DNA from: an uncultured Gemmiger sp.
GTDB lineage: Bacteria > Bacillota > Clostridia > Oscillospirales > Ruminococcaceae
DNA: 64,000 nucleotides
NCBI GenBank assembly: GCA_944388175.1
Contig: CALXHR010000008.1
Coordinates: 2,243 to 66,242 of the forward strand
Direction: 5' to 3'
Shown: piece after piece, positions 1 to 64,000 of the stretch
Position numbering within the stretch: the stretch's first letter is position 1
Layout of the letters: each line of letters begins with the position of its first letter
Translations under genes and position numbers: made by a program
Notes under the pieces: model-generated
The model's input: only the letters and a program-made list of their open reading frames with translations
The model's database searches: none
What the model was told of the DNA's origin: nothing

Positions 1-1501
1 TGCCGCGCAAAAACGAGATCAGCATCGCGTCGTTTTCCTCAAGGTCCGCCAGTACCAGGCTCCACTGCGGGAACGGCTGCAGCGGCTGCTTTTCTTTCGG
101 TTTGGCAGGCGCGGGCGGTTTGGCGGCGGCTTGCGCCGCCTGTGGGGCCGGTGCGGCAGCGGGCGCAGAAGCCGCGGGCGCGGGGCGCAGTTCCGGCTGT
201 AGGAACGCGGGTTCTTCCTCCGGCGGGGGCGGTACGTCCGCATCCTCCGGCACTGCAGGCGGGGCCGCCTGCACCGTGGGCGGCGCAGTCTGCACCGGCG
301 GGGCGGCGGTTTGCGTGGGCGGCGGCGCAGCGGGAACAGTCTGCGGCACCGGGGCAGCCGCAAACGGCTGCGGCGCGGCGGGCTGTGCGGGTTGCGGCGC
401 GGCGGCCGGGCTGGCGGGGGCCGCCTGCGGCTGGGTCAGCGAAAAGACGGCCAGTTCCAGCTCAATGCGCTGGTCGGTGCTGCGGCCCATGTTTTCCAGC
501 GCCTGGCCAAAGGCGTTGATGGCGCGCACGGCCTCGCTTTGCGGGAAGTCCCTGCGCCGGGCGTAGGCGGCTTCTTCCTCGGGCGAAACACCGCTGAGCA
601 GTTCGGCCCCGCCGGGCAGCGCACAGAGCATCAGGTTGCGGTAATGCCCGGCCAGTTCCATACATAGGCGGCGCATATCGACGCTTTGCTGGCGCAGCGC
701 GGCGATTTCCTCCAGCGCCCGGACCGGCTCGCGCGCGGCGATGGCGTCGCTGATGGAAAACAGGTACCCGCGGTCGGTCACGCCGGCCATGCGGCGCACC
801 AGCGCTTCGTCGACGTGGTTGTCGACGCCGGCGCAGGTGTCCAAAACGGACAGCGCGTCGCGCATCGCACCGTCGGCCAGGCGGCCGATGAGCTGCGCCG
901 CGCCGGGGTCGAGGTCGATCTGCTCCTGCCCGGCAACGTAGGTCAGGCGGGCGGCGATGTCCTGCGCCGTGATGCGCGTGAAATCATACCGCTGGCAGCG
1001 GCTGAGGATGGTGACGGGGACTTTTTGCACCTCGGTGGTGGCCAGGATGAAGATGACATGCTCGGGCGGTTCTTCCATCGTCTTGAGCAGGGCGTTGAAC
1101 GCCTGCATCGAGAGCATGTGCACCTCGTCGATGATGTATACTTTGTAGCGGCACACCGACGGCAGGTAGGCGACTTCGTCGCGCAGGTCGCGGATATCGT
1201 CGACGCCGTTGTTGGAAGCGGCGTCCATCTCGATGATATCGAGGATCGCACCGCTGTCGATGCCTTTGCAGACCTCGCACTGGCAGCAGGGGTCGGGGCT
1301 GGTATGGTCCAGGCAGTTGACGGCCTTGGCAAAAATTTTGGCGCAGGTTGTCTTGCCGGTGCCGCGCGTGCCGGTGAACAGGTAGGCGTGGCCGATGCGC
1401 CCGGCGGCGATCTGGTTTTGCAGCGCCGTGACGATGGGCTGCTGGCCCACAACGTCGGCAAAGCGCTGCGGACGCCATTTGCGATACAATGCGCGGTACA
1501 C
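1..1501 (-). CDS. dnaX: DNA polymerase III subunit gamma/tau (3' end runs off window)
   Basis: GTG at 1501 after AAGGGGG RBS reads MYRALYRKWRPQRFADVVGQ, with GTRGTGKT Walker A and DEVHML; long Pro/Ala linker near 100-430; absent from the ORF track because there is no stop in the window. Confidence 0.95.
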   Translation of the reverse strand, partial: MYRALYRKWRPQRFADVVGQQPIVTALQNQIAAGRIGHAYLFTGTRGTGKTTCAKIFAKAVNCLDHTSPDPCCQCEVCKGIDSGAILDIIEMDAASNNGVDDIRDLRDEVAYLPSVCRYKVYIIDEVHMLSMQAFNALLKTMEEPPEHVIFILATTEVQKVPVTILSRCQRYDFTRITAQDIAARLTYVAGQEQIDLDPGAAQLIGRLADGAMRDALSVLDTCAGVDNHVDEALVRRMAGVTDRGYLFSISDAIAAREPVRALEEIAALRQQSVDMRRLCMELAGHYRNLMLCALPGGAELLSGVSPEEEAAYARRRDFPQSEAVRAINAFGQALENMGRSTDQRIELELAVFSLTQPQAAPASPAAAPQPAQPAAPQPFAAAPVPQTVPAAPPPTQTAAPPVQTAPPTVQAAPPAVPEDADVPPPPEEEPAFLQPELRPAPAASAPAAAPAPQAAQAAAKPPAPAKPKEKQPLQPFPQWSLVLADLEENDAMLISFLRG

Positions 1502-1537
1502 CGGCACACCCCCTTTTTGCAGTCCCTCAAGAAAAAA

Positions 1538-1706
1538 GCGGGCAGAGCACGCGGCTGCGCCGCTTTGCATACAGATGCAGGCTTGCCGCAGCACTGGGCA
1601 AGCGCCGCTTAATGCTGCTCGGTTCCCCGCCTGACATGGTTCACAGGCTGCCCACGCACGGGGCCCACATCTGTATGCAAAACAGCGCAATGCAGCCCTG
1701 TCCGCA
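1538..1706 (-). ncRNA. ffs: Signal recognition particle RNA
   Basis: Minus strand carries the SRP helix-8 motif CATGTCAGGCGG-GGAA-CCGAGCAGCAT; 5' and 3' ends pair (TTGCATACAGATG/CATCTGTATGCAA); T-tract follows; classic position upstream of dnaX. Confidence 0.9.
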
Positions 1707-1712
1707 GTTAGT

Positions 1713-1741
1713 ATTATACACGATCCCCGCCGCAAATGCAA
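1713..1741 (-). promoter_or_regulatory. sigmaA promoter for ffs/dnaX
   Basis: TTGCAT-N17-TATAAT. Confidence 0.8.
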
Positions 1742-1772
1742 GCGTTGGTTTTTGGCGGTTTGGGGCGGGCGT

Positions 1773-2537
1773 TCAGCGCCCCGGCACCGCCCGGCACAGG
1801 TAATACGCGCCTTCCGGCGCCCGGCGCAGCGTCACGCCGAACACCTCGTCCAGCACGCCGGCGGCAAAAAGCGCCTGCGGCGTGTCGAACGCCGCCAGCC
1901 CGCCCCCGGCCAGCACGGCCACGCGGTCGCTGTATTGCAGGGCCTGCGCGAGGTCATGCAATACCAGCACAACAGCATGCCCCTGCGCCGCCAGGGCGCG
2001 CAGGCGTTCCAGCAGTTCAAACTGGGCCGAAACGTCGAGGTAGGTTGCCGGTTCGTCCAGCAAAATAGCCGCGCTGCCCTGCGCCAGCGCCATGGCCAGG
2101 TAGACGCGCTGGCGCTCGCCGCCCGAAAGTTCGCGCACGTCCCGCCCGGCCCAGCGCGCGACGTCGGTTTGCTGCATGGCCTGTTCGACGGCGGCGCGGT
2201 CGGCGGCGGTCATCTGGCGCGAAAATCCCAGGTACGGGAACCGCCCGTGCCCGACCAGTGCCCGCACCGTGATGCCCGGCACGGGGCGCGTCTGCGGCAT
2301 AAACGCGACGGTGCGCGCGAGTTCTTTACGGCCATACGACGCAAGCGGGCGGCCTTGCAGCAGGATCTGCCCGCCGGCCAGCGGCAGCTGCCGCGCCATG
2401 GCCTTGAGCAGCGTCGTTTTGCCGCAGCCGTTGGGCCCCACCAGCGCCGTGACCTGCCCGGGGCGCGCGGCGAAACTGACGTTTTGCAGCACCGGCGCGC
2501 CGCCGTACCCCACCGTGACGCGCTGCAACTCAAACAT
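1773..2537 (-). CDS. Fe/cobalamin-type ABC transporter ATPase (FecE/BtuD-like)
   Basis: GPNGCGKTT, LSGGERQR, LLDEP; ATG MFELQRV overlaps the permease stop. Confidence 0.9.
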   Translation of the reverse strand: MFELQRVTVGYGGAPVLQNVSFAARPGQVTALVGPNGCGKTTLLKAMARQLPLAGGQILLQGRPLASYGRKELARTVAFMPQTRPVPGITVRALVGHGRFPYLGFSRQMTAADRAAVEQAMQQTDVARWAGRDVRELSGGERQRVYLAMALAQGSAAILLDEPATYLDVSAQFELLERLRALAAQGHAVVLVLHDLAQALQYSDRVAVLAGGGLAAFDTPQALFAAGVLDEVFGVTLRRAPEGAYYLCRAVPGR

Positions 2538-3537
2538 AGATGCGCCCCCTTTTGCGCCCCAGCAGCAAACTGAGGAAAAACGGCCCGCCGATGAGCGAGA
2601 GCAGGATGCCCACCGGCAGTTCAAACGGGGCGAACAGCAGCCGGGCGGCCAGGTCGCACAGCGTCACAAACGCCGCCCCCAGCAGCGCGACGACCGGCAG
2701 CAGCGCCCGGTGGTCGCTGCCGGCCCACCGGCGCGCGATGTGCGGCGCCAGCAGCCCCACAAAGCTGAGCAGCCCGGCAAAGCTGACGGCCGCCCCGGCC
2801 AGCAGCGCGGCGGCCAGGATGCCCAAAAACCGCGTGCGGGGCACGGCCAGGCCCAGGGAGGCGGCGCTTTCCTCGCCCAGGCAGAGCACATTGAGGTCGA
2901 CGGCCAAAAACAGGGCCAGCGCCAGCCCGGCCGCGCCGTAGGGGGCGGCGTCGGCCAGCATGCGCAGCGTCACGCCGGAAAGCCCGCCCGTCAAAAAGCC
3001 GGGCGAACCGGCCGCAAGTTCCGGCCAGAGCAGTTTGAGCGTGTTGATGCCGGCGGTGAGTATGCCGCTGACCGCCAGGCCCGCCAGCACCAGCGTTGTG
3101 CGCGAAAGCCCGGCCCGCCAGGCCAGCAGGTAGACGAGCATGGCGCAGCCCAGCGCGCCCAGAAACGCGGCGAACTGCGCCGCCCCCGGCACGGCGGGTG
3201 CCAGCGCCATGGCCAGCAGCGCAAAAAAACCGGCCCCGGCGTTGACGCCGATGACGTTGGGGCTGGCCATGGCGTTGTTGAGCACGGCCTGCAGCAGCAC
3301 GCCGGCCGCCGCCAGCGCTGCCCCGGCAAACAGCCCGGCCAGCACGCGCGGCAGGCGCACATAGGCCACGACGCGCCAGACGGTATCGGCAGCGTCCCGC
3401 GCGCAGAGCGCCCGCCACAGCTGGGCGGGCGTATACGGCTGGCTGCCCAGGCAGAGCCCGGCCGCCGCGGCCCCCAACACGGCCAACACCAGCGCGGCCA
3501 GCACTACCCCGGTTTTGTGGGTGCGCAAAGTTTCCAT
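2530..3537 (-). CDS. FecCD/BtuC-family ABC permease
   Basis: VRLPRVLAG, NAMASPNVIGVNAGA, GEESAASLG, FVGLLAPHIAR, ELPVG motifs; start METLRTHK. Confidence 0.9.
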   Translation of the reverse strand: METLRTHKTGVVLAALVLAVLGAAAAGLCLGSQPYTPAQLWRALCARDAADTVWRVVAYVRLPRVLAGLFAGAALAAAGVLLQAVLNNAMASPNVIGVNAGAGFFALLAMALAPAVPGAAQFAAFLGALGCAMLVYLLAWRAGLSRTTLVLAGLAVSGILTAGINTLKLLWPELAAGSPGFLTGGLSGVTLRMLADAAPYGAAGLALALFLAVDLNVLCLGEESAASLGLAVPRTRFLGILAAALLAGAAVSFAGLLSFVGLLAPHIARRWAGSDHRALLPVVALLGAAFVTLCDLAARLLFAPFELPVGILLSLIGGPFFLSLLLGRKRGRIYV

Positions 3538-3587
3538 GCAGACCTCTCTTACAAATACAAAAACGGCCGCGCCGGGGGATGCGCGGT

Positions 3588-4361
3588 TCACAGCCCCCCG
3601 GCGGCCTGTTTGAATTTTTGGCAATACAGCTGCTGGATGCCCGGCAGACTGCCCAGCCCCCGCAGCGTGCAGCGCACCGTAAACCCGGCCGCCCGCAGCC
3701 GGGTCTGCCAACTGGCAGGGTCTTGCCCCGCCAGGTTGCGGCAGGCGTGCGCGCCGGCCCCCAGCAAAAACGGCATCAAATGGACGCGGCGGTTGCCGGC
3801 GGCGTGCAGTGCGGGCAGCACGTCGTCCAGCGCGGGCCAGCCGTGCAGCGTCGCCACCAAAACATCCCGCCGCCCCTGCAGCGCAAAGACGCCCTGCAGC
3901 GCCGGGTAGACGACACCGGCAAACCGGTCGGTGCCATGCCCGGCCAGCAGCAGCGTTTCGCCGGGCTGCGGCGGGCAGGCTGCGGTGACGGCGCGCGCCG
4001 CGGCCACAAGGTCGGCGGTGCAGGCCAGCAGCGGCTCGCCCACCCGCAGGTGTTCCAACTTTCCGGCGTGGGCGGCGGCTTCGGCACAAAGGGCTTCGTA
4101 GTCCCGCCCGGGCAAAAGGTTCGTGGGCTGGACGACGACGGTGCGGCAGCCGGCGGCGGCGAGTTTTTCCAGTGCCTGGGCGACGCTGTCGGCCGGCAGG
4201 CCGTTTTGCGCCATCCGCGCGCGCAGCACCGGGCTGGTGACGGCGCGCGCAAAGGCCCAGCCGGGCGCGGCGGCTTGCAGCGCGACCTCGACGGCGGCGC
4301 GGTCGGCGCGCGGGCGCGGGTCCACCGCGCCGTACCCGGTGCAGAGCAAAGCGTTTTGCAT
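3588..4361 (-). CDS. cbiK: Sirohydrochlorin cobaltochelatase (CbiK family)
   Basis: VVVQPT..PG.DY, AGHGT and GAGAHA histidine motifs, C-terminal GLG. Confidence 0.75.
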   Translation of the reverse strand: MQNALLCTGYGAVDPRPRADRAAVEVALQAAAPGWAFARAVTSPVLRARMAQNGLPADSVAQALEKLAAAGCRTVVVQPTNLLPGRDYEALCAEAAAHAGKLEHLRVGEPLLACTADLVAAARAVTAACPPQPGETLLLAGHGTDRFAGVVYPALQGVFALQGRRDVLVATLHGWPALDDVLPALHAAGNRRVHLMPFLLGAGAHACRNLAGQDPASWQTRLRAAGFTVRCTLRGLGSLPGIQQLYCQKFKQAAGGL

Positions 4362-4383
4362 AAGGTTTCTCCCCCGTCGCCCG

Positions 4384-6780
4384 TCAGCCCAGGATGGCCT
4401 TGGCCAGGTCGGCGCTGGCCTTGGCGTCCTTGCAGTAGAAATCGGCCCCGATCTGCTTGGCGTAGGCCGGCGTCAGCACCGCGCCGCCCACCCAGACCTG
4501 GCAGGGCAGCCCGGCTTCGCGCAGCACGTCGATGGTCGCTTTCATGTTGGGCACCGTCGTTGTCATCAACGCCGAAAGCCCCACCAGTTTAGCCCCGGTG
4601 GCGCGCACGGCTTCCACAACGCGCTCGGGCGGCACGTCGCGGCCGAGGTCCAGCACGTCGTAGCCGTAGTTTTCCAAAATGACGCGCACGATGTTTTTGC
4701 CGATATCGTGCACGTCGCCCTGCACGGTGGCCAGCACGATTTTGCCCTTGCCGGCGCCGCCCGGCTGCCCCTGCGCGGCGATGGCCGCCTTGACGGCCTC
4801 GAACGCGGCCTGTGCGGCCGTGGCGGCCTGCAACAGCTGCGGCAGAAAGACGGTGCCTTTCTCGAACCCGTCGCCGACGGCGTCCAGCGCCGGGATCAGC
4901 GAGGTGTTGACGACCGCCAGCGGTTCCTGCGTGCGCAGCGCCGTTTCGGCGGCGGCGCGGGCTTCGTCCTGCAAGCCGCGGCGCACCGCTTCAAACAGCG
5001 CATCGCCGCTGGGCGCGCCCTGCGGCGCAGCCGGGGCGGCGGCCACCGCCTGCGTTTGCAGCTGGACGTTGGCATAGGCCTGCACGTAGGCGGCGCTCTG
5101 CGGGTCCTGGGCCGTCAATACGCGGTAGGCGCGCACGGCGGCCATCATCTCGGGCGTGTTGGGGTTCATGATGGCAAGATCCAGCCCGGCGACCATCGCC
5201 ATCGTCAAAAACGTTGTGTTGAGGTAGCTGCGGCAGGGCAACCCAAAGCTGATGTTGGACACGCCCAGCACCGTGCGCACGCCGAGTTCCCGCTTGCAGC
5301 GCGTCAGCGCCTGCAAAGTCTGGGCCGCGCCCTCCTGCTGGGCGCTGGCGGTCAGCGTCAGGCAGTCGATGTAGACGTCCTCGCGCGGGATGCCGGCAGC
5401 GTCGGTGGCCGCCACGATGCGGCGGGCGATGGCCAGGCGGCCCTCGGCGTCGTCGGGGATGCCGTGCTCGTCCAGCGTCAGGCCGACGACGGCCGCGCCG
5501 TACTTTTTGCACAGCGGCAGGATGGCATCCAGCGTTTTTGGCTCGCCATTGACGGAATTGACGATGGGCTTGCCGTTGTAGACGCGCAGCGCGCGGGCCA
5601 GCGCCGCCGGGTCGGAGGAATCCAGCTGCAGCGGCAGGTCGGTGACAGCCTGCAGCTCGCAGACCAGGCGTTCCAGCACGGCGGCTTCGTCGATGCCGGG
5701 CAGCCCGGCGTTGACGTCCAGCACCTCGGCCCCGGCTTCGGCCTGGGCCACGGCCTGGGCGCAGGGGTAGGCGCTGTCCCCCTCCCGCAGAGCCTGCTGC
5801 AGCCGCTTTTTGCCGGTGGGGTTGATGCGCTCGCCCACGACGGTGATGCCGTCGACCTCGACAAAGCGCACCGGCGTGCACAGGCAGCTGCGGCGCAGCG
5901 GGATTTTTTGCGCGGGGGTTTGCGCCGCAAACGCGGCGCGCAGCGCGGCGATGTACGCCGGCGTGGTGCCGCAGCAGCCGCCCAGCATGGATACGCCGGT
6001 GGCGGCATACGCCTGCATCTGGCGGGCGAAATCCTCGGCCGTAAGGTCGTAACTGCCGTCGAGGTTGGGCAGCCCGGCGTTGGGTTTGACGAACACCGGC
6101 ACCCCGGCCGGCACCGTGCGGCACAGGCGCTGGGCAAAGGGCAGAATCTCCTGCGGGCCGAGCGAACAGTTGATGCCGACGGCGTCCGCCCCCAGGCCCG
6201 CCGCCGTGACGGCGTAGCTTTCGACCGTGCAGCCGGTGAATGTGCGGCCGTTTGCTTCAAAACTCATCGAGGTGAACACCGGCAGGGCGCTGTTTTCTTT
6301 GGCGGCCAGCACCGCGGCTTTGAGCTCGTACAGGTCGGTCATCGTCTCAATAAAGACAAAGTCCGCCCCGGCCGCCGCGCCGACGCGCACGATCTCGGCA
6401 AAGGCGGCGCAGGCGTCGGCAAACGGGAGCGTGCCGGCCGGGGCCAACAGTTCGCCCAAAGGGCCGATGTCCAGCCCGACGAGCGCGCCGCAGGGCGCGG
6501 CGGCCTGTTTGGCGCAGGCGATGGACGCCGCCACGACTTCGGCCACCGTATGGCCGCTGCCCGCCAGCTTGCGGGCGTTGGCTCCAAAGGTGTTGGCCAG
6601 CAAAAGTTCCGCCCCGGCCGCCGCATACTCGGCATGGATGGCTGTGAGCGTCTGCGGCATTTCCAGGGCGGCCAGTTCCGGTTTTTGGCCGGGCTGCAGC
6701 CCGCGTTTTTGCAGTTCGGTGCCCATGGCGCCGTCCATAAAGACAAAACGGCGGCGGGCCCATACTTCCTCGATGCGCAC
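4384..6780 (-). CDS. metH: B12-dependent methionine synthase (Hcy-binding, pterin-binding and B12-binding domains; no activation domain)
   Basis: DGAMGT, GINC, GGCCGT, GERINPTGKK, GVSNISFG, GDVHDIGKN; GTG start at 6780 with RBS. Confidence 0.9.
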   Translation of the reverse strand: MRIEEVWARRRFVFMDGAMGTELQKRGLQPGQKPELAALEMPQTLTAIHAEYAAAGAELLLANTFGANARKLAGSGHTVAEVVAASIACAKQAAAPCGALVGLDIGPLGELLAPAGTLPFADACAAFAEIVRVGAAAGADFVFIETMTDLYELKAAVLAAKENSALPVFTSMSFEANGRTFTGCTVESYAVTAAGLGADAVGINCSLGPQEILPFAQRLCRTVPAGVPVFVKPNAGLPNLDGSYDLTAEDFARQMQAYAATGVSMLGGCCGTTPAYIAALRAAFAAQTPAQKIPLRRSCLCTPVRFVEVDGITVVGERINPTGKKRLQQALREGDSAYPCAQAVAQAEAGAEVLDVNAGLPGIDEAAVLERLVCELQAVTDLPLQLDSSDPAALARALRVYNGKPIVNSVNGEPKTLDAILPLCKKYGAAVVGLTLDEHGIPDDAEGRLAIARRIVAATDAAGIPREDVYIDCLTLTASAQQEGAAQTLQALTRCKRELGVRTVLGVSNISFGLPCRSYLNTTFLTMAMVAGLDLAIMNPNTPEMMAAVRAYRVLTAQDPQSAAYVQAYANVQLQTQAVAAAPAAPQGAPSGDALFEAVRRGLQDEARAAAETALRTQEPLAVVNTSLIPALDAVGDGFEKGTVFLPQLLQAATAAQAAFEAVKAAIAAQGQPGGAGKGKIVLATVQGDVHDIGKNIVRVILENYGYDVLDLGRDVPPERVVEAVRATGAKLVGLSALMTTTVPNMKATIDVLREAGLPCQVWVGGAVLTPAYAKQIGADFYCKDAKASADLAKAILG

Positions 6781-6799
6781 AGGCGCTTCTCCCCTCTCG

Positions 6800-7468
6800 T
6801 CAGGTCGTTTTGGCAAAGCAGGTTGTGCCCTGTTTGCGGTAGGCGCAGGTCTGTTTCAAATGGCAGGTCGCGCAGCCGGCTGCCGCACCGGTGACCGGGT
6901 GCCCCGCCACGCCCAGCAGCGCCGTGGTGCTTTTGCGCGGGGCCAGCAGGTACTGCGGCGTTACGGCCAGGCCGCAGCCGCGCACGCTGTCCACCGCCAG
7001 GCAGAGTTCGTCGTTGAGCGCCAGCGGGCAGTCGCCGTAGCCCGGCGCAAAGCGCCCGGTCAGGTAACGCCCCTGCGCGGCCAGCGCGGCGCGCTGCTCG
7101 GTTTCCCAGGCGTCGCAGATTTGTTCGAGCATGGCGGAAGCCAGTGCGTCGGCGCAGGCGGCCAGCGCGATATCGGTCAGTTCCAGGCGGCGCAGCAAAG
7201 CGTCCACGCCGCTGCCCAGCGTCGCGGCCAGCAGCAATACCTCATCGCAGCCCTGCAGGTGGCGCGCCAGGTCGTGCCCGGTGTTTTGCAGCGGCAGCGC
7301 CGTGCACGGCAGCACCCGCCACACCGCGCGCGGCACCGCGGCGCCGCGCACCTGCTGTTCGGCACGGTCCAGCAGCGCCGCGGTGCGCGGGTCCGGCTGC
7401 CAGCCCGCCGCGCCCAAAAAGCGCAGCGCCATGGCGCGGTCCAGCGCCGCGGGCAGTTCGCGCCGCAT
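6800..7468 (-). CDS. Stand-alone methionine synthase activation-domain protein
   Basis: LAATLG, RFAPGYGD, PRKSTTA motifs, C-terminal CxxC; lies between metF and metH. Confidence 0.8.
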   Translation of the reverse strand: MRRELPAALDRAMALRFLGAAGWQPDPRTAALLDRAEQQVRGAAVPRAVWRVLPCTALPLQNTGHDLARHLQGCDEVLLLAATLGSGVDALLRRLELTDIALAACADALASAMLEQICDAWETEQRAALAAQGRYLTGRFAPGYGDCPLALNDELCLAVDSVRGCGLAVTPQYLLAPRKSTTALLGVAGHPVTGAAAGCATCHLKQTCAYRKQGTTCFAKTT

Positions 7469-8331
7469 TACAGCAGGTCCCGGATGCCGTCGTAGACTTT
7501 TTGCGCCACGGCGGCGTCGTTCATGGCATAGAGGTGGATGCCGTCGGCCCCGCCCTCGATCAGATCGCGCAGCTGGCGCACGGCGTAGTCGATGCCGGCG
7601 TTGTAGAGCGCGGCGGGGTCGTCCTGCCAGCGGGAGATCATGCGCGTGAAGTCCGACGGCAGGCTGGCCGAGGACAGCGCGACGGTGCGCTCGATCTGGC
7701 TGCGCTTGACGATGGGCATGACGCCCGCCGAGACCGGCAGCGTGATGCCCGCGCGGCGCGCCAGGTTGAGGAAGCGGTAAAAGTGCATGTTGTCAAAAAA
7801 CAGCTGGGTAATCAGGTGTTCGGCCCCGGCGGCCTGCTTGATGCGCAGGTTTTCGACGTCCTGGCGCAGCGTCTCGGCTTCGGGGTGGCCCTCCGGGTAG
7901 CAGGCGCCGTGCACCGAGAACCCGGGTTTTGCCTGCTTGATGAACGCTGTCAGGTCGCTGGCGTGGGCAAAATCGGCGCTTTCGGGGCGGGTGGGCGTGC
8001 GGTCGCCGCGCAACGCCAGCACATCGCGCACGCCGACACGCTCGAGTTCGTCGAGGATGGCCGCCGCGCTCGCGCGGTCGTTGCCCATGCAGATCAGGTG
8101 CGCCAACGCCGGCACGCCGCAGGCATTCTGCACGACGTCGGCCACCTCCACGGTGGAGACGCCGCCGGCCGAGCCGCCCGCGCCGAACGTGACACTGATA
8201 AAATCCGGGTGCAACGCGCCCATGGCCTGCAGGGCGGCGCGCAGCTTGTCCATCTGGGTGGTCTGCTTGGGCGGGAAACACTCAATGGAAAACACGCAGC
8301 GTTTGGCTTTGAACTGTTCGGTAATGGTCAT
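7468..8331 (-). CDS. metF: Methylenetetrahydrofolate reductase
   Basis: SIECFPPK, SVTFGAGG, LALRGD, YPEGH, ITQLFF, GIHLYAMN. Confidence 0.93.
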   Translation of the reverse strand: MTITEQFKAKRCVFSIECFPPKQTTQMDKLRAALQAMGALHPDFISVTFGAGGSAGGVSTVEVADVVQNACGVPALAHLICMGNDRASAAAILDELERVGVRDVLALRGDRTPTRPESADFAHASDLTAFIKQAKPGFSVHGACYPEGHPEAETLRQDVENLRIKQAAGAEHLITQLFFDNMHFYRFLNLARRAGITLPVSAGVMPIVKRSQIERTVALSSASLPSDFTRMISRWQDDPAALYNAGIDYAVRQLRDLIEGGADGIHLYAMNDAAVAQKVYDGIRDLL

Positions 8332-8355
8332 GCTCCGTCCCCCTGTGATACATTT

Positions 8356-9357
8356 TCAGGCTGCGGCGTCCTGCGTTTCCTCGTCGGGCAGGGTCGCCTG
8401 CAGCGTTCCGTTTTGGTAGGTAAAAGTAAGGGTGCCCTGCTCGTCGGTGCGGTAGACGTCCACGCCATAGGCAGCCAGACGGCGCAGCACTTCGGCATGC
8501 GGGTGGCCGTAGTCGTTGTCGCGCCCGCAGCTGATGACAGCCGCCTGCGGCCGCACGGCCGAGAGCAGCGTCTCGCCGCTGGAAGTGGACGAGCCGTGGT
8601 GGCCCGCCTTATACAGCACGGCGTGCAGGTTGCGGCCGTATTCGTCGACGAGCCGCTGTTCGGCTTCCGCCTCGGCGTCGCCGGTGGCCAGGTAGCGGAA
8701 ACCGCCCGCCGTGAACAGCAGGCAGAGCGAACCGTTGTTGGCGTCGTCCTCATCTACGGTCAGCGCGCTGCCGCCCTGCAGAATTTGCAGCGTCCCGGAC
8801 CCCAGCGCAAAGCGGTCGCCCTGCGACGTTTCGGTCAGCGGCACGCCGGCTTCATTCGCCTGTTCCAGAACCGCGCGCGGCCAGGCGGACGCTTCCCCTG
8901 CCGGTGGGTCCCACACCGGCACCAGCAGCGTTTCGACCGGCAGCGCTTCCAGCACGGCGGCCGCGCCGCCGGTGTGGTCGGCATGCGGGTGGGTCAGCAC
9001 CAGGTAGCGCAGCCGCTTGACCCCGGCCAGCTGCAAACTGCGCGCCAACGCGTCGGCGGTATCGGCCGTGCCGGTGTCGATCAGGCAGTATTCGCCGTCT
9101 TGGCCAATCAACACGGCGTCGCCCTGGCCCACATCCAGCACGGTGACGGTGGTGGGGCTGGCGGCCAGCAGTTCGGCGTCGGGCGCGTCCAACGGCACGC
9201 CGAACGCCGCGTACAGCTGCGTCCAGGTGGGCACGCCGCCGCGCCCGCCGGCAAATTCCACCACATAGGCGGATACGGCCAGCGCCAGCACCGCCAGGCA
9301 GAGGACTACCCGGCGAACCGTGCGCAGCAGGCGATTAGCCTTCCTCGTACTGGCCAT
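8356..9357 (-). CDS. ComEC-like MBL-fold metallo-hydrolase, membrane anchored
   Basis: DVGQGD, THPHADH, GHHGS, YGHP, RTDEQG; N-terminal TM segment. Confidence 0.88.
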   Translation of the reverse strand: MASTRKANRLLRTVRRVVLCLAVLALAVSAYVVEFAGGRGGVPTWTQLYAAFGVPLDAPDAELLAASPTTVTVLDVGQGDAVLIGQDGEYCLIDTGTADTADALARSLQLAGVKRLRYLVLTHPHADHTGGAAAVLEALPVETLLVPVWDPPAGEASAWPRAVLEQANEAGVPLTETSQGDRFALGSGTLQILQGGSALTVDEDDANNGSLCLLFTAGGFRYLATGDAEAEAEQRLVDEYGRNLHAVLYKAGHHGSSTSSGETLLSAVRPQAAVISCGRDNDYGHPHAEVLRRLAAYGVDVYRTDEQGTLTFTYQNGTLQATLPDEETQDAAA

Positions 9358-12300
9358 TCAGCTTGCGCTCCTGCCATTGGGCGCGGGTGACCAGCACCGC
9401 GCGAGGCTTGGCGCCCTCGTACGGGCCGATGACTTTTTCCTGTTCCATCTGGTCCATGATGCGGGCGGCGCGGGCATAGCCCAGCTTGCAGCGGCGCTGC
9501 AGCAGGCTCGTCGAAGCCTGCCCGGCCTCGATGACGCACTCGACCGCCTGCTCGAACATCGGGTCCAGCGCGCCGCCCTCGGCGTCGTCCTCGCCTTTTT
9601 TGCTGCCTTTTTCGGCCACGGCGCGGCGCTCCATCTCGGCGATCATTTCCTCGTCGTACTGGGCCGAGGAAGTGGACTTGATAAAGCTGAGCACGGCGCT
9701 GATCTCCTCGTCGGTGACAAACGTGCCCTGCACGCGCACCGGCTTGGACGCGCCGACGGGCAAAAACAGCATATCGCCGTTGCCCAGCAGCTTCTCGGCG
9801 CCCGAAGCGTCGAGGATGGTGCGCGAGTCGATCTGGCTGGAGACCGCGAACGCGATGCGGCTGGGGATGTTGGCCTTGATAAGACCGGTGATGACGTCGA
9901 CGCTGGGGCGCTGCGTGGCGACGATGAGGTGGATGCCGGCCGCGCGGGCTTTCTGCGCGATACGGCAGATGTAGTCCTCGACTTCCTTGCCGGCGACCAT
10001 CATGAGGTCGGCCAGTTCGTCGATGACGATGGCGATGTAGGGCAGGTGTTCCAGCCCGGCCTGCGCGGCCAGGCGGTTGTAGGCCTTGATCTCGCGCACG
10101 TTATTCTCGGCAAAGAGTTTATAGCGGCGCTCCATCTCGGCCACGCTGGCGCCCAGCGCGCCGGCGGCCTTGCGCGGCTCGGTGACGACGGGCATGAGCA
10201 GGTGCGGGATACCGTTATACTCGGCCAGTTCGACGACTTTGGGGTCGATGAGGATGAGTTTGACGTCCTCGGGCCCCGAGCGGAACAAAAAGCTGATGAT
10301 GATGGAGTTAACGCACACCGATTTGCCGCTGCCGGTGGAACCCGCGATGAGCAGGTGCGGCATCTTGCACAGGTCGGCCACCTGGGCGGTGCCGGCAATG
10401 TCCTTGCCGAGGGCCATCGTCAGCGGGCTGCGCATGTTGATGTAGTTCTGCGCTTCAAACACCGAGCGGATGTTGACGGTGGAACGGATTTTGTTGGGCA
10501 CCTCGATGCCGACGGCCGGTTTGCCGGGGATGGGCGCTTCGATGCGCACGCCCGCCGTGGCCAGGTTGAGCGCGATATCGTCGGCCAGGCTGGTGATGCG
10601 GCTGACCTTGATGCCGGCCTGGGGCTGCAGTTCATACCGCGTGACCGAGGGGCCGCGGCAGATATCGAGAATCTTGGTCTTGACGCCGAAACTTTCCAGC
10701 GTGTTGACGAGGGTATCGGCGTTGCGCTTCATCTCGCGCGCAGCGCCGGCTTCATCCTCGGGTGAAGTGGCGTTGAACAGGTTGAGCGAGGGGTAGCAGT
10801 AGGGCTTGGGCGGCTCTTTTTGCATCGCGGCCAGGTCCATGGCAGCCTTGGCGGCCTGCGGCGGCGTGTGCACCGGCGCGCCGGAGGAATTGCCGACGCT
10901 GCTGCTGACCTGCAGGCGGGCGGCTTCGCCCCCCTGCGGCACGGCAAAGCTCTGCTCGGTGCCGGTGGGCTGGGCGTCCAGCAGGTCGGAGATCGGTTTA
11001 CCGGCCTGCCAGGCTTCCCCGGCCGCCTGGGCGACGTCAAAGCTGCCGCCCAGCGTGGGGATGGCCGTGCCCGCCATGGCGGCGCGCAATTCCTCCTGCG
11101 TAAGTACACGGGTATCGCCCCGCACACGCTCGGGCGCCGGTGGCGGCGCGGCCGGCGGTTCCGGCGTATCCGCGACCGGGACCAGCGGCGTAGCAAAATC
11201 TGCCGAGGTCTGCAGCGGCACCGCGAACCCCTGGGTATCCTCTTCTTCGGCCAGGCCGGCCGTGCCCTCGGCGTCATAGGGCGCGTGGCCGTTGACGGCG
11301 CGGTCGATCAGGGCGTCGAGTTCATCGCCCGCCGAGGCCTGCGGCGCGGGTTCCGGCTGCAGCGTCAGTTCAAAATCCTCCTGCGGGGCGGGGGTCGGGG
11401 TGGGTTCCTCCTTGGGGGCATGGTAGCGCTGCGGGTCGGAAAGATGTGAGAGCGGGTCCAGCCCGAACGTGCCGCCGGGGCCGATCTCGATGCGCTGCAG
11501 CGGGTCGTGGTCGATGGCCTGCTGCAGCGCCCCCTGCTCTGCCCCGGGGCCCAGGTCCACATCAAAGGACGCGCGCGGCGCGGCGCGGCGCGCTGCCGTG
11601 GGCGCAGGGGCCGGCGCAGGCTGCGCATGGCCGCCCGGCGCGCTGCCGGTATCGGCAATGACGTCGTACGCCGGGCGGTGGCGGGCCGGTTCGCCGGGCA
11701 ACGTGCCGGTCAGTTCCTCCAGCGATTCCTCCTGCGGGGTCTCGCCAAACAGCGGCGTGTCGTACCCGGCTTCGCGCTCGCTGCGGGCAGCCTGCAATTT
11801 GCGGTATTGACCGTCCACAAACTGTACAACGTCCACCGGGGTGATGGCAAAAAACACCATCAGCCCCAGCGCAAACACCAGCAGCATAATCACGTTGGAC
11901 GCCGGGCGGCCAAACAGCGCCAGCAGCGTGCCGCCGATGGGCGCGCCGAGGACGCCGCCCTCCCAAAAGCCGGTCTGGCCGCGCATGTACAGCATTTTTA
12001 TGATTTCCCAGGCGTTGGCGTCGCTGGTGGAAACCTTGGAGAATACCACCGGCACGCCCGCGCACAACGTGGCCATAAGCCCCACTTTGCCCGCAAACAG
12101 CCCTACACGGTAGCCGGACGCCAGCAGGTAGGCCAGGTAGAGCAGAAACGGCCCCGCCAGGTAGGCCATGATGCCGAACAGCCCAAAATATCCGCCGCGC
12201 ATCGCGCGCCAGATGTTCTGCCCCGGCACCAGCACCATTGCCACGCACAGCAGCCCCAGCCCGGCCAGCAGCACGCTGGGCAGCAGGTTGGGAGTCTGGG

Positions 12301-12442
12301 CACGGCGCTGCGCGCGGCGCGAGACCTGTTTTTGGCTGCGCGACGCGCCCGCGCGGCTGCCGGACGAACGCGAACGCCCGGAAGATGCGCGACCGGATGT
12401 GGATTTTCTACCGCCGCCTTGGCGGGAACGAGATTGAGCCAT
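9335..12442 (-). CDS. ftsK: DNA translocase FtsK/SpoIIIE
   Basis: N-terminal TM segments, long linker, GSTGSGKS, IDPK, ATQRPS, LGYARAAR gamma domain. Confidence 0.95.
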   Translation of the reverse strand: MAQSRSRQGGGRKSTSGRASSGRSRSSGSRAGASRSQKQVSRRAQRRAQTPNLLPSVLLAGLGLLCVAMVLVPGQNIWRAMRGGYFGLFGIMAYLAGPFLLYLAYLLASGYRVGLFAGKVGLMATLCAGVPVVFSKVSTSDANAWEIIKMLYMRGQTGFWEGGVLGAPIGGTLLALFGRPASNVIMLLVFALGLMVFFAITPVDVVQFVDGQYRKLQAARSEREAGYDTPLFGETPQEESLEELTGTLPGEPARHRPAYDVIADTGSAPGGHAQPAPAPAPTAARRAAPRASFDVDLGPGAEQGALQQAIDHDPLQRIEIGPGGTFGLDPLSHLSDPQRYHAPKEEPTPTPAPQEDFELTLQPEPAPQASAGDELDALIDRAVNGHAPYDAEGTAGLAEEEDTQGFAVPLQTSADFATPLVPVADTPEPPAAPPPAPERVRGDTRVLTQEELRAAMAGTAIPTLGGSFDVAQAAGEAWQAGKPISDLLDAQPTGTEQSFAVPQGGEAARLQVSSSVGNSSGAPVHTPPQAAKAAMDLAAMQKEPPKPYCYPSLNLFNATSPEDEAGAAREMKRNADTLVNTLESFGVKTKILDICRGPSVTRYELQPQAGIKVSRITSLADDIALNLATAGVRIEAPIPGKPAVGIEVPNKIRSTVNIRSVFEAQNYINMRSPLTMALGKDIAGTAQVADLCKMPHLLIAGSTGSGKSVCVNSIIISFLFRSGPEDVKLILIDPKVVELAEYNGIPHLLMPVVTEPRKAAGALGASVAEMERRYKLFAENNVREIKAYNRLAAQAGLEHLPYIAIVIDELADLMMVAGKEVEDYICRIAQKARAAGIHLIVATQRPSVDVITGLIKANIPSRIAFAVSSQIDSRTILDASGAEKLLGNGDMLFLPVGASKPVRVQGTFVTDEEISAVLSFIKSTSSAQYDEEMIAEMERRAVAEKGSKKGEDDAEGGALDPMFEQAVECVIEAGQASTSLLQRRCKLGYARAARIMDQMEQEKVIGPYEGAKPRAVLVTRAQWQERKLNGQYEEG

Positions 12443-12609
12443 AGTGAAACTTTCCCCTCTGTCACTGCAAAGACCTATACAAAAAGCGGCAAAACGAAAG
12501 CGGCACAGCCGCCTTTTTGCCAAAAGGATATTTAGTGTCTATTGTAGCACGAACGGGCGGCCTTGTAAAGAAAAGCCGCCCGCCGTACAGGACCCTTTGC
12601 CGCCCGCTT

Positions 12610-13350
12610 TCACCGCCCGGGCCGGCGGCGCGGCGCGCGCTCGATCTCGGCATAGAGGTAGCGCAGCGCGTCGGACAACCCGCCCAGCTCGTCGATGAGC
12701 CCCTCCTCGACGGCCTGGCGGCCGTCGAGCACGGTGCCCATATCCATGACGAGTTCGCCGGTGTTGTGCATCAGCGTGGTGAACCGGCGCGCCGTGATGC
12801 CGGAATGCCCGGCCACAAAACCGACGATGCGCTCCTGCATCTGTTCAAAATAGCGCAGCGTCTGCGGCACGCCCAGCACCATGCCGGAATGCCGTACCGG
12901 GTGCACCGTCATGGTGGCGGTGGGCACAATGAAACTGCGCCGGGCCGAGACCGCCAGCGGGATGCCAATGGAATGCCCGCCGCCCAGCACCAGCGTGGCG
13001 CTGGGTTTGCCGACCCCGGCAATGAGCTCTGCGAGGGCCAACCCCGCTTCGACGTCGCCGCCGACGGTGTTGAGGATGACGAGCAGGCCCTCGATCTCGG
13101 GGTCCTCCTCGATATCGACAAGCTGGGGGATGACGTGCTCGTACTTGGTGGTTTTCTGGTTATCCGGGGCCAGGTTATGCCCCTCGATGGTGCCGATGAC
13201 CGTCAGGCAATGGATGGCGTGCCGCCCTTTGGTGGCCGGCAGGATGCCGTCCTCGGTCATAAGGTCGTGTTCCAGGCGTTTGAGGGCCGCGCTCTCATCC
13301 GGGTTGAGGGCGGCCCCCGTGCCGCTGTTGCGTTTGGCGTGGGTTTGCAT
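12610..13350 (-). CDS. tepA: TepA/ClpP-family peptidase
   Basis: TTKYEHVIP, LNTVGGDVEAG, GGGHSIG, HPVR; conserved position upstream of ftsK. Confidence 0.85.
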   Translation of the reverse strand: MQTHAKRNSGTGAALNPDESAALKRLEHDLMTEDGILPATKGRHAIHCLTVIGTIEGHNLAPDNQKTTKYEHVIPQLVDIEEDPEIEGLLVILNTVGGDVEAGLALAELIAGVGKPSATLVLGGGHSIGIPLAVSARRSFIVPTATMTVHPVRHSGMVLGVPQTLRYFEQMQERIVGFVAGHSGITARRFTTLMHNTGELVMDMGTVLDGRQAVEEGLIDELGGLSDALRYLYAEIERAPRRRPGR

Positions 13351-13384
13351 GGCGCTGCGCTCCTTTTCTTTGGCCTGTTTGCCC

Positions 13385-13414
13385 CAGTATACCCCGCGCC
13401 CGGCCGCGTTATAC
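13385..13414 (-). promoter_or_regulatory. sigmaF/G-like forespore promoter for tepA
   Basis: GTATA-N15-GGGTATACTG fits GYATA-N15-GGnnAnAHTR. Confidence 0.55.
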
Positions 13415-13463
13415 GCCGGTGCGGGCCGCCCGCAAAGCTGCCCGCAAAAACTTAGATAAAAAA

Positions 13464-13492
13464 TTGACAACTCAACCGCCAGTATTTATAAT
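13464..13492 (+). promoter_or_regulatory. Consensus sigmaA promoter for rex-tdk
   Basis: TTGACA-N17-TATAAT. Confidence 0.85.
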
Positions 13493-13581
13493 ATTTATGG
13501 AGAACTTATATTATAAGAAAATTTATAGATCATCGCCCCGCGCAGCAAACCTGCCGGGCCCCTGCTGTGAGGTATCACGAT

Positions 13582-14220
13582 ATGCCAGTTCAAAACAAAG
13601 CGTCCCTGCCCGTGATCAAACGGCTGCCCAAATATTACCGTTACCTGACCAACCTGGCCGCCGAAGGGCGGGAGAAAATTTCTTCCAGCGAATTGGCCCA
13701 CATGATGGGCACCACCGCCAGCCAGGTGCGGCAGGATTTCAACTGCTTTGGCGGGTTTGGCCAACAGGGCATCGGCTACAAAGTCGACGTGCTGCGCGCC
13801 GAGATCGGCAAGCTGCTGTTTGGCGACGGCGAGCGCCTGCCCACCATCCTGATCGGCGCGGGGCACCTGGGTTCGGCTGTGTCCAGCTTTATCAGCCGCG
13901 ACACCAACGGCTACCGGCTTATCGGCGTGTTTGACGTCAAGCCGGAACTGTTCGGCCAGACGATCTGCGGGGTGCAGATTTTCCCGCTGCAGGAGTTGGC
14001 ACATTTTTGCGCCGAGCACCACCCCGCCGTGGCGGTGCTGTGCGTGCCGCGCCAGAGCGCGATGGACCTGGCCGGCGAACTGGTTGCGTACGGCATCCAG
14101 GGCGTGTGGAATTTCAGCCACTATGACCTTTCGGTTGAGTACCCGCAGCTTACGGTAGAGAACGTGCACCTGGGCGACAGCCTGATGAGCCTGGGCTACC
14201 GCCTGCGCAACCAGGAATAA
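13582..14220 (+). CDS. rex: Redox-sensing transcriptional repressor Rex
   Basis: RLPKYYRYL, ISSSELA, QVRQDF, FGQQGIGY, IGAGHLG, GVWNFS. Confidence 0.95.
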   Translation: MPVQNKASLPVIKRLPKYYRYLTNLAAEGREKISSSELAHMMGTTASQVRQDFNCFGGFGQQGIGYKVDVLRAEIGKLLFGDGERLPTILIGAGHLGSAVSSFISRDTNGYRLIGVFDVKPELFGQTICGVQIFPLQELAHFCAEHHPAVAVLCVPRQSAMDLAGELVAYGIQGVWNFSHYDLSVEYPQLTVENVHLGDSLMSLGYRLRNQE

Positions 14221-14231
14221 CGGAGGGCACC

Positions 14232-14840
14232 ATGGCAAAACTGTATTTCCGCTACGGCGCCATGAACAGCGGCAAAACCACCGCCCTGATGCAGGTCGCC
14301 TACAATTACAAAGAGCGCGGCATGCGCGTGCTGATCTTGAAACCGTCCCTTGACACCAAGGGGCAGGACCGCATCGTCTCGCGCCTGGGCATCGAGTGCA
14401 AGGTCGACCAGCTCGTCACGCCCGAGATGGACATTGTGGAACTGGTCAAGGCCGACACCGCCAAAAACGGCCCGCTGGCCTGCGTATTGTGCGACGAGAG
14501 CCAGTTTTTTACCCCCGCACAGGCCGAACAGCTGTTTTTGGTGACCGTAGATTTGAGCGTGCCGGTGATCTGCTACGGGCTGCGGGCCGACTTTATGCTG
14601 CACGGGTTCCCCGGCTCGACCCGGCTGCTGGAACTGGCCCATACCATTGAGGAACTCAAGACCATCTGCGCCTGCGGGCGCAAAGCGATCTGCAACGGGC
14701 GCAAAGTCAACGGCGAGTATGTGTTTGAGGGGGCGCAGATCGCCATTGACACGGTCGACAACGTCGAATACCAGAGCCTGTGCCCGCAGTGCTGGTACCG
14801 CGAATACCGCGCTTTTTTGAAACGCCACGGCAAGACTTGA
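14232..14840 (+). CDS. tdk: Thymidine kinase
   Basis: YGAMNSGKT, DESQF, YGLRADF, Zn cysteines. Confidence 0.95.
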   Translation: MAKLYFRYGAMNSGKTTALMQVAYNYKERGMRVLILKPSLDTKGQDRIVSRLGIECKVDQLVTPEMDIVELVKADTAKNGPLACVLCDESQFFTPAQAEQLFLVTVDLSVPVICYGLRADFMLHGFPGSTRLLELAHTIEELKTICACGRKAICNGRKVNGEYVFEGAQIAIDTVDNVEYQSLCPQCWYREYRAFLKRHGKT

Positions 14841-14859
14841 ATACCGGCCGCCCCAAAAC

Positions 14860-14892
14860 GACCGCCCGGACCCATGCAAGGTCCGGGCGGTC
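14860..14892. terminator. Hairpin between convergent tdk and the AraC gene
   Basis: GACCGCCCGGACC / GGTCCGGGCGGTC inverted repeat. Confidence 0.65.
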
Positions 14893-14894
14893 TG

Positions 14895-15755
14895 CTATTT
14901 GTTGCGCCGGGAATACTGGCGGTACTGCTGCGGCGAAAGGCCGGTTGCCTCCTTGAACACGCGGCGGAAATGCGCCGTGGTCATAAAGCCGGTTTTTTCG
15001 GCGATGGCGGAGATGCTCTCGGCCGATTTTTCGATGCGGTTCTGCGCTTCCTTGACGCGCACGCCGTTGATGTATTCGATCAGGCTGAGGTTCGTCGATT
15101 TTTTGAACAGCCGGCTGAGATAGTACGGGCTGATGTAAAACTGCCCGGCGATACCGGTCAGGGTCAATTTCTCGGCATAATGCTGCGAGATATAGGCCTG
15201 GATCTGGTCCACGATCTGGTTGCTGACGCGCCCGCGCTCGCCGCCCTGCTCGCGCTGCCGGGCGCAAAGGTCTTTGAGTTCCAGCAACAACGTGCCCAGC
15301 ATCATTTTGCGCATGGCTTCCCGCTCCGGCGTGGGGTCGCCTTCCAGCAGGAGCAGCTGCTGCAGCATGCTTTGGATGTGGTTTTGCTGCTTGACCGAGA
15401 TGTTGGAAAGCAGATGGTTGTGCTCATCCGTCAGGAACGTGAAGAAATCTACGTCCGGGAACGCGGCCGCGATGGTCTCGAGGTATTCGCGGCTGAAATT
15501 GAGCACAATGCGGCTGGAGGGGGCGTCCCCCAGCGAAGCGGTCTTGTGAATCTGGTTTTCGCCAATGAGCACAAGGCTGCCCGCGTTGACGATGTAGGCC
15601 GAATCCTCGATAAAATAGCGGCGGGTGCCGGCGATCTCGTAGTAAATTTCATACTTATGGTGGATGTGGAAACTGGGCATGTAGAAGCCCGTGTCGCGGT
15701 CGATGCGCTCGATGAAAAAATCGGCCCGCGGATCATAGATGTATTCAGAGACCAT
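14895..15755 (-). CDS. AraC-family transcriptional regulator with cupin sensor domain
   Basis: HIHHKYEIYY cupin; YLSRLFKK...FRRVFKEATGLSP HTH. Confidence 0.9.
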   Translation of the reverse strand: MVSEYIYDPRADFFIERIDRDTGFYMPSFHIHHKYEIYYEIAGTRRYFIEDSAYIVNAGSLVLIGENQIHKTASLGDAPSSRIVLNFSREYLETIAAAFPDVDFFTFLTDEHNHLLSNISVKQQNHIQSMLQQLLLLEGDPTPEREAMRKMMLGTLLLELKDLCARQREQGGERGRVSNQIVDQIQAYISQHYAEKLTLTGIAGQFYISPYYLSRLFKKSTNLSLIEYINGVRVKEAQNRIEKSAESISAIAEKTGFMTTAHFRRVFKEATGLSPQQYRQYSRRNK

Positions 15756-15905
15756 GGCAGACCCTCTTTTGTGTGGTGTTGCCGCCCCGCGCGCGGTGCC
15801 AAAGCGGCTCTTTTTTGCTAATATGGATAGAATAGCACATTTTTTGTTATTTTTCAAATGGTTTTTTGCAAAAAATGTCCTTTTGTCACCTCATTTGCGC
15901 AAAGC

Positions 15906-15936
15906 AAAAGCACCGGGTGCTGGCAGCACCCGGTGC
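15906..15936 (-). terminator. Intrinsic terminator of htpG
   Basis: GCACCGGGTGCT/AGCACCCGGTGC stem followed by TTTT. Confidence 0.7.
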
Positions 15937-15952
15937 AGGGGTTGGTCTGTAC

Positions 15953-17854
15953 TTATTTCATCAGGCCGCAGACGAGCTGGGCGTAGGCCACGGGGTCTTC
16001 GATGGGCAGGCCCGCAATGAGCAGCGCCTGGTCGTAGAGCAGCTCGGCATACTGGGCGATCTTGGCGCTGTCGCCGGCTTCGTGCGCGGCTTTGAGCGCG
16101 GCGAACACCGCGTGGTTGGGGTTGAGTTCCAGCACTTTGGTGCTCTCGACGCCTTCACCGTTGGGCATGCGGCGCAGCACTTTTTCCATTTCCATCGAGA
16201 TGCCGCCCTCGCTGGACAGCGTGACGGGGTGTTCCTGCAGCGTGGGGTTGACCTTGACCTCCTTGACTTTGCCGTTCAGGGCTTTCTGGATTTCGTCAAA
16301 CAGGTCCTTGTTCTCGGTGGCGGTCTGCTCGGCGGCTTTCTTTTCTTCCTCGGTTTCCAGGCCCAGGTCGCCGGCATTGATGTTCTTGAACTCTTTTTCT
16401 TTGTAGTCGTGCATCATCTGCAGGCAGAACTCGTCGACGTCCTCGGTGCACAGCAGCAGGTCGTAGCCCTTGCTCAGCACCAGCTGGGCGTTGGGCAGCT
16501 TGCCCAGGCGGTCGAGGTCGTCGCCGGCCGCAAAGTAGATGCACTTTTGCCCCTCGGGCATGGCTTCGATGTATTCGTCGAGGGTGACGTACTTCTTCTC
16601 TTTGGCGGACCAGAACAGCAGCAGGTCGGCCAACAGGTCCTTGTGCATGCCGTAGTCGCCGTAGATGCCGAACTTGATCTGGCGGCCGAAGGATTTCCAG
16701 AACGTCTCGTACTTTTCGCGGTCGTTGACGAGCATGGCGTGCAGCTCGTTCTTGATCTTCTTCTCCAGGCTGTTGCGCATCAGCTTGAGCTGGGCATCCT
16801 TTTGCAGCGTCTCGCGGCTGATGTTCAGGCTCAAATCCTCGCTGTCGACGACGCCCTTGACAAAGCTGAAGTAGTCGGGCAGCAGGTCGGCGCATTTTTC
16901 CATGATGAGCACGCCGGAAGCGTACAGCGCCAGGCCCTTCTCATACTCTTTGGTGTAGTAGTCGTACGGCGTGCGGCCGGGGATGAACAGCAACGCCGTA
17001 TAGGTGGCCGTGCCCTCGGTGCGGCTGGTGATGACGCGCAGCGGGTCGGTGTAGTCCATGAACTTGGACTTGTAGAACTCGTTGTAATCCTCGTCCTTGA
17101 CCTCGCTCTTGGCGCGCTTCCAGATCGGCACCATGCTGTTGAGGGTCTCGAGCTCGGTGTAGGTCTCGTACTCGGGCTTGTAGTCGTCGCCGGCGTCCTC
17201 CGGTTTGGGTTTCTGGCGGGACTTTTCGCGGTACATCGTGATTGGAAAATGGATGTAGTCGCTGTATTTTTTGACAAGCCCGGCCAGCGTGTACTCGTCG
17301 AGGTAGTCGCTGTAATGCTCGGTGTCGGTATCCTCCTTGAGCACCAGGATGACCTCGGTGCCGACGTCGTCCTTGTCAGCTTCGGTCAAAGTATAGCCCT
17401 CGACGCCCTTGGACTCCCACTTCCAGGCGGTGTCCGCCCCCTGCGCGCGGGAAATCACGGTGACTTTGGACGCCACCATGAACGCCGAGTAGAAGCCGAC
17501 GCCGAACTGGCCGATGATGTCGATGTTCTCACTCTGGTTTTCGGTCTTGAAATCCAGCGAGCCGGAACGCGCGATGGTGCCGAGGTTCTTTTCGAGTTCC
17601 TCTTTGGTCATGCCGATGCCGTTATCGCGGATGGTCAGCGTGCGGCTGTCTTTGTCGGGCTGGATGTGGATGTGCAAGTCGTCCTTGCCGATGCCCATGG
17701 AGGTATCGGTCAGGCTCATGAAATAGCGCTTGTCGCAGGCGTCCGACGCGTTGGAGATCAACTCGCGCAGAAAAATCTCGCGGTTGGTGTAGATAGAATT
17801 GATCATCAGGTCGAGCAGTTTTTTGCTCTCGGCCTTGAATTGACGCATTGCCAT
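15953..17854 (-). CDS. htpG: Chaperone HtpG (Hsp90)
   Basis: FLRELISNASDA, DNGIGMT, IGQFGVGFYSAF, LNISRE. Confidence 0.97.
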   Translation of the reverse strand: MAMRQFKAESKKLLDLMINSIYTNREIFLRELISNASDACDKRYFMSLTDTSMGIGKDDLHIHIQPDKDSRTLTIRDNGIGMTKEELEKNLGTIARSGSLDFKTENQSENIDIIGQFGVGFYSAFMVASKVTVISRAQGADTAWKWESKGVEGYTLTEADKDDVGTEVILVLKEDTDTEHYSDYLDEYTLAGLVKKYSDYIHFPITMYREKSRQKPKPEDAGDDYKPEYETYTELETLNSMVPIWKRAKSEVKDEDYNEFYKSKFMDYTDPLRVITSRTEGTATYTALLFIPGRTPYDYYTKEYEKGLALYASGVLIMEKCADLLPDYFSFVKGVVDSEDLSLNISRETLQKDAQLKLMRNSLEKKIKNELHAMLVNDREKYETFWKSFGRQIKFGIYGDYGMHKDLLADLLLFWSAKEKKYVTLDEYIEAMPEGQKCIYFAAGDDLDRLGKLPNAQLVLSKGYDLLLCTEDVDEFCLQMMHDYKEKEFKNINAGDLGLETEEEKKAAEQTATENKDLFDEIQKALNGKVKEVKVNPTLQEHPVTLSSEGGISMEMEKVLRRMPNGEGVESTKVLELNPNHAVFAALKAAHEAGDSAKIAQYAELLYDQALLIAGLPIEDPVAYAQLVCGLMK

Positions 17855-17880
17855 GCAGAAAGACCTCTCTTTTGAGTAAA

Positions 17881-17941
17881 TTAGCACTCTTTTGCTTGAA
17901 CTGCTAAATGTAGTTTAGCACCCTTTGCAGCAAAGTGCAAT
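17881..17941. promoter_or_regulatory. Tandem CIRCE (HrcA) operators overlapping the htpG promoter
   Basis: TTAGCACTC-N9-AACTGCTAA (17881-17907) and TTAGCACCC-N9-AAGTGCAAT (17915-17941); minus-strand TTGCAC-N17-TAAACT promoter overlaps the second. Confidence 0.8.
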
Positions 17942-18095
17942 GCATTTCACAAAAAATTTAAAAAGCGCGGTTTCCCCTTTTCAAACACGCCGAATTGGGG
18001 TATGCTGTAGCTGGGGTGTATCTGAAAAATCCCCCGCGCTTTTGCTTTATTAGATACACCCTAAAGACCTTTTGCGAAAAGGATGGGATGCAACG

Positions 18096-18590
18096 ATGTC
18101 GAAATACGGCGACAAAGCCTACGAGGCATTTTTTAAGGGGTACAACTGCAGCCAGTGCGTGGTGCTGGCGTTCGCCGCCGAGATGGGCCTGACCGAGGAA
18201 CAGGCGCTGAAACTTTCCTCCGGCTTTGGCGGCGGCATGGGCCGCATGCGCGAGGTATGCGGCGCGTTTTCGGGCGCGGTGCTGGTGCTGGGCGCGCTGT
18301 ACGGCAACACCGACCCGGCGCGCAAAACGCAGACCTACACCGAGGTGCAGGCCCTGGCCGCACAGTACCGCGCGCGCAACGGCGGGGGCAGCATCGTCTG
18401 CCGCAAACTGCTGGGCCTGAAACAGGCCGAGGGCAGCCCCGTGGCCAGCCCCCGCACGGCCGACTACTACAAAAAGCGCCCCTGCCCCGAGCTGGTGCGC
18501 CTGGCCGCCGACCTGATGGCCGAATACATAGAACAGCACCCGCGCCCGGCGGCCAGCGCCGGTAACGAGAAGGGAGACGCCCCGACATGA
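18096..18590 (+). CDS. C_GCAxxG_C_C family redox-active protein
   Basis: GYNCSQ, GFGGGMG, VCGAFSG, SIVC, C-terminal C. Confidence 0.85.
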   Translation: MSKYGDKAYEAFFKGYNCSQCVVLAFAAEMGLTEEQALKLSSGFGGGMGRMREVCGAFSGAVLVLGALYGNTDPARKTQTYTEVQALAAQYRARNGGGSIVCRKLLGLKQAEGSPVASPRTADYYKKRPCPELVRLAADLMAEYIEQHPRPAASAGNEKGDAPT

Positions 18591-19573
18591 AAATCTTTTT
18601 TTACGCGCTGCGCCCGTTTGACGAGCTGCCCTACTGCGAGCCCAACCGCCAAAAGTACGGCATCGACTATGCCTGGACGGCCGAGACGCCGAACCCCGGC
18701 AACCTGCAGCTGGCCGAAGGCTGCGACGCCGTGAGCACCAACCCCTGCGAAGTACGGCCCGAATATCTGGAAGCCTTTGCCCGCATGGGCGTCAAGTACC
18801 TGCCCTGCCGCAGCATCGGGTACGACCACCTGCCGCTGGACGCCGCCAGGCGCCTGGGCCTGCGCGTGAGCCACAGCCACTACCCGCCCGAGGGCGTGGC
18901 CAACTATGCCATCATGCTGATGCTGATGACCACGCGCAAGATGAACCAGATCATGCTGCGCGCCGCCGTGCAGGACTACTCGCTGCCCGGCAAGATGGGG
19001 CGCGACCTTTCGGGGTGCACGGTGGGCGTGGTCGGCACCGGCAAGATCGGCAGCACGGTCATCCGGCATCTGCGCGCGTTCGGCTGCAAGCTGCTGGCCT
19101 ACGATTTGTACCCCAACGACGCCGTGCGCGCCTGGGCCGACTATGTGCCGCTGGCCGAGCTGTACGCGCGCAGCGACGTCATCACGCTGCACCTGAACGC
19201 CACGCCGGAGAACCACCACCTGATCGACGCGGCGGCCATTGCCCAAATGAAGGACGGCGTGCTGCTGGTGAACACGGCGCGCGGGACGCTGATTGACCCG
19301 CAGGCGCTGGTAGAGGGCCTGGAAAGCGGCAAGATCGGCGGCGCCGGGCTGGACGTGGTGGAGGACGAAACCGGCCTTTGCTACTATGACCGCCGCGGCG
19401 AAGCGCTGGCGAACCGCGAACTGAACCTGCTGCGCAGTTTCCCCAACGTCATCGTCAGCCCGCACACAGCGTTTTACACCGACGTCAACGTGGCCAGCAT
19501 GGTGGAAAGCGCCTTTGAAGCGACGGCCGCCTTTGCTGCCGGCCGCCCCTACCCCTGCGAGGTGCCGCTGTGA
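18587..19573 (+). CDS. D-isomer-specific 2-hydroxyacid (D-lactate-type) dehydrogenase
   Basis: RSIGYDH, GVVGTGKIG, NTARG, SPHTAFYT. Confidence 0.9.
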   Translation: MKIFFYALRPFDELPYCEPNRQKYGIDYAWTAETPNPGNLQLAEGCDAVSTNPCEVRPEYLEAFARMGVKYLPCRSIGYDHLPLDAARRLGLRVSHSHYPPEGVANYAIMLMLMTTRKMNQIMLRAAVQDYSLPGKMGRDLSGCTVGVVGTGKIGSTVIRHLRAFGCKLLAYDLYPNDAVRAWADYVPLAELYARSDVITLHLNATPENHHLIDAAAIAQMKDGVLLVNTARGTLIDPQALVEGLESGKIGGAGLDVVEDETGLCYYDRRGEALANRELNLLRSFPNVIVSPHTAFYTDVNVASMVESAFEATAAFAAGRPYPCEVPL

Positions 19574-20253
19574 GGGTGGAGCCCGGCCGCGCCGGCGAAA
19601 CCTGGGCGCTGGGGCCTGCCCTGGCCCCGGGCGAGCCGTTCCCCTTTGTCTGCGCGGGGTGCGGCGGCTGCTGCCGGGGCCGCCGCGACCTGGTGCTTTC
19701 GGGGTATGACCTCTACCGCATCGCGCGGCGGCTGCGGCTTTCGCCGCGCATCGCCGCGCGCGCCTTCTGCAAAGAGTACATTGCCCCGCAAAGCCTGCTG
19801 CCCGCCCTGTGCCTGACGCCCGACCCCCAGACCGGCGACTGCCGCTTTTTGGAGGGCGGGGCCTGCGCCATCCACGAAGCGCGGCCGCTGGCCTGCGCGC
19901 TGTACCCGTTGGGGCAAAGCATCGACCCGGCGGCCGGCACGGCCGAGTACCGCGCCCAGCTGCCGCTGTGCGGCGTGCAAGCCGGCGGGCGCACGCTGCG
20001 CGACTACCTGCGGGACGCCGGCATCGACGAGCGCACGGGCATCGACGTGCGCTGGGCCGCCGTCTGCACCGGGCTTTCGCAGCAGCTGCACGCCGCGGGC
20101 GGCGAAACGCACCCGCATTTCCGTACTGCGGTGCGGCGCATCGCCCGCGCGCTGTACTGGGACTATGCGCTGGGGGATGAATTTTACCCGCAGTTCCAGC
20201 AAAACACCGCGGCCCTGCTGCCGCTGCTGGACCGGCTGCTGGCAAAACCGTGA
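19570..20253 (+). CDS. YkgJ-family CxxCxxCC cysteine-cluster protein
   Basis: CAGCGGCC, C.FL...C.IHEARP.AC.LYP. Confidence 0.8.
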   Translation: MRVEPGRAGETWALGPALAPGEPFPFVCAGCGGCCRGRRDLVLSGYDLYRIARRLRLSPRIAARAFCKEYIAPQSLLPALCLTPDPQTGDCRFLEGGACAIHEARPLACALYPLGQSIDPAAGTAEYRAQLPLCGVQAGGRTLRDYLRDAGIDERTGIDVRWAAVCTGLSQQLHAAGGETHPHFRTAVRRIARALYWDYALGDEFYPQFQQNTAALLPLLDRLLAKP

Positions 20254-20259
20254 CCTTAC

Positions 20260-20298
20260 AAAAAACCGCTCTGCCCCTCTCAGGGCAGGGCGGTTTTT
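20260..20298. terminator. Bidirectional terminator
   Basis: AAAAACCGCTCTGCCC...GGGCAGGGCGGTTTTT. Confidence 0.75.
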
Positions 20299-20303
20299 GT
20301 GTA

Positions 20304-21674
20304 TCAGCCTTGCAGCGGCAGCGTCAGTTCCACGCGCGCGCCGTGGGGCGTGTTCTGGCCAAATTCTGCGCGGCCGCCGTGGGCCTGCACGATCTGCTCG
20401 ACGACATGCAGCCCCAGGATGTGGGGCGGTTCCTCCCCTTTTGCCGCGCCGTGCAGCGCCGCCAGCACGGCGGGCGGGTAGCCGGCGCCGTCGTCGGCCA
20501 GCGTGACGCACAGTGTTTGCCCCTGTACGCACGCCTGCACCGTGCAGTGTACGGGGCCGGGGTTGTGGCGCACGCTGTTGCCCAGGATGTTTTCCACCGC
20601 GCGGCCCAGCAGCGCCGCGTCGGCCTGCAGGGCGGCGTGCTCGGCCCCGGGGGCCAGGTCCAACGTTACTTCGCAGCGCTGTGCCAGCGGGCCGTTGCAG
20701 AAATCCGCCGCCAGGCCGCGCAGCAGCGGCCCGGCAAAGACCGGCCGACGGCGCAGCGGCTGCGCGCCGTATTGCAGTTTGCTGGTGAGGTTGAGGTCCT
20801 CGATGAGGGCGCGGATGCGCTCGCTCTGGGTGCAGATGCCGTCGGCTTTCTGCCGGGCAGCGTCGGGCAGCGCGGCGTCGCGGGCCAGCTGCTCGCCCCA
20901 GCCCAAAATCAGCGAGAGCGGCGTGCGGATATCGTGGCTGACGCCGGCAATCCATTGGGTGCGGGCGGTGTCGCGCCGCTCAATGATGGCGTTGCGGCGG
21001 CGCAGCTGTTCGCTGGTCTCGTTCAGGCGGCGGGCGAGCTCGCCGGTAAAGCCGGTGGTGGGCAGGTCTACGGTACCGCCCCCGGCCAGCACGTCGAGCC
21101 CGTCGGCCACCGTCTGCAGTGAGCGCGTGCTGCGCCAGCTGACCAGCAGGCAGCACGCCAAAATCAGCACCAGAACCCCCAACAACACCCGGCCGCTGTT
21201 GGCAAACAGCCCGCGCATTAAGTCGGGGTCGCTGTAGAAATTGTAGCGGGCGATGCTGTCTTTGGGCATGCCCAGCACCAGCAGGCCGTAGCTGCGGATC
21301 TGGCAAAAGACCGGGTAGTCCGCCAGGTACCACCGCGTAAAGGACGCGATCTGCGTGGCGGTGTAGGGGTGGTCGAGTTCAGCGGGCAGCTGGTAGCGCC
21401 AGCGCACCTGCCCGGCGTCGTCCAGCACCATGGCCCAGGCGTAGCCGTCCAGCCAGATTTCGGCGGGCTGGGTGTCAAAGGTGAACTGCCCGGCCGCGTC
21501 GCACTGCAGATGGTCGGCGACCATCGCACTGCTGTAGCGGAAGGATTCGGCCTGTTTGGTGCCGTACTGGTACCCCAGGCCGATGAACGCCGCCACCGCC
21601 AGCGCCAGCAGCAGCAAAATGGTAAGCGCCGTGGCCAGCACATAGCGGCGCACGACGCGGGCGAAAGTTTTCAT
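20304..21674 (-). CDS. Sensor histidine kinase
   Basis: Two TM segments, SHDIRTPL H-box, N-box, DDGAG. Confidence 0.92.
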   Translation of the reverse strand: MKTFARVVRRYVLATALTILLLLALAVAAFIGLGYQYGTKQAESFRYSSAMVADHLQCDAAGQFTFDTQPAEIWLDGYAWAMVLDDAGQVRWRYQLPAELDHPYTATQIASFTRWYLADYPVFCQIRSYGLLVLGMPKDSIARYNFYSDPDLMRGLFANSGRVLLGVLVLILACCLLVSWRSTRSLQTVADGLDVLAGGGTVDLPTTGFTGELARRLNETSEQLRRRNAIIERRDTARTQWIAGVSHDIRTPLSLILGWGEQLARDAALPDAARQKADGICTQSERIRALIEDLNLTSKLQYGAQPLRRRPVFAGPLLRGLAADFCNGPLAQRCEVTLDLAPGAEHAALQADAALLGRAVENILGNSVRHNPGPVHCTVQACVQGQTLCVTLADDGAGYPPAVLAALHGAAKGEEPPHILGLHVVEQIVQAHGGRAEFGQNTPHGARVELTLPLQG

Positions 21675-22390
21675 GGCGCATCCTCCCCCGCCAGCTTGTA
21701 GCCGATGCCGCGCACCGTGAGCAGATAGCGCGGCTTGCTGGCGTTGTCCTCGATCTTTTCGCGCAGGTGGCGGATATGGACGCCCAGGGTGTTCTCGCCG
21801 CCAAAATAGTCCTGCCCCCAGACGGCTTCAAACAGCGCGTCGTAGGTGACGATGTGGCCGCGGTTTTCGGCCAGTTTTTGCAGCAGCGCGCGCTCAGTGG
21901 CCGTCAAGGGCAGCGTGCGCCCGTCCGGCAGGCGCACCAGCGCGTCGGCCAGTTCCACCGTGCGGCCGCCCAGCGCCAGACGTCCGGCCGCGCCGCGCTG
22001 CAGCTCGGCCCGGTAGGCGCGCTGCAAAATGTGCTGCACGCGCAGCAGCAGTTCCTGCATCAAAAACGGCTTGGTCAGGTAGTCGTCGGCGCCCAGGCCC
22101 AGCCCAAACAGCCGGTCGGCATCGGCGTCCCGGGCCGAGAGGAACAGCGCCGGCACGTCGGCCTGCGCGCGCAGCTGGCGGAAGAGCGCAAACCCGTCGC
22201 CGTCGGGCAGGTTGATGTCCAGAATCATCAGCTCGGGCCGGGCGGCGGCAAAGGCCGCGCGGGCCTGCGCGCAGTTTTGCGCCGTGGCGATGGTTTGGTA
22301 GCCCGCCGCGCGCAGATGCTCGCACAGCAAGGCCAGCAGGTCCGGCGTGTCGTCCACCAGCAGCAGTTTGGCGTCGTAGATCGTTTGCAT
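21671..22390 (-). CDS. OmpR-family response regulator
   Basis: LVDD, LDINLPD, DDYLTKPF, TVRGIGY. Confidence 0.93.
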   Translation of the reverse strand: MQTIYDAKLLLVDDTPDLLALLCEHLRAAGYQTIATAQNCAQARAAFAAARPELMILDINLPDGDGFALFRQLRAQADVPALFLSARDADADRLFGLGLGADDYLTKPFLMQELLLRVQHILQRAYRAELQRGAAGRLALGGRTVELADALVRLPDGRTLPLTATERALLQKLAENRGHIVTYDALFEAVWGQDYFGGENTLGVHIRHLREKIEDNASKPRYLLTVRGIGYKLAGEDAP

Positions 22391-22455
22391 GGGGGCTCCC
22401 CTTTCCTTTGGTTTGTATTGTACCACACCGCCCCGCCCGCGCGCCATGCGGCGGC

Positions 22456-22481
22456 GGCAAATTTAAGGCAAAATTAAGGCA
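22456..22481. promoter_or_regulatory. Putative response-regulator binding direct repeats
   Basis: GGCAAATTTAA-GGCAAAATTAA-GGCA with 11-bp period, between the divergent TCS and ABC genes. Confidence 0.55.
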
Positions 22482-22557
22482 GGCTTTGGGGTGGTTTAAG
22501 CGGGCGGGTGTAACATATAAGCGTCCGAAGAGAAAACGAACCAAAGGAGTGGACGCT

Positions 22558-23472
22558 ATGCAACCTGTGATTGAAACACAAGAACTCTGCAAGGTATACG
22601 GCCAGCGCCGCGCCGTGGACGGCGTGGAACTGCACGTGCCGGAGGGCTGCGTGTACGGCTTTATCGGCCCCAACGGCGCGGGCAAAAGCACAACAATGAA
22701 GATGCTGCTGGGCCTGGTACACCCCACAGCGGGGCGCGTGTGCCTGCTGGGGCAGCCGATGACCGAGCGAAACCGCCTGGCACTGCTGCGCCAGACCGGC
22801 AGTTTGATCGAGTCGCCGTCCGGCTACCCGCACCTGACCGGCGAGGAAAATCTGCAGGTCGTGGCCGATTTGAAAGGCGTGCCGCGCAAGGACATCGACC
22901 GCGTGTTGGAGATTGTGGACCTGGCTGGGGACCGCCGCCGCAAGGTGGGGCAGTATTCGCTGGGCATGCGCCAGCGGTTGGGCATCGCCATGGCGCTGCT
23001 GGGCAGCCCGCGGCTGCTGATTTTGGACGAGCCGACCAACGGCCTGGACCCCGCCGGCATCCAGGAGATGCGCGATCTGCTGGTGCACATGCCGGAACGC
23101 ACCGGCGCGACAGTGTTTGTATCAAGCCACCTGCTGGGCGAGATGGAACAGATGGCCGAACAGGTGGGCATCATCGACCACGGCAAAATGCTGTTTGAAG
23201 GCCCGCTGCAGGCCCTGCAGCGCCACAGCCGCGGTAATTACCGCCTGCGCGTATTGCAGCCGCAGAAGGCCGTGCCCGCCCTGCAGGCGCGCGGCGTGCC
23301 CGCCAGGCTCGAAAAAGGCGCGCTGACGCTGCCGCCGCTGCCGGACGCCGCACTGGCCGCCGCCGTGCAGGCCGTGGCCGACGCCGGGGCCGGTGTGGTG
23401 GAGCTGACCGCGCACACCAAATCGCTGGAGGAAATTTTCCTGAGCCTGACCCAGACACGGGAGGTGAAGTGA
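22558..23472 (+). CDS. Lantibiotic/bacitracin-protection type ABC ATPase (LanF-like)
   Basis: GPNGAGKST, SLIESP, YSLGMRQRL, DEPTNGLDP. Confidence 0.88.
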   Translation: MQPVIETQELCKVYGQRRAVDGVELHVPEGCVYGFIGPNGAGKSTTMKMLLGLVHPTAGRVCLLGQPMTERNRLALLRQTGSLIESPSGYPHLTGEENLQVVADLKGVPRKDIDRVLEIVDLAGDRRRKVGQYSLGMRQRLGIAMALLGSPRLLILDEPTNGLDPAGIQEMRDLLVHMPERTGATVFVSSHLLGEMEQMAEQVGIIDHGKMLFEGPLQALQRHSRGNYRLRVLQPQKAVPALQARGVPARLEKGALTLPPLPDAALAAAVQAVADAGAGVVELTAHTKSLEEIFLSLTQTREVK

Positions 23473-23473
23473 G

Positions 23474-24226
23474 ATGCCGCGTGCCCTGCATGCCGAACTG
23501 CAAAAAGCGCACCGCCGCCACGACCTGGCGGTCTGCCTGTTGGTGCCGCTGGTGATTTTGGTGTGGGTCGGCTACTCGGCCCCCGAGGTGGACAGTTCCA
23601 CCGTACACCCTTTCAGCGCGCTGTTCTACATGGGCCCCACCGTTGACGCCATCTTAATGCCCATTGGCATGGCGGTGCTGGCCACCCGCCTGTGGGATGT
23701 GGAGGAAAAAGGCGATTTCCCCAAATTGCTGTACACACTGCAAAGCCGCCGCAGCCTGTTTGCCGCCAAGGCGGCGCTGGGCTTTGGCGAGGTGCTGCTC
23801 ATCGCCGTGCTGGAAACCGCCATTTTGCTGGCGCTGGGTTGGTGGAAGGGCTACGCCGACGCCGTGCCGGCTTCGCACATCCTCTACCATTTTGTGTGTA
23901 CGCTGGCGGTTTGCGTGATGCTGTTTGCGTCGGAACTGCTGCTGGCCGTATTGCTGGCAAACCCGCTGCCCGCGCTGTGCGTCGGCGTGGTGGGCGCGCT
24001 GGTGGGGCTGTTCTCGGCCTTTATGCCGCCCATCGTCAGCCTGTTTGTGCCGTGGGGGTATTTTATCCCGTTGAGTTCGTTCGTGCTGGCCAGCTGGGAC
24101 GCCGATACGCGCATCGCCGTCTACGGCATGCGGGCGTTCCGCCCGCTGCTGCTTGCGTGGGTGGTGGTGCTGGCGGCCGCGTTCTTTGCGTTTGCCTGGC
24201 GCGCCGTGCGCGAAAAGGAGGTATGA
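23474..24226 (+). CDS. ABC-2 permease (LanE/G-like)
   Basis: AELQK N-terminus, multiple TM segments, FVPW motif. Confidence 0.8.
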   Translation: MPRALHAELQKAHRRHDLAVCLLVPLVILVWVGYSAPEVDSSTVHPFSALFYMGPTVDAILMPIGMAVLATRLWDVEEKGDFPKLLYTLQSRRSLFAAKAALGFGEVLLIAVLETAILLALGWWKGYADAVPASHILYHFVCTLAVCVMLFASELLLAVLLANPLPALCVGVVGALVGLFSAFMPPIVSLFVPWGYFIPLSSFVLASWDADTRIAVYGMRAFRPLLLAWVVVLAAAFFAFAWRAVREKEV

Positions 24227-24229
24227 GCC

Positions 24230-24964
24230 ATGTTTTTGCGCTGTTTCCGGGCGGAGAACCGCAAACTGCACGCTTCGCCGATCTGGATTTTATTCTTTTT
24301 GCTTCCGGTCATCTCGGCCGTGTACGGCACCTTCAACTACCTGCAAAACCTTGGCATTTTGCAGGACCAATGGTACAGCCTGTGGACGCAGCACACGCTG
24401 TTTTACGCGCTGTTCTTTTACCCGGTGCTGGTGGGCGTCTATGCCGCCTACCTGTGGCGGCTGGAACACCGCGGCCACAACTGGAACCTGATTCTGGCGG
24501 CGCCGGTGCGGCCGCTGGCGCTGTTTTTGGCCAAATACGTCGTCGTGCTCAAGCTGGTTTTGCTGACGCAGCTGCTGGTATTTGGGCTGTATGTACTGTG
24601 CGGCAAGGCGTTTGCGCACCTGCCCGGCTGGCCGCCGGTACAGACGCTGCTGTTTTTGCTGCGCGGGCTGGTGGGCGGTCAGTGCGTCATCGCGTTGCAG
24701 CTGCTGCTCTCGATGCTGATCCGCAGTTTTGCGGTGCCGGTGTTTCTTGGGTTGGCGGGCGGCGTGGCCGGCATGCTTTGCGCCAGCAAAGGCATCGGGC
24801 TGGCGTTCCCCTACGCGCTGATGCAGGTGGGCATGAACGCCAACAAGAGCGAGGACCTGCTGGCCGGGCAGTACGGCGGTTTTTTGCTGGCTTCGGCCTT
24901 GTGGCTGGCGCTGTTTTTGGCGCTGGCGCACCTGCTGCTGACGCGGCGGGACGTGCGCGCCTGA
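24230..24964 (+). CDS. ABC-2 permease (LanE/G-like)
   Basis: AENRK N-terminus, EHRGHNW, LFLAK, FPY. Confidence 0.8.
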   Translation: MFLRCFRAENRKLHASPIWILFFLLPVISAVYGTFNYLQNLGILQDQWYSLWTQHTLFYALFFYPVLVGVYAAYLWRLEHRGHNWNLILAAPVRPLALFLAKYVVVLKLVLLTQLLVFGLYVLCGKAFAHLPGWPPVQTLLFLLRGLVGGQCVIALQLLLSMLIRSFAVPVFLGLAGGVAGMLCASKGIGLAFPYALMQVGMNANKSEDLLAGQYGGFLLASALWLALFLALAHLLLTRRDVRA

Positions 24965-25032
24965 ACTTTGGGCATTGCGCAGGCGGGCCGGGCGCGGTAT
25001 AATAGAGCCAACAAACCAAGGGAGGCCGTGCC

Positions 25033-25434
25033 ATGACCGCCAACGCCGCTGATTTTGCCGGGCCCGCCTGCGGGCGCCGGTATGAGAAAGAACTGGAAAC
25101 GCATTTCCGCGACTGCCTGCTGTTTTACCTGGACGGGCGCATCCGCTTTGAGCGCTACTGCTACGGCGAAGCCGCCTGCCTGGTGTTCAGCGTGTGGGCG
25201 CACGGCTTTGACGCCGACGGCAATATCCTGTGGGACAAAGAGCCGGAATTTGAGAGCCAGCGCACCGCCCTGCCCCGCGTGTTGACCGACGTGCAGAACG
25301 ACGGCGACGCTTTGCAGTTTGACGGCGCGCGCAAGCGCTATGTCAAGACCGAACAGTTTGCCGAGGACAAACCCAACGGCTACGGCGCGCTGAAAGTGTT
25401 CTGGCTCAAACAGCGCCGCAAAAAGCAGGCCTGA
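25033..25434 (+). CDS. Hypothetical protein
   Basis: GGAGG RBS, own TTGCGC-N17-TATAAT promoter (24975-25003), downstream terminator, native codon bias. Confidence 0.75.
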   Translation: MTANAADFAGPACGRRYEKELETHFRDCLLFYLDGRIRFERYCYGEAACLVFSVWAHGFDADGNILWDKEPEFESQRTALPRVLTDVQNDGDALQFDGARKRYVKTEQFAEDKPNGYGALKVFWLKQRRKKQA

Positions 25435-25448
25435 ACAAACATACCGAA

Positions 25449-25485
25449 CGCCCCGCCGCTGCGTATGCAGCGGCGGGGCGCTTTT
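25449..25485 (+). terminator. Intrinsic terminator
   Basis: CGCCCCGCCGCTGC/GCAGCGGCGGGGCG stem followed by CTTTT. Confidence 0.7.
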
Positions 25486-25587
25486 GCCGGTTTCTGTGTT
25501 TTTTGGTGGCCTTGCACCCCGTCATGCAAAGATCATCCGCGGGGAGTGTGAGAGCGCAAAAGCTATATGCAGGGCGTTTCCCCTTTT

Positions 25588-26910
25588 TTAGAAGCACTCG
25601 ACGCCGTCGGGCGTCACGCGGGCGTAGACCAGCGGCGGCAGGGCCGGTTGTTCGGCCCCGATGACCAGCCCGCCGCGGTACATTTCTTCGGCTGCCGGGA
25701 ACAGCGCCGGGTCGTCGGCGTACAGCGTGCAGATGGCGTCGCCGGGGCGCACGGCGTCGCCGAGTTTTTTGTGCATGACGATGCCGGCCGCAAAGTCGAT
25801 GGCGTCCTCTTTGGTCAGGCGGCCCGCGCCCAACAGCACGCTGGCGTTGCCGATTTTTTCGACGTCGTTCTTGACGATGTACCCGGCCTGCGCGGCCGTG
25901 ACGTCGTGGCTGTATTGGGCCTGGCGGAACCGCCCGGGGTCGTCCAGGCAGGCGACGTCGCCGCCCTGCGCCGCGAACATCTGGCGGCACTTGGCAAAGG
26001 CGGAGCCGTCGGCCAGCACCCGCTGCGCCATGGCGCGGCAGGCGGCCTCGTCCCCTTTGCCGGCCAGCATCAGCATGTTGGCGGCCAGCTGCAGGCAGAC
26101 CTCGGTCAGGTCGGCAGGGCCTTTGCCCTGCAAGACGGCCATGCTCTCGGCTACTTCCAGCGCGTTGCCGATGTTGTGGCCCAGCGGTTTGTCCATATCG
26201 GTGATGAGCGCCGCGACCTTGCGCCCGTGCGCCGTGCCGATGGCGACCATCTGGCGCGCGAGCTCGATGGCGTCGTCGAGGTTTTTCATAAACGCGCCGT
26301 CGCCCATCGTCACATCCAGCAGGATAGCGTCCGACCCGGCAGCCAGCTTTTTGCTCATGATGGAGGACGCGATGAGCGGGATGCAGCCCACCGTCGCCGT
26401 CACGTCGCGCAGCGCGTACATCTTTTTGTCGGCCACGGCAATTTCCCCGCTCTGGCCAATGACCGCGATGCCGATGTCGTTGACCTGGCGGAAAAATTCC
26501 TCCTGCGTCAGGCTGGTGCGGGTGCCGGGCACGGCTTCCATCTTGTCGATGGTGCCGCCGGTATGCCCCAGGCCGCGGCCGCTCATTTTGGCGATCTTGA
26601 CGCCGCAGGCCGCCACCACTGGCGCAATGACCAGCGTGGTTTTGTCGCCGACGCCGCCGGTGGAGTGTTTGTCCACCTTGATGCCCGCAATGGCCGAGAG
26701 GTCGACCATCTCGCCCGAGCGGGCCATGACCTCGGTCAGCGCCGCGGTCTCGGCGTCCGCCATGCCGCGCAGGTAAATGGCCATCAGCAGTGCCGACATC
26801 TGGTAGTCAGGCACCGTGCCGGCCACATACCCGTTTACGGCAAAGGCCAGTTCCTCGCGGGTCAGCGTGCCGCCGTCCCGTTTTTTGGCAATGATATCGT
26901 ACATGCGCAT
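25588..26910 (-). CDS. pdp: Pyrimidine-nucleoside (thymidine) phosphorylase
   Basis: DKHSTGGVGDK, KMSGRGLGHTGGT, SIMSKKLA. Confidence 0.95.
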   Translation of the reverse strand: MRMYDIIAKKRDGGTLTREELAFAVNGYVAGTVPDYQMSALLMAIYLRGMADAETAALTEVMARSGEMVDLSAIAGIKVDKHSTGGVGDKTTLVIAPVVAACGVKIAKMSGRGLGHTGGTIDKMEAVPGTRTSLTQEEFFRQVNDIGIAVIGQSGEIAVADKKMYALRDVTATVGCIPLIASSIMSKKLAAGSDAILLDVTMGDGAFMKNLDDAIELARQMVAIGTAHGRKVAALITDMDKPLGHNIGNALEVAESMAVLQGKGPADLTEVCLQLAANMLMLAGKGDEAACRAMAQRVLADGSAFAKCRQMFAAQGGDVACLDDPGRFRQAQYSHDVTAAQAGYIVKNDVEKIGNASVLLGAGRLTKEDAIDFAAGIVMHKKLGDAVRPGDAICTLYADDPALFPAAEEMYRGGLVIGAEQPALPPLVYARVTPDGVECF

Positions 26911-27003
26911 TGCAAAGCGCCTCCTTCCCGGCGGAAACCGCCAAACACAGAAATGCCGCCCGGGGACGGCATTTCTGTACAAATTCCGGTGCGGGCACCG
27001 CGG

Positions 27004-27921
27004 TCAGCGGCTGCCCTTGTCGTAGGGGATGCCCTCGGCCTTGGGGGCCATGCTGTTTTTGCTGGTGAAGGCCAGAATGACCATGGAAGCGATAAACGGC
27101 ATCATGTTGTAGATGTTGGACGACCACCCCAGCTGCGAGAGCACGGTGGCGTCGGCAATGTTGGCCAGGCTCTTGAACACGGCAAAGAACATCGCCGCGC
27201 CAAAGATGTGCACGGGCTTCCACTGGCCGAAGATCATGACCGCCAGCGCCAGGAAACCGGTGCCGGCTACGCCGACCTCAAAGTTCCAGGTCTGCACGCT
27301 GGGGATGATATAGGCCAGGCCGCCGATGCCGCCCAAAAAGCCCGAGATCACAACGCCGCTGTAGCGCATCTTGTACACATTGATGCCCACGGAATCCGCC
27401 GCCTGGGGGTGTTCGCCGCAGGCGCGCAGCCGCAGGCCAAAGCGGGTCTTGTACATGACGATATAGCTGATGATGAGCAGCGCGATGCCCAGCGGCACAA
27501 AGACGCTGAGTTCCAAACTGCCGATGTTGAACAAAAACGCCTTGTTGGTGTAGCTGATTTTGGAGGAAGTGGACCCGTTAAAGTTTTTGGCCAGGATGAT
27601 GGCGATGGCGGTGGCCAGCATGTTGAGCGCCGTGCCGCCGATGGTCTGGTCCGCCTTGAGGTGGATGGACGCAAAGGCCAGCAGCAGCGAGTAGACCATG
27701 CCGCAGAGCGCCGCCACCGCAATGGAGATAGTGACGATGAGCAGCGGCGGCATGGAGGGGGGCAGCATGGCGACCGCCAGCACGCCGCCCAAACCGCCGA
27801 TGACCATGATGCCCTCGAGCGCGATGTTGATGATGCCGGAGTGCTCACTGAACATGCCGCCCAGCGCCACCAGCATCAGCACGATGCCGTACAACAGCGT
27901 ATATTTAATCAGCAAAAGCAT
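27004..27921 (-). CDS. Nucleoside ABC permease
   Basis: SEHSGIINIALEG, GEHPQAADSVGINV, GFLALA..IFGQW. Confidence 0.9.
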   Translation of the reverse strand: MLLLIKYTLLYGIVLMLVALGGMFSEHSGIINIALEGIMVIGGLGGVLAVAMLPPSMPPLLIVTISIAVAALCGMVYSLLLAFASIHLKADQTIGGTALNMLATAIAIILAKNFNGSTSSKISYTNKAFLFNIGSLELSVFVPLGIALLIISYIVMYKTRFGLRLRACGEHPQAADSVGINVYKMRYSGVVISGFLGGIGGLAYIIPSVQTWNFEVGVAGTGFLALAVMIFGQWKPVHIFGAAMFFAVFKSLANIADATVLSQLGWSSNIYNMMPFIASMVILAFTSKNSMAPKAEGIPYDKGSR

Positions 27922-27922
27922 G

Positions 27923-29077
27923 TTACTTGGCCTCCTTTCCGGCCTGCGGCGCCGCTTCGGCGTTGGCGTCGGGGATGTCCCTGTCGGCATGCAGTTTGCG
28001 GGCGATCACGCCGCGGAACAGCATGGCGAACGCGCACAGGTAGATGATGATGCCGGAGATCAGGTCTGCGATCTCGGCCGGGAAATACCGCGTGGGCAGG
28101 AAGCTGCCGCCCACCGTGATGTGCGAAATGAAAATGGAGGAGAAGATGGTGCCGATGGGGTGGGACGCCGCCAGCAGCGCCGTGGCGATGCCGTTGAAGC
28201 CCATGGCCGGCAGCGTGGTGGTGTTGAGGGGGTTCCACTCGGCCCCGCCGGAAAGATACAGCAGCCCCGCGCCGAACCCGGCCAGCGCGCCGGCGATGGT
28301 CATCGAGAGGATGATGTTCTTTTTCTCGTTGATGCCGGCGTAGCGGGCCGCATTTTTGTTGAGACCGACGGCCTTGAGCTCATAGCCGAACGTCGTTTTT
28401 TCCAGCACGACCCAGATCACGATGGCCACCGCGATGGCCAGGAAAATGGCAATGGTCGTGCTGGGGGTGTGAAACAACTCCGAAAGCCCGGCCGAAGGAA
28501 TGACCGATTCGGGCGAAGTATCGACCAGTTTCCAGGTGCGGGTGCTCTTGACATCGTACATGGCGCCGGTGCCGCGGGCGTAGACGATCTCGTTGACCAT
28601 ATACAGGCCGATCCAGTTGAACATGATGGAGGTGATAACCTCGTTGATGTTGAGGTAGGCCTTAAAGATGCCGGGGATGGCGCCCCACACCGCGCCGAAC
28701 AGCGCCGACGCCAGCAGGCAGAGGTACCACGGCAGGTGCAAAATAAGCGCGCAGTACAGTGCGCCGAACGCACCCAGCGTATACTGCCCGGCCGCGCCGA
28801 TGTTGAACAGGCCGGTCTTGAAGGCGAACGCCACCGAAAGGCCGGTCATGATGAGCGGGGCGGAGTTGGTCAGCGTGCGGCCAACGCCATAGGGGAAGTC
28901 ATAGAAACCGCCCTGGATGATGCGCACAAAGCCCTGGTCCCAGGCGTGCTCGGCATTGATGATGAACAGCGCCGCCAGGCCGACAACCAGGCCAATGAGG
29001 ATGCAGAGGATGGCCGCCAGCACGCTGCTGCCTTTTTGCCGCAGGGCCATAGCCGTTTTGTTGGGTTTACGACTCAC
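27923..29077 (-). CDS. Nucleoside ABC permease
   Basis: [31 protein letters not shown]. Confidence 0.9.
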
Positions 29078-29080
29078 GGT

Positions 29081-30628
29081 TTACTGCGCCTCCTTTCCCT
29101 GCTTTTTGGCGCCTGCCATGTACAGGCCCAGTTCCTCGACCGTCGTGGTCTTGGGGTCGAACTCGCCGACGATCTCGCCCTCGTACATTACAAGGATGCG
29201 GTCGGAGAGGTTCATGACTTCATCCAGTTCCAAACTGACGAGCAGCACGGCCGTGCCGCGGTCGCGCTCGGCCACGATCTGTTTGTGGATATACTCGATC
29301 GCGCCGACGTCCAGGCCGCGGGTGGGCTGCACGGCCACCAGCAGCTTGGGGTCTTTGTCGATCTCGCGCGCAATGATGGCCTTTTGCTGGTTGCCGCCCG
29401 ACATGCTGCGGGCGATGGTCACGCTGCCCTGGCCGCTGCGCACGTCGTACTGGCGGATCAATTTATCCGAGTAGGCGCGCACTTCGCCCTGTTTGATGAA
29501 GCCGTGGTTCTGGAACGCGGGCTCCCAGTAGCGCTGCAGCACCAGGTTCTTTTCCAGCGTATAGTCCAGCACCAGGCCGTGTTTGTGGCGGTCCTCCGGG
29601 ATATGGCTCATGCCGTCTTTGGAGCGCTGGCGGATGGACGCGTGGGTGATATCCTGCCCGGCCAGCGTCAGCGAACCGCCGCTGACTTTTTCCAGCCCCG
29701 TCAGGCCGTAGACGAGTTCGGTCTGGCCGTTGCCCTCGATGCCCGCCAGGCAGACGATCTCGCCGGCGCGCACGGTAAAGCTGACGCCGCGCACGGCGTC
29801 CTTTTTGTGCACGCGGCCCGGCACGGTGAGGTCCTTGACCTGCAGCACCGGCTCGCCGGGCTGGGCGGGGGCTTTTTCGACGGCGAACTGCACGTCGCGC
29901 CCGACCATCATGCGGGAGAGTTCCTCTTTGCTGGTCTTGGCGATCTCCACCGTGCCGATGCCCTTGCCCTTGCGCAGCACGGTGCAGCGGTCGGCCACGG
30001 CCATGATCTCGTTGAGTTTGTGGGTGATGAACAGGATGCTCTTGCCCTCTTTTTTGAACCCGCGCATGATCTCCATCAATTCGTCGATCTCCTGCGGGGT
30101 CAGCACGGCCGTGGGCTCGTCAAAGATCAGGATCTCGTTGTCGCGGTAGAGCATTTTCAGGATTTCCACGCGCTGCTGCATGCCGACCGAGATATCGCTG
30201 ATCAGCGCGTCGGGGTCGACGCGCAGGCCGTATTTTTCCGAGAGTTCCACCACGCGCTTGCGGGCGGCGCTTTTCTGCAAAAAGCCCGCCTTGCAGGGCT
30301 CGACGCCCAGCATGATGTTGTCGAGCACGCTGAAACACTCGACCAGTTTAAAGTGCTGGTGTACCATGCCGATGCCCAGCGCGTTGGCGTCGTTGGGGTC
30401 CTTGATGCGGACCTCCTGGCCATTTTTTTTGATGGTGCCCTGTTCGGGTTGATACAGACCGAACAGAACGCTCATCAGCGTAGATTTGCCTGCGCCGTTC
30501 TCGCCCAGCAGGGCGTGCACCTCGCCGCGGCGCAGCTGAAGGGTAACGTCATCGTTGGCCTTGATACCGGGGAATTCCTTGGTGATGTGCAACATTTCGA
30601 TCACGAAATCCTCTGCCAATCCGCTCAC
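29081..30628 (-). CDS. Nucleoside ABC ATPase (tandem NBD)
   Basis: [32 protein letters not shown]; internal promoter TTGTGA-N17-TATAAT at 30656-30684. Confidence 0.92.
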
Positions 30629-30730
30629 GCTCCTTTCCTAAACTCGTTTGTGTTTATTATACAGTTTTTTACCGGGTTTCACAAGTTTTTTGCGGTTGTT
30701 TTTTGCAAAACGCAGCGGCGCGGACGCACA

Positions 30731-30774
30731 AAAAGCGGCGGGCGCCCGCATGGCAGGCGTCCGCCGCTTTTTTT
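30731..30774. terminator. Terminator after the BMP lipoprotein gene
   Basis: AAAAGCGGCGGGCGCC...GGCGTCCGCCGCTTTT. Confidence 0.7.
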
Positions 30775-30802
30775 AGTTCCCCTTGGGGGAACGGATCAGG
30801 GG

Positions 30803-31981
30803 TTAGACCTGGTAATCCACCGTGGTGTTGGCCTCGTTGACGGTGGGCTTGGTCGCATCGTCAGAGTTGTTGTCGACGACGATCTCGCCGGAGCGGATCG
30901 CTTCGCGCACGGTCTCGTACTCCTCGACCGTGAAGGTGGAGAAGTTCCAGCTGGTCTCGGCGGTGGGCAGGCCGACGTAGTCGCCTTCCTCCAGGCCGTA
31001 GTTGCCGTTGGTGCCGCCGATGGTGTCCCAGGTGCCGTTGAGCACATGGTCCAGCGCGTCGGTAACGCCCTCGTTCAGGCCCTTCATGGCGGAGGTCACG
31101 AACGGGTTGTAGCTGTACTTGCCGGCCGCAACGTCCTCTTCGCCGATGTAGTTCTGGTCGACGTCGACGCCGATGACCTTGCCGTCATACTTGACAGCCG
31201 CTTCGACAGCGCTGGTGTAGATGCCGCCGCCGCAGGCAAAGACGACCTGCGTGCCGCCGGAGTACCAGCTTTCCATCTTGGCGGTGATGTTGGCATCGCC
31301 CGAGAAGGCGCCGCCGTACCAGTAGTTGATGTGGATGTTGGCGCCCATCTCCTGCGCAGCGGCGTCAGCGCCCTGCACAAAGCCGTAGCCGTAGCGGATA
31401 ACGGCGGGCACCGCCATGCCGCCCAGGAAGCCCAGCTCGGTGAAGCCGTCCTTGACAGCGGCGTAACCGGCCAGGTAGCCGGCCTGCTCTTCTTTGTAGG
31501 TGATGCAGTAGACGTTGGCGGGGATGGTCTCGGTGCCGATGTCGGCCGCGGTCATGTCCACGCCGATGAAGTTGACGTCGGGGTACTCCTCGGCAGCCCA
31601 GGCCAGGGCGGGGCCGTACAGGTAGCCGACGCAGACAACGGTGTTGGCGCCGTCGTTGATCGCGTTGCGGATCAGGGTCTGGCGCTCCTCGTCATTGTCC
31701 TCGCTGGGCAGGTAGTACTCGTAGTTCAGGCCGTTGGCTTCGCCAAACGCCTCGACGGCTTCCCAGCAGCCCTGGTTAAAGCTCTCGTCGTCGATGGTGC
31801 CGACGTCGCAGACCTGCGCGATGCCGGTGACTTCCGTGACCGCAGCCTCTTCCGCCGTCGCTTCGGTGCTGGCGCTCTCGGTCGCCGTGCTGTCCGCCGT
31901 GGAAGCCGCGTCGTTGCCGCCGCAGGCCGCCAGGGACAACGCCATGCTGGCCGCCATGACCAGTGCAAGCAGTTTCTTCAT
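30803..31981 (-). CDS. BMP/PnrA-family nucleoside-binding lipoprotein
   Basis: LAAC lipobox, DDESFNQ, EEQAGYLAG, IGVDVDQ; promoter TTGCAA-N17-TATACT at 32047-32075. Confidence 0.92.
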   Translation of the reverse strand: MKKLLALVMAASMALSLAACGGNDAASTADSTATESASTEATAEEAAVTEVTGIAQVCDVGTIDDESFNQGCWEAVEAFGEANGLNYEYYLPSEDNDEERQTLIRNAINDGANTVVCVGYLYGPALAWAAEEYPDVNFIGVDMTAADIGTETIPANVYCITYKEEQAGYLAGYAAVKDGFTELGFLGGMAVPAVIRYGYGFVQGADAAAQEMGANIHINYWYGGAFSGDANITAKMESWYSGGTQVVFACGGGIYTSAVEAAVKYDGKVIGVDVDQNYIGEEDVAAGKYSYNPFVTSAMKGLNEGVTDALDHVLNGTWDTIGGTNGNYGLEEGDYVGLPTAETSWNFSTFTVEEYETVREAIRSGEIVVDNNSDDATKPTVNEANTTVDYQV

Positions 31982-32128
31982 GGTTTTGTTCTCCTTTGTT
32001 CCAAAAAAGGTCCGGGCAGGGCGGTTCCCTGCCCGGTGTATTTACCAGTATAGCCCATTCACCCCCGTTTTGCAATGGAAAATTCGACACAATTCCATTA
32101 CAAAACTTTGACAATCGTATAACGGGGG

Positions 32129-33286
32129 TCAGTTCTCCACCGTCAGCGTGACGGAGGGCGTATCGGGCAGCGTGGCCATATCGGCGTAGGCTTCCACTTC
32201 CAGTTCGCTGTTGCGCAGCTGCTCGTACAGGCGCTCATACTCGGCCTGGGTAAAGTTGCTGAACCGCCATGTAGCGCCCGCCAGCGCCACGCTGCCGTCG
32301 GTATAGCCCAAGCGCTCGGTCCGGCCGGCGTCCTCCTGGCCCCAGGTGGCGTTGCCGGAGAAAAATTTGTACAGCTGGCGCTGCACGGCCGTGTTGTAAC
32401 ACAGCACCGCGCTGCCCAGCACGCGCTCGCTCAACGCATTCTGGTCCCAGCCGGTGGCAAACGCCTTGGCGCCGGTCTGGTTGACGGCTTCCACCGCGCT
32501 TTGCATCAGCGCACTGCCGTCGGCCATAATCAGCCCGGTGCCGTCGTTGAACCAGTCCAGCATGCGCTGGGTTGCCACCGCCGGGTCACCGATGTCGCCG
32601 GTATACCACACGCGCAGGGTCACGGTTTCGCCCTGGCGCTCGGCCGCAGCGTCGGCCCCCTGCAAAAATCCCGTGCAGTACCGCACGATGCCGGGCAGTT
32701 CGTCGTCACCCACAAAGCCCAGCGTGGTGTAGCCTTCGGCCACGGCCGCATAGCCGGCCAGGTAGCCGGCCTGTTCCTCGTGGAAAAGCACGCAGTGGAC
32801 GCTGGCCTCGGTGGTATAGGCGGTGTAATCCTCGCTGTGGGGTTCGTCGTCAAACAGCAGGTAATGTACATTGGGGTAGCTGGCCTGGATGTTGAACAGC
32901 GCCCTGGCCATGGCTTCGCCGCGGCAGACAACCAGCGTCGCCCCGCTTTGGGCCGCGGCGCGCAGCGCGTCCTCGGCCGTGGCCTGGTCCGCGCCCTCGC
33001 CATACAGGCAGGACTGCGCGGTATAGCCAAAGTTGGCGGCAAAGGTCTGGATGCCCTGCCACAGCAGCGCGTCGGCGCCGGATTCCATGCTGGCGGCGTC
33101 GGCCGCCAGCGCAATGGTGGCCCCGCCGGGCAGCGGCGCGGCGTCGGCCGCCGCCTGGTACACGTAGGATGCATCGTCCAGCGGCACCGTAAATTCGCCG
33201 GTTTCCGTCGTTTGCCCGCCCCGCCCGCAGGCCGCCAGGCTTACCAGCAGCGAAAGGCAGAGCAGCAGTGCGATGAGTTTTTTCAT
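32129..33286 (-). CDS. Divergent BMP-family lipoprotein
   Basis: LAAC lipobox, FHEEQAGYLAGYAAV. Confidence 0.85.
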   Translation of the reverse strand: MKKLIALLLCLSLLVSLAACGRGGQTTETGEFTVPLDDASYVYQAAADAAPLPGGATIALAADAASMESGADALLWQGIQTFAANFGYTAQSCLYGEGADQATAEDALRAAAQSGATLVVCRGEAMARALFNIQASYPNVHYLLFDDEPHSEDYTAYTTEASVHCVLFHEEQAGYLAGYAAVAEGYTTLGFVGDDELPGIVRYCTGFLQGADAAAERQGETVTLRVWYTGDIGDPAVATQRMLDWFNDGTGLIMADGSALMQSAVEAVNQTGAKAFATGWDQNALSERVLGSAVLCYNTAVQRQLYKFFSGNATWGQEDAGRTERLGYTDGSVALAGATWRFSNFTQAEYERLYEQLRNSELEVEAYADMATLPDTPSVTLTVEN

Positions 33287-33321
33287 GGGGTACGGGAACT
33301 CCTTACATTGGGGATTCTGGT

Positions 33322-33747
33322 TCAGCTTTTTTCGAGGTTGGCGGGGCCGAACCCGTAGGGCAGCAGCTCGCCCAGCGTCGTCACGATGTAGTCGTCGACG
33401 CTTTTGGCCATGATGACGGTCAGGCCGGGGCCGCCGAACTCATACAGCGCCTGGCGGCAGACGCCGCACGGGCCGGTGACGAGGGTGTTGGTCTGGCCCT
33501 GCAGGCTGCCCACAATGGCGATGGCGGTAAATGTACGTTCGCCCTCGCTGACTGCCTTGAACAGCGCCGTGCGCTCGGCACAGTTGGTGGCGGTGTAGCC
33601 GGCGTTTTCGATATTGCAGCCGGTGTACACCTTGCCGTCTGGCGTCAGCAGCGCAGCCCCCACGTTAAAGTGGGAATACGGCGTGTAGGCGAACTGTTTC
33701 GCCGCGAATGCATCGCGGATCAGTGCCTGAATCTGTTCTTTTTCCAT
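33322..33747 (-). CDS. cdd: Cytidine deaminase
   Basis: PYSHFNVGAA, GCNIENA, CAERTA, PCGVCRQ. Confidence 0.95.
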   Translation of the reverse strand: MEKEQIQALIRDAFAAKQFAYTPYSHFNVGAALLTPDGKVYTGCNIENAGYTATNCAERTALFKAVSEGERTFTAIAIVGSLQGQTNTLVTGPCGVCRQALYEFGGPGLTVIMAKSVDDYIVTTLGELLPYGFGPANLEKS

Positions 33748-33748
33748 C

Positions 33749-34480
33749 TTACTTCTCCAGATACGCCGGGGCGGCCAGCGCCACCTGCATCATGGCGGTA
33801 AAGCTGGTCTGACGCTGTTCGGGGGTGGTGAGCTCGGGCGAGACGAAGCTGTCGGAGATCGTCAGCAGGCAGGCGGCGCGCTTGCCCAGCACCCTGGCGT
33901 TGTGGAACAGCGCAAAACTCTCCATCTCGACGGCAAGGCAGCCTTTTTCGTCGCGCAGACGCTCCCAGTAGGTCGGCTTGGCGTCGCTGGGCTGGCGGTA
34001 GAACACGTCGGAGGAATGGATCACGCCCTCGATGAGGGGGATGCCCTGCGCGGCGGCGCTGGCGCGCAGCGCGTCGTTGAGGGCGGCGTCCGGCGTCTGG
34101 ATGTCGTCGGGGTTGCCGTTCTGGGTGCGGGCGTAGCTGCTCTCGGAATAGGCGCCGGTGGCCAGCACGACGTCGAACAGCTTGGCTTTGTCGGTGTAGG
34201 AACCGGCCGAGCCGATGCGGATGATGTTCTCGACGCCGTATTGGGTGTACAGTTCGTAGGAATAGATGCCGATGGACGGCATGCCCATGCCGCTGCCCAT
34301 CACGCTGACGGGGCGGCCCTGGTAGGTACCGGTGTAGCCGAGCATGCCGCGCACGTCGGTGACGAGCCGGGCGTCCTGCAAAAAGGTTTCGGCAATGAAC
34401 TTGGCGCGCAGCGGGTCGCCGGGCATAAGGACGGTCTTGGCAAAATCGCCGTTTTCGGCGCGGTTATGCGGGGTAGACAT
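33749..34480 (-). CDS. deoD: Purine nucleoside phosphorylase
   Basis: MSTPH, PGDPLRAKFIA, GMGMPS, VEMES. Confidence 0.95.
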   Translation of the reverse strand: MSTPHNRAENGDFAKTVLMPGDPLRAKFIAETFLQDARLVTDVRGMLGYTGTYQGRPVSVMGSGMGMPSIGIYSYELYTQYGVENIIRIGSAGSYTDKAKLFDVVLATGAYSESSYARTQNGNPDDIQTPDAALNDALRASAAAQGIPLIEGVIHSSDVFYRQPSDAKPTYWERLRDEKGCLAVEMESFALFHNARVLGKRAACLLTISDSFVSPELTTPEQRQTSFTAMMQVALAAPAYLEK

Positions 34481-34583
34481 GGTCACACACTCCTTTGTCA
34501 TAGGTTTGTCCCTATAGTATACCACATTTGGCAAGTTTGTGGTAAAATGGAACCGAATTTTTTTGGGAAAGCCGGTGTTTTGC

Positions 34584-35498
34584 ATGCCGTTACCGCACCA
34601 CTGCACGCTGTGCCCGCGCGCCTGCGGGGCCGACCGCGCCGCCGGGCAGGCCGGGTATTGCGGGGCCGACGACCGGCTGCTTGTCGCGCGCGCGGCGCTG
34701 CACCACTGGGAGGAACCCTGCCTGAGCGGCAACCCCGACGACGCGCGCGGCAGCGGCACGGTGTTTTTTACCCACTGTGCGCTGCGCTGCTGTTATTGCC
34801 AGAACTACCCCATCAGCCAGCAGGGCGTGGGCAAGGCCATCCCCGCCGCGCGCCTGGCCGAGATTTTTCTGCGCCTGCAGCGCGACGGCGCGCGCAACCT
34901 GAACCTGGTAACGGCCACCCAGTACCTGCCCTTTGTGGTGGAAGCCCTGGACGCCGCCAGAGCCGCCGGGCTGACGCTGCCGGTGGTGTACAACACCGGC
35001 GGGTATGAGACGGTGGAGACCGTGCGCGCGCTGGCCGGGTATGTGGACGTGTGGCTGACCGATTTCAAGTACGCGTCCTCCGCACTGGCGGCGCAGCTTT
35101 CGGCCGCGCCGGACTACCCCGCCGTGGCCAAAGCCGCCTTGCGGCAGATGCTGGCGCAGACCGGCGCGCCCGTGTACGACGGCGAGGGCTTTTTGCAGCG
35201 CGGGGTCCTTGTGCGGCACCTGGCGCTGCCCGGCCAGTGGCAGGACAGCCGCGCCGTGCTGCACACGCTGGCCCGCCTGCGCGGCGAGACCGGCGTACCG
35301 TTTGTGCCCAGCCTGATGAGCCAGTTTACCCCCTTTTATAAAGCCGCCGAACACGGGCTGGGGCGGCGCATCACGACCTATGAATACCGCCGCGTCATTG
35401 AGGAAGCCATCCGCCTGGGCCTGACCGGGGGCTACATGCAGGAAAAAAGCAGCGCGCGGGAGGAATACACCCCGCCCTTTGACCTGGAAGGCGTGTGA
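34584..35498 (+). CDS. Radical SAM protein (PflX-like)
   Basis: CTLCPRAC, WEEPCLSG, CALRCCYCQN, VRHLALPG. Confidence 0.88.
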   Translation: MPLPHHCTLCPRACGADRAAGQAGYCGADDRLLVARAALHHWEEPCLSGNPDDARGSGTVFFTHCALRCCYCQNYPISQQGVGKAIPAARLAEIFLRLQRDGARNLNLVTATQYLPFVVEALDAARAAGLTLPVVYNTGGYETVETVRALAGYVDVWLTDFKYASSALAAQLSAAPDYPAVAKAALRQMLAQTGAPVYDGEGFLQRGVLVRHLALPGQWQDSRAVLHTLARLRGETGVPFVPSLMSQFTPFYKAAEHGLGRRITTYEYRRVIEEAIRLGLTGGYMQEKSSAREEYTPPFDLEGV

Positions 35499-35510
35499 CC
35501 GCCCCCGCGC

Positions 35511-35538
35511 AACATCCCCCTGCCCTGCCGCATAGTAT
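35511..35538 (+). promoter_or_regulatory. sigmaK-like promoter for the GH25 gene
   Basis: AACA-N16-CATAGTAT. Confidence 0.5.
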
Positions 35539-35600
35539 GCGCTAAGGGGCGGCGGCCCGGCGCGGCTGCCGCCCCCTGTGGGGAAAAGGGGGGCTTTTTT

Positions 35601-36473
35601 ATGGCTGTGTACCAGAACGGCATCGATGTATCCCGCTACCAGGGCAGCGTCAACTGGGCGCAGGTGGCGGCCGCCGGCAAGGACTTTGCCATTGTGCGCA
35701 TCGGGTCCAGCAACAGCGGCGGGCTGTATGTGGACCCGTACTTTTTGCAGAACGTCAACGGCGCCCACGCGGCGGGGCTGCGCGTCGGCGCATACTATTA
35801 TACCTATGCGCGCACGCAGAGCGCCGTGGCCGACGAGCTTTCGACGTTTATGAACGTGCTGCAGGGCCTGCAGCTGGAATACCCGGTGTTTGTGGATGTG
35901 GAGGATTCCAGCCTGACGGACCTGGGCCGCACCCGCCTGACCGGGCTGGTGCGCTACGCGATGGATATTTTGTACCAGCGCAAATGGTACGGCGGGTGGT
36001 ACAGCTACACCAACTACATCAACAACTACCTTAACGCCGCCGAACTGGCCGACTACCCGCTGTGGGTGGCCGACTACCGCGCCAGCCTGGGCTACAGCGG
36101 CCAATACGCAATGTGGCAATACTCCGGCAGCGGCCGCGTGAACGGCATTGCCGGCGCGTGCGATTTAAACCGCAGCTACCGCGACTTTTTGCCCGCCATC
36201 CAGGCCGGGGGCTTTAACAACTACGGCCCCGGCGGCCCGCTGATGCAGAACACCGACCGCTACACGCTGGTGGTGTTCAACGCCCGCACCGAGTATTTCT
36301 ACACGCCCAATTTCAACGACGTCGTGGGCTACCTGCCGCTGGGGCGTTACCGCGTGACCCAGCGCAGCACCCAAAAGTACGACGGGTACGACTGGGTGAT
36401 CTTTGACTATAACGGCGGGTCCTACTGGACGGCGCTGCTGGGCGACCGCAACCGGCTGGAGCGCACCGTGTAA
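35601..36473 (+). CDS. GH25 muramidase (lysozyme), no signal peptide
   Basis: GIDVSRYQG, GAYYY, DVE, LWVADY, MWQYS, DLN. Confidence 0.9.
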   Translation: MAVYQNGIDVSRYQGSVNWAQVAAAGKDFAIVRIGSSNSGGLYVDPYFLQNVNGAHAAGLRVGAYYYTYARTQSAVADELSTFMNVLQGLQLEYPVFVDVEDSSLTDLGRTRLTGLVRYAMDILYQRKWYGGWYSYTNYINNYLNAAELADYPLWVADYRASLGYSGQYAMWQYSGSGRVNGIAGACDLNRSYRDFLPAIQAGGFNNYGPGGPLMQNTDRYTLVVFNARTEYFYTPNFNDVVGYLPLGRYRVTQRSTQKYDGYDWVIFDYNGGSYWTALLGDRNRLERTV

Positions 36474-36490
36474 AAAGGCGCAAAAAGCGC

Positions 36491-36520
36491 TTGCATAACA
36501 ACCATACGTTGTGTTATAAT
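36491..36520 (+). promoter_or_regulatory. sigmaA extended -10 promoter for the topoisomerase operon
   Basis: TTGCAT-N18-TATAAT with TGn. Confidence 0.65.
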
Positions 36521-36620
36521 GCAAAGGATTTGACAAGCGCACGCGCTTTATGCTTAAATGATTTTGTATGCGCTATCCAAGAAACAGTACGCGGCCCGGC
36601 GCCGCAGGGGGACCCTACGC

Positions 36621-38600
36621 ATGGTAAAAAAGAAGCAGGAATACGGCAACGACAGCATCCGCCAGCTCAAAGGCGCCGACCGTGTGCGCAAGCGCCCGGC
36701 CGTCATCTTTGGTTCCGACGGCGTGGAGGGCTGCGCCCATTCCATTTTTGAGATCATCTCCAACTCCATCGACGAAGCGCGCGACGGTTACGGCAACCGC
36801 ATCAACGTCACGCTGTACCCCGACCACGTCATTGAGGTCGAGGATTTTGGCCGCGGCATCCCGGTGGATTACAACAAGGCAGAGGAACGCTGGAACTGGG
36901 ACCTGGTGTTCTGCGAGTTGTACGCCGGCGGCAAATACGCCGAGGGCGGCGGCAACTATGATTTCAGCCTGGGCCTGAACGGCCTGGGCCTGTGCGCGAC
37001 CCAGTATGCCAGCGAGTGGATGACCGCCGATATCTACCGCGACGGCTTCCACTACCACCTCGATTTCAAGAAAGGCGAAAACGTCGGCGGGCTGCAAAAG
37101 CAGCCGTACACCGGCCGCCGCACGGGGTCGGTCATCCGCTGGCGGCCCGACACCGAGGTGTTCACCGACATTGCCGTGCCGGCGGAAGCGTTCCAGAACA
37201 TGCTGCGCCGCCAGGCCGTCGTCAACGACGGCGTGACGCTGGTGTTCACCGACAAATCCGGCAGCGAAGCCAAAAAGTACGAGTACCTGTACGAGCACGG
37301 CATTGCCGACTACGCCAACGAACTGGTGGGCGACCAGGCGCTGACGCCGGTGCATTTTTGCGCCGGGGCCGCCAGCGGCCGCGACCGCGCCGACCAGCCC
37401 GACTACCAGGTCAAGATGAACGTGGCGTTTGCGTTTTCCAACACGGTGCAGGTGCTGGAATACTACCACAACTCCAGCTGGCTGGAACACGGCGGCAGCC
37501 CCGACCGCGCCGTGCGCACGGCGTTCGTCAACCAGATCAACGCCTGGCTGAAAAACAAGGGCCTGTACAAGAAAAACGAGAGCGCGATCACCTTCTCGGA
37601 CGTGCAGGACTGCCTGGTGCTGGTGTCGTCGAGCTTTTCCACCCGCACCAGCTACGAGAACCAGACCAAAAAGGCCATCACCAACAAGTTCGTGGCCCAG
37701 GCCATGACCGAGTTCCTTAAACATCAGCTGGAAGTCTATTTTATTGAGCACCCCGACGAAGCCGAAAAAGCCTGCAAGCAGGTGCTCATCAACAAACAGA
37801 GCCGCGAGCACGCCGAAAAAGCGCGCATCTCCATCAAAAAGACGATGACCCAGCAGATGGACCTGGCCAACCGCGTACAGAAGTTCGTCGACTGCCGCAC
37901 CAAGGACCCCTCCCGCCGGGAACTGTACATCGTGGAGGGCGACTCGGCCATGGGCGCGGTCAAGCAGAGCCGCGACTCGGAGTTCCAGGCCATCATGCCC
38001 ATCCGCGGCAAAATTCTCAACTGCCTGAAAGCCGACTACGCGCGCATCTTCAAGTCCGATATCATCACCGACCTCATCCGCGTGATGGGCTGCGGCGTGG
38101 AACTGGGTGGCAGCCACAACAAGGACCTGGCCAACTTCAACCTGGAAAACCTGCGCTTTAACAAAGTGGTCATCTGTACCGACGCCGACGTCGACGGGTA
38201 CCAGATCCGCACGCTGGTGCTGACGATGCTGTACCGCCTGACCCCGACGCTGATCAATCAGGGGTATGTGTATATTGCCGAGAGCCCGCTGTATGAGATC
38301 AACACCAAAAACAAGACCTACTTTGCCTACACCGAGCCGGAGAAAGCGGACATCCTGCGCCGCATCGAGGGGCAGAAATATACGATCCAGCGCTCGAAAG
38401 GTTTGGGCGAGAACGACCCCGAGATGATGTGGCTGACGACGATGAGCCCCGAGAGCCGCCGCCTGATCAAAGTGCTGCCCACCGACGCCGAGCGCACGGC
38501 GCAGGTGTTTGACCTGCTGCTGGGCGACAATTTGCAGGGCCGCAAAGAGCATATTGCCGAGCACGGCGCCGAATACCTGGACGATCTGGACGTAAGCTGA
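36621..38600 (+). CDS. parE: Type IIA topoisomerase subunit B (ParE-like)
   Basis: EIISNSIDE, GRGIPVD, EGDSA, PIRGKILN, TDADVDG, RSKGLGE. Confidence 0.8.
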   Translation: MVKKKQEYGNDSIRQLKGADRVRKRPAVIFGSDGVEGCAHSIFEIISNSIDEARDGYGNRINVTLYPDHVIEVEDFGRGIPVDYNKAEERWNWDLVFCELYAGGKYAEGGGNYDFSLGLNGLGLCATQYASEWMTADIYRDGFHYHLDFKKGENVGGLQKQPYTGRRTGSVIRWRPDTEVFTDIAVPAEAFQNMLRRQAVVNDGVTLVFTDKSGSEAKKYEYLYEHGIADYANELVGDQALTPVHFCAGAASGRDRADQPDYQVKMNVAFAFSNTVQVLEYYHNSSWLEHGGSPDRAVRTAFVNQINAWLKNKGLYKKNESAITFSDVQDCLVLVSSSFSTRTSYENQTKKAITNKFVAQAMTEFLKHQLEVYFIEHPDEAEKACKQVLINKQSREHAEKARISIKKTMTQQMDLANRVQKFVDCRTKDPSRRELYIVEGDSAMGAVKQSRDSEFQAIMPIRGKILNCLKADYARIFKSDIITDLIRVMGCGVELGGSHNKDLANFNLENLRFNKVVICTDADVDGYQIRTLVLTMLYRLTPTLINQGYVYIAESPLYEINTKNKTYFAYTEPEKADILRRIEGQKYTIQRSKGLGENDPEMMWLTTMSPESRRLIKVLPTDAERTAQVFDLLLGDNLQGRKEHIAEHGAEYLDDLDVS

Positions 38601-38616
38601 GGGAAAGAGAACGAAC

Positions 38617-40860
38617 ATGGCAAAAAAACGCGAAAAAAAGACGGCCCCCGCCCGCCCGCAGCTGGGGGATAACGTAGAAATCCTTTCGGCCGGCGAAATT
38701 TTGGAAGCGCCCATCACCGAGACGCTGGAGACCAACTACATGCCCTATGCGATGAGCGTCATCGTCTCCCGCGCGCTGCCGGAGATCGACGGCTTCAAGC
38801 CCGCCCACCGCAAACTGCTGTACACGATGTACGGCATGGGCCTGCTGAAAGGCCCGCGCACCAAGAGCGCCAACATCGTGGGCAGCACGATGCACCTGAA
38901 CCCCCACGGCGACGCCGCCATCTACGACACGATGGTGCGCATGGGGCGCTCCAACGAAAGTTTGCTGGTGCCCTACGTCGACTCCAAGGGCAACTTTGGC
39001 AAGGCGTACAGCCGCGATATGGCCTACGCCGCCGCCCGTTACACCGAAGCCCGCCTGGAACCGGTGTGCGAGGAACTGTTCCGCGACATCGACAAGGACA
39101 CCGTCGACTTTGTGCCCAACTACGACGGCACCACCACCGAGCCGACGCTGCTGCCGGTCACCTTCCCCACCATTTTGGCCAACAACACGCTGGGCATCGC
39201 CGTCGGCATGGCGTCCAACATCTGTTCGTTCAATCTGGCCGAGCTGTGCAACGCCACCATTGCGCTGATGAAAGACCCCGAGGCCGACCTGACCGAAATT
39301 TTGCCGGCGCCGGATTTTGTGGGCGGCGGGCAAATCTTGTACGACGCGGCCGAGATGGAAAACGTGCGTGAACACGGCCGCGGCAGCGTGCGCGTGCGCG
39401 CGCAGTGGCGGTACGACAAGGCCAACCACTGTATCGACGTGACGCATATTCCCCCCACCACGACGGTGGAAGCGGTCATGGACAAGATCACCGAGCTGGT
39501 CAAGCTGGGCAAAGTCCGCGAGATCAGCGATATGCGCGACGAGACCGACTTAAACGGCCTGAAGCTGACCATCGACCTCAAGCGCGGGCAGGACCCCGAA
39601 AAGCTGATGGCCCGCCTGTTCAAGGCCACCCCGCTGGAGGACAGTTTTGCCTGCAACTTCAACGTCCTGATCGCCGGGCAGCCGCGCGTGCTGGGCGTGC
39701 GCGAGATTTTGCTGGAGTGGACGGCGTTCCGCGCCGAATGTGTGCGCCGCCGCACCTACCACGACCTGCAGGGCAAACAGAAACGCCTGCACCTGCTGCA
39801 GGGCCTGCAGGCGATTTTGCTGGATATCGACAAGGCCATCGACATTGTGCGCAACACGGCCGAAGAAGCCGAGGTCGTGCCCAACCTGATGATCGGGTTC
39901 GGCATCGACGAAGCGCAGGCCGAGTATGTGGCCGAGATCAAGCTGCGCCACCTCAACCGCGAGTACATCCTCAAGCGCACGGCGGAGATTGAGGAACTGG
40001 CCGACGCCATCGCCGACCTTGAGGATATCCTCAAACGGCCGGCGCGCATCCACCGCATCATCATGGGCGAGCTGGGCGACGTCGCCAAAAAGTACGGCCA
40101 GCCCCGCCGCTGCGAGATTTTGTACGAAGCGCCCAGCGAGGACACCGGCGAGGAGGAACAGCAGATCCCCGACTACCCGGTGCATCTGTTCTTTACGCGG
40201 GACGGCTACTTTAAAAAGATCACGCCGCAGAGCCTGCGCATGAGCGGCGAGCAGAAGCTGAAAGACGGCGACGAAGTGCTGTTTACCTGCGAGAGCACCA
40301 ACAGCGCCGAGCTGCTGTTCTTTACCAACCTGCGCCAGGTCTACAAATCGCACGCATACGACTTTGCCGACAGCAAAGCCAGCGTGCTGGGCGACTACGT
40401 GGCTTCTGCCTTAGGCATGGACGACGGCGAGGTGCCGCTGTACATGGTGGTGACCGCCGACTACCGCGGCTGGATGCTGTTCTTCTTCCAGAACGGCAAG
40501 TGCGCCAAAATCCCGCTGCGCAGCTACGAGACCAAGCAGAACCGCCGCAAGCTGCTGAAAGCCTACAGCGACAAGGCCGAGCTGGCCACCATGCGCTACC
40601 TGCCCGAGGAAACCGAGCTGGCCATTTTTACCACCAACAACCGCCTGCTGCTGGCCGGCAGCGCCCTGATCCCCGAGAAGGCGACGCGCGACAGCGCCGG
40701 CGTCAACGTGGTGACGCTGAAAAAGAACGCCCGCATTGCGCGGGTGACGCTTTCGGCCGGGCTGGAACTGGGCGAGGCGCACCGCTACCGCGTGCGCACG
40801 CTGCCGGCGGCCGGGGCCATCGTGCGCGCCGACGACCGCGCCGAGCAGCTGACGCTGTAA
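38617..40860 (+). CDS. parC: Type IIA topoisomerase subunit A (ParC-like)
   Basis: RALPEIDGFKP, PHGD, AARYTE active-site Tyr, GIAVGMA; no QxRGGxG GyrA-box seen. Confidence 0.8.
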   Translation: MAKKREKKTAPARPQLGDNVEILSAGEILEAPITETLETNYMPYAMSVIVSRALPEIDGFKPAHRKLLYTMYGMGLLKGPRTKSANIVGSTMHLNPHGDAAIYDTMVRMGRSNESLLVPYVDSKGNFGKAYSRDMAYAAARYTEARLEPVCEELFRDIDKDTVDFVPNYDGTTTEPTLLPVTFPTILANNTLGIAVGMASNICSFNLAELCNATIALMKDPEADLTEILPAPDFVGGGQILYDAAEMENVREHGRGSVRVRAQWRYDKANHCIDVTHIPPTTTVEAVMDKITELVKLGKVREISDMRDETDLNGLKLTIDLKRGQDPEKLMARLFKATPLEDSFACNFNVLIAGQPRVLGVREILLEWTAFRAECVRRRTYHDLQGKQKRLHLLQGLQAILLDIDKAIDIVRNTAEEAEVVPNLMIGFGIDEAQAEYVAEIKLRHLNREYILKRTAEIEELADAIADLEDILKRPARIHRIIMGELGDVAKKYGQPRRCEILYEAPSEDTGEEEQQIPDYPVHLFFTRDGYFKKITPQSLRMSGEQKLKDGDEVLFTCESTNSAELLFFTNLRQVYKSHAYDFADSKASVLGDYVASALGMDDGEVPLYMVVTADYRGWMLFFFQNGKCAKIPLRSYETKQNRRKLLKAYSDKAELATMRYLPEETELAIFTTNNRLLLAGSALIPEKATRDSAGVNVVTLKKNARIARVTLSAGLELGEAHRYRVRTLPAAGAIVRADDRAEQLTL

Positions 40861-40896
40861 AACGCCGGGCTGCCCTCCCCTCCCTCTTACAAAGAA

Positions 40897-40938
40897 AAAT
40901 GCTCCCCGCGGTTCCGGGTGGAACCGCGGGGAGCATTT
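40897..40938. terminator. Bidirectional terminator
   Basis: AAATGCTCCCCGCGGTTCC/GGAACCGCGGGGAGCATTT. Confidence 0.8.
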
Positions 40939-40959
40939 GCGTTTTATAAGAGCGGGACG

Positions 40960-42642
40960 TTACGCCAGCACCGGTTTAAGCGCGGCGGCCAGTTCGTCCT
41001 TTTTGGCCTGGGCTTCGGCCAGGTCCTTGCCTTTGGTGGTAAAGTAGGTCTTGATCTTGGGCTCGGTGCCGGAGGGGCGCACCACGACGGTGGCGCCGCT
41101 GGCCAGCGTGTAGATCAGCACGTTGGCGGCGGGCAGGCCGGTTTCCTCGGGCTTTTTGTAGTCGACGACCTTGACGACCGCGTCGCCGCCGAAGTCCTGG
41201 GGCGGGTTGGCACGCAGGCCGGCCATGATGCCGGCCATCTTGTCCATGCCGGACAGGCCCGGGAACTCAAAGCTGTCGACCTTGTTGAGGTAGCGGCCGT
41301 ACTGGGCGTAGATGCGCTCGAGTTCCTCTTTGATGGAACTGCCTTTGGCGCGGTAGTAGGCGGCCATCTCGCAGATCAGCATGCTGCCGATGATGGCGTC
41401 CTTGTCGCGCACATAGGGCCCGGCCAGGTAGCCGTAGCTTTCCTCAAAGCCAAAGATAAAGCGGTCGACCTCGCCGTCGGCTTCCAGCTTGGCGATCTGG
41501 TCGCCGATCCACTTGAAGCCGGTGAGGACGTTGCGGCACTCGACGCCGTAATGCTCGGCCACTTTGTCGGCCAGCGGGGTCGAGACGATGGACTTGCACA
41601 TGACGGGTTTTTTGGGCATGGTGCCCTGCTCAATGCGGCCGGCGCAAATGTAGTCCAGCAGCAGCACGCCGACTTCGTTGCCGGAGAGCAGCTCATAGCT
41701 GCCGTCCTTGCACTTGACGGCGATGCCCACGCGGTCGGCGTCGGGGTCGGTGGCCAGCATCAGGTCGGCGCCGGATTTCTCGGCCAGTTCCAGGCCCAGG
41801 CGCAGCGCTTCAAAAATTTCGGGGTTGGGGTAGGGGCAGGTCGGGAAGTTGCCGTCGGGGTCCTTCTGCTCGGGCACGATGGTAATGTCGGTGATGCCGA
41901 TCTCGCCCAGGACGGTGGTGACCGGCACGAGGCCGGAGCCGTTGAGCGGGCTGTACACGAGTTTGAGCCCTGCGGTCTTGCAGATGCCGGGGCGGATGGA
42001 GCGCGCCTCAATGGCGTCGTACAGCGCGCGGATGCAGTCGTCGCCGACGTACTCGATAAGGCCCTGGGCCAGGCCGTCCGCAAACGAAATGCTCTTAGCG
42101 CCGGTGAGCACGTCGGTCTTTTGGATCTCGGCATAGACGATGTCGGCGGCTTCGTCGGTCATCTGGCAGCCGTCGGGGCCGTAAGCCTTGTAGCCGTTGT
42201 ACTTGGCGGGGTTGTGGCTGGCCGTGACCATGATGCCGGCGTTGCAGTGGTAGTAGCGCGTGGCAAACGAAAGCGCAGGCACCGGCATCAGCGCCTTGTA
42301 GATGCGCACATGCACGCCGTTGGCGGCCAGCACCTCGGCGGCCGTTTTGGCAAACAGGTCCGATTTGATGCGGCTGTCGTAGCTGATGGCGACGGTCTGG
42401 GTGCCGCCCTGGGTCTTGACCCAGTTGGCAAGGCCCTGCGTGGCCTGGCGCACAACGTAGATGTTCATGCGGTTGGTGCCGGCGCCGATGACGCCGCGCA
42501 GCCCGGCCGTGCCGAATTTGAGCGATACCGCAAAGCGGTCCTGGATGGCAGCGTCGTCCTCGCGGATGCTTTCCAGTTCCGGTTTCAGGTCGGCGTCGTC
42601 GAGGTCGGCGGCCAGCCAACGTTCATACATATCCTGATACAT
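40960..42642 (-). CDS. pgm: Phosphoglucomutase/phosphomannomutase
   Basis: FGTAGLRG, TASHNP, DPDADR, FEESYG, RPSGTEPK. Confidence 0.93.
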   Translation of the reverse strand: MYQDMYERWLAADLDDADLKPELESIREDDAAIQDRFAVSLKFGTAGLRGVIGAGTNRMNIYVVRQATQGLANWVKTQGGTQTVAISYDSRIKSDLFAKTAAEVLAANGVHVRIYKALMPVPALSFATRYYHCNAGIMVTASHNPAKYNGYKAYGPDGCQMTDEAADIVYAEIQKTDVLTGAKSISFADGLAQGLIEYVGDDCIRALYDAIEARSIRPGICKTAGLKLVYSPLNGSGLVPVTTVLGEIGITDITIVPEQKDPDGNFPTCPYPNPEIFEALRLGLELAEKSGADLMLATDPDADRVGIAVKCKDGSYELLSGNEVGVLLLDYICAGRIEQGTMPKKPVMCKSIVSTPLADKVAEHYGVECRNVLTGFKWIGDQIAKLEADGEVDRFIFGFEESYGYLAGPYVRDKDAIIGSMLICEMAAYYRAKGSSIKEELERIYAQYGRYLNKVDSFEFPGLSGMDKMAGIMAGLRANPPQDFGGDAVVKVVDYKKPEETGLPAANVLIYTLASGATVVVRPSGTEPKIKTYFTTKGKDLAEAQAKKDELAAALKPVLA

Positions 42643-42835
42643 AAGTTGACACCTGCACTTTCGATAGATGCTGTAGAGTTCAAAGGTTCCTCTATGTACT
42701 AAATATACCAACTCTTGGCGGCACTGTCAAATAATTTTTGGGCAAAATGGACGGTTTTTGTGCACCCCAGCTTGTAGAAACGCCCGCCGCGCGCTATACT
42801 GGTAAAAAGCAATGGCAAAGCGGGAGGAACGCGGT

Positions 42836-44359
42836 ATGTTTGCAAAGGTGACCAGCCTGGGCGTCACGGGGCTGGCGGGATATCTGGTGCAGGTCGAGAC
42901 CGATCTTTCGGGCGGGCTGCCGCAGTTCAACCTCGTCGGCCTGCCGGATTCCGCCGTCAAAGAGAGCAGCGAGCGCGTGCGCAGCGCCGTCAAAAACCTG
43001 CACTACCAGTGGCCGGCCAGCCGCATCACGGTCAACCTGGCCCCCGCCGACGTGCGCAAGACCGGCCCGGTGTACGACCTGCCGGTGTTCATTGGCATTT
43101 TGGCGGCGCAGGGTAAATTGCCCGCGCCGGGGCCGCAGCGCGCCTTTTTGGGCGAGCTGGGCCTGGATGGCGCGCTGCGCCCGGTAAGCGGCGTGCTGCC
43201 CATGGCGCTGGCCGCCGTGCAGCAAGGCGTGACCGAACTGTACGTGCCGGCCGAGAACGCCGCCGAAGCCGCCGTAGCCGAGGGGCTGACTGTCTACCCG
43301 GCGCGCAGCGCACAGGACGTGGTGCTGCACCTGTGCGGGGCCGAACCGCTTGCCCCTGCGCAGGCCGACGGGTACGATGAAAACGGCGTCTGGCTGGGGC
43401 CGGATATGGCCGACGTGCGCGGCCAGGGCGAAGCGCGCCGCGCGCTGGAGATTGCAGCCGCCGGCGGGCACAACCTGCTGCTGGTGGGCCCGCCGGGCAC
43501 CGGCAAAAGCATGCTGGCCAAGCGGCTGCCGGGCATTCTGCCGCCGCTGACCTACGACGAAGCGCTGGAGACCAGCGCCATCTATTCGGTCGCCGGGCTG
43601 CTGCGCGGCGGGCTTGTCAAAACACGGCCGTTCCGCAGCCCGCACCACAGCGTGAGCTCCACGGCGCTGGCCGGCGGCGGCACGGTGCCGCGCCCCGGCG
43701 AGATCAGTTTGGCGCACAACGGCGTGCTGTTTTTGGACGAACTGCCGGAATTTGCGCGCGACACGCTGGAAGTGCTGCGCCAGCCGCTGGAGGATGGCGC
43801 CGTGACGGTGAGCCGCGTGCACGGCACCGCCACCTACCCCTGCAAATTTATGCTGGTGGCCGCCATGAACCCCTGCAAATGCGGGTACCTGGGCCACCCC
43901 ACGCGGGAATGTACCTGCACGCCCAGCGCCATTGAGCAGTACCGCCGGCGCATTTCCGGCCCGCTGCTGGACCGCATCGACCTGCATGTGGAAGCCCTGC
44001 CGGTGGAATATGAGGACCTGGCCGCCGAGCAGAGCGGCGAGCCCAGCGCCGCCGTGCGCGCCCGGGTGATGGCGGCGCGCACGTTGCAGCGGCAGCGCTA
44101 CCATGCCCTGCCCGGCGTGCGCTGCAACGCCCAGCTGCCCGGCAGCGCGCTGCGGCAGTACTGCCGCATGACCCCGGCCGCCGAAAAGCTGCTGCGCGGC
44201 GCGTTTGAGCGCCTGGGCTACAGCGCCCGCGCCTACGACCGCATTTTGCGCGTGGCGCGCACCGCCGCCGACCTGGACGGCAGCGAGGTATTGGACAGCG
44301 TGCATCTTTCGGAAGCGCTGCAATATCGCAGCCTGGACCGCAAGTTCGGCATCCGCTGA
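42836..44359 (+). CDS. comM: YifB/ComM Mg-chelatase-like AAA+ ATPase
   Basis: VGLPD, NLAPAD, GPPGTGKSM, RSPHH, LDELPEF, SGPLLDRID. Confidence 0.92.
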   Translation: MFAKVTSLGVTGLAGYLVQVETDLSGGLPQFNLVGLPDSAVKESSERVRSAVKNLHYQWPASRITVNLAPADVRKTGPVYDLPVFIGILAAQGKLPAPGPQRAFLGELGLDGALRPVSGVLPMALAAVQQGVTELYVPAENAAEAAVAEGLTVYPARSAQDVVLHLCGAEPLAPAQADGYDENGVWLGPDMADVRGQGEARRALEIAAAGGHNLLLVGPPGTGKSMLAKRLPGILPPLTYDEALETSAIYSVAGLLRGGLVKTRPFRSPHHSVSSTALAGGGTVPRPGEISLAHNGVLFLDELPEFARDTLEVLRQPLEDGAVTVSRVHGTATYPCKFMLVAAMNPCKCGYLGHPTRECTCTPSAIEQYRRRISGPLLDRIDLHVEALPVEYEDLAAEQSGEPSAAVRARVMAARTLQRQRYHALPGVRCNAQLPGSALRQYCRMTPAAEKLLRGAFERLGYSARAYDRILRVARTAADLDGSEVLDSVHLSEALQYRSLDRKFGIR

Positions 44360-44424
44360 CATTTTTGCAAAATATCGCCCCCGACCGGATTTGGCATGCC
44401 CGGTCGGGGGCGATGTGTTTTTGT

Positions 44425-45480
44425 TTATACCTGTTCCAGCACCTGCCACAGCGCCTGCGCGCTGGCCTGCCAACTGTAGCGGGCCAGCAGTTCGCCGGCA
44501 TCGCGCTGCGGCGGGGTGACGTCGTCGACGTTGCCGGGGTTCGTTTTCAGGTCGATGTAGCCCGCGCAACCGCCGTAGACTTCCCGCATGCAGGGGGTGT
44601 CGCTGACATAGATGCGCGGCGCGCCGCAGGCGACGGCTTCCAGCGGGGGGATGCCGAACCCCTCGTACAGTGTGGGGAACAAAAACGCCTTGCAGTGGTG
44701 CATCAGGGCTTTGGCTTCGCCGTCCGACACATAGCCCAGGTAGACGACGTTGGGCAGCCCCGCCAGACCCAGGCGCTTTGCTTCGCCCTGCAGGCTGCCG
44801 CCGCCGGCAATGGCAAACACAGCGTCCGGTTTGGCCTTGGCTGCGCGCAGCACCCAGGGGAAGTTTTTGTTTTTGAGCAGGTTGGCCATGCTGAAATAGT
44901 ACTCGCCCCGGCGCAGCTGCGGCGCTTTGGCAAAGATGCGCTCGTCGGCGGCGATGCGCTGCATCTGCTGCCAGGCGTTGTACACCACAAAAATGCGCTG
45001 CGGCGCCACGCCGTAATAGCGCGTGATCTCGCTTTTGGAAAACTGCGACACCGTGACGACGGCGTCGGCCACGGCGGCGATGCACCGGTATTGCAGCCGG
45101 TGCCACAGCGCGCTGGCAAGGTCCCGCGGGGCAGTGTAAAAGTCCGGCCGGGCGCGGTAGCAGACATCGTGCACGACGGCGACGCCGCGGAACCCGAACA
45201 GCGGGATGACGTTGCAGGTGGCCAGCCCGCGCGCGCCGCGCTGTTGTAAGTAGGCCGGGTAGTCCAGTTGCTGCCAGGCCAGGCCGCGGCGCGTGCCGTA
45301 CGTGATGGTGCGGATGTTCTGGTAGACCGGCGCACGCACGCCGGGCGGGGTGACGATCTCGACCCGGCCGGGCGGCACCAGCGCGTCGAGCGCCGAGAGC
45401 AGCTCAATGGAATAGCGCTGGATGCCGGAAATGCGCTGGCCGAAAAAGGACCCGTCTACGGCCCATACGTCTGTGTTCAT
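44425..45480 (-). CDS. GT4 glycosyltransferase
   Basis: SGIQRY, HD, TVSQFSK, KN, YEGFGIPPLEA. Confidence 0.9.
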   Translation of the reverse strand: MNTDVWAVDGSFFGQRISGIQRYSIELLSALDALVPPGRVEIVTPPGVRAPVYQNIRTITYGTRRGLAWQQLDYPAYLQQRGARGLATCNVIPLFGFRGVAVVHDVCYRARPDFYTAPRDLASALWHRLQYRCIAAVADAVVTVSQFSKSEITRYYGVAPQRIFVVYNAWQQMQRIAADERIFAKAPQLRRGEYYFSMANLLKNKNFPWVLRAAKAKPDAVFAIAGGGSLQGEAKRLGLAGLPNVVYLGYVSDGEAKALMHHCKAFLFPTLYEGFGIPPLEAVACGAPRIYVSDTPCMREVYGGCAGYIDLKTNPGNVDDVTPPQRDAGELLARYSWQASAQALWQVLEQV

Positions 45481-45519
45481 GGGGCGTTTCCCCTCCCCTG
45501 CTGGAGAATTTTGCGGCGT

Positions 45520-46803
45520 TTACAGCCCCGCGTACTGTTGTTTGACGCGCAGGATGCGCGCGACGCTCTCGTTGAGACGTTCTTCGCTGACGGTGCCGTT
45601 TTCGACGGCTGCCACGACGCCGTCGAAGGCTTCGGTCAGGCCGTTCGGCATCAACAGGATATCGCAGCCGGCGTTCAGCGCCTGCACGGCGGCTTCGGCC
45701 GGGGTGTACTGCTCGGTGATGGCGCCCATGGCCAGCGAGTCGGTCACCACCAGCACGTCCCCGCCCTGCAGGAGCTCGCCGCGCAGCAGCTCGGTGACGA
45801 TGGGGTAAGACAGCGACGCCGGCGTGTCGCCTTCCAGCGCCGGGGCGGCAATGTGCCCCACCATGATGGCGTGGGGTCCGATGCCATTCTCCCCTTCCGT
45901 GGGCTGCAAAAACGGCAGGAACTCGCATTCCAGCATTTCCTCTTTGGTGCGGTGGCTGTAGGCCAGGCCGCTGTGGCTGTCCTCGGCTGTATCGCCGTGG
46001 CCGGGGAAATGCTTGAGCGTGGGCAGGACGCCCTGTTCCTGCAGGCCCTGCGCCATCGCCCCGGCCATGGCGGCCGCCGTCGCGGCATCCTGCGAGAACG
46101 CGCGCGTGCCGATGACGGTGTTGGCGGGGTTGGTGTAGACGTCGGCGTCGGGGGCAAAGTCCATCGTGAAGCCGTAATCTTTCAAGTACGCGCCGATGGT
46201 GGCCCCCATCCCGCGCGCGGCTTCGGGGTCGCCGGTCTCGCCGACGGCGGCCGCGCTCTCGTACCGGGGCAGGTCGAACGCCGGGTGGTTGGCCAGGCGG
46301 GCCACCACGCCGCCCTCCTCATCGACCGAGATCAGCAGCGGTATCTTGCTGGCCGCCTGCAGGTCGGCGTTGAACTGCGCGATCTGCTGCGGGTCGGTGA
46401 TATTCTTGCCGAACTGGCAGATGCCGCCCACGGGGTAGTCCTGCAAAGTCTGCCGCATGGCATCGCTGAGGGCGGTCACGCCGTCGGCGTGCTCGTCGTT
46501 GATCTCCCCCTGCGGGATGGCAAGGTCGAGCGAATCCGGCCGGATCATAAACAGCTGGCCGACTTTTTCGCGCAGCGTCATCTGCTGCAGCAGCGCCGCC
46601 ACGGGGTCGGCTTCCTCGGGCGCGGGGGTCTGCTCCTGCGCCGGGGTAGCTGTAGGGGTGGCATCCGATTCCGAAACCGCCGGGGTTTCCGGCTGCGGCG
46701 TCGGCGTGGGCTGGGCCGTGCCCGGGGCGGGCGTGCAGCTGCACAACAGCGTCAGCGCCAGGGCAGCCGCCGCCAGGCGGGCAAAACGTGGGGTTGTTCT
46801 CAT
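45520..46803 (-). CDS. GH3 beta-N-acetylhexosaminidase-like lipoprotein
   Basis: LCSC lipobox, DEEGG, KHFPGHG, DSH, TDSLAM. Confidence 0.88.
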   Translation of the reverse strand: MRTTPRFARLAAAALALTLLCSCTPAPGTAQPTPTPQPETPAVSESDATPTATPAQEQTPAPEEADPVAALLQQMTLREKVGQLFMIRPDSLDLAIPQGEINDEHADGVTALSDAMRQTLQDYPVGGICQFGKNITDPQQIAQFNADLQAASKIPLLISVDEEGGVVARLANHPAFDLPRYESAAAVGETGDPEAARGMGATIGAYLKDYGFTMDFAPDADVYTNPANTVIGTRAFSQDAATAAAMAGAMAQGLQEQGVLPTLKHFPGHGDTAEDSHSGLAYSHRTKEEMLECEFLPFLQPTEGENGIGPHAIMVGHIAAPALEGDTPASLSYPIVTELLRGELLQGGDVLVVTDSLAMGAITEQYTPAEAAVQALNAGCDILLMPNGLTEAFDGVVAAVENGTVSEERLNESVARILRVKQQYAGL

Positions 46804-47044
46804 ACTATCTCCTTTTTCCGCATCGCTGCAGGGTCCCGACGCGCCGGTGGATGGCGGCCCAGCGCCCCCCCAAAGCGGGCGCTGGGCCGGCGCCAACCAG
46901 AACGGCGCGCCGCCGTGCAAAAAACGTAGAATGGCCGTTTTTGCGGTTATTATACCACGTCCGCCCGGCCGGGGCAAGACGCGCCGCGCACAAAAGCCCC
47001 CGCCCCGGCGGCGCGCGCCGGGGCGGGGGCTTGCCCTTGGGGGG

Positions 47045-47995
47045 TTATTCCTCTGCGGCCGTCTCGGCGGTCGCTTCGGCGTCGTACAGGCTCTGTTTGG
47101 TCACGGCAAACGCATTTTTGTGGTCGGCGTTGACTTCATACACGACGTTGGGCGCGCTGCTGGCCCGCAGGTAGCAGGCCCCTTCGTCCTGCGGGGTCAG
47201 GCTGCCAAACCGCACGGTCAGCGCCGTGCCGTCGGTAAAGCTGACGACCGCCGTAACGTCGGGGTTCGTCAGGCCGTAAGCGCCATCCTCCGGCGCAGTG
47301 ATGGTCCACTCCGTCTGCAAATTGCACAGCGTGTTGGCCATTTTCTGCACGGCGTCCTGGTCCAGCGGGTAGTCCGGCTCGCCGTCCAACACCCATTTGC
47401 CGGCCGCCCGGGTAAAGGTCAGCGCGCCGACTTCCAACTCCGCGATTTCATCGGCGGTTTTGTCGGTCAGGGTCTGGGGTTCGTAGAGGTCCCGCGGCGT
47501 TTTGCACAGGCCGATCAGGTCGTCCTGCGGGATGCTGTACGCCGCGCCGGTCTCGTCGTAGATATAGTAGATTTCCGCCACATCGTTGGCGCGGTCCACC
47601 GTCAGCGTGCGGGTGGTCTCGCCGCCGGTCAGCGTAAAAACCATCATCGGTGTTTCGCTGCGGGGCGGGATTTCGGCCAGTTCGTCGCCCTGCAGCTGGC
47701 GCTCCGCCCGCAGGGCGGCGTACTGTTCCACCAGCGATGCGACGGCGTCCTGGTCCAGCGGCAGCGACGGGTCGGACGCCAGCCGCCAGCTGCCGCCGGA
47801 CCCCTTTTGCAGCGTGACCTCGACGTTTTCGCCGCTGTAGCTCAAGGTATCGATCTCGCCCGCCGCCAGGGGGCACAGCGCGACGCCCGACAGTTCTTCC
47901 TCCTCCGCCGCGCCGTGCAGCACGGCCAGCAGCGCGGCCAGCAGCACCACGCCCGCCGTCAGCAGCGCCAGCGGCAACATTTTTTTGCGTGTCAT
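47045..47995 (-). CDS. DUF4340-like membrane-anchored protein
   Basis: N-terminal TM segment, repeated W....P..PLDQDAV units, YGL..P; last gene of the Gld-like ABC operon. Confidence 0.7.
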   Translation of the reverse strand: MTRKKMLPLALLTAGVVLLAALLAVLHGAAEEEELSGVALCPLAAGEIDTLSYSGENVEVTLQKGSGGSWRLASDPSLPLDQDAVASLVEQYAALRAERQLQGDELAEIPPRSETPMMVFTLTGGETTRTLTVDRANDVAEIYYIYDETGAAYSIPQDDLIGLCKTPRDLYEPQTLTDKTADEIAELEVGALTFTRAAGKWVLDGEPDYPLDQDAVQKMANTLCNLQTEWTITAPEDGAYGLTNPDVTAVVSFTDGTALTVRFGSLTPQDEGACYLRASSAPNVVYEVNADHKNAFAVTKQSLYDAEATAETAAEE

Positions 47996-48010
47996 AGCGG
48001 TTCCTTTCTG

Positions 48011-49423
48011 TTAACGGCGGCGGCGCACCAGGCAGACGACGGCGCCCGCGATCAGGCAGACGATGGGCAGCACAAAGACAAACAGCACGCCCAGGCCGAT
48101 GATGGCCCCCGCCGGCACCGTGAGGGCGGCGGCGCTCATGCTCTTGGCGCTGATGACGGCGGTGGTCTGCTGCCCGTTGCACCAGTTGACGATGCTGCCC
48201 AGGAACTGCGCGTTGCCGCCGGAAGTGCTCTGGTTGGCGGCGGTCTGCAGCGCGTTGGGGCAGTTGATCCACACCACGCGCGCGCCGGTGGTCTCGTTTT
48301 CGGCCGCCGTCGCCACGGCAAAGCTGCCCACGGGGTCGGTTTCGGCCTTCTGCGCGGTCTCGGCCGTGGCGTAGTTTTCCAGCGAATAGGCGTCCAGGCT
48401 GGTCGTCAGCAGGTCGGTGTGGGTGTAAGTGCTGTCATCCTGCGAGACGATGCCCTGCGCAATGGGCGTGTAGACCATCATGCCGGCGGTCATGCCGGCC
48501 AGCACCTCGTTGGAAGCGACGTCGGGCAGCAGGTAGGTGGGCGACATGCCGTAGGGGTAGTGGTCGCCGTCAGTCTCCACCAGCAGGCCGGGCTGGCGGG
48601 TCATGCCGCAGGATGCCAGCACGCCGTCGAGGTTGGGGGTTTCCAGCGTGAAGTCGGTCACGGCCAGCAGTTTGCCGCCGCCGTCCACATAGGCTTGCAG
48701 CTGCGCGGCTTCGTCGGCCGTCACGTCGGCCAGCGGCGCGTTGATGAGCACAACGGACGCATCCGCCGGGATGGACCCGGCCGTGACGAGGTTGAGCGAT
48801 TCCACCGTGACGCCGGCGGTGTCCAGCGTTTCGAGGAAATCGCTGCCCAGGGCGGTCTCGCCGTGGCCGGCGAGTTCATACAACCGGTAGCTGGCCGTGC
48901 GGGTGACTTTGGCCAGCGCCGAGGTCAGGGCGTTTTCGGCCCCAAAACTGTACTGCTGGGTGCCGTAGTAATAGTAAGCTTCGATATCCATGGCGTAGAG
49001 GTCGCCGTAGTAGCTGAGCACCTCGTACTTGTCGCCGCAGACAAGGACGACGCTGCCGGTGGACGCGCCGTCATACTGCTCCGCCAGCGTCGGGTAGAGC
49101 ACGGGGTCGCGCTGCTGCCAGGTAAAGTGGCTGCTGGCGCCGGCGTAGCGGTCCAAAAGGCGGGTGACGTTGGCGTCCTCCTCACCGGAGATGGCCAGGT
49201 AATACGCCTGCACGTCGGTATCCAGTTCCGCCAGCAGGTTTTGGGTTGTATCGCTCAAAGTGAACATACCGCTGGTGGAGATGTCATACTCGGTATACTG
49301 GCTGGGCAGCGCCCGCACCACCAGGTTGACGAGGATGACCGCCACCAGCACCACCACCGCCAGCGCGGTGGCATACAGGCCGTTGTGCAGCGTTTTTTTG
49401 CTGCTGTGTTGTGTTTGATCCAT
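48011..49423 (-). CDS. GldG-like ABC accessory protein
   Basis: N- and C-terminal TM segments, DIS...FTLS, GHGE, GGKLL. Confidence 0.8.
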   Translation of the reverse strand: MDQTQHSSKKTLHNGLYATALAVVVLVAVILVNLVVRALPSQYTEYDISTSGMFTLSDTTQNLLAELDTDVQAYYLAISGEEDANVTRLLDRYAGASSHFTWQQRDPVLYPTLAEQYDGASTGSVVLVCGDKYEVLSYYGDLYAMDIEAYYYYGTQQYSFGAENALTSALAKVTRTASYRLYELAGHGETALGSDFLETLDTAGVTVESLNLVTAGSIPADASVVLINAPLADVTADEAAQLQAYVDGGGKLLAVTDFTLETPNLDGVLASCGMTRQPGLLVETDGDHYPYGMSPTYLLPDVASNEVLAGMTAGMMVYTPIAQGIVSQDDSTYTHTDLLTTSLDAYSLENYATAETAQKAETDPVGSFAVATAAENETTGARVVWINCPNALQTAANQSTSGGNAQFLGSIVNWCNGQQTTAVISAKSMSAAALTVPAGAIIGLGVLFVFVLPIVCLIAGAVVCLVRRRR

Positions 49424-49438
49424 CGTTGCAGCCCCCTC

Positions 49439-50302
49439 TCAATGCCAGCGGCGGCGCTCGATGGCCTGCCCGGTGAGGAACAGGAACAGCGCGATGACCG
49501 AGAGATAGTACACGACGGCCGAAAGGCTGAACATGCCGCCCACGACGCCGTTGAACGGCGTGAACAGCGCCAGCGCCGACAATACGCTGTCAAACGCGGT
49601 GAGCAGCCACGCCGGGCGCAGCAGAAACAGCGCGATGAGCGCCGCGCCGCCCGCGCAGAACACCGTCAGGCCCGTGGCCAGGCTTTTGCACAGCACGCCG
49701 ACGAGCACCGACGCGATGAGCAGCACGACGGCGAACACAAGGAACGCCAGCAGGTTGCCGCTGGTAAACATCGTCTTGATGCCGTCCATCAGGTAGGATA
49801 CCAGCAGCGCGCCGAACGTGGCCAGGTAGGCGAGGATCTGGTTTTCGGTCATAGCCGAAACCCAGGTGCCCACGGCCAGGCAGGCCGCGCCCAGCAGCCA
49901 GTAGACAAACAGCGCGCTGTACGCCGACACCAGCGACACATTACCGAACGCCGTGAGCAGCAGCGGCATAATAAGCGCCACCACAGTGGGCGCGGCAAAG
50001 ACGACGCACTCGGCCAGGAATTTGCCCAGCACGATGCCGGGGATGCTGACCGGGCTGGTGAGCAGCAACTGGTCGGTTTTGTTGCGGCGTTCCTCGGCAA
50101 AGCTGCGCATGCTGATAGCCGGCAGCAAAAACAGTAAGATCATGGTGGTGGTGTACAGCACCATGGCAAAGTCTGACGAGGCGTACATCAGGTTGCGGTT
50201 GGCAAAGTACAGCCCCAGGAAAAACAGGCTGACCGCCGCCGTGACATAGCCGATCATGCCGGTATAGTAGGCTTTGGTCTCGCGCTTAAAGATCGCTGCC
50301 AT
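49439..50302 (-). CDS. GldF-like ABC permease
   Basis: MRSFAEERRNKTDQLLLTSP, GKFLA. Confidence 0.85.
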   Translation of the reverse strand: MAAIFKRETKAYYTGMIGYVTAAVSLFFLGLYFANRNLMYASSDFAMVLYTTTMILLFLLPAISMRSFAEERRNKTDQLLLTSPVSIPGIVLGKFLAECVVFAAPTVVALIMPLLLTAFGNVSLVSAYSALFVYWLLGAACLAVGTWVSAMTENQILAYLATFGALLVSYLMDGIKTMFTSGNLLAFLVFAVVLLIASVLVGVLCKSLATGLTVFCAGGAALIALFLLRPAWLLTAFDSVLSALALFTPFNGVVGGMFSLSAVVYYLSVIALFLFLTGQAIERRRWH

Positions 50303-51518
50303 GCGGTGCTTCCCCCTTTTCTTGCGTTGGTTCCGGCGTTGCCGGGGTATCTTGTTGCGCCGGGCCGTCCGCTTCGGCGGCGGGCGGTTCGGCGGCCGGG
50401 GCGGTTTCTGCCGGAGTGGTTTCTGCCGTGACGGTTTCCTCGGCGGCGGTTTCTTCTGCGGCGGGCGGTTCGGCAGCCGGTTCCTGCGCAGGGGCGGCCC
50501 CCTCTGCGGCGAGGGCGGCGTTTTGTGCATCCGGCGCCGAGGCATCCGCTTCCGCCGCGTCCGCCTGCGGGGCGGGGTCGGCGGCGGGGGTTTCGGTCAG
50601 CTGCAGGAACACATCCTCCAGGCTCATGGTTTCGGCGCTCAAGGTCAGTACCGGGCAGCCGGCCTGGGCCAGCGCCAGCGACAGCGCGCCGCGCAGGTCG
50701 GTGCCGGCTTCGCTGACGGCGGTAAAGCTGACTTCGCCGCCTTTTTCGGCGGTGACGCGCAGGTCGCTGAGCCCCGGCACCGCCGCAGCGGCGGCCAGCA
50801 CGGCCCCGCGGCTGCCCTGCGCCGTGGCCGAGATGGTGCCTTTGGCGGCCAGCCGGCCGGCGAGTTCTTCCGGCGTGCCCTGCGCGATGAGCTTGCCGTG
50901 CGCAATTATGAGCACGCGGTCGCAGATGGCCTGCACTTCGCTGAGGATATGGCTGGACAGAATGACGGTGTGCGTCTTGCCCAGGTCGTGGATCAGGGCG
51001 CGGATTTCGATCATCTGCGCCGGGTCCAGCCCGACGGTCGGCTCGTCCAGGATGATGACCTTGGGCGCGCCCAGCAGCGCCGCCGCAATGCCGACGCGCT
51101 GGCGGTAGCCTTTGGACAGGTTGCGGATAAGCCGCCGCTCCATGCCCTGCAGCCCGGCGCGGGCCGCAGCCTGTTCCACCGACGCGGCGCGGTCGGCTTT
51201 TTTGCGCTCGCCCTTGAGCTCCGCCACAAACAGCAGGTATTCCTGCACGGTCATGTCCTGGTACAGCGGCGGCTGTTCCGGCAGGTAGCCGATGCACGCC
51301 TTGGCCTGCATCGGTTCGGCGGCGATGTCGTGCCCGTCCACCTTCACGGTACCGGCCGTGGCCGACAGATACCCCGTGATAATGTTCATGGTGGTGGATT
51401 TGCCCGCGCCGTTGGGCCCCAGCAGGCCGTAGATGCAGCCATCCTGCACGGTGAAGCTGATATCATCCACCGCGACATGGCCGCCGTAACGCTTTGTCAG
51501 ATGCTCGACTTCGATCAA
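50286..51518 (-). CDS. GldA-like ABC ATPase with acidic Ala/Pro-rich tail
   Basis: [33 protein letters not shown]. Confidence 0.9.
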   Translation of the reverse strand: MIEVEHLTKRYGGHVAVDDISFTVQDGCIYGLLGPNGAGKSTTMNIITGYLSATAGTVKVDGHDIAAEPMQAKACIGYLPEQPPLYQDMTVQEYLLFVAELKGERKKADRAASVEQAAARAGLQGMERRLIRNLSKGYRQRVGIAAALLGAPKVIILDEPTVGLDPAQMIEIRALIHDLGKTHTVILSSHILSEVQAICDRVLIIAHGKLIAQGTPEELAGRLAAKGTISATAQGSRGAVLAAAAAVPGLSDLRVTAEKGGEVSFTAVSEAGTDLRGALSLALAQAGCPVLTLSAETMSLEDVFLQLTETPAADPAPQADAAEADASAPDAQNAALAAEGAAPAQEPAAEPPAAEETAAEETVTAETTPAETAPAAEPPAAEADGPAQQDTPATPEPTQEKGEAPHGSDL

Positions 51519-51823
51519 AGTGGTACGCCCTCCCCTTTTCTTGTAAAGTGGCCGCGGGCGCAGCGCCCGCGCCTGTGCATTTTGCCGAAGACCCGGGTGG
51601 CCCCCGGTACCTGCATACAGGGTTTAGTATACTGGAAAATTGTGAAAATTTTGAGACAGTCCGCCGAAGAACTCGTGAAAACCGCGGCGGTTTCCCGCTC
51701 TGCCGGGGTGGTTCCTGCCGCTTTTTTGCAGGATCTTGCTAGATTGTAACAGGATCACGATAGCGTTCCCTTACGGTAAGCGGTACAATAATAGAAAATG
51801 CACCGCCAATAAGGAGGGTCCCC

Positions 51824-52409
51824 ATGACCGAACGCGAAAAGATGCTGGCCGGGCAGCTGTATGACTGCGGCGACGCCGAACTGCTGGCCCAGTGGCACAA
51901 AGCCAAAGACCTGGTGCGGGACTATAACCGCCTGGATTCTGCCGATGCGGCGCAGAAAGACCGTATTTTGACCGAACTGCTGGGCGGGCGCGGCGCCAAC
52001 CTGTGGATCACCGCGCCGTTTTATGCGGATTACGGCAACAACATCTATTTTGGCAACAACTGCGAAGTGAACATGAACTGCACGTTTTTGGACGATAACC
52101 GCATCGTCATAGGCGACAATGTGCTGATTGCGCCCAACGTGCAAATTTACACCGCGTTCCACCCCACCAACGCCGCCGAGCGGTTCGGCGCGCCGCGGGC
52201 GGACGGCTCTTTCGCCTTTTGCAAGACGCAGACTGCGCCGGTCGTCATCGGCAACCATGTGTGGATCGGCGGCGGGGCTATCCTGCTGCCGGGGGGTGAC
52301 GATCGGCGACAATGTGGTCATTGGCGCGGGCAGCGTCGTGACGCGGGATGTCCCCGCCAACACGGTGGCCTGCGGCAACCCCTGCCGCGTTGTGCGCGCC
52401 AACACGTGA
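51824..52409 (+). pseudogene. Maltose/galactoside O-acetyltransferase, frameshifted at a G6 run
   Basis: MTEREKMLAG...DYGNNI...[13 protein letters not shown] continues in the +1 frame as [34 protein letters not shown]; extra G in GGGGGG at 52291-52296. Confidence 0.85.
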
Positions 52410-52470
52410 ACCTGTTTTTCTCTATAGTGCAAGCGCTGCCCGGGGCTGTGCCCCGGGCAGCGCTTGCCGT

Positions 52471-54318
52471 TTATACCAGCTCGACTTTGTACGTTTGCAG
52501 CCAGTGGTTGAGCTGCAAAAACCACGCGATGGTCTGCGGCGTCGTCATCAGCTGGCCGTACCACGGCACCGGGTTTTCGGCGCCGGATGCCAACAGCTGT
52601 TCCAGCGCGTCGGCGCGCACAACGCGCAGCAGCGGCGCGGCCGGGTCCTCGATCACTTTGGTCAGCTCGGCCGAGACGGCGGCAAGGTACCCGGGGTTCC
52701 AGGTTTTGGGGTAGGGGCTTTTTTTGCGCCACAGCACTTCGTCGGGCAGCACGCCGCGCATCGCTTCGCGCAGCAGGCCTTTCTCTTTGCCCTGGTAGTC
52801 CTTGTACTCCCACGGGACGGAGTAGAGATACTCGGCAATGCGGTGGTCGCAGAACGGCACGCGCACTTCCAGCCCGCTGTACATGCTCATGCGGTCCTTG
52901 CGGTCCAGCAGCGTCTGCATGAACCAGGTAAAGTTGAGGTTGACCATCTGCCGCATGCGGCGTTCCAGCGGCGAAAGGCCGGGGCGGACCGAAGTTTCCT
53001 CCAGCGTTTGGCGGTAGCGCGCGTCGACGAACGCCGCCGGATCGATGCCGTCCAGCACGCCGGGCTTGATAAACCCGGCGCGGTAGGCCGTCGACTGCGC
53101 CCAGGGGAAGCCGTACCGCTCGCGCACGGTGGGGTCGCGGTACCACGGGTAGCCACCGAAGATTTCGTCGGCGCACTCGCCCGAGAGCGCCACCGTCGCG
53201 TGCGGCTTGATGCACCGGCAAAACGCCAGCAGCGAAGCGTCGACGTCGGCCATGCCGGGCAGGTCCCGCGCTTCGACGGCCTCGTACAGCGCTGGCACCA
53301 GCTGTGGGGTGTCCAGCGTGACCCAGTGGTGCCGGGCGTGCAGCACCTCGTTCATTTTGCGGATGAACGGCGCGTCGGCCCCGGGCTGGAACTTGGTCGC
53401 GTGGAAATAGCGCTTGTTGTCCTTGTACCCGACCGAGAACGTCTGCAGCGTTTTGCCCTGCGCCGTAAACTGCGCGTCGGCCACCGCCGAGATCAGGCTG
53501 GAATCCAGCCCGCCGGAAAGGAACGTCGCCACCGGCACGTCGGAGACAAGCTGCCGCTCAATGGTATCCAGCACCAGGTCGCGCACCTTGCGCGCCGTGG
53601 CGGAAAAATCGTCGGGGTGTTCGTGGTCGATGAGCCGCCAGTAGCGGTGCAGCAGCAAACGGCCGGTGTCAGCCTCATACAGCGCGTACTGGCCGGGCAG
53701 CAGTTCATGCACGTTCTGGAACACGCCGCTGCCCGGCGTGCGGCCGGGCCCCAGCAACAGCACCTCGGCCAGGCCCTCGGCGTCGACGCGCGGCGGCACC
53801 GCCGGGTGCGCCAGCAGCGTCTTGATCTCGCTGCCGAACAGCAGGCTGTCCGCCGTTTTGGCGTAAAACAGCGGTTTGACGCCGCAACGGTCCCGCGCCA
53901 GGAACAGCCGCCCGGCGCGCGCCGCCCACACCGCAAACGCAAAAATGCCGTTGAAACGGTCGACGCAGGAAGCCCCCCACTCGGCGTAGGCGTGCAGCAA
54001 CACTTCGGTGTCGGACCGGCTGGTAAAGGTATGCCCGCGCACCGCCAGCACGGTGCGCAGTTCCGCGGTGTTATACAGCTCGCCGTTATACACCAGCGTG
54101 TAGCTTTCGCCCTGCCAGTCCAGCTGGAGGGGCTGGCAGCCGTTTTCGGGGTCCACCACGGCCAGGCGCGCGTGCAGCAGCGCCGCCCGCCCGCTGATGT
54201 ACAGCCCGCGCTGGTCCGGCCCGCGGCGCGCCAGCGTGCGCTGCATGGCGCAGTAGGCCGCGTAGTTGCCCTGGATGGCGCGCGGGTCGCGCCCGATCTG
54301 CCCCGCTATCCCACACAT
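52471..54318 (-). CDS. asnB: Asparagine synthase (glutamine-hydrolysing)
   Basis: MCGIAG, RGPD, NGELYN, LSGGLDSS, SGECADE. Confidence 0.93.
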   Translation of the reverse strand: MCGIAGQIGRDPRAIQGNYAAYCAMQRTLARRGPDQRGLYISGRAALLHARLAVVDPENGCQPLQLDWQGESYTLVYNGELYNTAELRTVLAVRGHTFTSRSDTEVLLHAYAEWGASCVDRFNGIFAFAVWAARAGRLFLARDRCGVKPLFYAKTADSLLFGSEIKTLLAHPAVPPRVDAEGLAEVLLLGPGRTPGSGVFQNVHELLPGQYALYEADTGRLLLHRYWRLIDHEHPDDFSATARKVRDLVLDTIERQLVSDVPVATFLSGGLDSSLISAVADAQFTAQGKTLQTFSVGYKDNKRYFHATKFQPGADAPFIRKMNEVLHARHHWVTLDTPQLVPALYEAVEARDLPGMADVDASLLAFCRCIKPHATVALSGECADEIFGGYPWYRDPTVRERYGFPWAQSTAYRAGFIKPGVLDGIDPAAFVDARYRQTLEETSVRPGLSPLERRMRQMVNLNFTWFMQTLLDRKDRMSMYSGLEVRVPFCDHRIAEYLYSVPWEYKDYQGKEKGLLREAMRGVLPDEVLWRKKSPYPKTWNPGYLAAVSAELTKVIEDPAAPLLRVVRADALEQLLASGAENPVPWYGQLMTTPQTIAWFLQLNHWLQTYKVELV

Positions 54319-54374
54319 ACAAAAACCCCTTTCCGCGTTCGCTCTTTCCAGAACTATGCGGGAAGGGGGCTTGT

Positions 54375-55589
54375 TTAGAACGGATGGCCCGGCGCGCAGT
54401 GCGCGGCGATGGCGTCGGCAATATGCTGGGCGACGTCGTCCTTGCTTTGCAGCGGCAGTTCCGTTTTGCCCTGCGCCGTGATGAGCGTGACGACGTTGGT
54501 ATCGACGCCGAAACCCGCGCCGGGGACTTTGAGGTTGTTGGCGACGATCATATCCATGTTTTTGGCGCGCAGTTTGGCGGTGGAGTTCTCGATCAGATCG
54601 CGCGTTTCCATCGAGAAGCCGCAGACGAACAGCGTTTCCGGCTTGTGGGCGCCCACCCAGGCCAGGATATCCTGCGTGCGCTCCAGTTCCAGCGCCGGGG
54701 CGCCGTCGTGCTTTTTGATCTTGTCGGCCGCGACGTGGGCGGGGCGGTAGTCAGCCACGGCGGCGGCCATCACCAGCGCGTCGGCGTCCATGGCGTGCTG
54801 CTGCACGGCGGCAAACAGGTCGGCCGCCGTCGTAAAGGGCACCGTGCGCACAAACGGCACCGGCGGCAGCGCGCAGCCGGTGGAAGCCAGCAGCGTCACA
54901 TCGGCCCCGCGCAGCATGCAGGCGCGCGCCACAGCGTAGCCCATCTTGCCGGTGGAATGGTTGGTCAGGTAGCGCACGGGGTCCATGGGCTCCTGCGTAG
55001 CGCCGGCCGAAACGACGACCTTTTTGCCGCGCAGGTCCTTTTGGCAGGCCAGTTCCCGCAGCACATAGTCGACGAGGACGCTTTCTTCCGGCAAGCGGCC
55101 GGAGCCGACGTCGCCGCACGCCAGCACGCCGGACCCCGACGGGATGACCGTGAAGCCATAGTGCGCCAGCGTTTGGAGGTTGTCCTGCGTGATGGGGTTT
55201 TCCAGCATGTGGGTGTTCATAGCCGGGGCCACGAGCTTGGGGCAGGTGGCGGCCAGCGTGACGGTGGTGAGCATATCGTCGGCGATGCCGTGCGCCAGCT
55301 TGGCCAGCACGTTGGCCGTGGCCGGGGCAATGAGCATCAGGTCGGCGGCGTTGGCCAGCGAGATATGCGCCACATCGTACTGGAAGTTACGGTCGAAGGT
55401 GTCGACGATGCAGCGGCGGTTGGTCAGCGTCTCAAACACCAGAGGGGCGATAAACTCGGTGGCGTGTTGGGTCATCAATACATGGACGTCGGCGCCCAGC
55501 TTGACGAGCGCGTGCGCCACGTTGGGCATTTTGTAGGCGGCGATGCCCCCGCTGATACCGAGGACGACGGTCTTGCCTTGCAGCTGCAT
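54375..55589 (-). CDS. coaBC: Phosphopantothenoylcysteine decarboxylase/synthetase
   Basis: GGIAAYK, APATAN, PAMN, DPVRYLTNHSTGKMG, AAVADY. Confidence 0.95.
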   Translation of the reverse strand: MQLQGKTVVLGISGGIAAYKMPNVAHALVKLGADVHVLMTQHATEFIAPLVFETLTNRRCIVDTFDRNFQYDVAHISLANAADLMLIAPATANVLAKLAHGIADDMLTTVTLAATCPKLVAPAMNTHMLENPITQDNLQTLAHYGFTVIPSGSGVLACGDVGSGRLPEESVLVDYVLRELACQKDLRGKKVVVSAGATQEPMDPVRYLTNHSTGKMGYAVARACMLRGADVTLLASTGCALPPVPFVRTVPFTTAADLFAAVQQHAMDADALVMAAAVADYRPAHVAADKIKKHDGAPALELERTQDILAWVGAHKPETLFVCGFSMETRDLIENSTAKLRAKNMDMIVANNLKVPGAGFGVDTNVVTLITAQGKTELPLQSKDDVAQHIADAIAAHCAPGHPF

Positions 55590-55626
55590 ACGGGTCACGA
55601 TCCTTTCGCGGTCAGTTGATGGCTCC

Positions 55627-55693
55627 ATTATACCAAGCTGGGCGGTGTTTGTAAATTGCGTGCACTTGCAAAACCGGCGCGACCTGCTATAAT
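55627..55693. promoter_or_regulatory. Divergent sigmaA promoters for coaBC and coaX
   Basis: Minus: TTTACA-N17-TATAAT (55627-55655); plus: TTGCAA-N16-TATAAT with TGn (55666-55693). Confidence 0.65.
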
Positions 55694-55724
55694 GAGGACA
55701 GTTTTTACAAAGGGGGTGACCGCC

Positions 55725-56507
55725 ATGGTATTGGCCGTGGACATTGGCAATACGAACATCTGCATCGCCGGGCTGACGGGCGAAGCGCAGCGCACCGTGG
55801 CGTTTACGGCGCGCATGGTCACCCGCGCGCGCTGCACGGCCGACGAATACGCCGCCGAGCTGAAATTTCTGCTGGGGCGCCTGCAGGTGGACTGCCGTGC
55901 GTGCGAGGGGGTCATTGTGTGCAGTGTGGTGCCGGCGCTGACACGGCCGCTGGCCGAAGCCTGCCGCCGCCTGACCGGCCGGGACGCGCTGGTGGTGGAC
56001 TGTACGCTGGACACCGGGCTGACCTTTTGCGTCGACGAGCCCGAGCGCGTGGGCCGCGACCGCATTGCCGACGCGGCGGCCGCCGCCGCGCTGTATCCCC
56101 TGCCCTGCATGACGGTGGATTTGGGCACCGCCACTACCTACAACGTCGTCTCGGCCCGGCGGGAGTTTCTGGGCGGGTTCATCGTGCCCGGCGTGCTGAC
56201 GAGCCTGCGGGCCATCAGCGCCGGCACGGCGCAGCTGCCGCCCATTGCGCCGCAGGCGCCGGAGGAGCTGATCGGCCGCAACACGGTCGCCGCGCTGAAC
56301 AACGGCGCGATGTTCGGCACCGCCGCCATGCTGGACGGCCTGGCCGACCGCGTGGAGGCGGAACTGGGCGCGCCGCTGACGGTGGTGGCCACCGGCGGCC
56401 TGGCGCCGCATATCCTGCCCTGCTGCCGCCGCCCCGTGCACTATGACGGCGATTTGCTGTTCAAGGGCCTGGCGCTGCTGTGGCAGCGCAACCGGGACAG
56501 GCCGTAA
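55725..56507 (+). CDS. coaX: Type III pantothenate kinase
   Basis: DIGNTN, SVVP, GRDR, DLGTATT, GGFIVPG, ATGG. Confidence 0.93.
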   Translation: MVLAVDIGNTNICIAGLTGEAQRTVAFTARMVTRARCTADEYAAELKFLLGRLQVDCRACEGVIVCSVVPALTRPLAEACRRLTGRDALVVDCTLDTGLTFCVDEPERVGRDRIADAAAAAALYPLPCMTVDLGTATTYNVVSARREFLGGFIVPGVLTSLRAISAGTAQLPPIAPQAPEELIGRNTVAALNNGAMFGTAAMLDGLADRVEAELGAPLTVVATGGLAPHILPCCRRPVHYDGDLLFKGLALLWQRNRDRP

Positions 56508-56578
56508 AATTTGTTTGCGGTCACGCCGCCCCTTGCCGGGGCGGCGCTTTTTTGTGCAGATGACCCGCAAAGCACAAA

Positions 56579-56605
56579 AAATCCCGGGCCAAAGGGCCCG
56601 GGATT
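56579..56605 (-). terminator. Terminator after the tRNA
   Basis: AATCCCGGGCC/GGCCCGGGATT stem with T-tract on the minus strand. Confidence 0.75.
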
Positions 56606-56689
56606 TGGTGCGGAAGATGGGACTTGAACCCACACGTCATGGACACACGCACCTCAAACGTGCCTGTCTGCCGATTCCAGCACTTCCGC
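56606..56689 (-). tRNA. tRNA-Leu(GAG)
   Basis: GCGGAAG acceptor stem, CACGT-TTGAGGT-GCGTG anticodon arm, long variable arm, GGTTCAAGTCC, encoded CCA; promoter TTGACT-N18-TAAAAT at 56713-56742. Confidence 0.95.
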
Positions 56690-56939
56690 TTACAGCATCA
56701 ACTGCAAGGGGTATTTTAGCACAAGCGCACCGGAAAAGTCAAGCCCATTTTTTCCATCCGCAGTCGAAAAGGCCAAAAAGGCATACCGTTTCTTGTGAAG
56801 CCTGCCGATTTTTGCGCCATGGGCCGAAAAGTCCGCTTTATGCCGCTGTAATTGTGATATGCTATAAAAAACGATCTTTGCCATTACCGTTGATGCTCTT
56901 CACGTATCGACCTTGCCATAACAAATAAGGAGCATTTCT

Positions 56940-59102
56940 ATGGAATATCCCGCACAGTCCCATCCTCCTCTGGCGCACATTTCGGCCGACGGCAAGCGCG
57001 CCCAAAGCGTCCGCGACCATCTGCTTGGCACAGCCGCCCTGGCAGAAACCTTTGCCCGCCCCTTTGGCGGGCAGGAGCAGGCATACCTGGCTGGGCTACT
57101 GCACGACATTGGCAAATACAGCGCCGCGTTCCAGCGGCGGCTGCGGGGCGGGCCCAAAGTCGACCACGCCACAGCCGGGGCCAAAGTCGCGTACGGGGCC
57201 CGGCAGCCGGAGGTTGCATTCGCCGTTGCCGGCCATCACGGCGGTCTGCCCGACGGCGGCGCACAGACCGACCCGGAAGGTGCGGGCACGCTTTTTGGCA
57301 GGCTGAAAAAGGAGACTCCACCGTGCGAGGGTTGGGAAAGTGAAATCCCCCTGCCTGCTGCCCATCGCCCGCCACTGCCGGGCGATGGGTTCGCCGCCAG
57401 CTTTTATACGCGGATGCTGTATTCCTGCCTGGTCGACGCCGACTATCTCGATACCGAAACCTTCATGAACGGCACGCCCGCGCCGCGCGGTGGCGGGGCG
57501 GCCCCGGACGAGCTATTGCAGCGCCTGCAAACATACATTGCCCCCTGGTGGAACGCCAAAAACGAGTTGAACCGCAAGCGGTGTGACATCCTGCGCGCCT
57601 GCCTGGATGCCGGCAAAAGCGCCACCCCCGGCCTGTTTGCATTGACGGTGCCCACTGGCGGTGGCAAAACAGTTTCCTCGCTGGCGTTTGCACTGGCCCA
57701 CGCGGCGGAAAAAGGGAAACAACGCGTCATCTATGTGATCCCCTATACCTCGATCATTGACCAGACCGCCGAGGTGTTCCGGGAAATATTGGGCGAAGAA
57801 AACGTTATAGAACACCATTCCGGCGCAGATTTTTCGATGCCGGAAGGCGAATTCGATCCGTGCCTTTACCGCAAAGCACTGGCAACCGAGAATTGGGACG
57901 CCCCCGTGATCGTCACGACCGCTGTGCAATTTTTTGAATCCCTGTTTGCCAACCGCGCGTCCCGCTGCCGCAAGCTGCACAACATTGCGGACAGCGTCGT
58001 CGTCTTTGATGAAGCGCAGACCCTGCCCGTGCCCTATCTGCGCCCCTGTGTAGCGGCCATTGGCCAGTTGGTGCAGTTCTACGGCGTCACCGCTGTTTTG
58101 TGCACGGCTACCCAGCCGGCCTTGCAGCCACTGTTCGACACGCTGACGCCGGGGCTGAAAATGCGGGAGATTTGCCCGGATACTGATACGCTGTACCGAT
58201 TTTTCCGCCGCACAAAGCTGCGACAGGCAGGTGAACTGACGGCAGAAGAAGTAACCGCGCAGCTCTGCGACGCCCCGCAGGCGTTGTGCGTTGTCAACCG
58301 GCGCGCTACCGCCCAGCAGCTGTATGCCGCCCTGCCGGCCGAGGGGCGCTACTGCCTGACAACGCTGCTCTGCCCCAGCGATCGCAAACGGCTGCTGAAA
58401 GAGATTCGCGCCCGTCTCCAGGACGGCCTGCCCTGCCGGGTGGTTTCGACCTCGCTGATTGAAGCCGGCGTAGATGTGGATTTCCCTGCTGTTTGGCGCG
58501 AGGAAGCCGGGCTGGATTCCATCTTGCAGACCGCCGGGCGCTGCAACCGCGAAGGGAAGCGCCCGGCCGAGGAAAGCATCGTTACAGTGTTCCGCCTGGC
58601 GGGGCAGCGCGCTCCTTCCATGATTGGCCAAAATGTCGACGCTGCCCGGCAGGCGTTCTCACTGTTTGAAGACCCCGCCACCCCGGCGGCCATCGAGCAT
58701 TACTTTTCGTTTTACCGCACACTAAAAGGGGACGCCGCCCTGGACAAACAGAATATCCTGCCTGCCTTTTGCAGAGGGCTGCAGGGACGTATTTTCCCCT
58801 TTGCTTCTGTAGCAGAAATGTTCCGGTTGATCGACAGTGATACCGTCACGGTCTACCTGCCCGTCGACGCCGGCGCCCCTCTTATTGATCGGCTGCGCCG
58901 CGGGGAAGTCAGCCGCACTCTGTTCCGGCAGTTGGGACAATTTACGGTCAACATTTACCCGGACCACTTGCAAAAATTATTGTCCGCCGGGGCACTCGAA
59001 GCTGTCGGCGACGGCATGTACATCCTCACCGATCTCCACCTGTATGACCGCGAGACGGGTCTTTCGCTGGATGTGGAGACGGGGCAGGGCTGGTTTGTCT
59101 AG
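56940..59102 (+). CDS. cas3: CRISPR-associated helicase/nuclease Cas3 (HD plus SF2)
   Basis: LHDIGK, GHHGGL, DAD, PTGGGKT, DEAQ, TAT, QTAGRCNR. Confidence 0.95.
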   Translation: MEYPAQSHPPLAHISADGKRAQSVRDHLLGTAALAETFARPFGGQEQAYLAGLLHDIGKYSAAFQRRLRGGPKVDHATAGAKVAYGARQPEVAFAVAGHHGGLPDGGAQTDPEGAGTLFGRLKKETPPCEGWESEIPLPAAHRPPLPGDGFAASFYTRMLYSCLVDADYLDTETFMNGTPAPRGGGAAPDELLQRLQTYIAPWWNAKNELNRKRCDILRACLDAGKSATPGLFALTVPTGGGKTVSSLAFALAHAAEKGKQRVIYVIPYTSIIDQTAEVFREILGEENVIEHHSGADFSMPEGEFDPCLYRKALATENWDAPVIVTTAVQFFESLFANRASRCRKLHNIADSVVVFDEAQTLPVPYLRPCVAAIGQLVQFYGVTAVLCTATQPALQPLFDTLTPGLKMREICPDTDTLYRFFRRTKLRQAGELTAEEVTAQLCDAPQALCVVNRRATAQQLYAALPAEGRYCLTTLLCPSDRKRLLKEIRARLQDGLPCRVVSTSLIEAGVDVDFPAVWREEAGLDSILQTAGRCNREGKRPAEESIVTVFRLAGQRAPSMIGQNVDAARQAFSLFEDPATPAAIEHYFSFYRTLKGDAALDKQNILPAFCRGLQGRIFPFASVAEMFRLIDSDTVTVYLPVDAGAPLIDRLRRGEVSRTLFRQLGQFTVNIYPDHLQKLLSAGALEAVGDGMYILTDLHLYDRETGLSLDVETGQGWFV

Positions 59103-59229
59103 GGTATATCGAAAAAACTCCCAGCACTGTCTAATTCAACTAAAAAAGCCGCGTCTGCTGCGTACCTCAACCTTGCATCCGCAACTTTTCAGCGAATTTT
59201 CCAGCACTTTGATTTATCAAATCCACCCT

Positions 59230-59314
59230 AAAAGAAAAGGGCGGCAAGTGGAACCCTTGCCGCCGCTTCTCTACAAACTACATCCAATATTTTCTACCCA
59301 CAGCATTTGCTGAC
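59230..59314 (-). ncRNA. Putative crRNA-like regulatory RNA (single degenerate I-C repeat, spacer, terminator)
   Basis: GTCAGC-AAAT-GCTG hairpin, TGGGTAGAAAA handle, TATTGGATGTAGTTTGTAGAGAAGC spacer, GGCGGCAAG/CTTGCCGCC stem, TTTTCTTTT. Confidence 0.75.
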
Positions 59315-59320
59315 ACCTGC

Positions 59321-59349
59321 ATTATACCCGGTCTGTAACATAATCGCAA
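59321..59349 (-). promoter_or_regulatory. sigmaA promoter of the crRNA-like RNA
   Basis: TTGCGA-N17-TATAAT; predicted +1 at about 59314, the first G of the repeat. Confidence 0.75.
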
Positions 59350-59440
59350 TATGGAAAACATCCAACCACGCAAAACAGACAAATTGAGCGGAGCATTTTA
59401 TGGCAAAACGCCAAACCCATCGCAGTTTCTTTGAGAAATG

Positions 59441-59469
59441 TTGCCTTTCCTGAAAGCGTGTGCTATTGT
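59441..59469 (+). promoter_or_regulatory. Promoter of the cas5-cas8c-cas7-cas4-cas1 operon
   Basis: TTGCCT-N17-TATTGT with TGn extended -10. Confidence 0.65.
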
Positions 59470-59483
59470 TACCTCGCAGGAAG

Positions 59484-59507
59484 CTTTACATATTACATTC
59501 AATAGAA
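59484..59507 (-). promoter_or_regulatory. PAM-flanked target of the crRNA-like RNA in the cas5 leader
   Basis: TTC PAM (59505-59507) plus TATTGAATGTAATATGTAAAG; 17/21 match to the spacer. Confidence 0.7.
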
Positions 59508-59525
59508 ATAAATGAAAGGAGTTGA

Positions 59526-60176
59526 ATGCCTATGATCCAACTGGAAGTGTGGGGTCCCTATGCCCTGTTTTGCCGCCCTGAACTCAAAGTAGAGCGCGTT
59601 TCCTACGACGTTCCGACCCCTTCGGCGGCGCGGGGTCTTGTGGAAGCCCTTTATTTCCATCCCGGTTTGCGTTGGCACATCAGCAGAATTTACGTACTGA
59701 ACCCCATCCGTTTCGTCAGCGTTCGCCGTAACGAGGTCGCAAGCAAAATATCCGCGCGCAACGTTCGTCAGGCCGCGCAGGGGGGCGGGCAGCCGCTGTA
59801 TCTTGCTACACCGCAGGAGATCGTACAGCGCGCTTCCCTGCTTTTGCAGGACGTCCACTATGTGATCGAAGCGCATTTTACCATGACGGACAAAGCCGCC
59901 CCCAGCGACAACCCCGGCAAATTCCAGGACATCGTCACCCGCCGCATGGAACGGGGGCAGTGTTTCCACACACCATATTTCGGCTGCCGGGAGTTTCCTG
60001 CTGCTTTCCGGCGCTGGCCGGGCGGCCCCATCCCTGCCATCGACGAAACGCGCGACCTGGGGTTGATGCTGTACGGCTTTGACTACAGCGACCCACAAAA
60101 CATTACGCCGACCTTTTTCCGGGCCCGACTGGAACACGGCGTGCTGGACACGCAGAATTGCGAGGTGTTCCGATGA
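59526..60176 (+). CDS. cas5: Type I-C Cas5 (Cas5d)
   Basis: ALFCRPELKVERVSYDVPTPSAARG, RRNEV, PYFGCREF. Confidence 0.95.
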   Translation: MPMIQLEVWGPYALFCRPELKVERVSYDVPTPSAARGLVEALYFHPGLRWHISRIYVLNPIRFVSVRRNEVASKISARNVRQAAQGGGQPLYLATPQEIVQRASLLLQDVHYVIEAHFTMTDKAAPSDNPGKFQDIVTRRMERGQCFHTPYFGCREFPAAFRRWPGGPIPAIDETRDLGLMLYGFDYSDPQNITPTFFRARLEHGVLDTQNCEVFR

Positions 60177-61912
60177 TCTTGCAGGCATTGACGCAATATT
60201 ACAAGGCGCTGGCGGACGCCGGTAAGATCACCCGTCCCGGCTGGGCAAAAGCCAAAGTATCTTTCGCTTTGTGTCTGGACGACACCGGGCAGATCATGCA
60301 GCTGCTGCACCTGCAGCAGGAAATACAACGCAGGAAAAAGACCGTCCTTGCCCCGCAGGAGCTGGATATGCCGTCCCCCGTCAAACGTACGGTTGGCGTG
60401 GCCGCCAATTTCCTGTGCGACAACAGCAGTTATCTGTTGGGAACCGACGACAAAGGCAAGCCGGCCCGTTCGCTCGAATGCTTTTCCGCCGCTAAATCCC
60501 TGCATCTGGCTCTGCTAAAAGATGTCGACTCCCCTGCCGCACAGGCGATTGTCCGTTTTTTTGAGACTTGGGATCCGGCGCAGGCCGCGGAGCACCCGGC
60601 TTTGCGGGAAGATTGGGCGGACCTGATGAAGGGCGGGAACCTGACCTTTTGGTACCAGGCCGCGCCGGCGGCAGCCGACCCGGCAATCGCCGCCGCCTGG
60701 CAACAGCAATACGAGAGCGGCGGCGAAGATGCCGAGGACGTGCTCTGTCTCGTCACCGGGCAGCACACAACGTTGGCCCGCCTGCACCCCAGCATCAAGG
60801 GGGTGGCCGGGGCGCAAAGCAGCGGTGCATCGCTGGTCGCTTTCAACGCGCCCGCCTTCTGCTCGTATGAGCACGAGCAGGGCGCAAACGCCCCCACCGG
60901 CGAATACGCCGCTTTCGCCTACACAACGGCGCTCAATACGTTGCTGGCCGACCGCAACCATATCTGCCGTGTGGGTGACACGACGATCGTTTTCTGGGCG
61001 GCAAACGCAGAACCAGTGTACCAAAACTTTATGATGGATAGCCTGTTCAACGATTCTTACAGCGAGCAGGACCTTTTGGCCACACTGCATCAGCTGGCAA
61101 ACGGGGAGAGTATCGACTGGGATCAGACACGGCTGGACCCTGCCATCCGTTTTTATGTGCTGGGTTTAGCCCCCAATGCGGCGCGTCTCTCGGTGCGGTT
61201 TTTCTGGCAGAACAACTTCGGGACGCTGGCACGCAACATCGCCCGCCATTATGAACGTCTCGACATCGTGCGCCCTTCGTTTGACAAATTCCCCACACTG
61301 CCCGTCTGGCGCCTGGTGAAGGAGACGGTCCGGCGCCCCACCCCCGGCGCCGCCCCTGCCGACCCCAGCCCGCGCCTGGCCGGCGACCTGCTGCTGGCCG
61401 TGCTGAACGACGCGCCTTACCCCACCACGCTGCTGGACGGCGTGAGCCTGCGCATCCGCGCCGAGCGGGATGTAACCCGCGGCAAAGCCGCGATCCTCAA
61501 AGCCTATTACCTGCGCAATTCGTCCGACAAAAATATCAAGGAGGTCATGACTGTGGAACTCAACGAACAAAGCGCCTACTTGCCGTATGTGCTGGGGCGG
61601 CTGTTTTCTGTGCTGGAAGCGGTGCAGCAAAGCGCCAACCCCGGCATCAACACCACCATCAAGGATCGGTATTTCAACTCTGCTTCCGCCACGCCGGCCG
61701 CTGTGTTCCCACTGCTCATCAACCTGGCGCAGAAGCATCTGGCCAAGCTGGACGGCGGCCTTGCCACCTATTACGACAAAAAGATCACCGAGCTGAACAG
61801 CCGCATTACCTGCACGCTGCCCGCCCGCATGAGCCTGCCGGAGCAGAGCGCTTTTCAGATCGGCTATTACCACGAGACCCAGAAACGCTACACCAAAAAG
61901 GAGGAAAACTGA
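60173..61912 (+). CDS. cas8c: Type I-C Cas8c/Csd1
   Basis: MILQAL..YY, ANFLCDN, CLVTG, LVAFN..AF.SY, PNAARLSVRF. Confidence 0.95.
   Translation: MILQALTQYYKALADAGKITRPGWAKAKVSFALCLDDTGQIMQLLHLQQEIQRRKKTVLAPQELDMPSPVKRTVGVAANFLCDNSSYLLGTDDKGKPARSLECFSAAKSLHLALLKDVDSPAAQAIVRFFETWDPAQAAEHPALREDWADLMKGGNLTFWYQAAPAAADPAIAAAWQQQYESGGEDAEDVLCLVTGQHTTLARLHPSIKGVAGAQSSGASLVAFNAPAFCSYEHEQGANAPTGEYAAFAYTTALNTLLADRNHICRVGDTTIVFWAANAEPVYQNFMMDSLFNDSYSEQDLLATLHQLANGESIDWDQTRLDPAIRFYVLGLAPNAARLSVRFFWQNNFGTLARNIARHYERLDIVRPSFDKFPTLPVWRLVKETVRRPTPGAAPADPSPRLAGDLLLAVLNDAPYPTTLLDGVSLRIRAERDVTRGKAAILKAYYLRNSSDKNIKEVMTVELNEQSAYLPYVLGRLFSVLEAVQQSANPGINTTIKDRYFNSASATPAAVFPLLINLAQKHLAKLDGGLATYYDKKITELNSRITCTLPARMSLPEQSAFQIGYYHETQKRYTKKEEN
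61553..61912 (+). CDS. cas11: Cas11c, in-frame internal translation product of cas8c
   Basis: AAGGAGG at 61538-61544, 8 nt before the in-frame GTG; product begins MELNEQSAYLPYVLGRLFSVLE. Confidence 0.75.
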   Translation: MELNEQSAYLPYVLGRLFSVLEAVQQSANPGINTTIKDRYFNSASATPAAVFPLLINLAQKHLAKLDGGLATYYDKKITELNSRITCTLPARMSLPEQSAFQIGYYHETQKRYTKKEEN

Positions 61913-61913
61913 A

Positions 61914-62798
61914 ATGTCTGAGCCTATCAAAAATCGCTATGATTTTGTCATCCTGTTCGACGTCGAAAACGGTAACCCCAACGGTGACCCCGACGCCGGC
62001 AATATGCCCCGCGTCGACCCCGAGACCGGCTATGGTTTGGTAACCGACGTCTGTCTCAAACGCAAGATCCGCAATTATGTCGAGACCGCCAAAGAGGACG
62101 CCGCCGGCTACCGCATCTACATCAAGGATCAGGTGCCGCTGCAGCGCAGCGACGCCGAAGCGTTGGCCTATCTGGGCGTAAACAAAGATTTGAAAGCCGC
62201 CAAAAAAGACGACCCGACACTGGACGGCAAAATCCGCGATTTCATGTGCCAGAACTTTTTTGACATCCGCACCTTTGGCGCGGTGATGACCACTTTCGTC
62301 AAAGGCGCGCTCAACTGCGGCCAGGTGCGCGGCCCGGTGCAGCTGGGCTTTGCCCGCAGCATCGACCCCATTCTGCCGCAGGAAGTCACCATCACACGCG
62401 TAGCTATCACCACCGAAGCGGACGCCGAGAAAAAAGGAACCGAGATGGGCCGCAAGTACATTGTCCCCTATGCCCTCTACCGTGCCGAAGGCTTTATCTC
62501 AGCCAACTTGGCCCGCAAGGTCACCGGCTTCTCGGAGGAAGACCTGCAGCTTCTGTGGCAGGCCATTCTCAATATGTTCGAGAACGACCACAGCGCCGCC
62601 CGTGGCAAGATGGCTGTGCGCGAGCTGATCGTCTTCCGCCACGATTCCGAACTTGGCAATGCACCGTCCTATAAGTTGTTCGACGCCGTGCACGTTGCGC
62701 GCAAACCCGACGTAACCGTCCCGCGCAGCTACCGCGACTATATTGTCGATGTGGATGCAGCCCTGCCCGCCGGCGTCACCTGCGAAAGGTTGACCTGA
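61914..62798 (+). CDS. cas7: Type I-C Cas7/Csd2
   Basis: NGNPNGDPDAGNMPR, TDVCLKRKIRN, FDIRTFGAV, RGPVQ, DHSAARG. Confidence 0.96.
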   Translation: MSEPIKNRYDFVILFDVENGNPNGDPDAGNMPRVDPETGYGLVTDVCLKRKIRNYVETAKEDAAGYRIYIKDQVPLQRSDAEALAYLGVNKDLKAAKKDDPTLDGKIRDFMCQNFFDIRTFGAVMTTFVKGALNCGQVRGPVQLGFARSIDPILPQEVTITRVAITTEADAEKKGTEMGRKYIVPYALYRAEGFISANLARKVTGFSEEDLQLLWQAILNMFENDHSAARGKMAVRELIVFRHDSELGNAPSYKLFDAVHVARKPDVTVPRSYRDYIVDVDAALPAGVTCERLT

Positions 62799-63472
62799 TG
62801 GCTCCCGACGACTACCTGATGATGTCCGGGCTGCAGCATTTCTGCTTCTGCCGCCGGCAGTGGGCGCTGATCCATCTGGAACAGCAATGGTCCGAAAACC
62901 AGCGCACCGCCGAAGGGCATCTGCTGCACGAGCGTTGCCACGACGACACTTTGCGCGAAAAGCGCGGCGATCTGCTGACGGTGCGCGGCATGCAGGTGGT
63001 CAGCCACCGATTGCGGCTGGCCGGCGTCTGCGACGTGGTGGAATTCCGCGCCGACCCGGCCGGCGTGCCGCTGCAGGGGCAGCCGGGGCGATGGCTTCCC
63101 CTGCCGGTCGAGTATAAGCACGGCGCGCCCAAACAAAGCGATGCCGACCGCCTGCAGCTGTGCGCCCAGGCCATGGCGCTGGAGGAGATGCTCGTGTGCG
63201 AAGTGCCGCGCGGCGCGCTTTTCTACGCCGAGACCCGCCGCCGTGAATGGGTCGACCTGACGCCGGAACTGCGGCAAAAGACGCAGCAGACGGCCGACGA
63301 GATGAACGACTATTTTGCCCGCGGCTATACCCCCAAGGTCAAGCCGGGCAAACACTGCAACGCCTGCTCGCTCAAAGCGCTGTGCCTGCCGGCGCTCTGC
63401 CGCCGCGCCGACGCTGCCGGGTATATCCGGGCACATCTGCAAGAGACCGCGGAGGGGGGCGTTACTGAATGA
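62798..63472 (+). CDS. cas4: Cas4 exonuclease
   Basis: QHFCFCRRQWAL, DVVE, PVEYKHG, QLCAQA, CNACSL...C. Confidence 0.95.
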   Translation: MAPDDYLMMSGLQHFCFCRRQWALIHLEQQWSENQRTAEGHLLHERCHDDTLREKRGDLLTVRGMQVVSHRLRLAGVCDVVEFRADPAGVPLQGQPGRWLPLPVEYKHGAPKQSDADRLQLCAQAMALEEMLVCEVPRGALFYAETRRREWVDLTPELRQKTQQTADEMNDYFARGYTPKVKPGKHCNACSLKALCLPALCRRADAAGYIRAHLQETAEGGVTE

Positions 63473-64000
63473 GAAAACTGCTCAACACGCTGTTCGTGCT
63501 GACCGAAAGCAGCTACCTGACGCTGGACGGCGAAAACGTCGTCGTCAGCCAGGACAAGACCGAGACGGCGCGCTTCCCGCTGCACACGCTGGAGAGCATC
63601 CTCTGCTTCTCTTACGCCGGCGCTTCCCCTGCCCTGATGGGCGCTTGCGCCGGGCGGGACGTCGACCTGGCGTTTTTCACGCCCCGCGGCCGATTTTTGG
63701 CTCGCGCCGTCGGCGAGACCCGGGGCAACGTGCTGCTGCGCCAGCAGCAGTACCGCGCGGCGGACGACCCCGGCGTCAGCTGCCGGTACGCCAAGGGGTT
63801 TCTGCTGGGCAAAGTCTACAACGCTCGCTGGGTGCTGGAACGCGCCACCCGCGACCATCCCCAGCGGGTGCCGGTGGACAAGCTCAAACGGTTGTCCGGC
63901 CAACTGGCCGCAGCGCTGCCGCGCATCGAGGACGCCATGACGACCGAGGAACTGCGCGGCATCGAGGGCGAGGCCGCCAAGCTTTACTTTGACGGCTTTG
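63469..64000 (+). CDS. cas1: Type I-C Cas1 (truncated by window edge)
   Basis: MRKLLNTLFV, PLHTLE, GNVLLRQQQY, LRGIEGEAA. Confidence 0.95.
   Translation, partial: MRKLLNTLFVLTESSYLTLDGENVVVSQDKTETARFPLHTLESILCFSYAGASPALMGACAGRDVDLAFFTPRGRFLARAVGETRGNVLLRQQQYRAADDPGVSCRYAKGFLLGKVYNARWVLERATRDHPQRVPVDKLKRLSGQLAAALPRIEDAMTTEELRGIEGEAAKLYFDGF

What the first reader, a model, noticed from the sequence alone, without database searches (positions are those of the whole stretch)
59230..59507. Hidden crRNA-like small RNA that appears to guide type I-C Cascade to its own operon leader (autorepression circuit)
Seen in sequence: on the minus strand of the cas3-cas5 gap, a TTGCGA-N17-TATAAT promoter (59349-59321) starts a transcript at about 59314. 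It reads GTCAGC-AAAT-GCTG (hairpin), TGGGTAGAAAA (11 nt), a 25-nt segment TATTGGATGTAGTTTGTAGAGAAGC (59289-59265), then a 9-bp terminator stem and U-tract. The 25-nt segment matches the minus strand at 59504-59484 (TATTGAATGTAATATGTAAAG) at 17 of 21 positions. The match starts exactly at the first base after the 11-nt handle and directly follows a 5'-TTC. Mismatches fall at positions 6, 12, 14 and 19. The RNA's own locus has AAA rather than TTC at the PAM position. The target lies just downstream of the predicted cas5-operon promoter (59441-59469). Established: I-C repeats run GTC-hairpin-GTGGAT(T/A)GAAA-like; Cas5d cuts 3' of the hairpin leaving an 11-nt 5' handle; the I-C PAM is TTC; every sixth crRNA base is flipped out by Cas7 and need not pair; partial R-loops allow binding without Cas3 cleavage; CreA/CreR crRNA-like RNAs repress promoters this way in other type I systems. 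Inference: this is a one-repeat, terminator-ended CreR-like regulator. Cascade would repress cas5-cas8c-cas7-cas4-cas1, and repression would lift when Cascade is titrated by crRNAs or anti-CRISPRs. Array finders would miss it.
Basis: partly seen in the sequence, partly recalled or inferred. Interest (0 to 1): 0.9.

Follow-up and report, generated by a model that had tools for sequence, protein, structure and literature searches.

The report
Guide RNA that self-limits CRISPR Cascade
Between two CRISPR genes of a gut bacterium lies a conserved, degenerate one-repeat guide gene whose sequence matches the front end of the neighbouring CRISPR genes, so it likely lets the CRISPR complex turn down its own production, a known kind of switch, here with its target predicted to lie just after the transcription start rather than before it.

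Summary
The pseudo-repeat keeps the GTC-hairpin anatomy and 9 of 11 handle bases of the genome's real array repeat, and the cas5 leader is the guide's best non-self match in the assembly. Of 37 cas3-cas5 gaps holding such a handle (window included), 33 have their best guide match behind TTC (shuffles 4.6%), mismatched mainly at positions 6, 12 and beyond 17; guide follows target in 43 of 49 differences. It is very likely a CreR-type crRNA-like RNA for Cascade autorepression. The kind is published: type I-C single-repeat crlRNAs were tested in the CRISIS preprint, I-C creR-like elements were listed earlier, and this scan noted two similar cases on other DNA. Differences: no cargo gene; the target lies downstream of the predicted start (+6 to +32 in 20 of 33 mapped loci) instead of 37-46 bp upstream; two small cas-free replicons carry matching guides (candidate anti-CRISPR mimics). 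Expression, processing and repression are untested; the mature RNA is probably about 49 nt, not 70.

The parts
59321..59349 (-). predicted sigma-70 promoter of the small RNA (TTGCGA-17-TATAAT)
   Evidence: -35 TTG and -10 TATAAT are invariant islands in 8 aligned loci; the -10 box ends 5-12 nt before the GTC in most homologues
59301..59314 (-). 5' part of the pseudo-repeat: GT + 4-bp hairpin closed by C3-G, as in the array repeat
   Evidence: anchored stem of 4 bp or more in 33 of 35 loci vs 4.7% (237 of 5016) of control positions, with compensatory pair types
59290..59300 (-). 11-nt 5' handle left after predicted Cas5c cleavage at 59301/59300
   Evidence: 9 of 11 identical to the array repeat's last 11 nt; handle position 6 (A or T) agrees with the own array in 23 of 24 loci
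59265..59289 (-). pseudo-spacer (guide); pairing region nt 1-17, up to 21
59230..59264 (-). 3' hairpin and U-rich tail (intrinsic-terminator-like); loop is nt 46-52 counted from the handle
   Evidence: z -3.5; 98.6% of cells paired in 8 loci, little covariation
59441..59469 (+). predicted promoter of cas5-cas8c-cas7-cas4-cas1-cas2 (TTGCCT-17-TATTGT, extended TG); predicted start about 59476
   Evidence: own weighting, not a validated predictor; 4 of 4 other strains read TTGACT at the -35 box (59444 C>A)
59484..59504 (-). target (protospacer), +9 to +29 of the predicted cas5 transcript; the guide would pair with the coding strand
   Evidence: conserved island
59505..59507 (-). TTC PAM
   Evidence: TTC in 33 of 37 loci found without asking for a PAM
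56940..59102 (+). cas3 (HD nuclease + helicase), open 720 aa, outside the predicted regulated unit
59532..60176 (+). cas5c, first gene of the predicted regulated operon and predicted processing nuclease
   Evidence: TIGR01876
60173..64000 (+). cas8c, cas7, cas4, start of cas1c; a cas2-like gene and a 15-17-repeat array follow beyond the window (C8 about 67280-68400)
   Evidence: cas2 read from the sequence, not scanned

Best explanation
The element is a single degenerate type I-C repeat, a short guide and a terminator-like hairpin, and it likely makes a CreR-type crRNA-like RNA that brings Cascade to the start of the cas5 operon and represses it. Inferred steps: the minus-strand promoter gives a transcript from about 59314; Cas5c cuts below the 4-bp hairpin, leaving the 11-nt handle; Cas7/Cas8c load a roughly 49-nt RNA whose 3' end lies in the hairpin loop; the complex reads TTC at 59507-59505 and opens a partial R-loop of about 17 nt (three 5-nt segments; natural spacers are 34-36 nt), too short to license Cas3; bound over +9 to +32 it overlaps the place RNA polymerase needs for initiation and escape, so cas5-cas2 transcription falls. 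Repression would ease when array crRNAs compete for Cas proteins or anti-CRISPR proteins block Cascade. Shown here: anatomy, conservation, covariation. Not shown: transcription, cleavage, binding, repression.
For: Handle 9/11 like the real repeat and same C3-G anchored hairpin. PAM-blind search of each gap: TTC in 33 of 37 loci, 32 of 37 score 13 or more of 17; shuffled guides give TTC in 4.6% and 13 or more in 5.1% of 1110 trials. Among the 33: mismatches 0,0,0,0,1 at positions 1-5, 30 at 6, 0-3 at 7-11, 28 at 12, 0-2 at 13-15, 22-30 from 18 on. Own target 13.9 vs foreign targets 7.5 of 15. In 13 disjoint pairs of loci the guide follows the target in 43 of 49 differences. Still 22 of 24 TTC after thinning to under 80% Cas5 identity. 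Reverse test: a handle-plus-guide pattern without cas information gave 19 metagenome hits, 16 directly upstream of cas5 with a TTC (15) or TTT (1) target. Out-of-sample: 3 of 90 phylum-wide cas5c loci carry the element, all with TTC and mismatches at 6 and 12. Hairpin loop covers nt 48-50 in 23 of 34 loci, median centre 49, the size sequenced for I-C crlRNAs. Twelve homologues have the published geometry, -40 to -48. Published I-C crlRNAs of this anatomy repress promoters 4.8- to 60-fold.
Against: No RNA evidence: four RNA-labelled runs held only relatives and none covered 59270-59470 (uninformative). Start sites are my own predictions. RNA polymerase would meet the PAM-distal side, which is the leaky side for dCas9 and dCas12a (abstract of PMC9758054), so an elongation roadblock is unlikely to be strong and repression must rest on overlap with initiation. 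The 4-bp stem is half the array's 8 bp, and the minimum-energy fold of the whole transcript does not show it. Read-through from cas3 could bypass the promoter; the hairpin has only a weak T-run on the plus strand. Loci are related, so counts overstate independence; the nearest Cas5 relative (L001, 95%) lacks the element, and decayed copies exist (L011, L015, L034).
Confidence: 0.86

Rival explanations
1. The RNA acts as an antisense RNA on the cas5 mRNA leader (with or without Cas proteins) and lowers translation or stability rather than transcription.
For: The guide is complementary to the predicted 5' leader; duplex -22.5 kcal/mol, and three of the four DNA mismatches would be G-U pairs. Wobble-compatible mismatches are 8 of 35 in the downstream class vs 1 of 20 in the upstream class.
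Against: RNA pairing needs no PAM and gives no 6-nt period, yet both are kept; 27 of 35 mismatches in the downstream class are not wobble-compatible; in 12 homologues the target lies upstream of the predicted start and would not be transcribed; the duplex ends about 12 nt before the ribosome-binding site.
Confidence: 0.04
2. The family is real but this copy is silent or decaying (weak hairpin, weakened -35 of the cas5 promoter), so nothing is regulated in this strain.
For: Decayed copies occur in relatives (L011, L015, L034); many close relatives have lost the whole gap (29 loci with a cas3-cas5 gap under 100 nt); no transcript seen.
Against: All parts are intact here; among four other strains the only changes inside the RNA gene were at guide position 12 and in the hairpin loop, both predicted free; the same 4-bp hairpin is the commonest form in the family.
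Confidence: 0.05
3. The RNA is a decoy that soaks up Cas5c/Cas7 (a host-encoded Racr-like sponge), and DNA targeting is secondary.
For: Viral contigs carry solitary repeats with the same short hairpin and handle but no recognisable target (20 loci); RacrIC1 inhibits type I-C (PMC10651486).
Against: A decoy needs no covarying, PAM-flanked target; 43 of 49 matched changes say that pairing is under selection.
Confidence: 0.02
4. The RNA is an antitoxin (CreA): the repressed leader or a nearby locus encodes a hidden small RNA or peptide toxin that makes the cell addicted to Cascade.
For: CreTA and CRISIS loci use the same kind of RNA; one homologue has a HicA/HicB-like pair inserted in the gap (L035). 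Tiny RNA toxins are hard to see.
Against: The predicted leader is only 50-56 nt; the one RBS-led ORF in the window's gap (17 aa) is not seen in the other gaps examined; no second TTC-flanked site above 11/15 in the assembly (69% complete). In L035 the TA pair points away from cas5 and is not downstream of the target.
Confidence: 0.02
5. Chance: an AT-rich direct repeat next to the cas3 terminator.
For: Promoter and terminator motifs alone are at chance level; the gap is AT-rich in a GC-rich genome.
Confidence: 0.01

Closest known systems
Type I-C solitary-repeat crlRNAs of CRISIS loci (Nezha, sole-Sir2 and others; bioRxiv 10.1101/2024.12.27.630466; read: abstract, passages, sections 5, 7, 9; figures and supplements not seen)
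   Same: Subtype I-C; between cas3 and cas5c; one pseudo-repeat cut below a hairpin; 11-nt handle; 3' hairpin with loop at nt 48-50; TTC or TTA PAM; mismatches at 6, 12 and PAM-distal.
   Different: No defence gene between target and cas5; the target is downstream of the predicted start (+29 for guide nt 1) rather than 37-46 bp upstream; host group is gut Oscillospiraceae-like, not mainly Neisseria.
CreR RNAs (bioRxiv 10.1101/2023.03.10.532045; read: passages and section 8; Fig. S7 with the I-C examples not seen)
   Same: Toxin-free degenerate mini-CRISPR aimed at the promoter of the effector operon; autorepression relieved by crRNAs and Acr proteins.
   Different: Tested for I-B, I-E and V-A only; I-C elements were only listed after a manual search; the tested I-E CreR has two pseudo-repeats and a target about 140 bp upstream of casA.
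V-A CreR and viral Cracr RNAs (bioRxiv 10.1101/2024.10.29.618823; read: passages and section 7; Tables S1-S2 not seen)
   Same: One pseudo-repeat + guide + Rho-independent terminator; mobile elements carry copies aimed at host cas promoters, incl. I-C and plasmids.
   Different: Cas12a, not Cascade, in the single-repeat example; named I-C examples are Neisseria arrays; 'Faecalibacterium' does not occur in the main text.
Regulatory mini-arrays and SRUs (Shmakov et al., PMC10120712; read: passages and Table 1)
   Same: In the gap after cas3, transcribed opposite to cas3, PAM-flanked partial target in the cas promoter region.
   Different: Two repeats in their mini-arrays; 7% of I-C loci; their 16-bp match threshold would miss this element (best local match 10 of 11 nt).
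Racr solitary repeat units, RacrIC1 (PMC10651486; passages read)
   Same: Solitary I-C repeat mimic.
   Different: Racrs sit on mobile elements and have no promoter target; this one is chromosomal, in the cas locus, with a covarying target.

Membership tests
CreR / regulatory crlRNA | degenerate repeat that keeps the handle of the cognate CRISPR repeat | tested here: met
   9 of 11; hairpin anchored as in the repeat
CreR / regulatory crlRNA | guide partly complementary to the cas promoter region, next to the subtype's PAM | tested here: met
   PAM not derived from this system's own protospacers (searches found none)
CreR / regulatory crlRNA | own locus lacks the PAM and pairing is too short for cleavage | tested here: met
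   AAA at the PAM place; about 17-21 nt vs 34-36-nt spacers; absence of cleavage itself is inferred
CreR / regulatory crlRNA | transcribed and processed by the cognate Cas nuclease | not testable with these tools
   only assembled contigs of relatives were available
CreR / regulatory crlRNA | Cascade-dependent repression of the cas promoter | not testable with these tools
   needs a reporter or knock-out
CreR / regulatory crlRNA | no coupled toxin gene (CreR rather than CreA) | tested here: inconclusive
   no conserved ORF in the gap; an RNA toxin cannot be excluded
CRISIS (I-C crlRNA supervising a defence gene) | non-cas defence gene between target and repeat unit | tested here: not met
CRISIS (I-C crlRNA supervising a defence gene) | target 37-46 bp upstream of the start site | tested here: not met
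   predicted +9 to +29 here; 12 homologues do have -40 to -48; start sites predicted only
CRISIS (I-C crlRNA supervising a defence gene) | 3' hairpin whose loop falls at nt 48-50 | tested here: met
   loop nt 46-52; 23 of 34 loci
CreTA toxin-antitoxin | toxin gene under the repressed promoter | tested here: not met
   leader of 50-56 nt runs straight into cas5
Two-repeat regulatory mini-array | second repeat after the guide | tested here: not met
   a terminator-like hairpin unrelated to the repeat follows
Racr | on a mobile element, without a PAM-flanked target | tested here: not met
   lies in the cas locus with a target

The most novel reading that the evidence does not exclude
Gut Oscillospiraceae-type I-C systems run a cargo-free Cascade feedback loop with a geometry not described in the texts I read: a three-segment (17-nt) guide clamps Cascade on the first 30 transcribed bases of its own operon, PAM-distal side toward the polymerase, while sister lineages park it just upstream of -35; and small cas-free plasmid-like replicons have copied the same guides to silence the host's I-C operon.
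Probability: 0.5. Interest if true: 0.6.

Novelty: new variant of a known kind. Interest (0 to 1): 0.45.

Why it matters
It extends RNA-guided Cas autorepression to a cargo-free type I-C case in common gut bacteria, with natural covariation that stands in for a compensatory-mutation experiment. It shows that repeat-similarity pipelines undercount these elements (35 of 81 loci in this Cas5 neighbourhood vs 7% of I-C loci reported, though only 3 of 90 phylum-wide). Two target geometries in one family give a ready test of where and in which orientation a short-guide Cascade represses, useful for CRISPRi with intact Cas3. Candidate plasmid mimics point to a counter-defence route. The principle itself is not new.

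Tried and rejected
Rfam: only chance hits far below gathering scores. RNA evidence: runs X15, X18, X19, X20 are contigs of roughly 90%-identical relatives, none covers the element; no conclusion. Phage mimics of this guide: handle-plus-guide patterns in viral contigs gave 4 hits, none with the hairpin or cas genes, and the two whose ORFs I listed lie inside long coding frames, then 0 and 0 hits; hairpin-plus-handle patterns gave 20 viral solitary repeats whose guides match none of my host targets (8 of 15 at best). PLSDB holds no relative of the L206 element. Own PAM from protospacers: arrays of L019, L002 and the window's genome found no protospacer in the phage collection. A regulatory repeat upstream of cas3 in loci with a short gap: none found (only true arrays and one handle-like hit without a TTC target). 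Self-priming: no array spacer has more than a short chance match in the genome. Cas5 tree: only the quick tree finished; the two target geometries are partly clustered (upstream class 7 changes vs 11.4 shuffled; downstream class not significant) but support is too low to order events. Selection against pairing at positions 6 and 12: 3 of 31 matches vs about 10 expected at position 6 (p about 0.002-0.005), fading to p 0.03 and 0.1 on stricter thinning, weaker at 12, and one strain has a matching base at 12; left open. First terminator pair count was misregistered and redone; the 8 close loci show pairing but too little variation for covariation (122 of 500 shuffles as high). Rows dropped: 32 of 81 loci had under 100 nt of gap or upstream DNA; 12 of the other 49 had no usable handle (one, L029, truncated); 4 of 37 were left out of the promoter map by score or strand (L034, L038, L062, L079); L038 and L062 were left out of the 35-locus set. 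Literature searches for a Faecalibacterium/Oscillospiraceae I-C case or a downstream target found none in main texts; unseen supplements (Fig. S7 of the CreR preprint, Tables S1-S2 of the Cracr preprint, Supplementary Data 1 of the CRISIS preprint, Shmakov's files) may list such elements.

Full report
Observation. Both strands were read. The minus strand carries TTGCGA-17-TATAAT (59349-59321), then seven bases after the -10 box GTCAGC-AAAT-GCTG (59314-59301), an 11-nt segment (59300-59290), 25 nt (59289-59265), a 9-bp hairpin (59264-59240) and a U-rich tail. The 25-nt segment matches 59504-59484 at 17 of 21 positions behind TTC, with mismatches at 6, 12, 14 and 19. The genes around are a complete type I-C set: cas3, cas5c, cas8c, cas7, cas4, cas1c. 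Near-identical DNA occurs in chicken gut metagenomes of several studies, and the closest Cas5 proteins come from Gemmiger, Subdoligranulum, Agathobaculum and Faecalibacterium genomes.

Pseudo-repeat against the true repeat. The array lies beyond the window (C8 about 67280-68400). Its 33-nt repeat starts with GTC, folds an 8-bp stem closed by C3-G, and ends in an 11-nt tail; the element has the same plan with a 4-bp stem and 9 of 11 tail bases identical. Spacers are 34-36 nt.

Chance. On 15 pairing positions the cas5 leader scores 14; the next best sites in the assembly score 12 and lack TTC (genome 69% complete).

Comparative test. I fetched 80 cas5 homologue loci. With the window, 32 of 81 have under 100 nt of gap or upstream DNA; 49 were examined and 37 hold a handle-like motif with 20 nt or more behind it. 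Searching each gap on both strands for the best match to guide nt 1-17, without asking for a PAM and without skipping positions, gave TTC in 33 of 37 (plus one TTT and one TTA); shuffled guides gave TTC in 4.6% of 1110 trials. Mismatches among the 33 concentrate at position 6 (30), 12 (28) and from 18 on (22-30), with at most 3 at any other position up to 15. Guides match their own target at 13.9 of 15 and foreign ones at 7.5. In 13 disjoint pairs, 43 of 49 target differences are mirrored in the guide; L033 and L035, 99% identical in Cas5, differ at five pairing positions and both keep all five (whole-cassette exchange could produce this too). The pseudo-repeat hairpin is 4 bp or more in 33 of 35 loci (control 4.7%), with several pair types per position, and handle position 6 follows the locus's own array repeat in 23 of 24. 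Relatedness inflates these counts, but 22 of 24 and 10 of 11 loci still show TTC after thinning to under 80% and 70% Cas5 identity (that set was already limited to TTC/TTT/TTA loci). Two further tests: a metagenome scan with a handle-plus-guide pattern gave 19 hits, 16 directly upstream of cas5 with a PAM-flanked target (many near-identical strains); and of 90 cas5c loci taken from a phylum-wide search in which 114 of 401 genomes matched, 79 have a short gap and 3 carry the element with TTC and mismatches at 6 and 12. So the element is common in this Cas5 neighbourhood and rare elsewhere in the phylum, and it is lost often: the nearest relative L001 lacks it.

Geometry. With a simple promoter score of my own, the cas5 promoter is at 59441-59469 and the start near 59476; four other strains carry TTGACT at the -35 box. 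Of 33 mapped loci, 20 (window included) have guide position 1 at +6 to +32, 12 have it at -40 to -48, and one could not be placed. The second class equals the published I-C geometry (start 37-46 bp downstream of the target). In the first class the guide pairs with the coding strand and the PAM-distal end faces the promoter. For dCas9 and dCas12a that side lets polymerase read through (PMC9758054, abstract), so I infer interference with initiation or escape rather than a firm roadblock; a type I-C CRISPRi guide binding the coding strand over a -10 box gave about 10-fold repression in Neisseria (PMC10865793, passages). The 3' hairpin's loop covers nt 48-50 in 23 of 34 loci, and the stem often extends back to guide nt 16-19, where complementarity ends.

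Mechanism. Shown: anatomy, conservation, covariation. Taken from papers: Cas5c cleavage below the hairpin, 11-nt handle, 48-50-nt products ending in the loop of a 3' hairpin, repression restored by compensatory mutation (10.1101/2024.12.27.630466); TTY PAM reading and Cas3 recruitment to the full 35-nt R-loop (10.1101/2023.08.05.552134, passages); relief by crRNA excess and Acr proteins in I-B, I-E and V-A (10.1101/2023.03.10.532045). Inferred for this locus: all functional steps. No transcript could be checked. I put Cascade-guided autorepression at 0.86; antisense action, a silent copy, a decoy, a hidden toxin and chance share the rest.

Mobile mimics. Three of the 19 metagenome hits (two distinct, on contigs of 4.7-6.4 kb, of which I hold 2.4 kb each) have no cas gene in the DNA held and no own target, yet carry a promoter-like -10 box, a 32-nt pseudo-repeat with hairpin, a guide and a later terminator-like hairpin. 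L206 encodes a Rep_1 rolling-circle replication protein; L209 has a weak DnaD-like/replication-initiator hit and iteron-like repeats. L206's guide differs from the L008 host target only at 6 and 12 within nt 1-17; L209's guide does the same against the L204 target (read). The guide letters were constrained by my pattern, but the hairpin, promoter and terminator were not. They fit the Cracr class, for which plasmid-borne and I-C candidates are published; untested.

Comparison and verdict. It works like CreR and has the anatomy of the tested CRISIS I-C crlRNAs, but it is not a CRISIS locus (no cargo, different target position), nor CreTA, a two-repeat mini-array or a Racr. I-C creR-like elements were listed in a supplement I could not see, and this scan noted two similar I-C cases in other genomes, which I did not check. 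I file it as a new variant of a known kind on the strength of the downstream target geometry, which rests on predicted start sites; without that it is a new member.

Noticed in passing
L206:1180-1290 (+), L209:1180-1290 (+), L213 (same as L209): Solitary I-C pseudo-repeat + guide + terminator on small cas-free replicons (Rep_1 in L206); guides fit the cas5-leader targets of Faecalibacterium-type loci: candidate plasmid Cracr RNAs.
   Followed up: partly
L085-L104 (viral contigs): 20 cas-free viral loci with a short-hairpin I-C solitary repeat; in about half it is followed within 5-20 nt by a motif that I recall as the core of the type V-A repeat, and several have a second I-C-like repeat just upstream: tandem Racr-like units against two CRISPR types.
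   Followed up: partly
window 59100-59215: A stretch starting at the cas3 stop codon is multi-copy in gut metagenome contigs (depth peaks at 59113-59146 and 59171-59210) and has two weak copies in the genome; possibly a small mobile or repeated element that lengthens this gap to 423 nt.
   Followed up: partly
L035, cas3-cas5 gap (954 nt): A HicA (PF07927) gene and a HicB-like ORF are inserted between the cas5 promoter and the guide gene, pointing away from cas5.
   Followed up: partly
L111, cas3-cas5 gap (767 nt): Element whose target lies about 617 nt upstream of cas5, in front of what looks like a broken cargo ORF: a CRISIS-like layout with a decayed cargo; the cargo was not identified.
   Followed up: no
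L011, L015, L034 gaps: Decaying copies: promoter and terminator kept while handle or guide has drifted, or promoter region deleted.
   Followed up: no
guide position 6 across 33 loci: Mismatched in 30 of 33, more often than a free position would be; significance fades on thinning. Could reflect selection against long direct repeats or against full pairing.
   Followed up: partly
L008, L012, L036, L068 pseudo-repeats: The hairpin loop tolerates insertions of 10-50 nt, in L008 a near-complete array-repeat hairpin, in L068 a partial duplication of the handle.
   Followed up: no
L071, L079 (Acetobacter): Related solitary repeats with TTC targets in other orientations in a different phylum.
   Followed up: no
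window 59253, 59278, 59444: Strain differences fall in the terminator loop, at guide position 12 and in the cas5 -35 box.
   Followed up: yes
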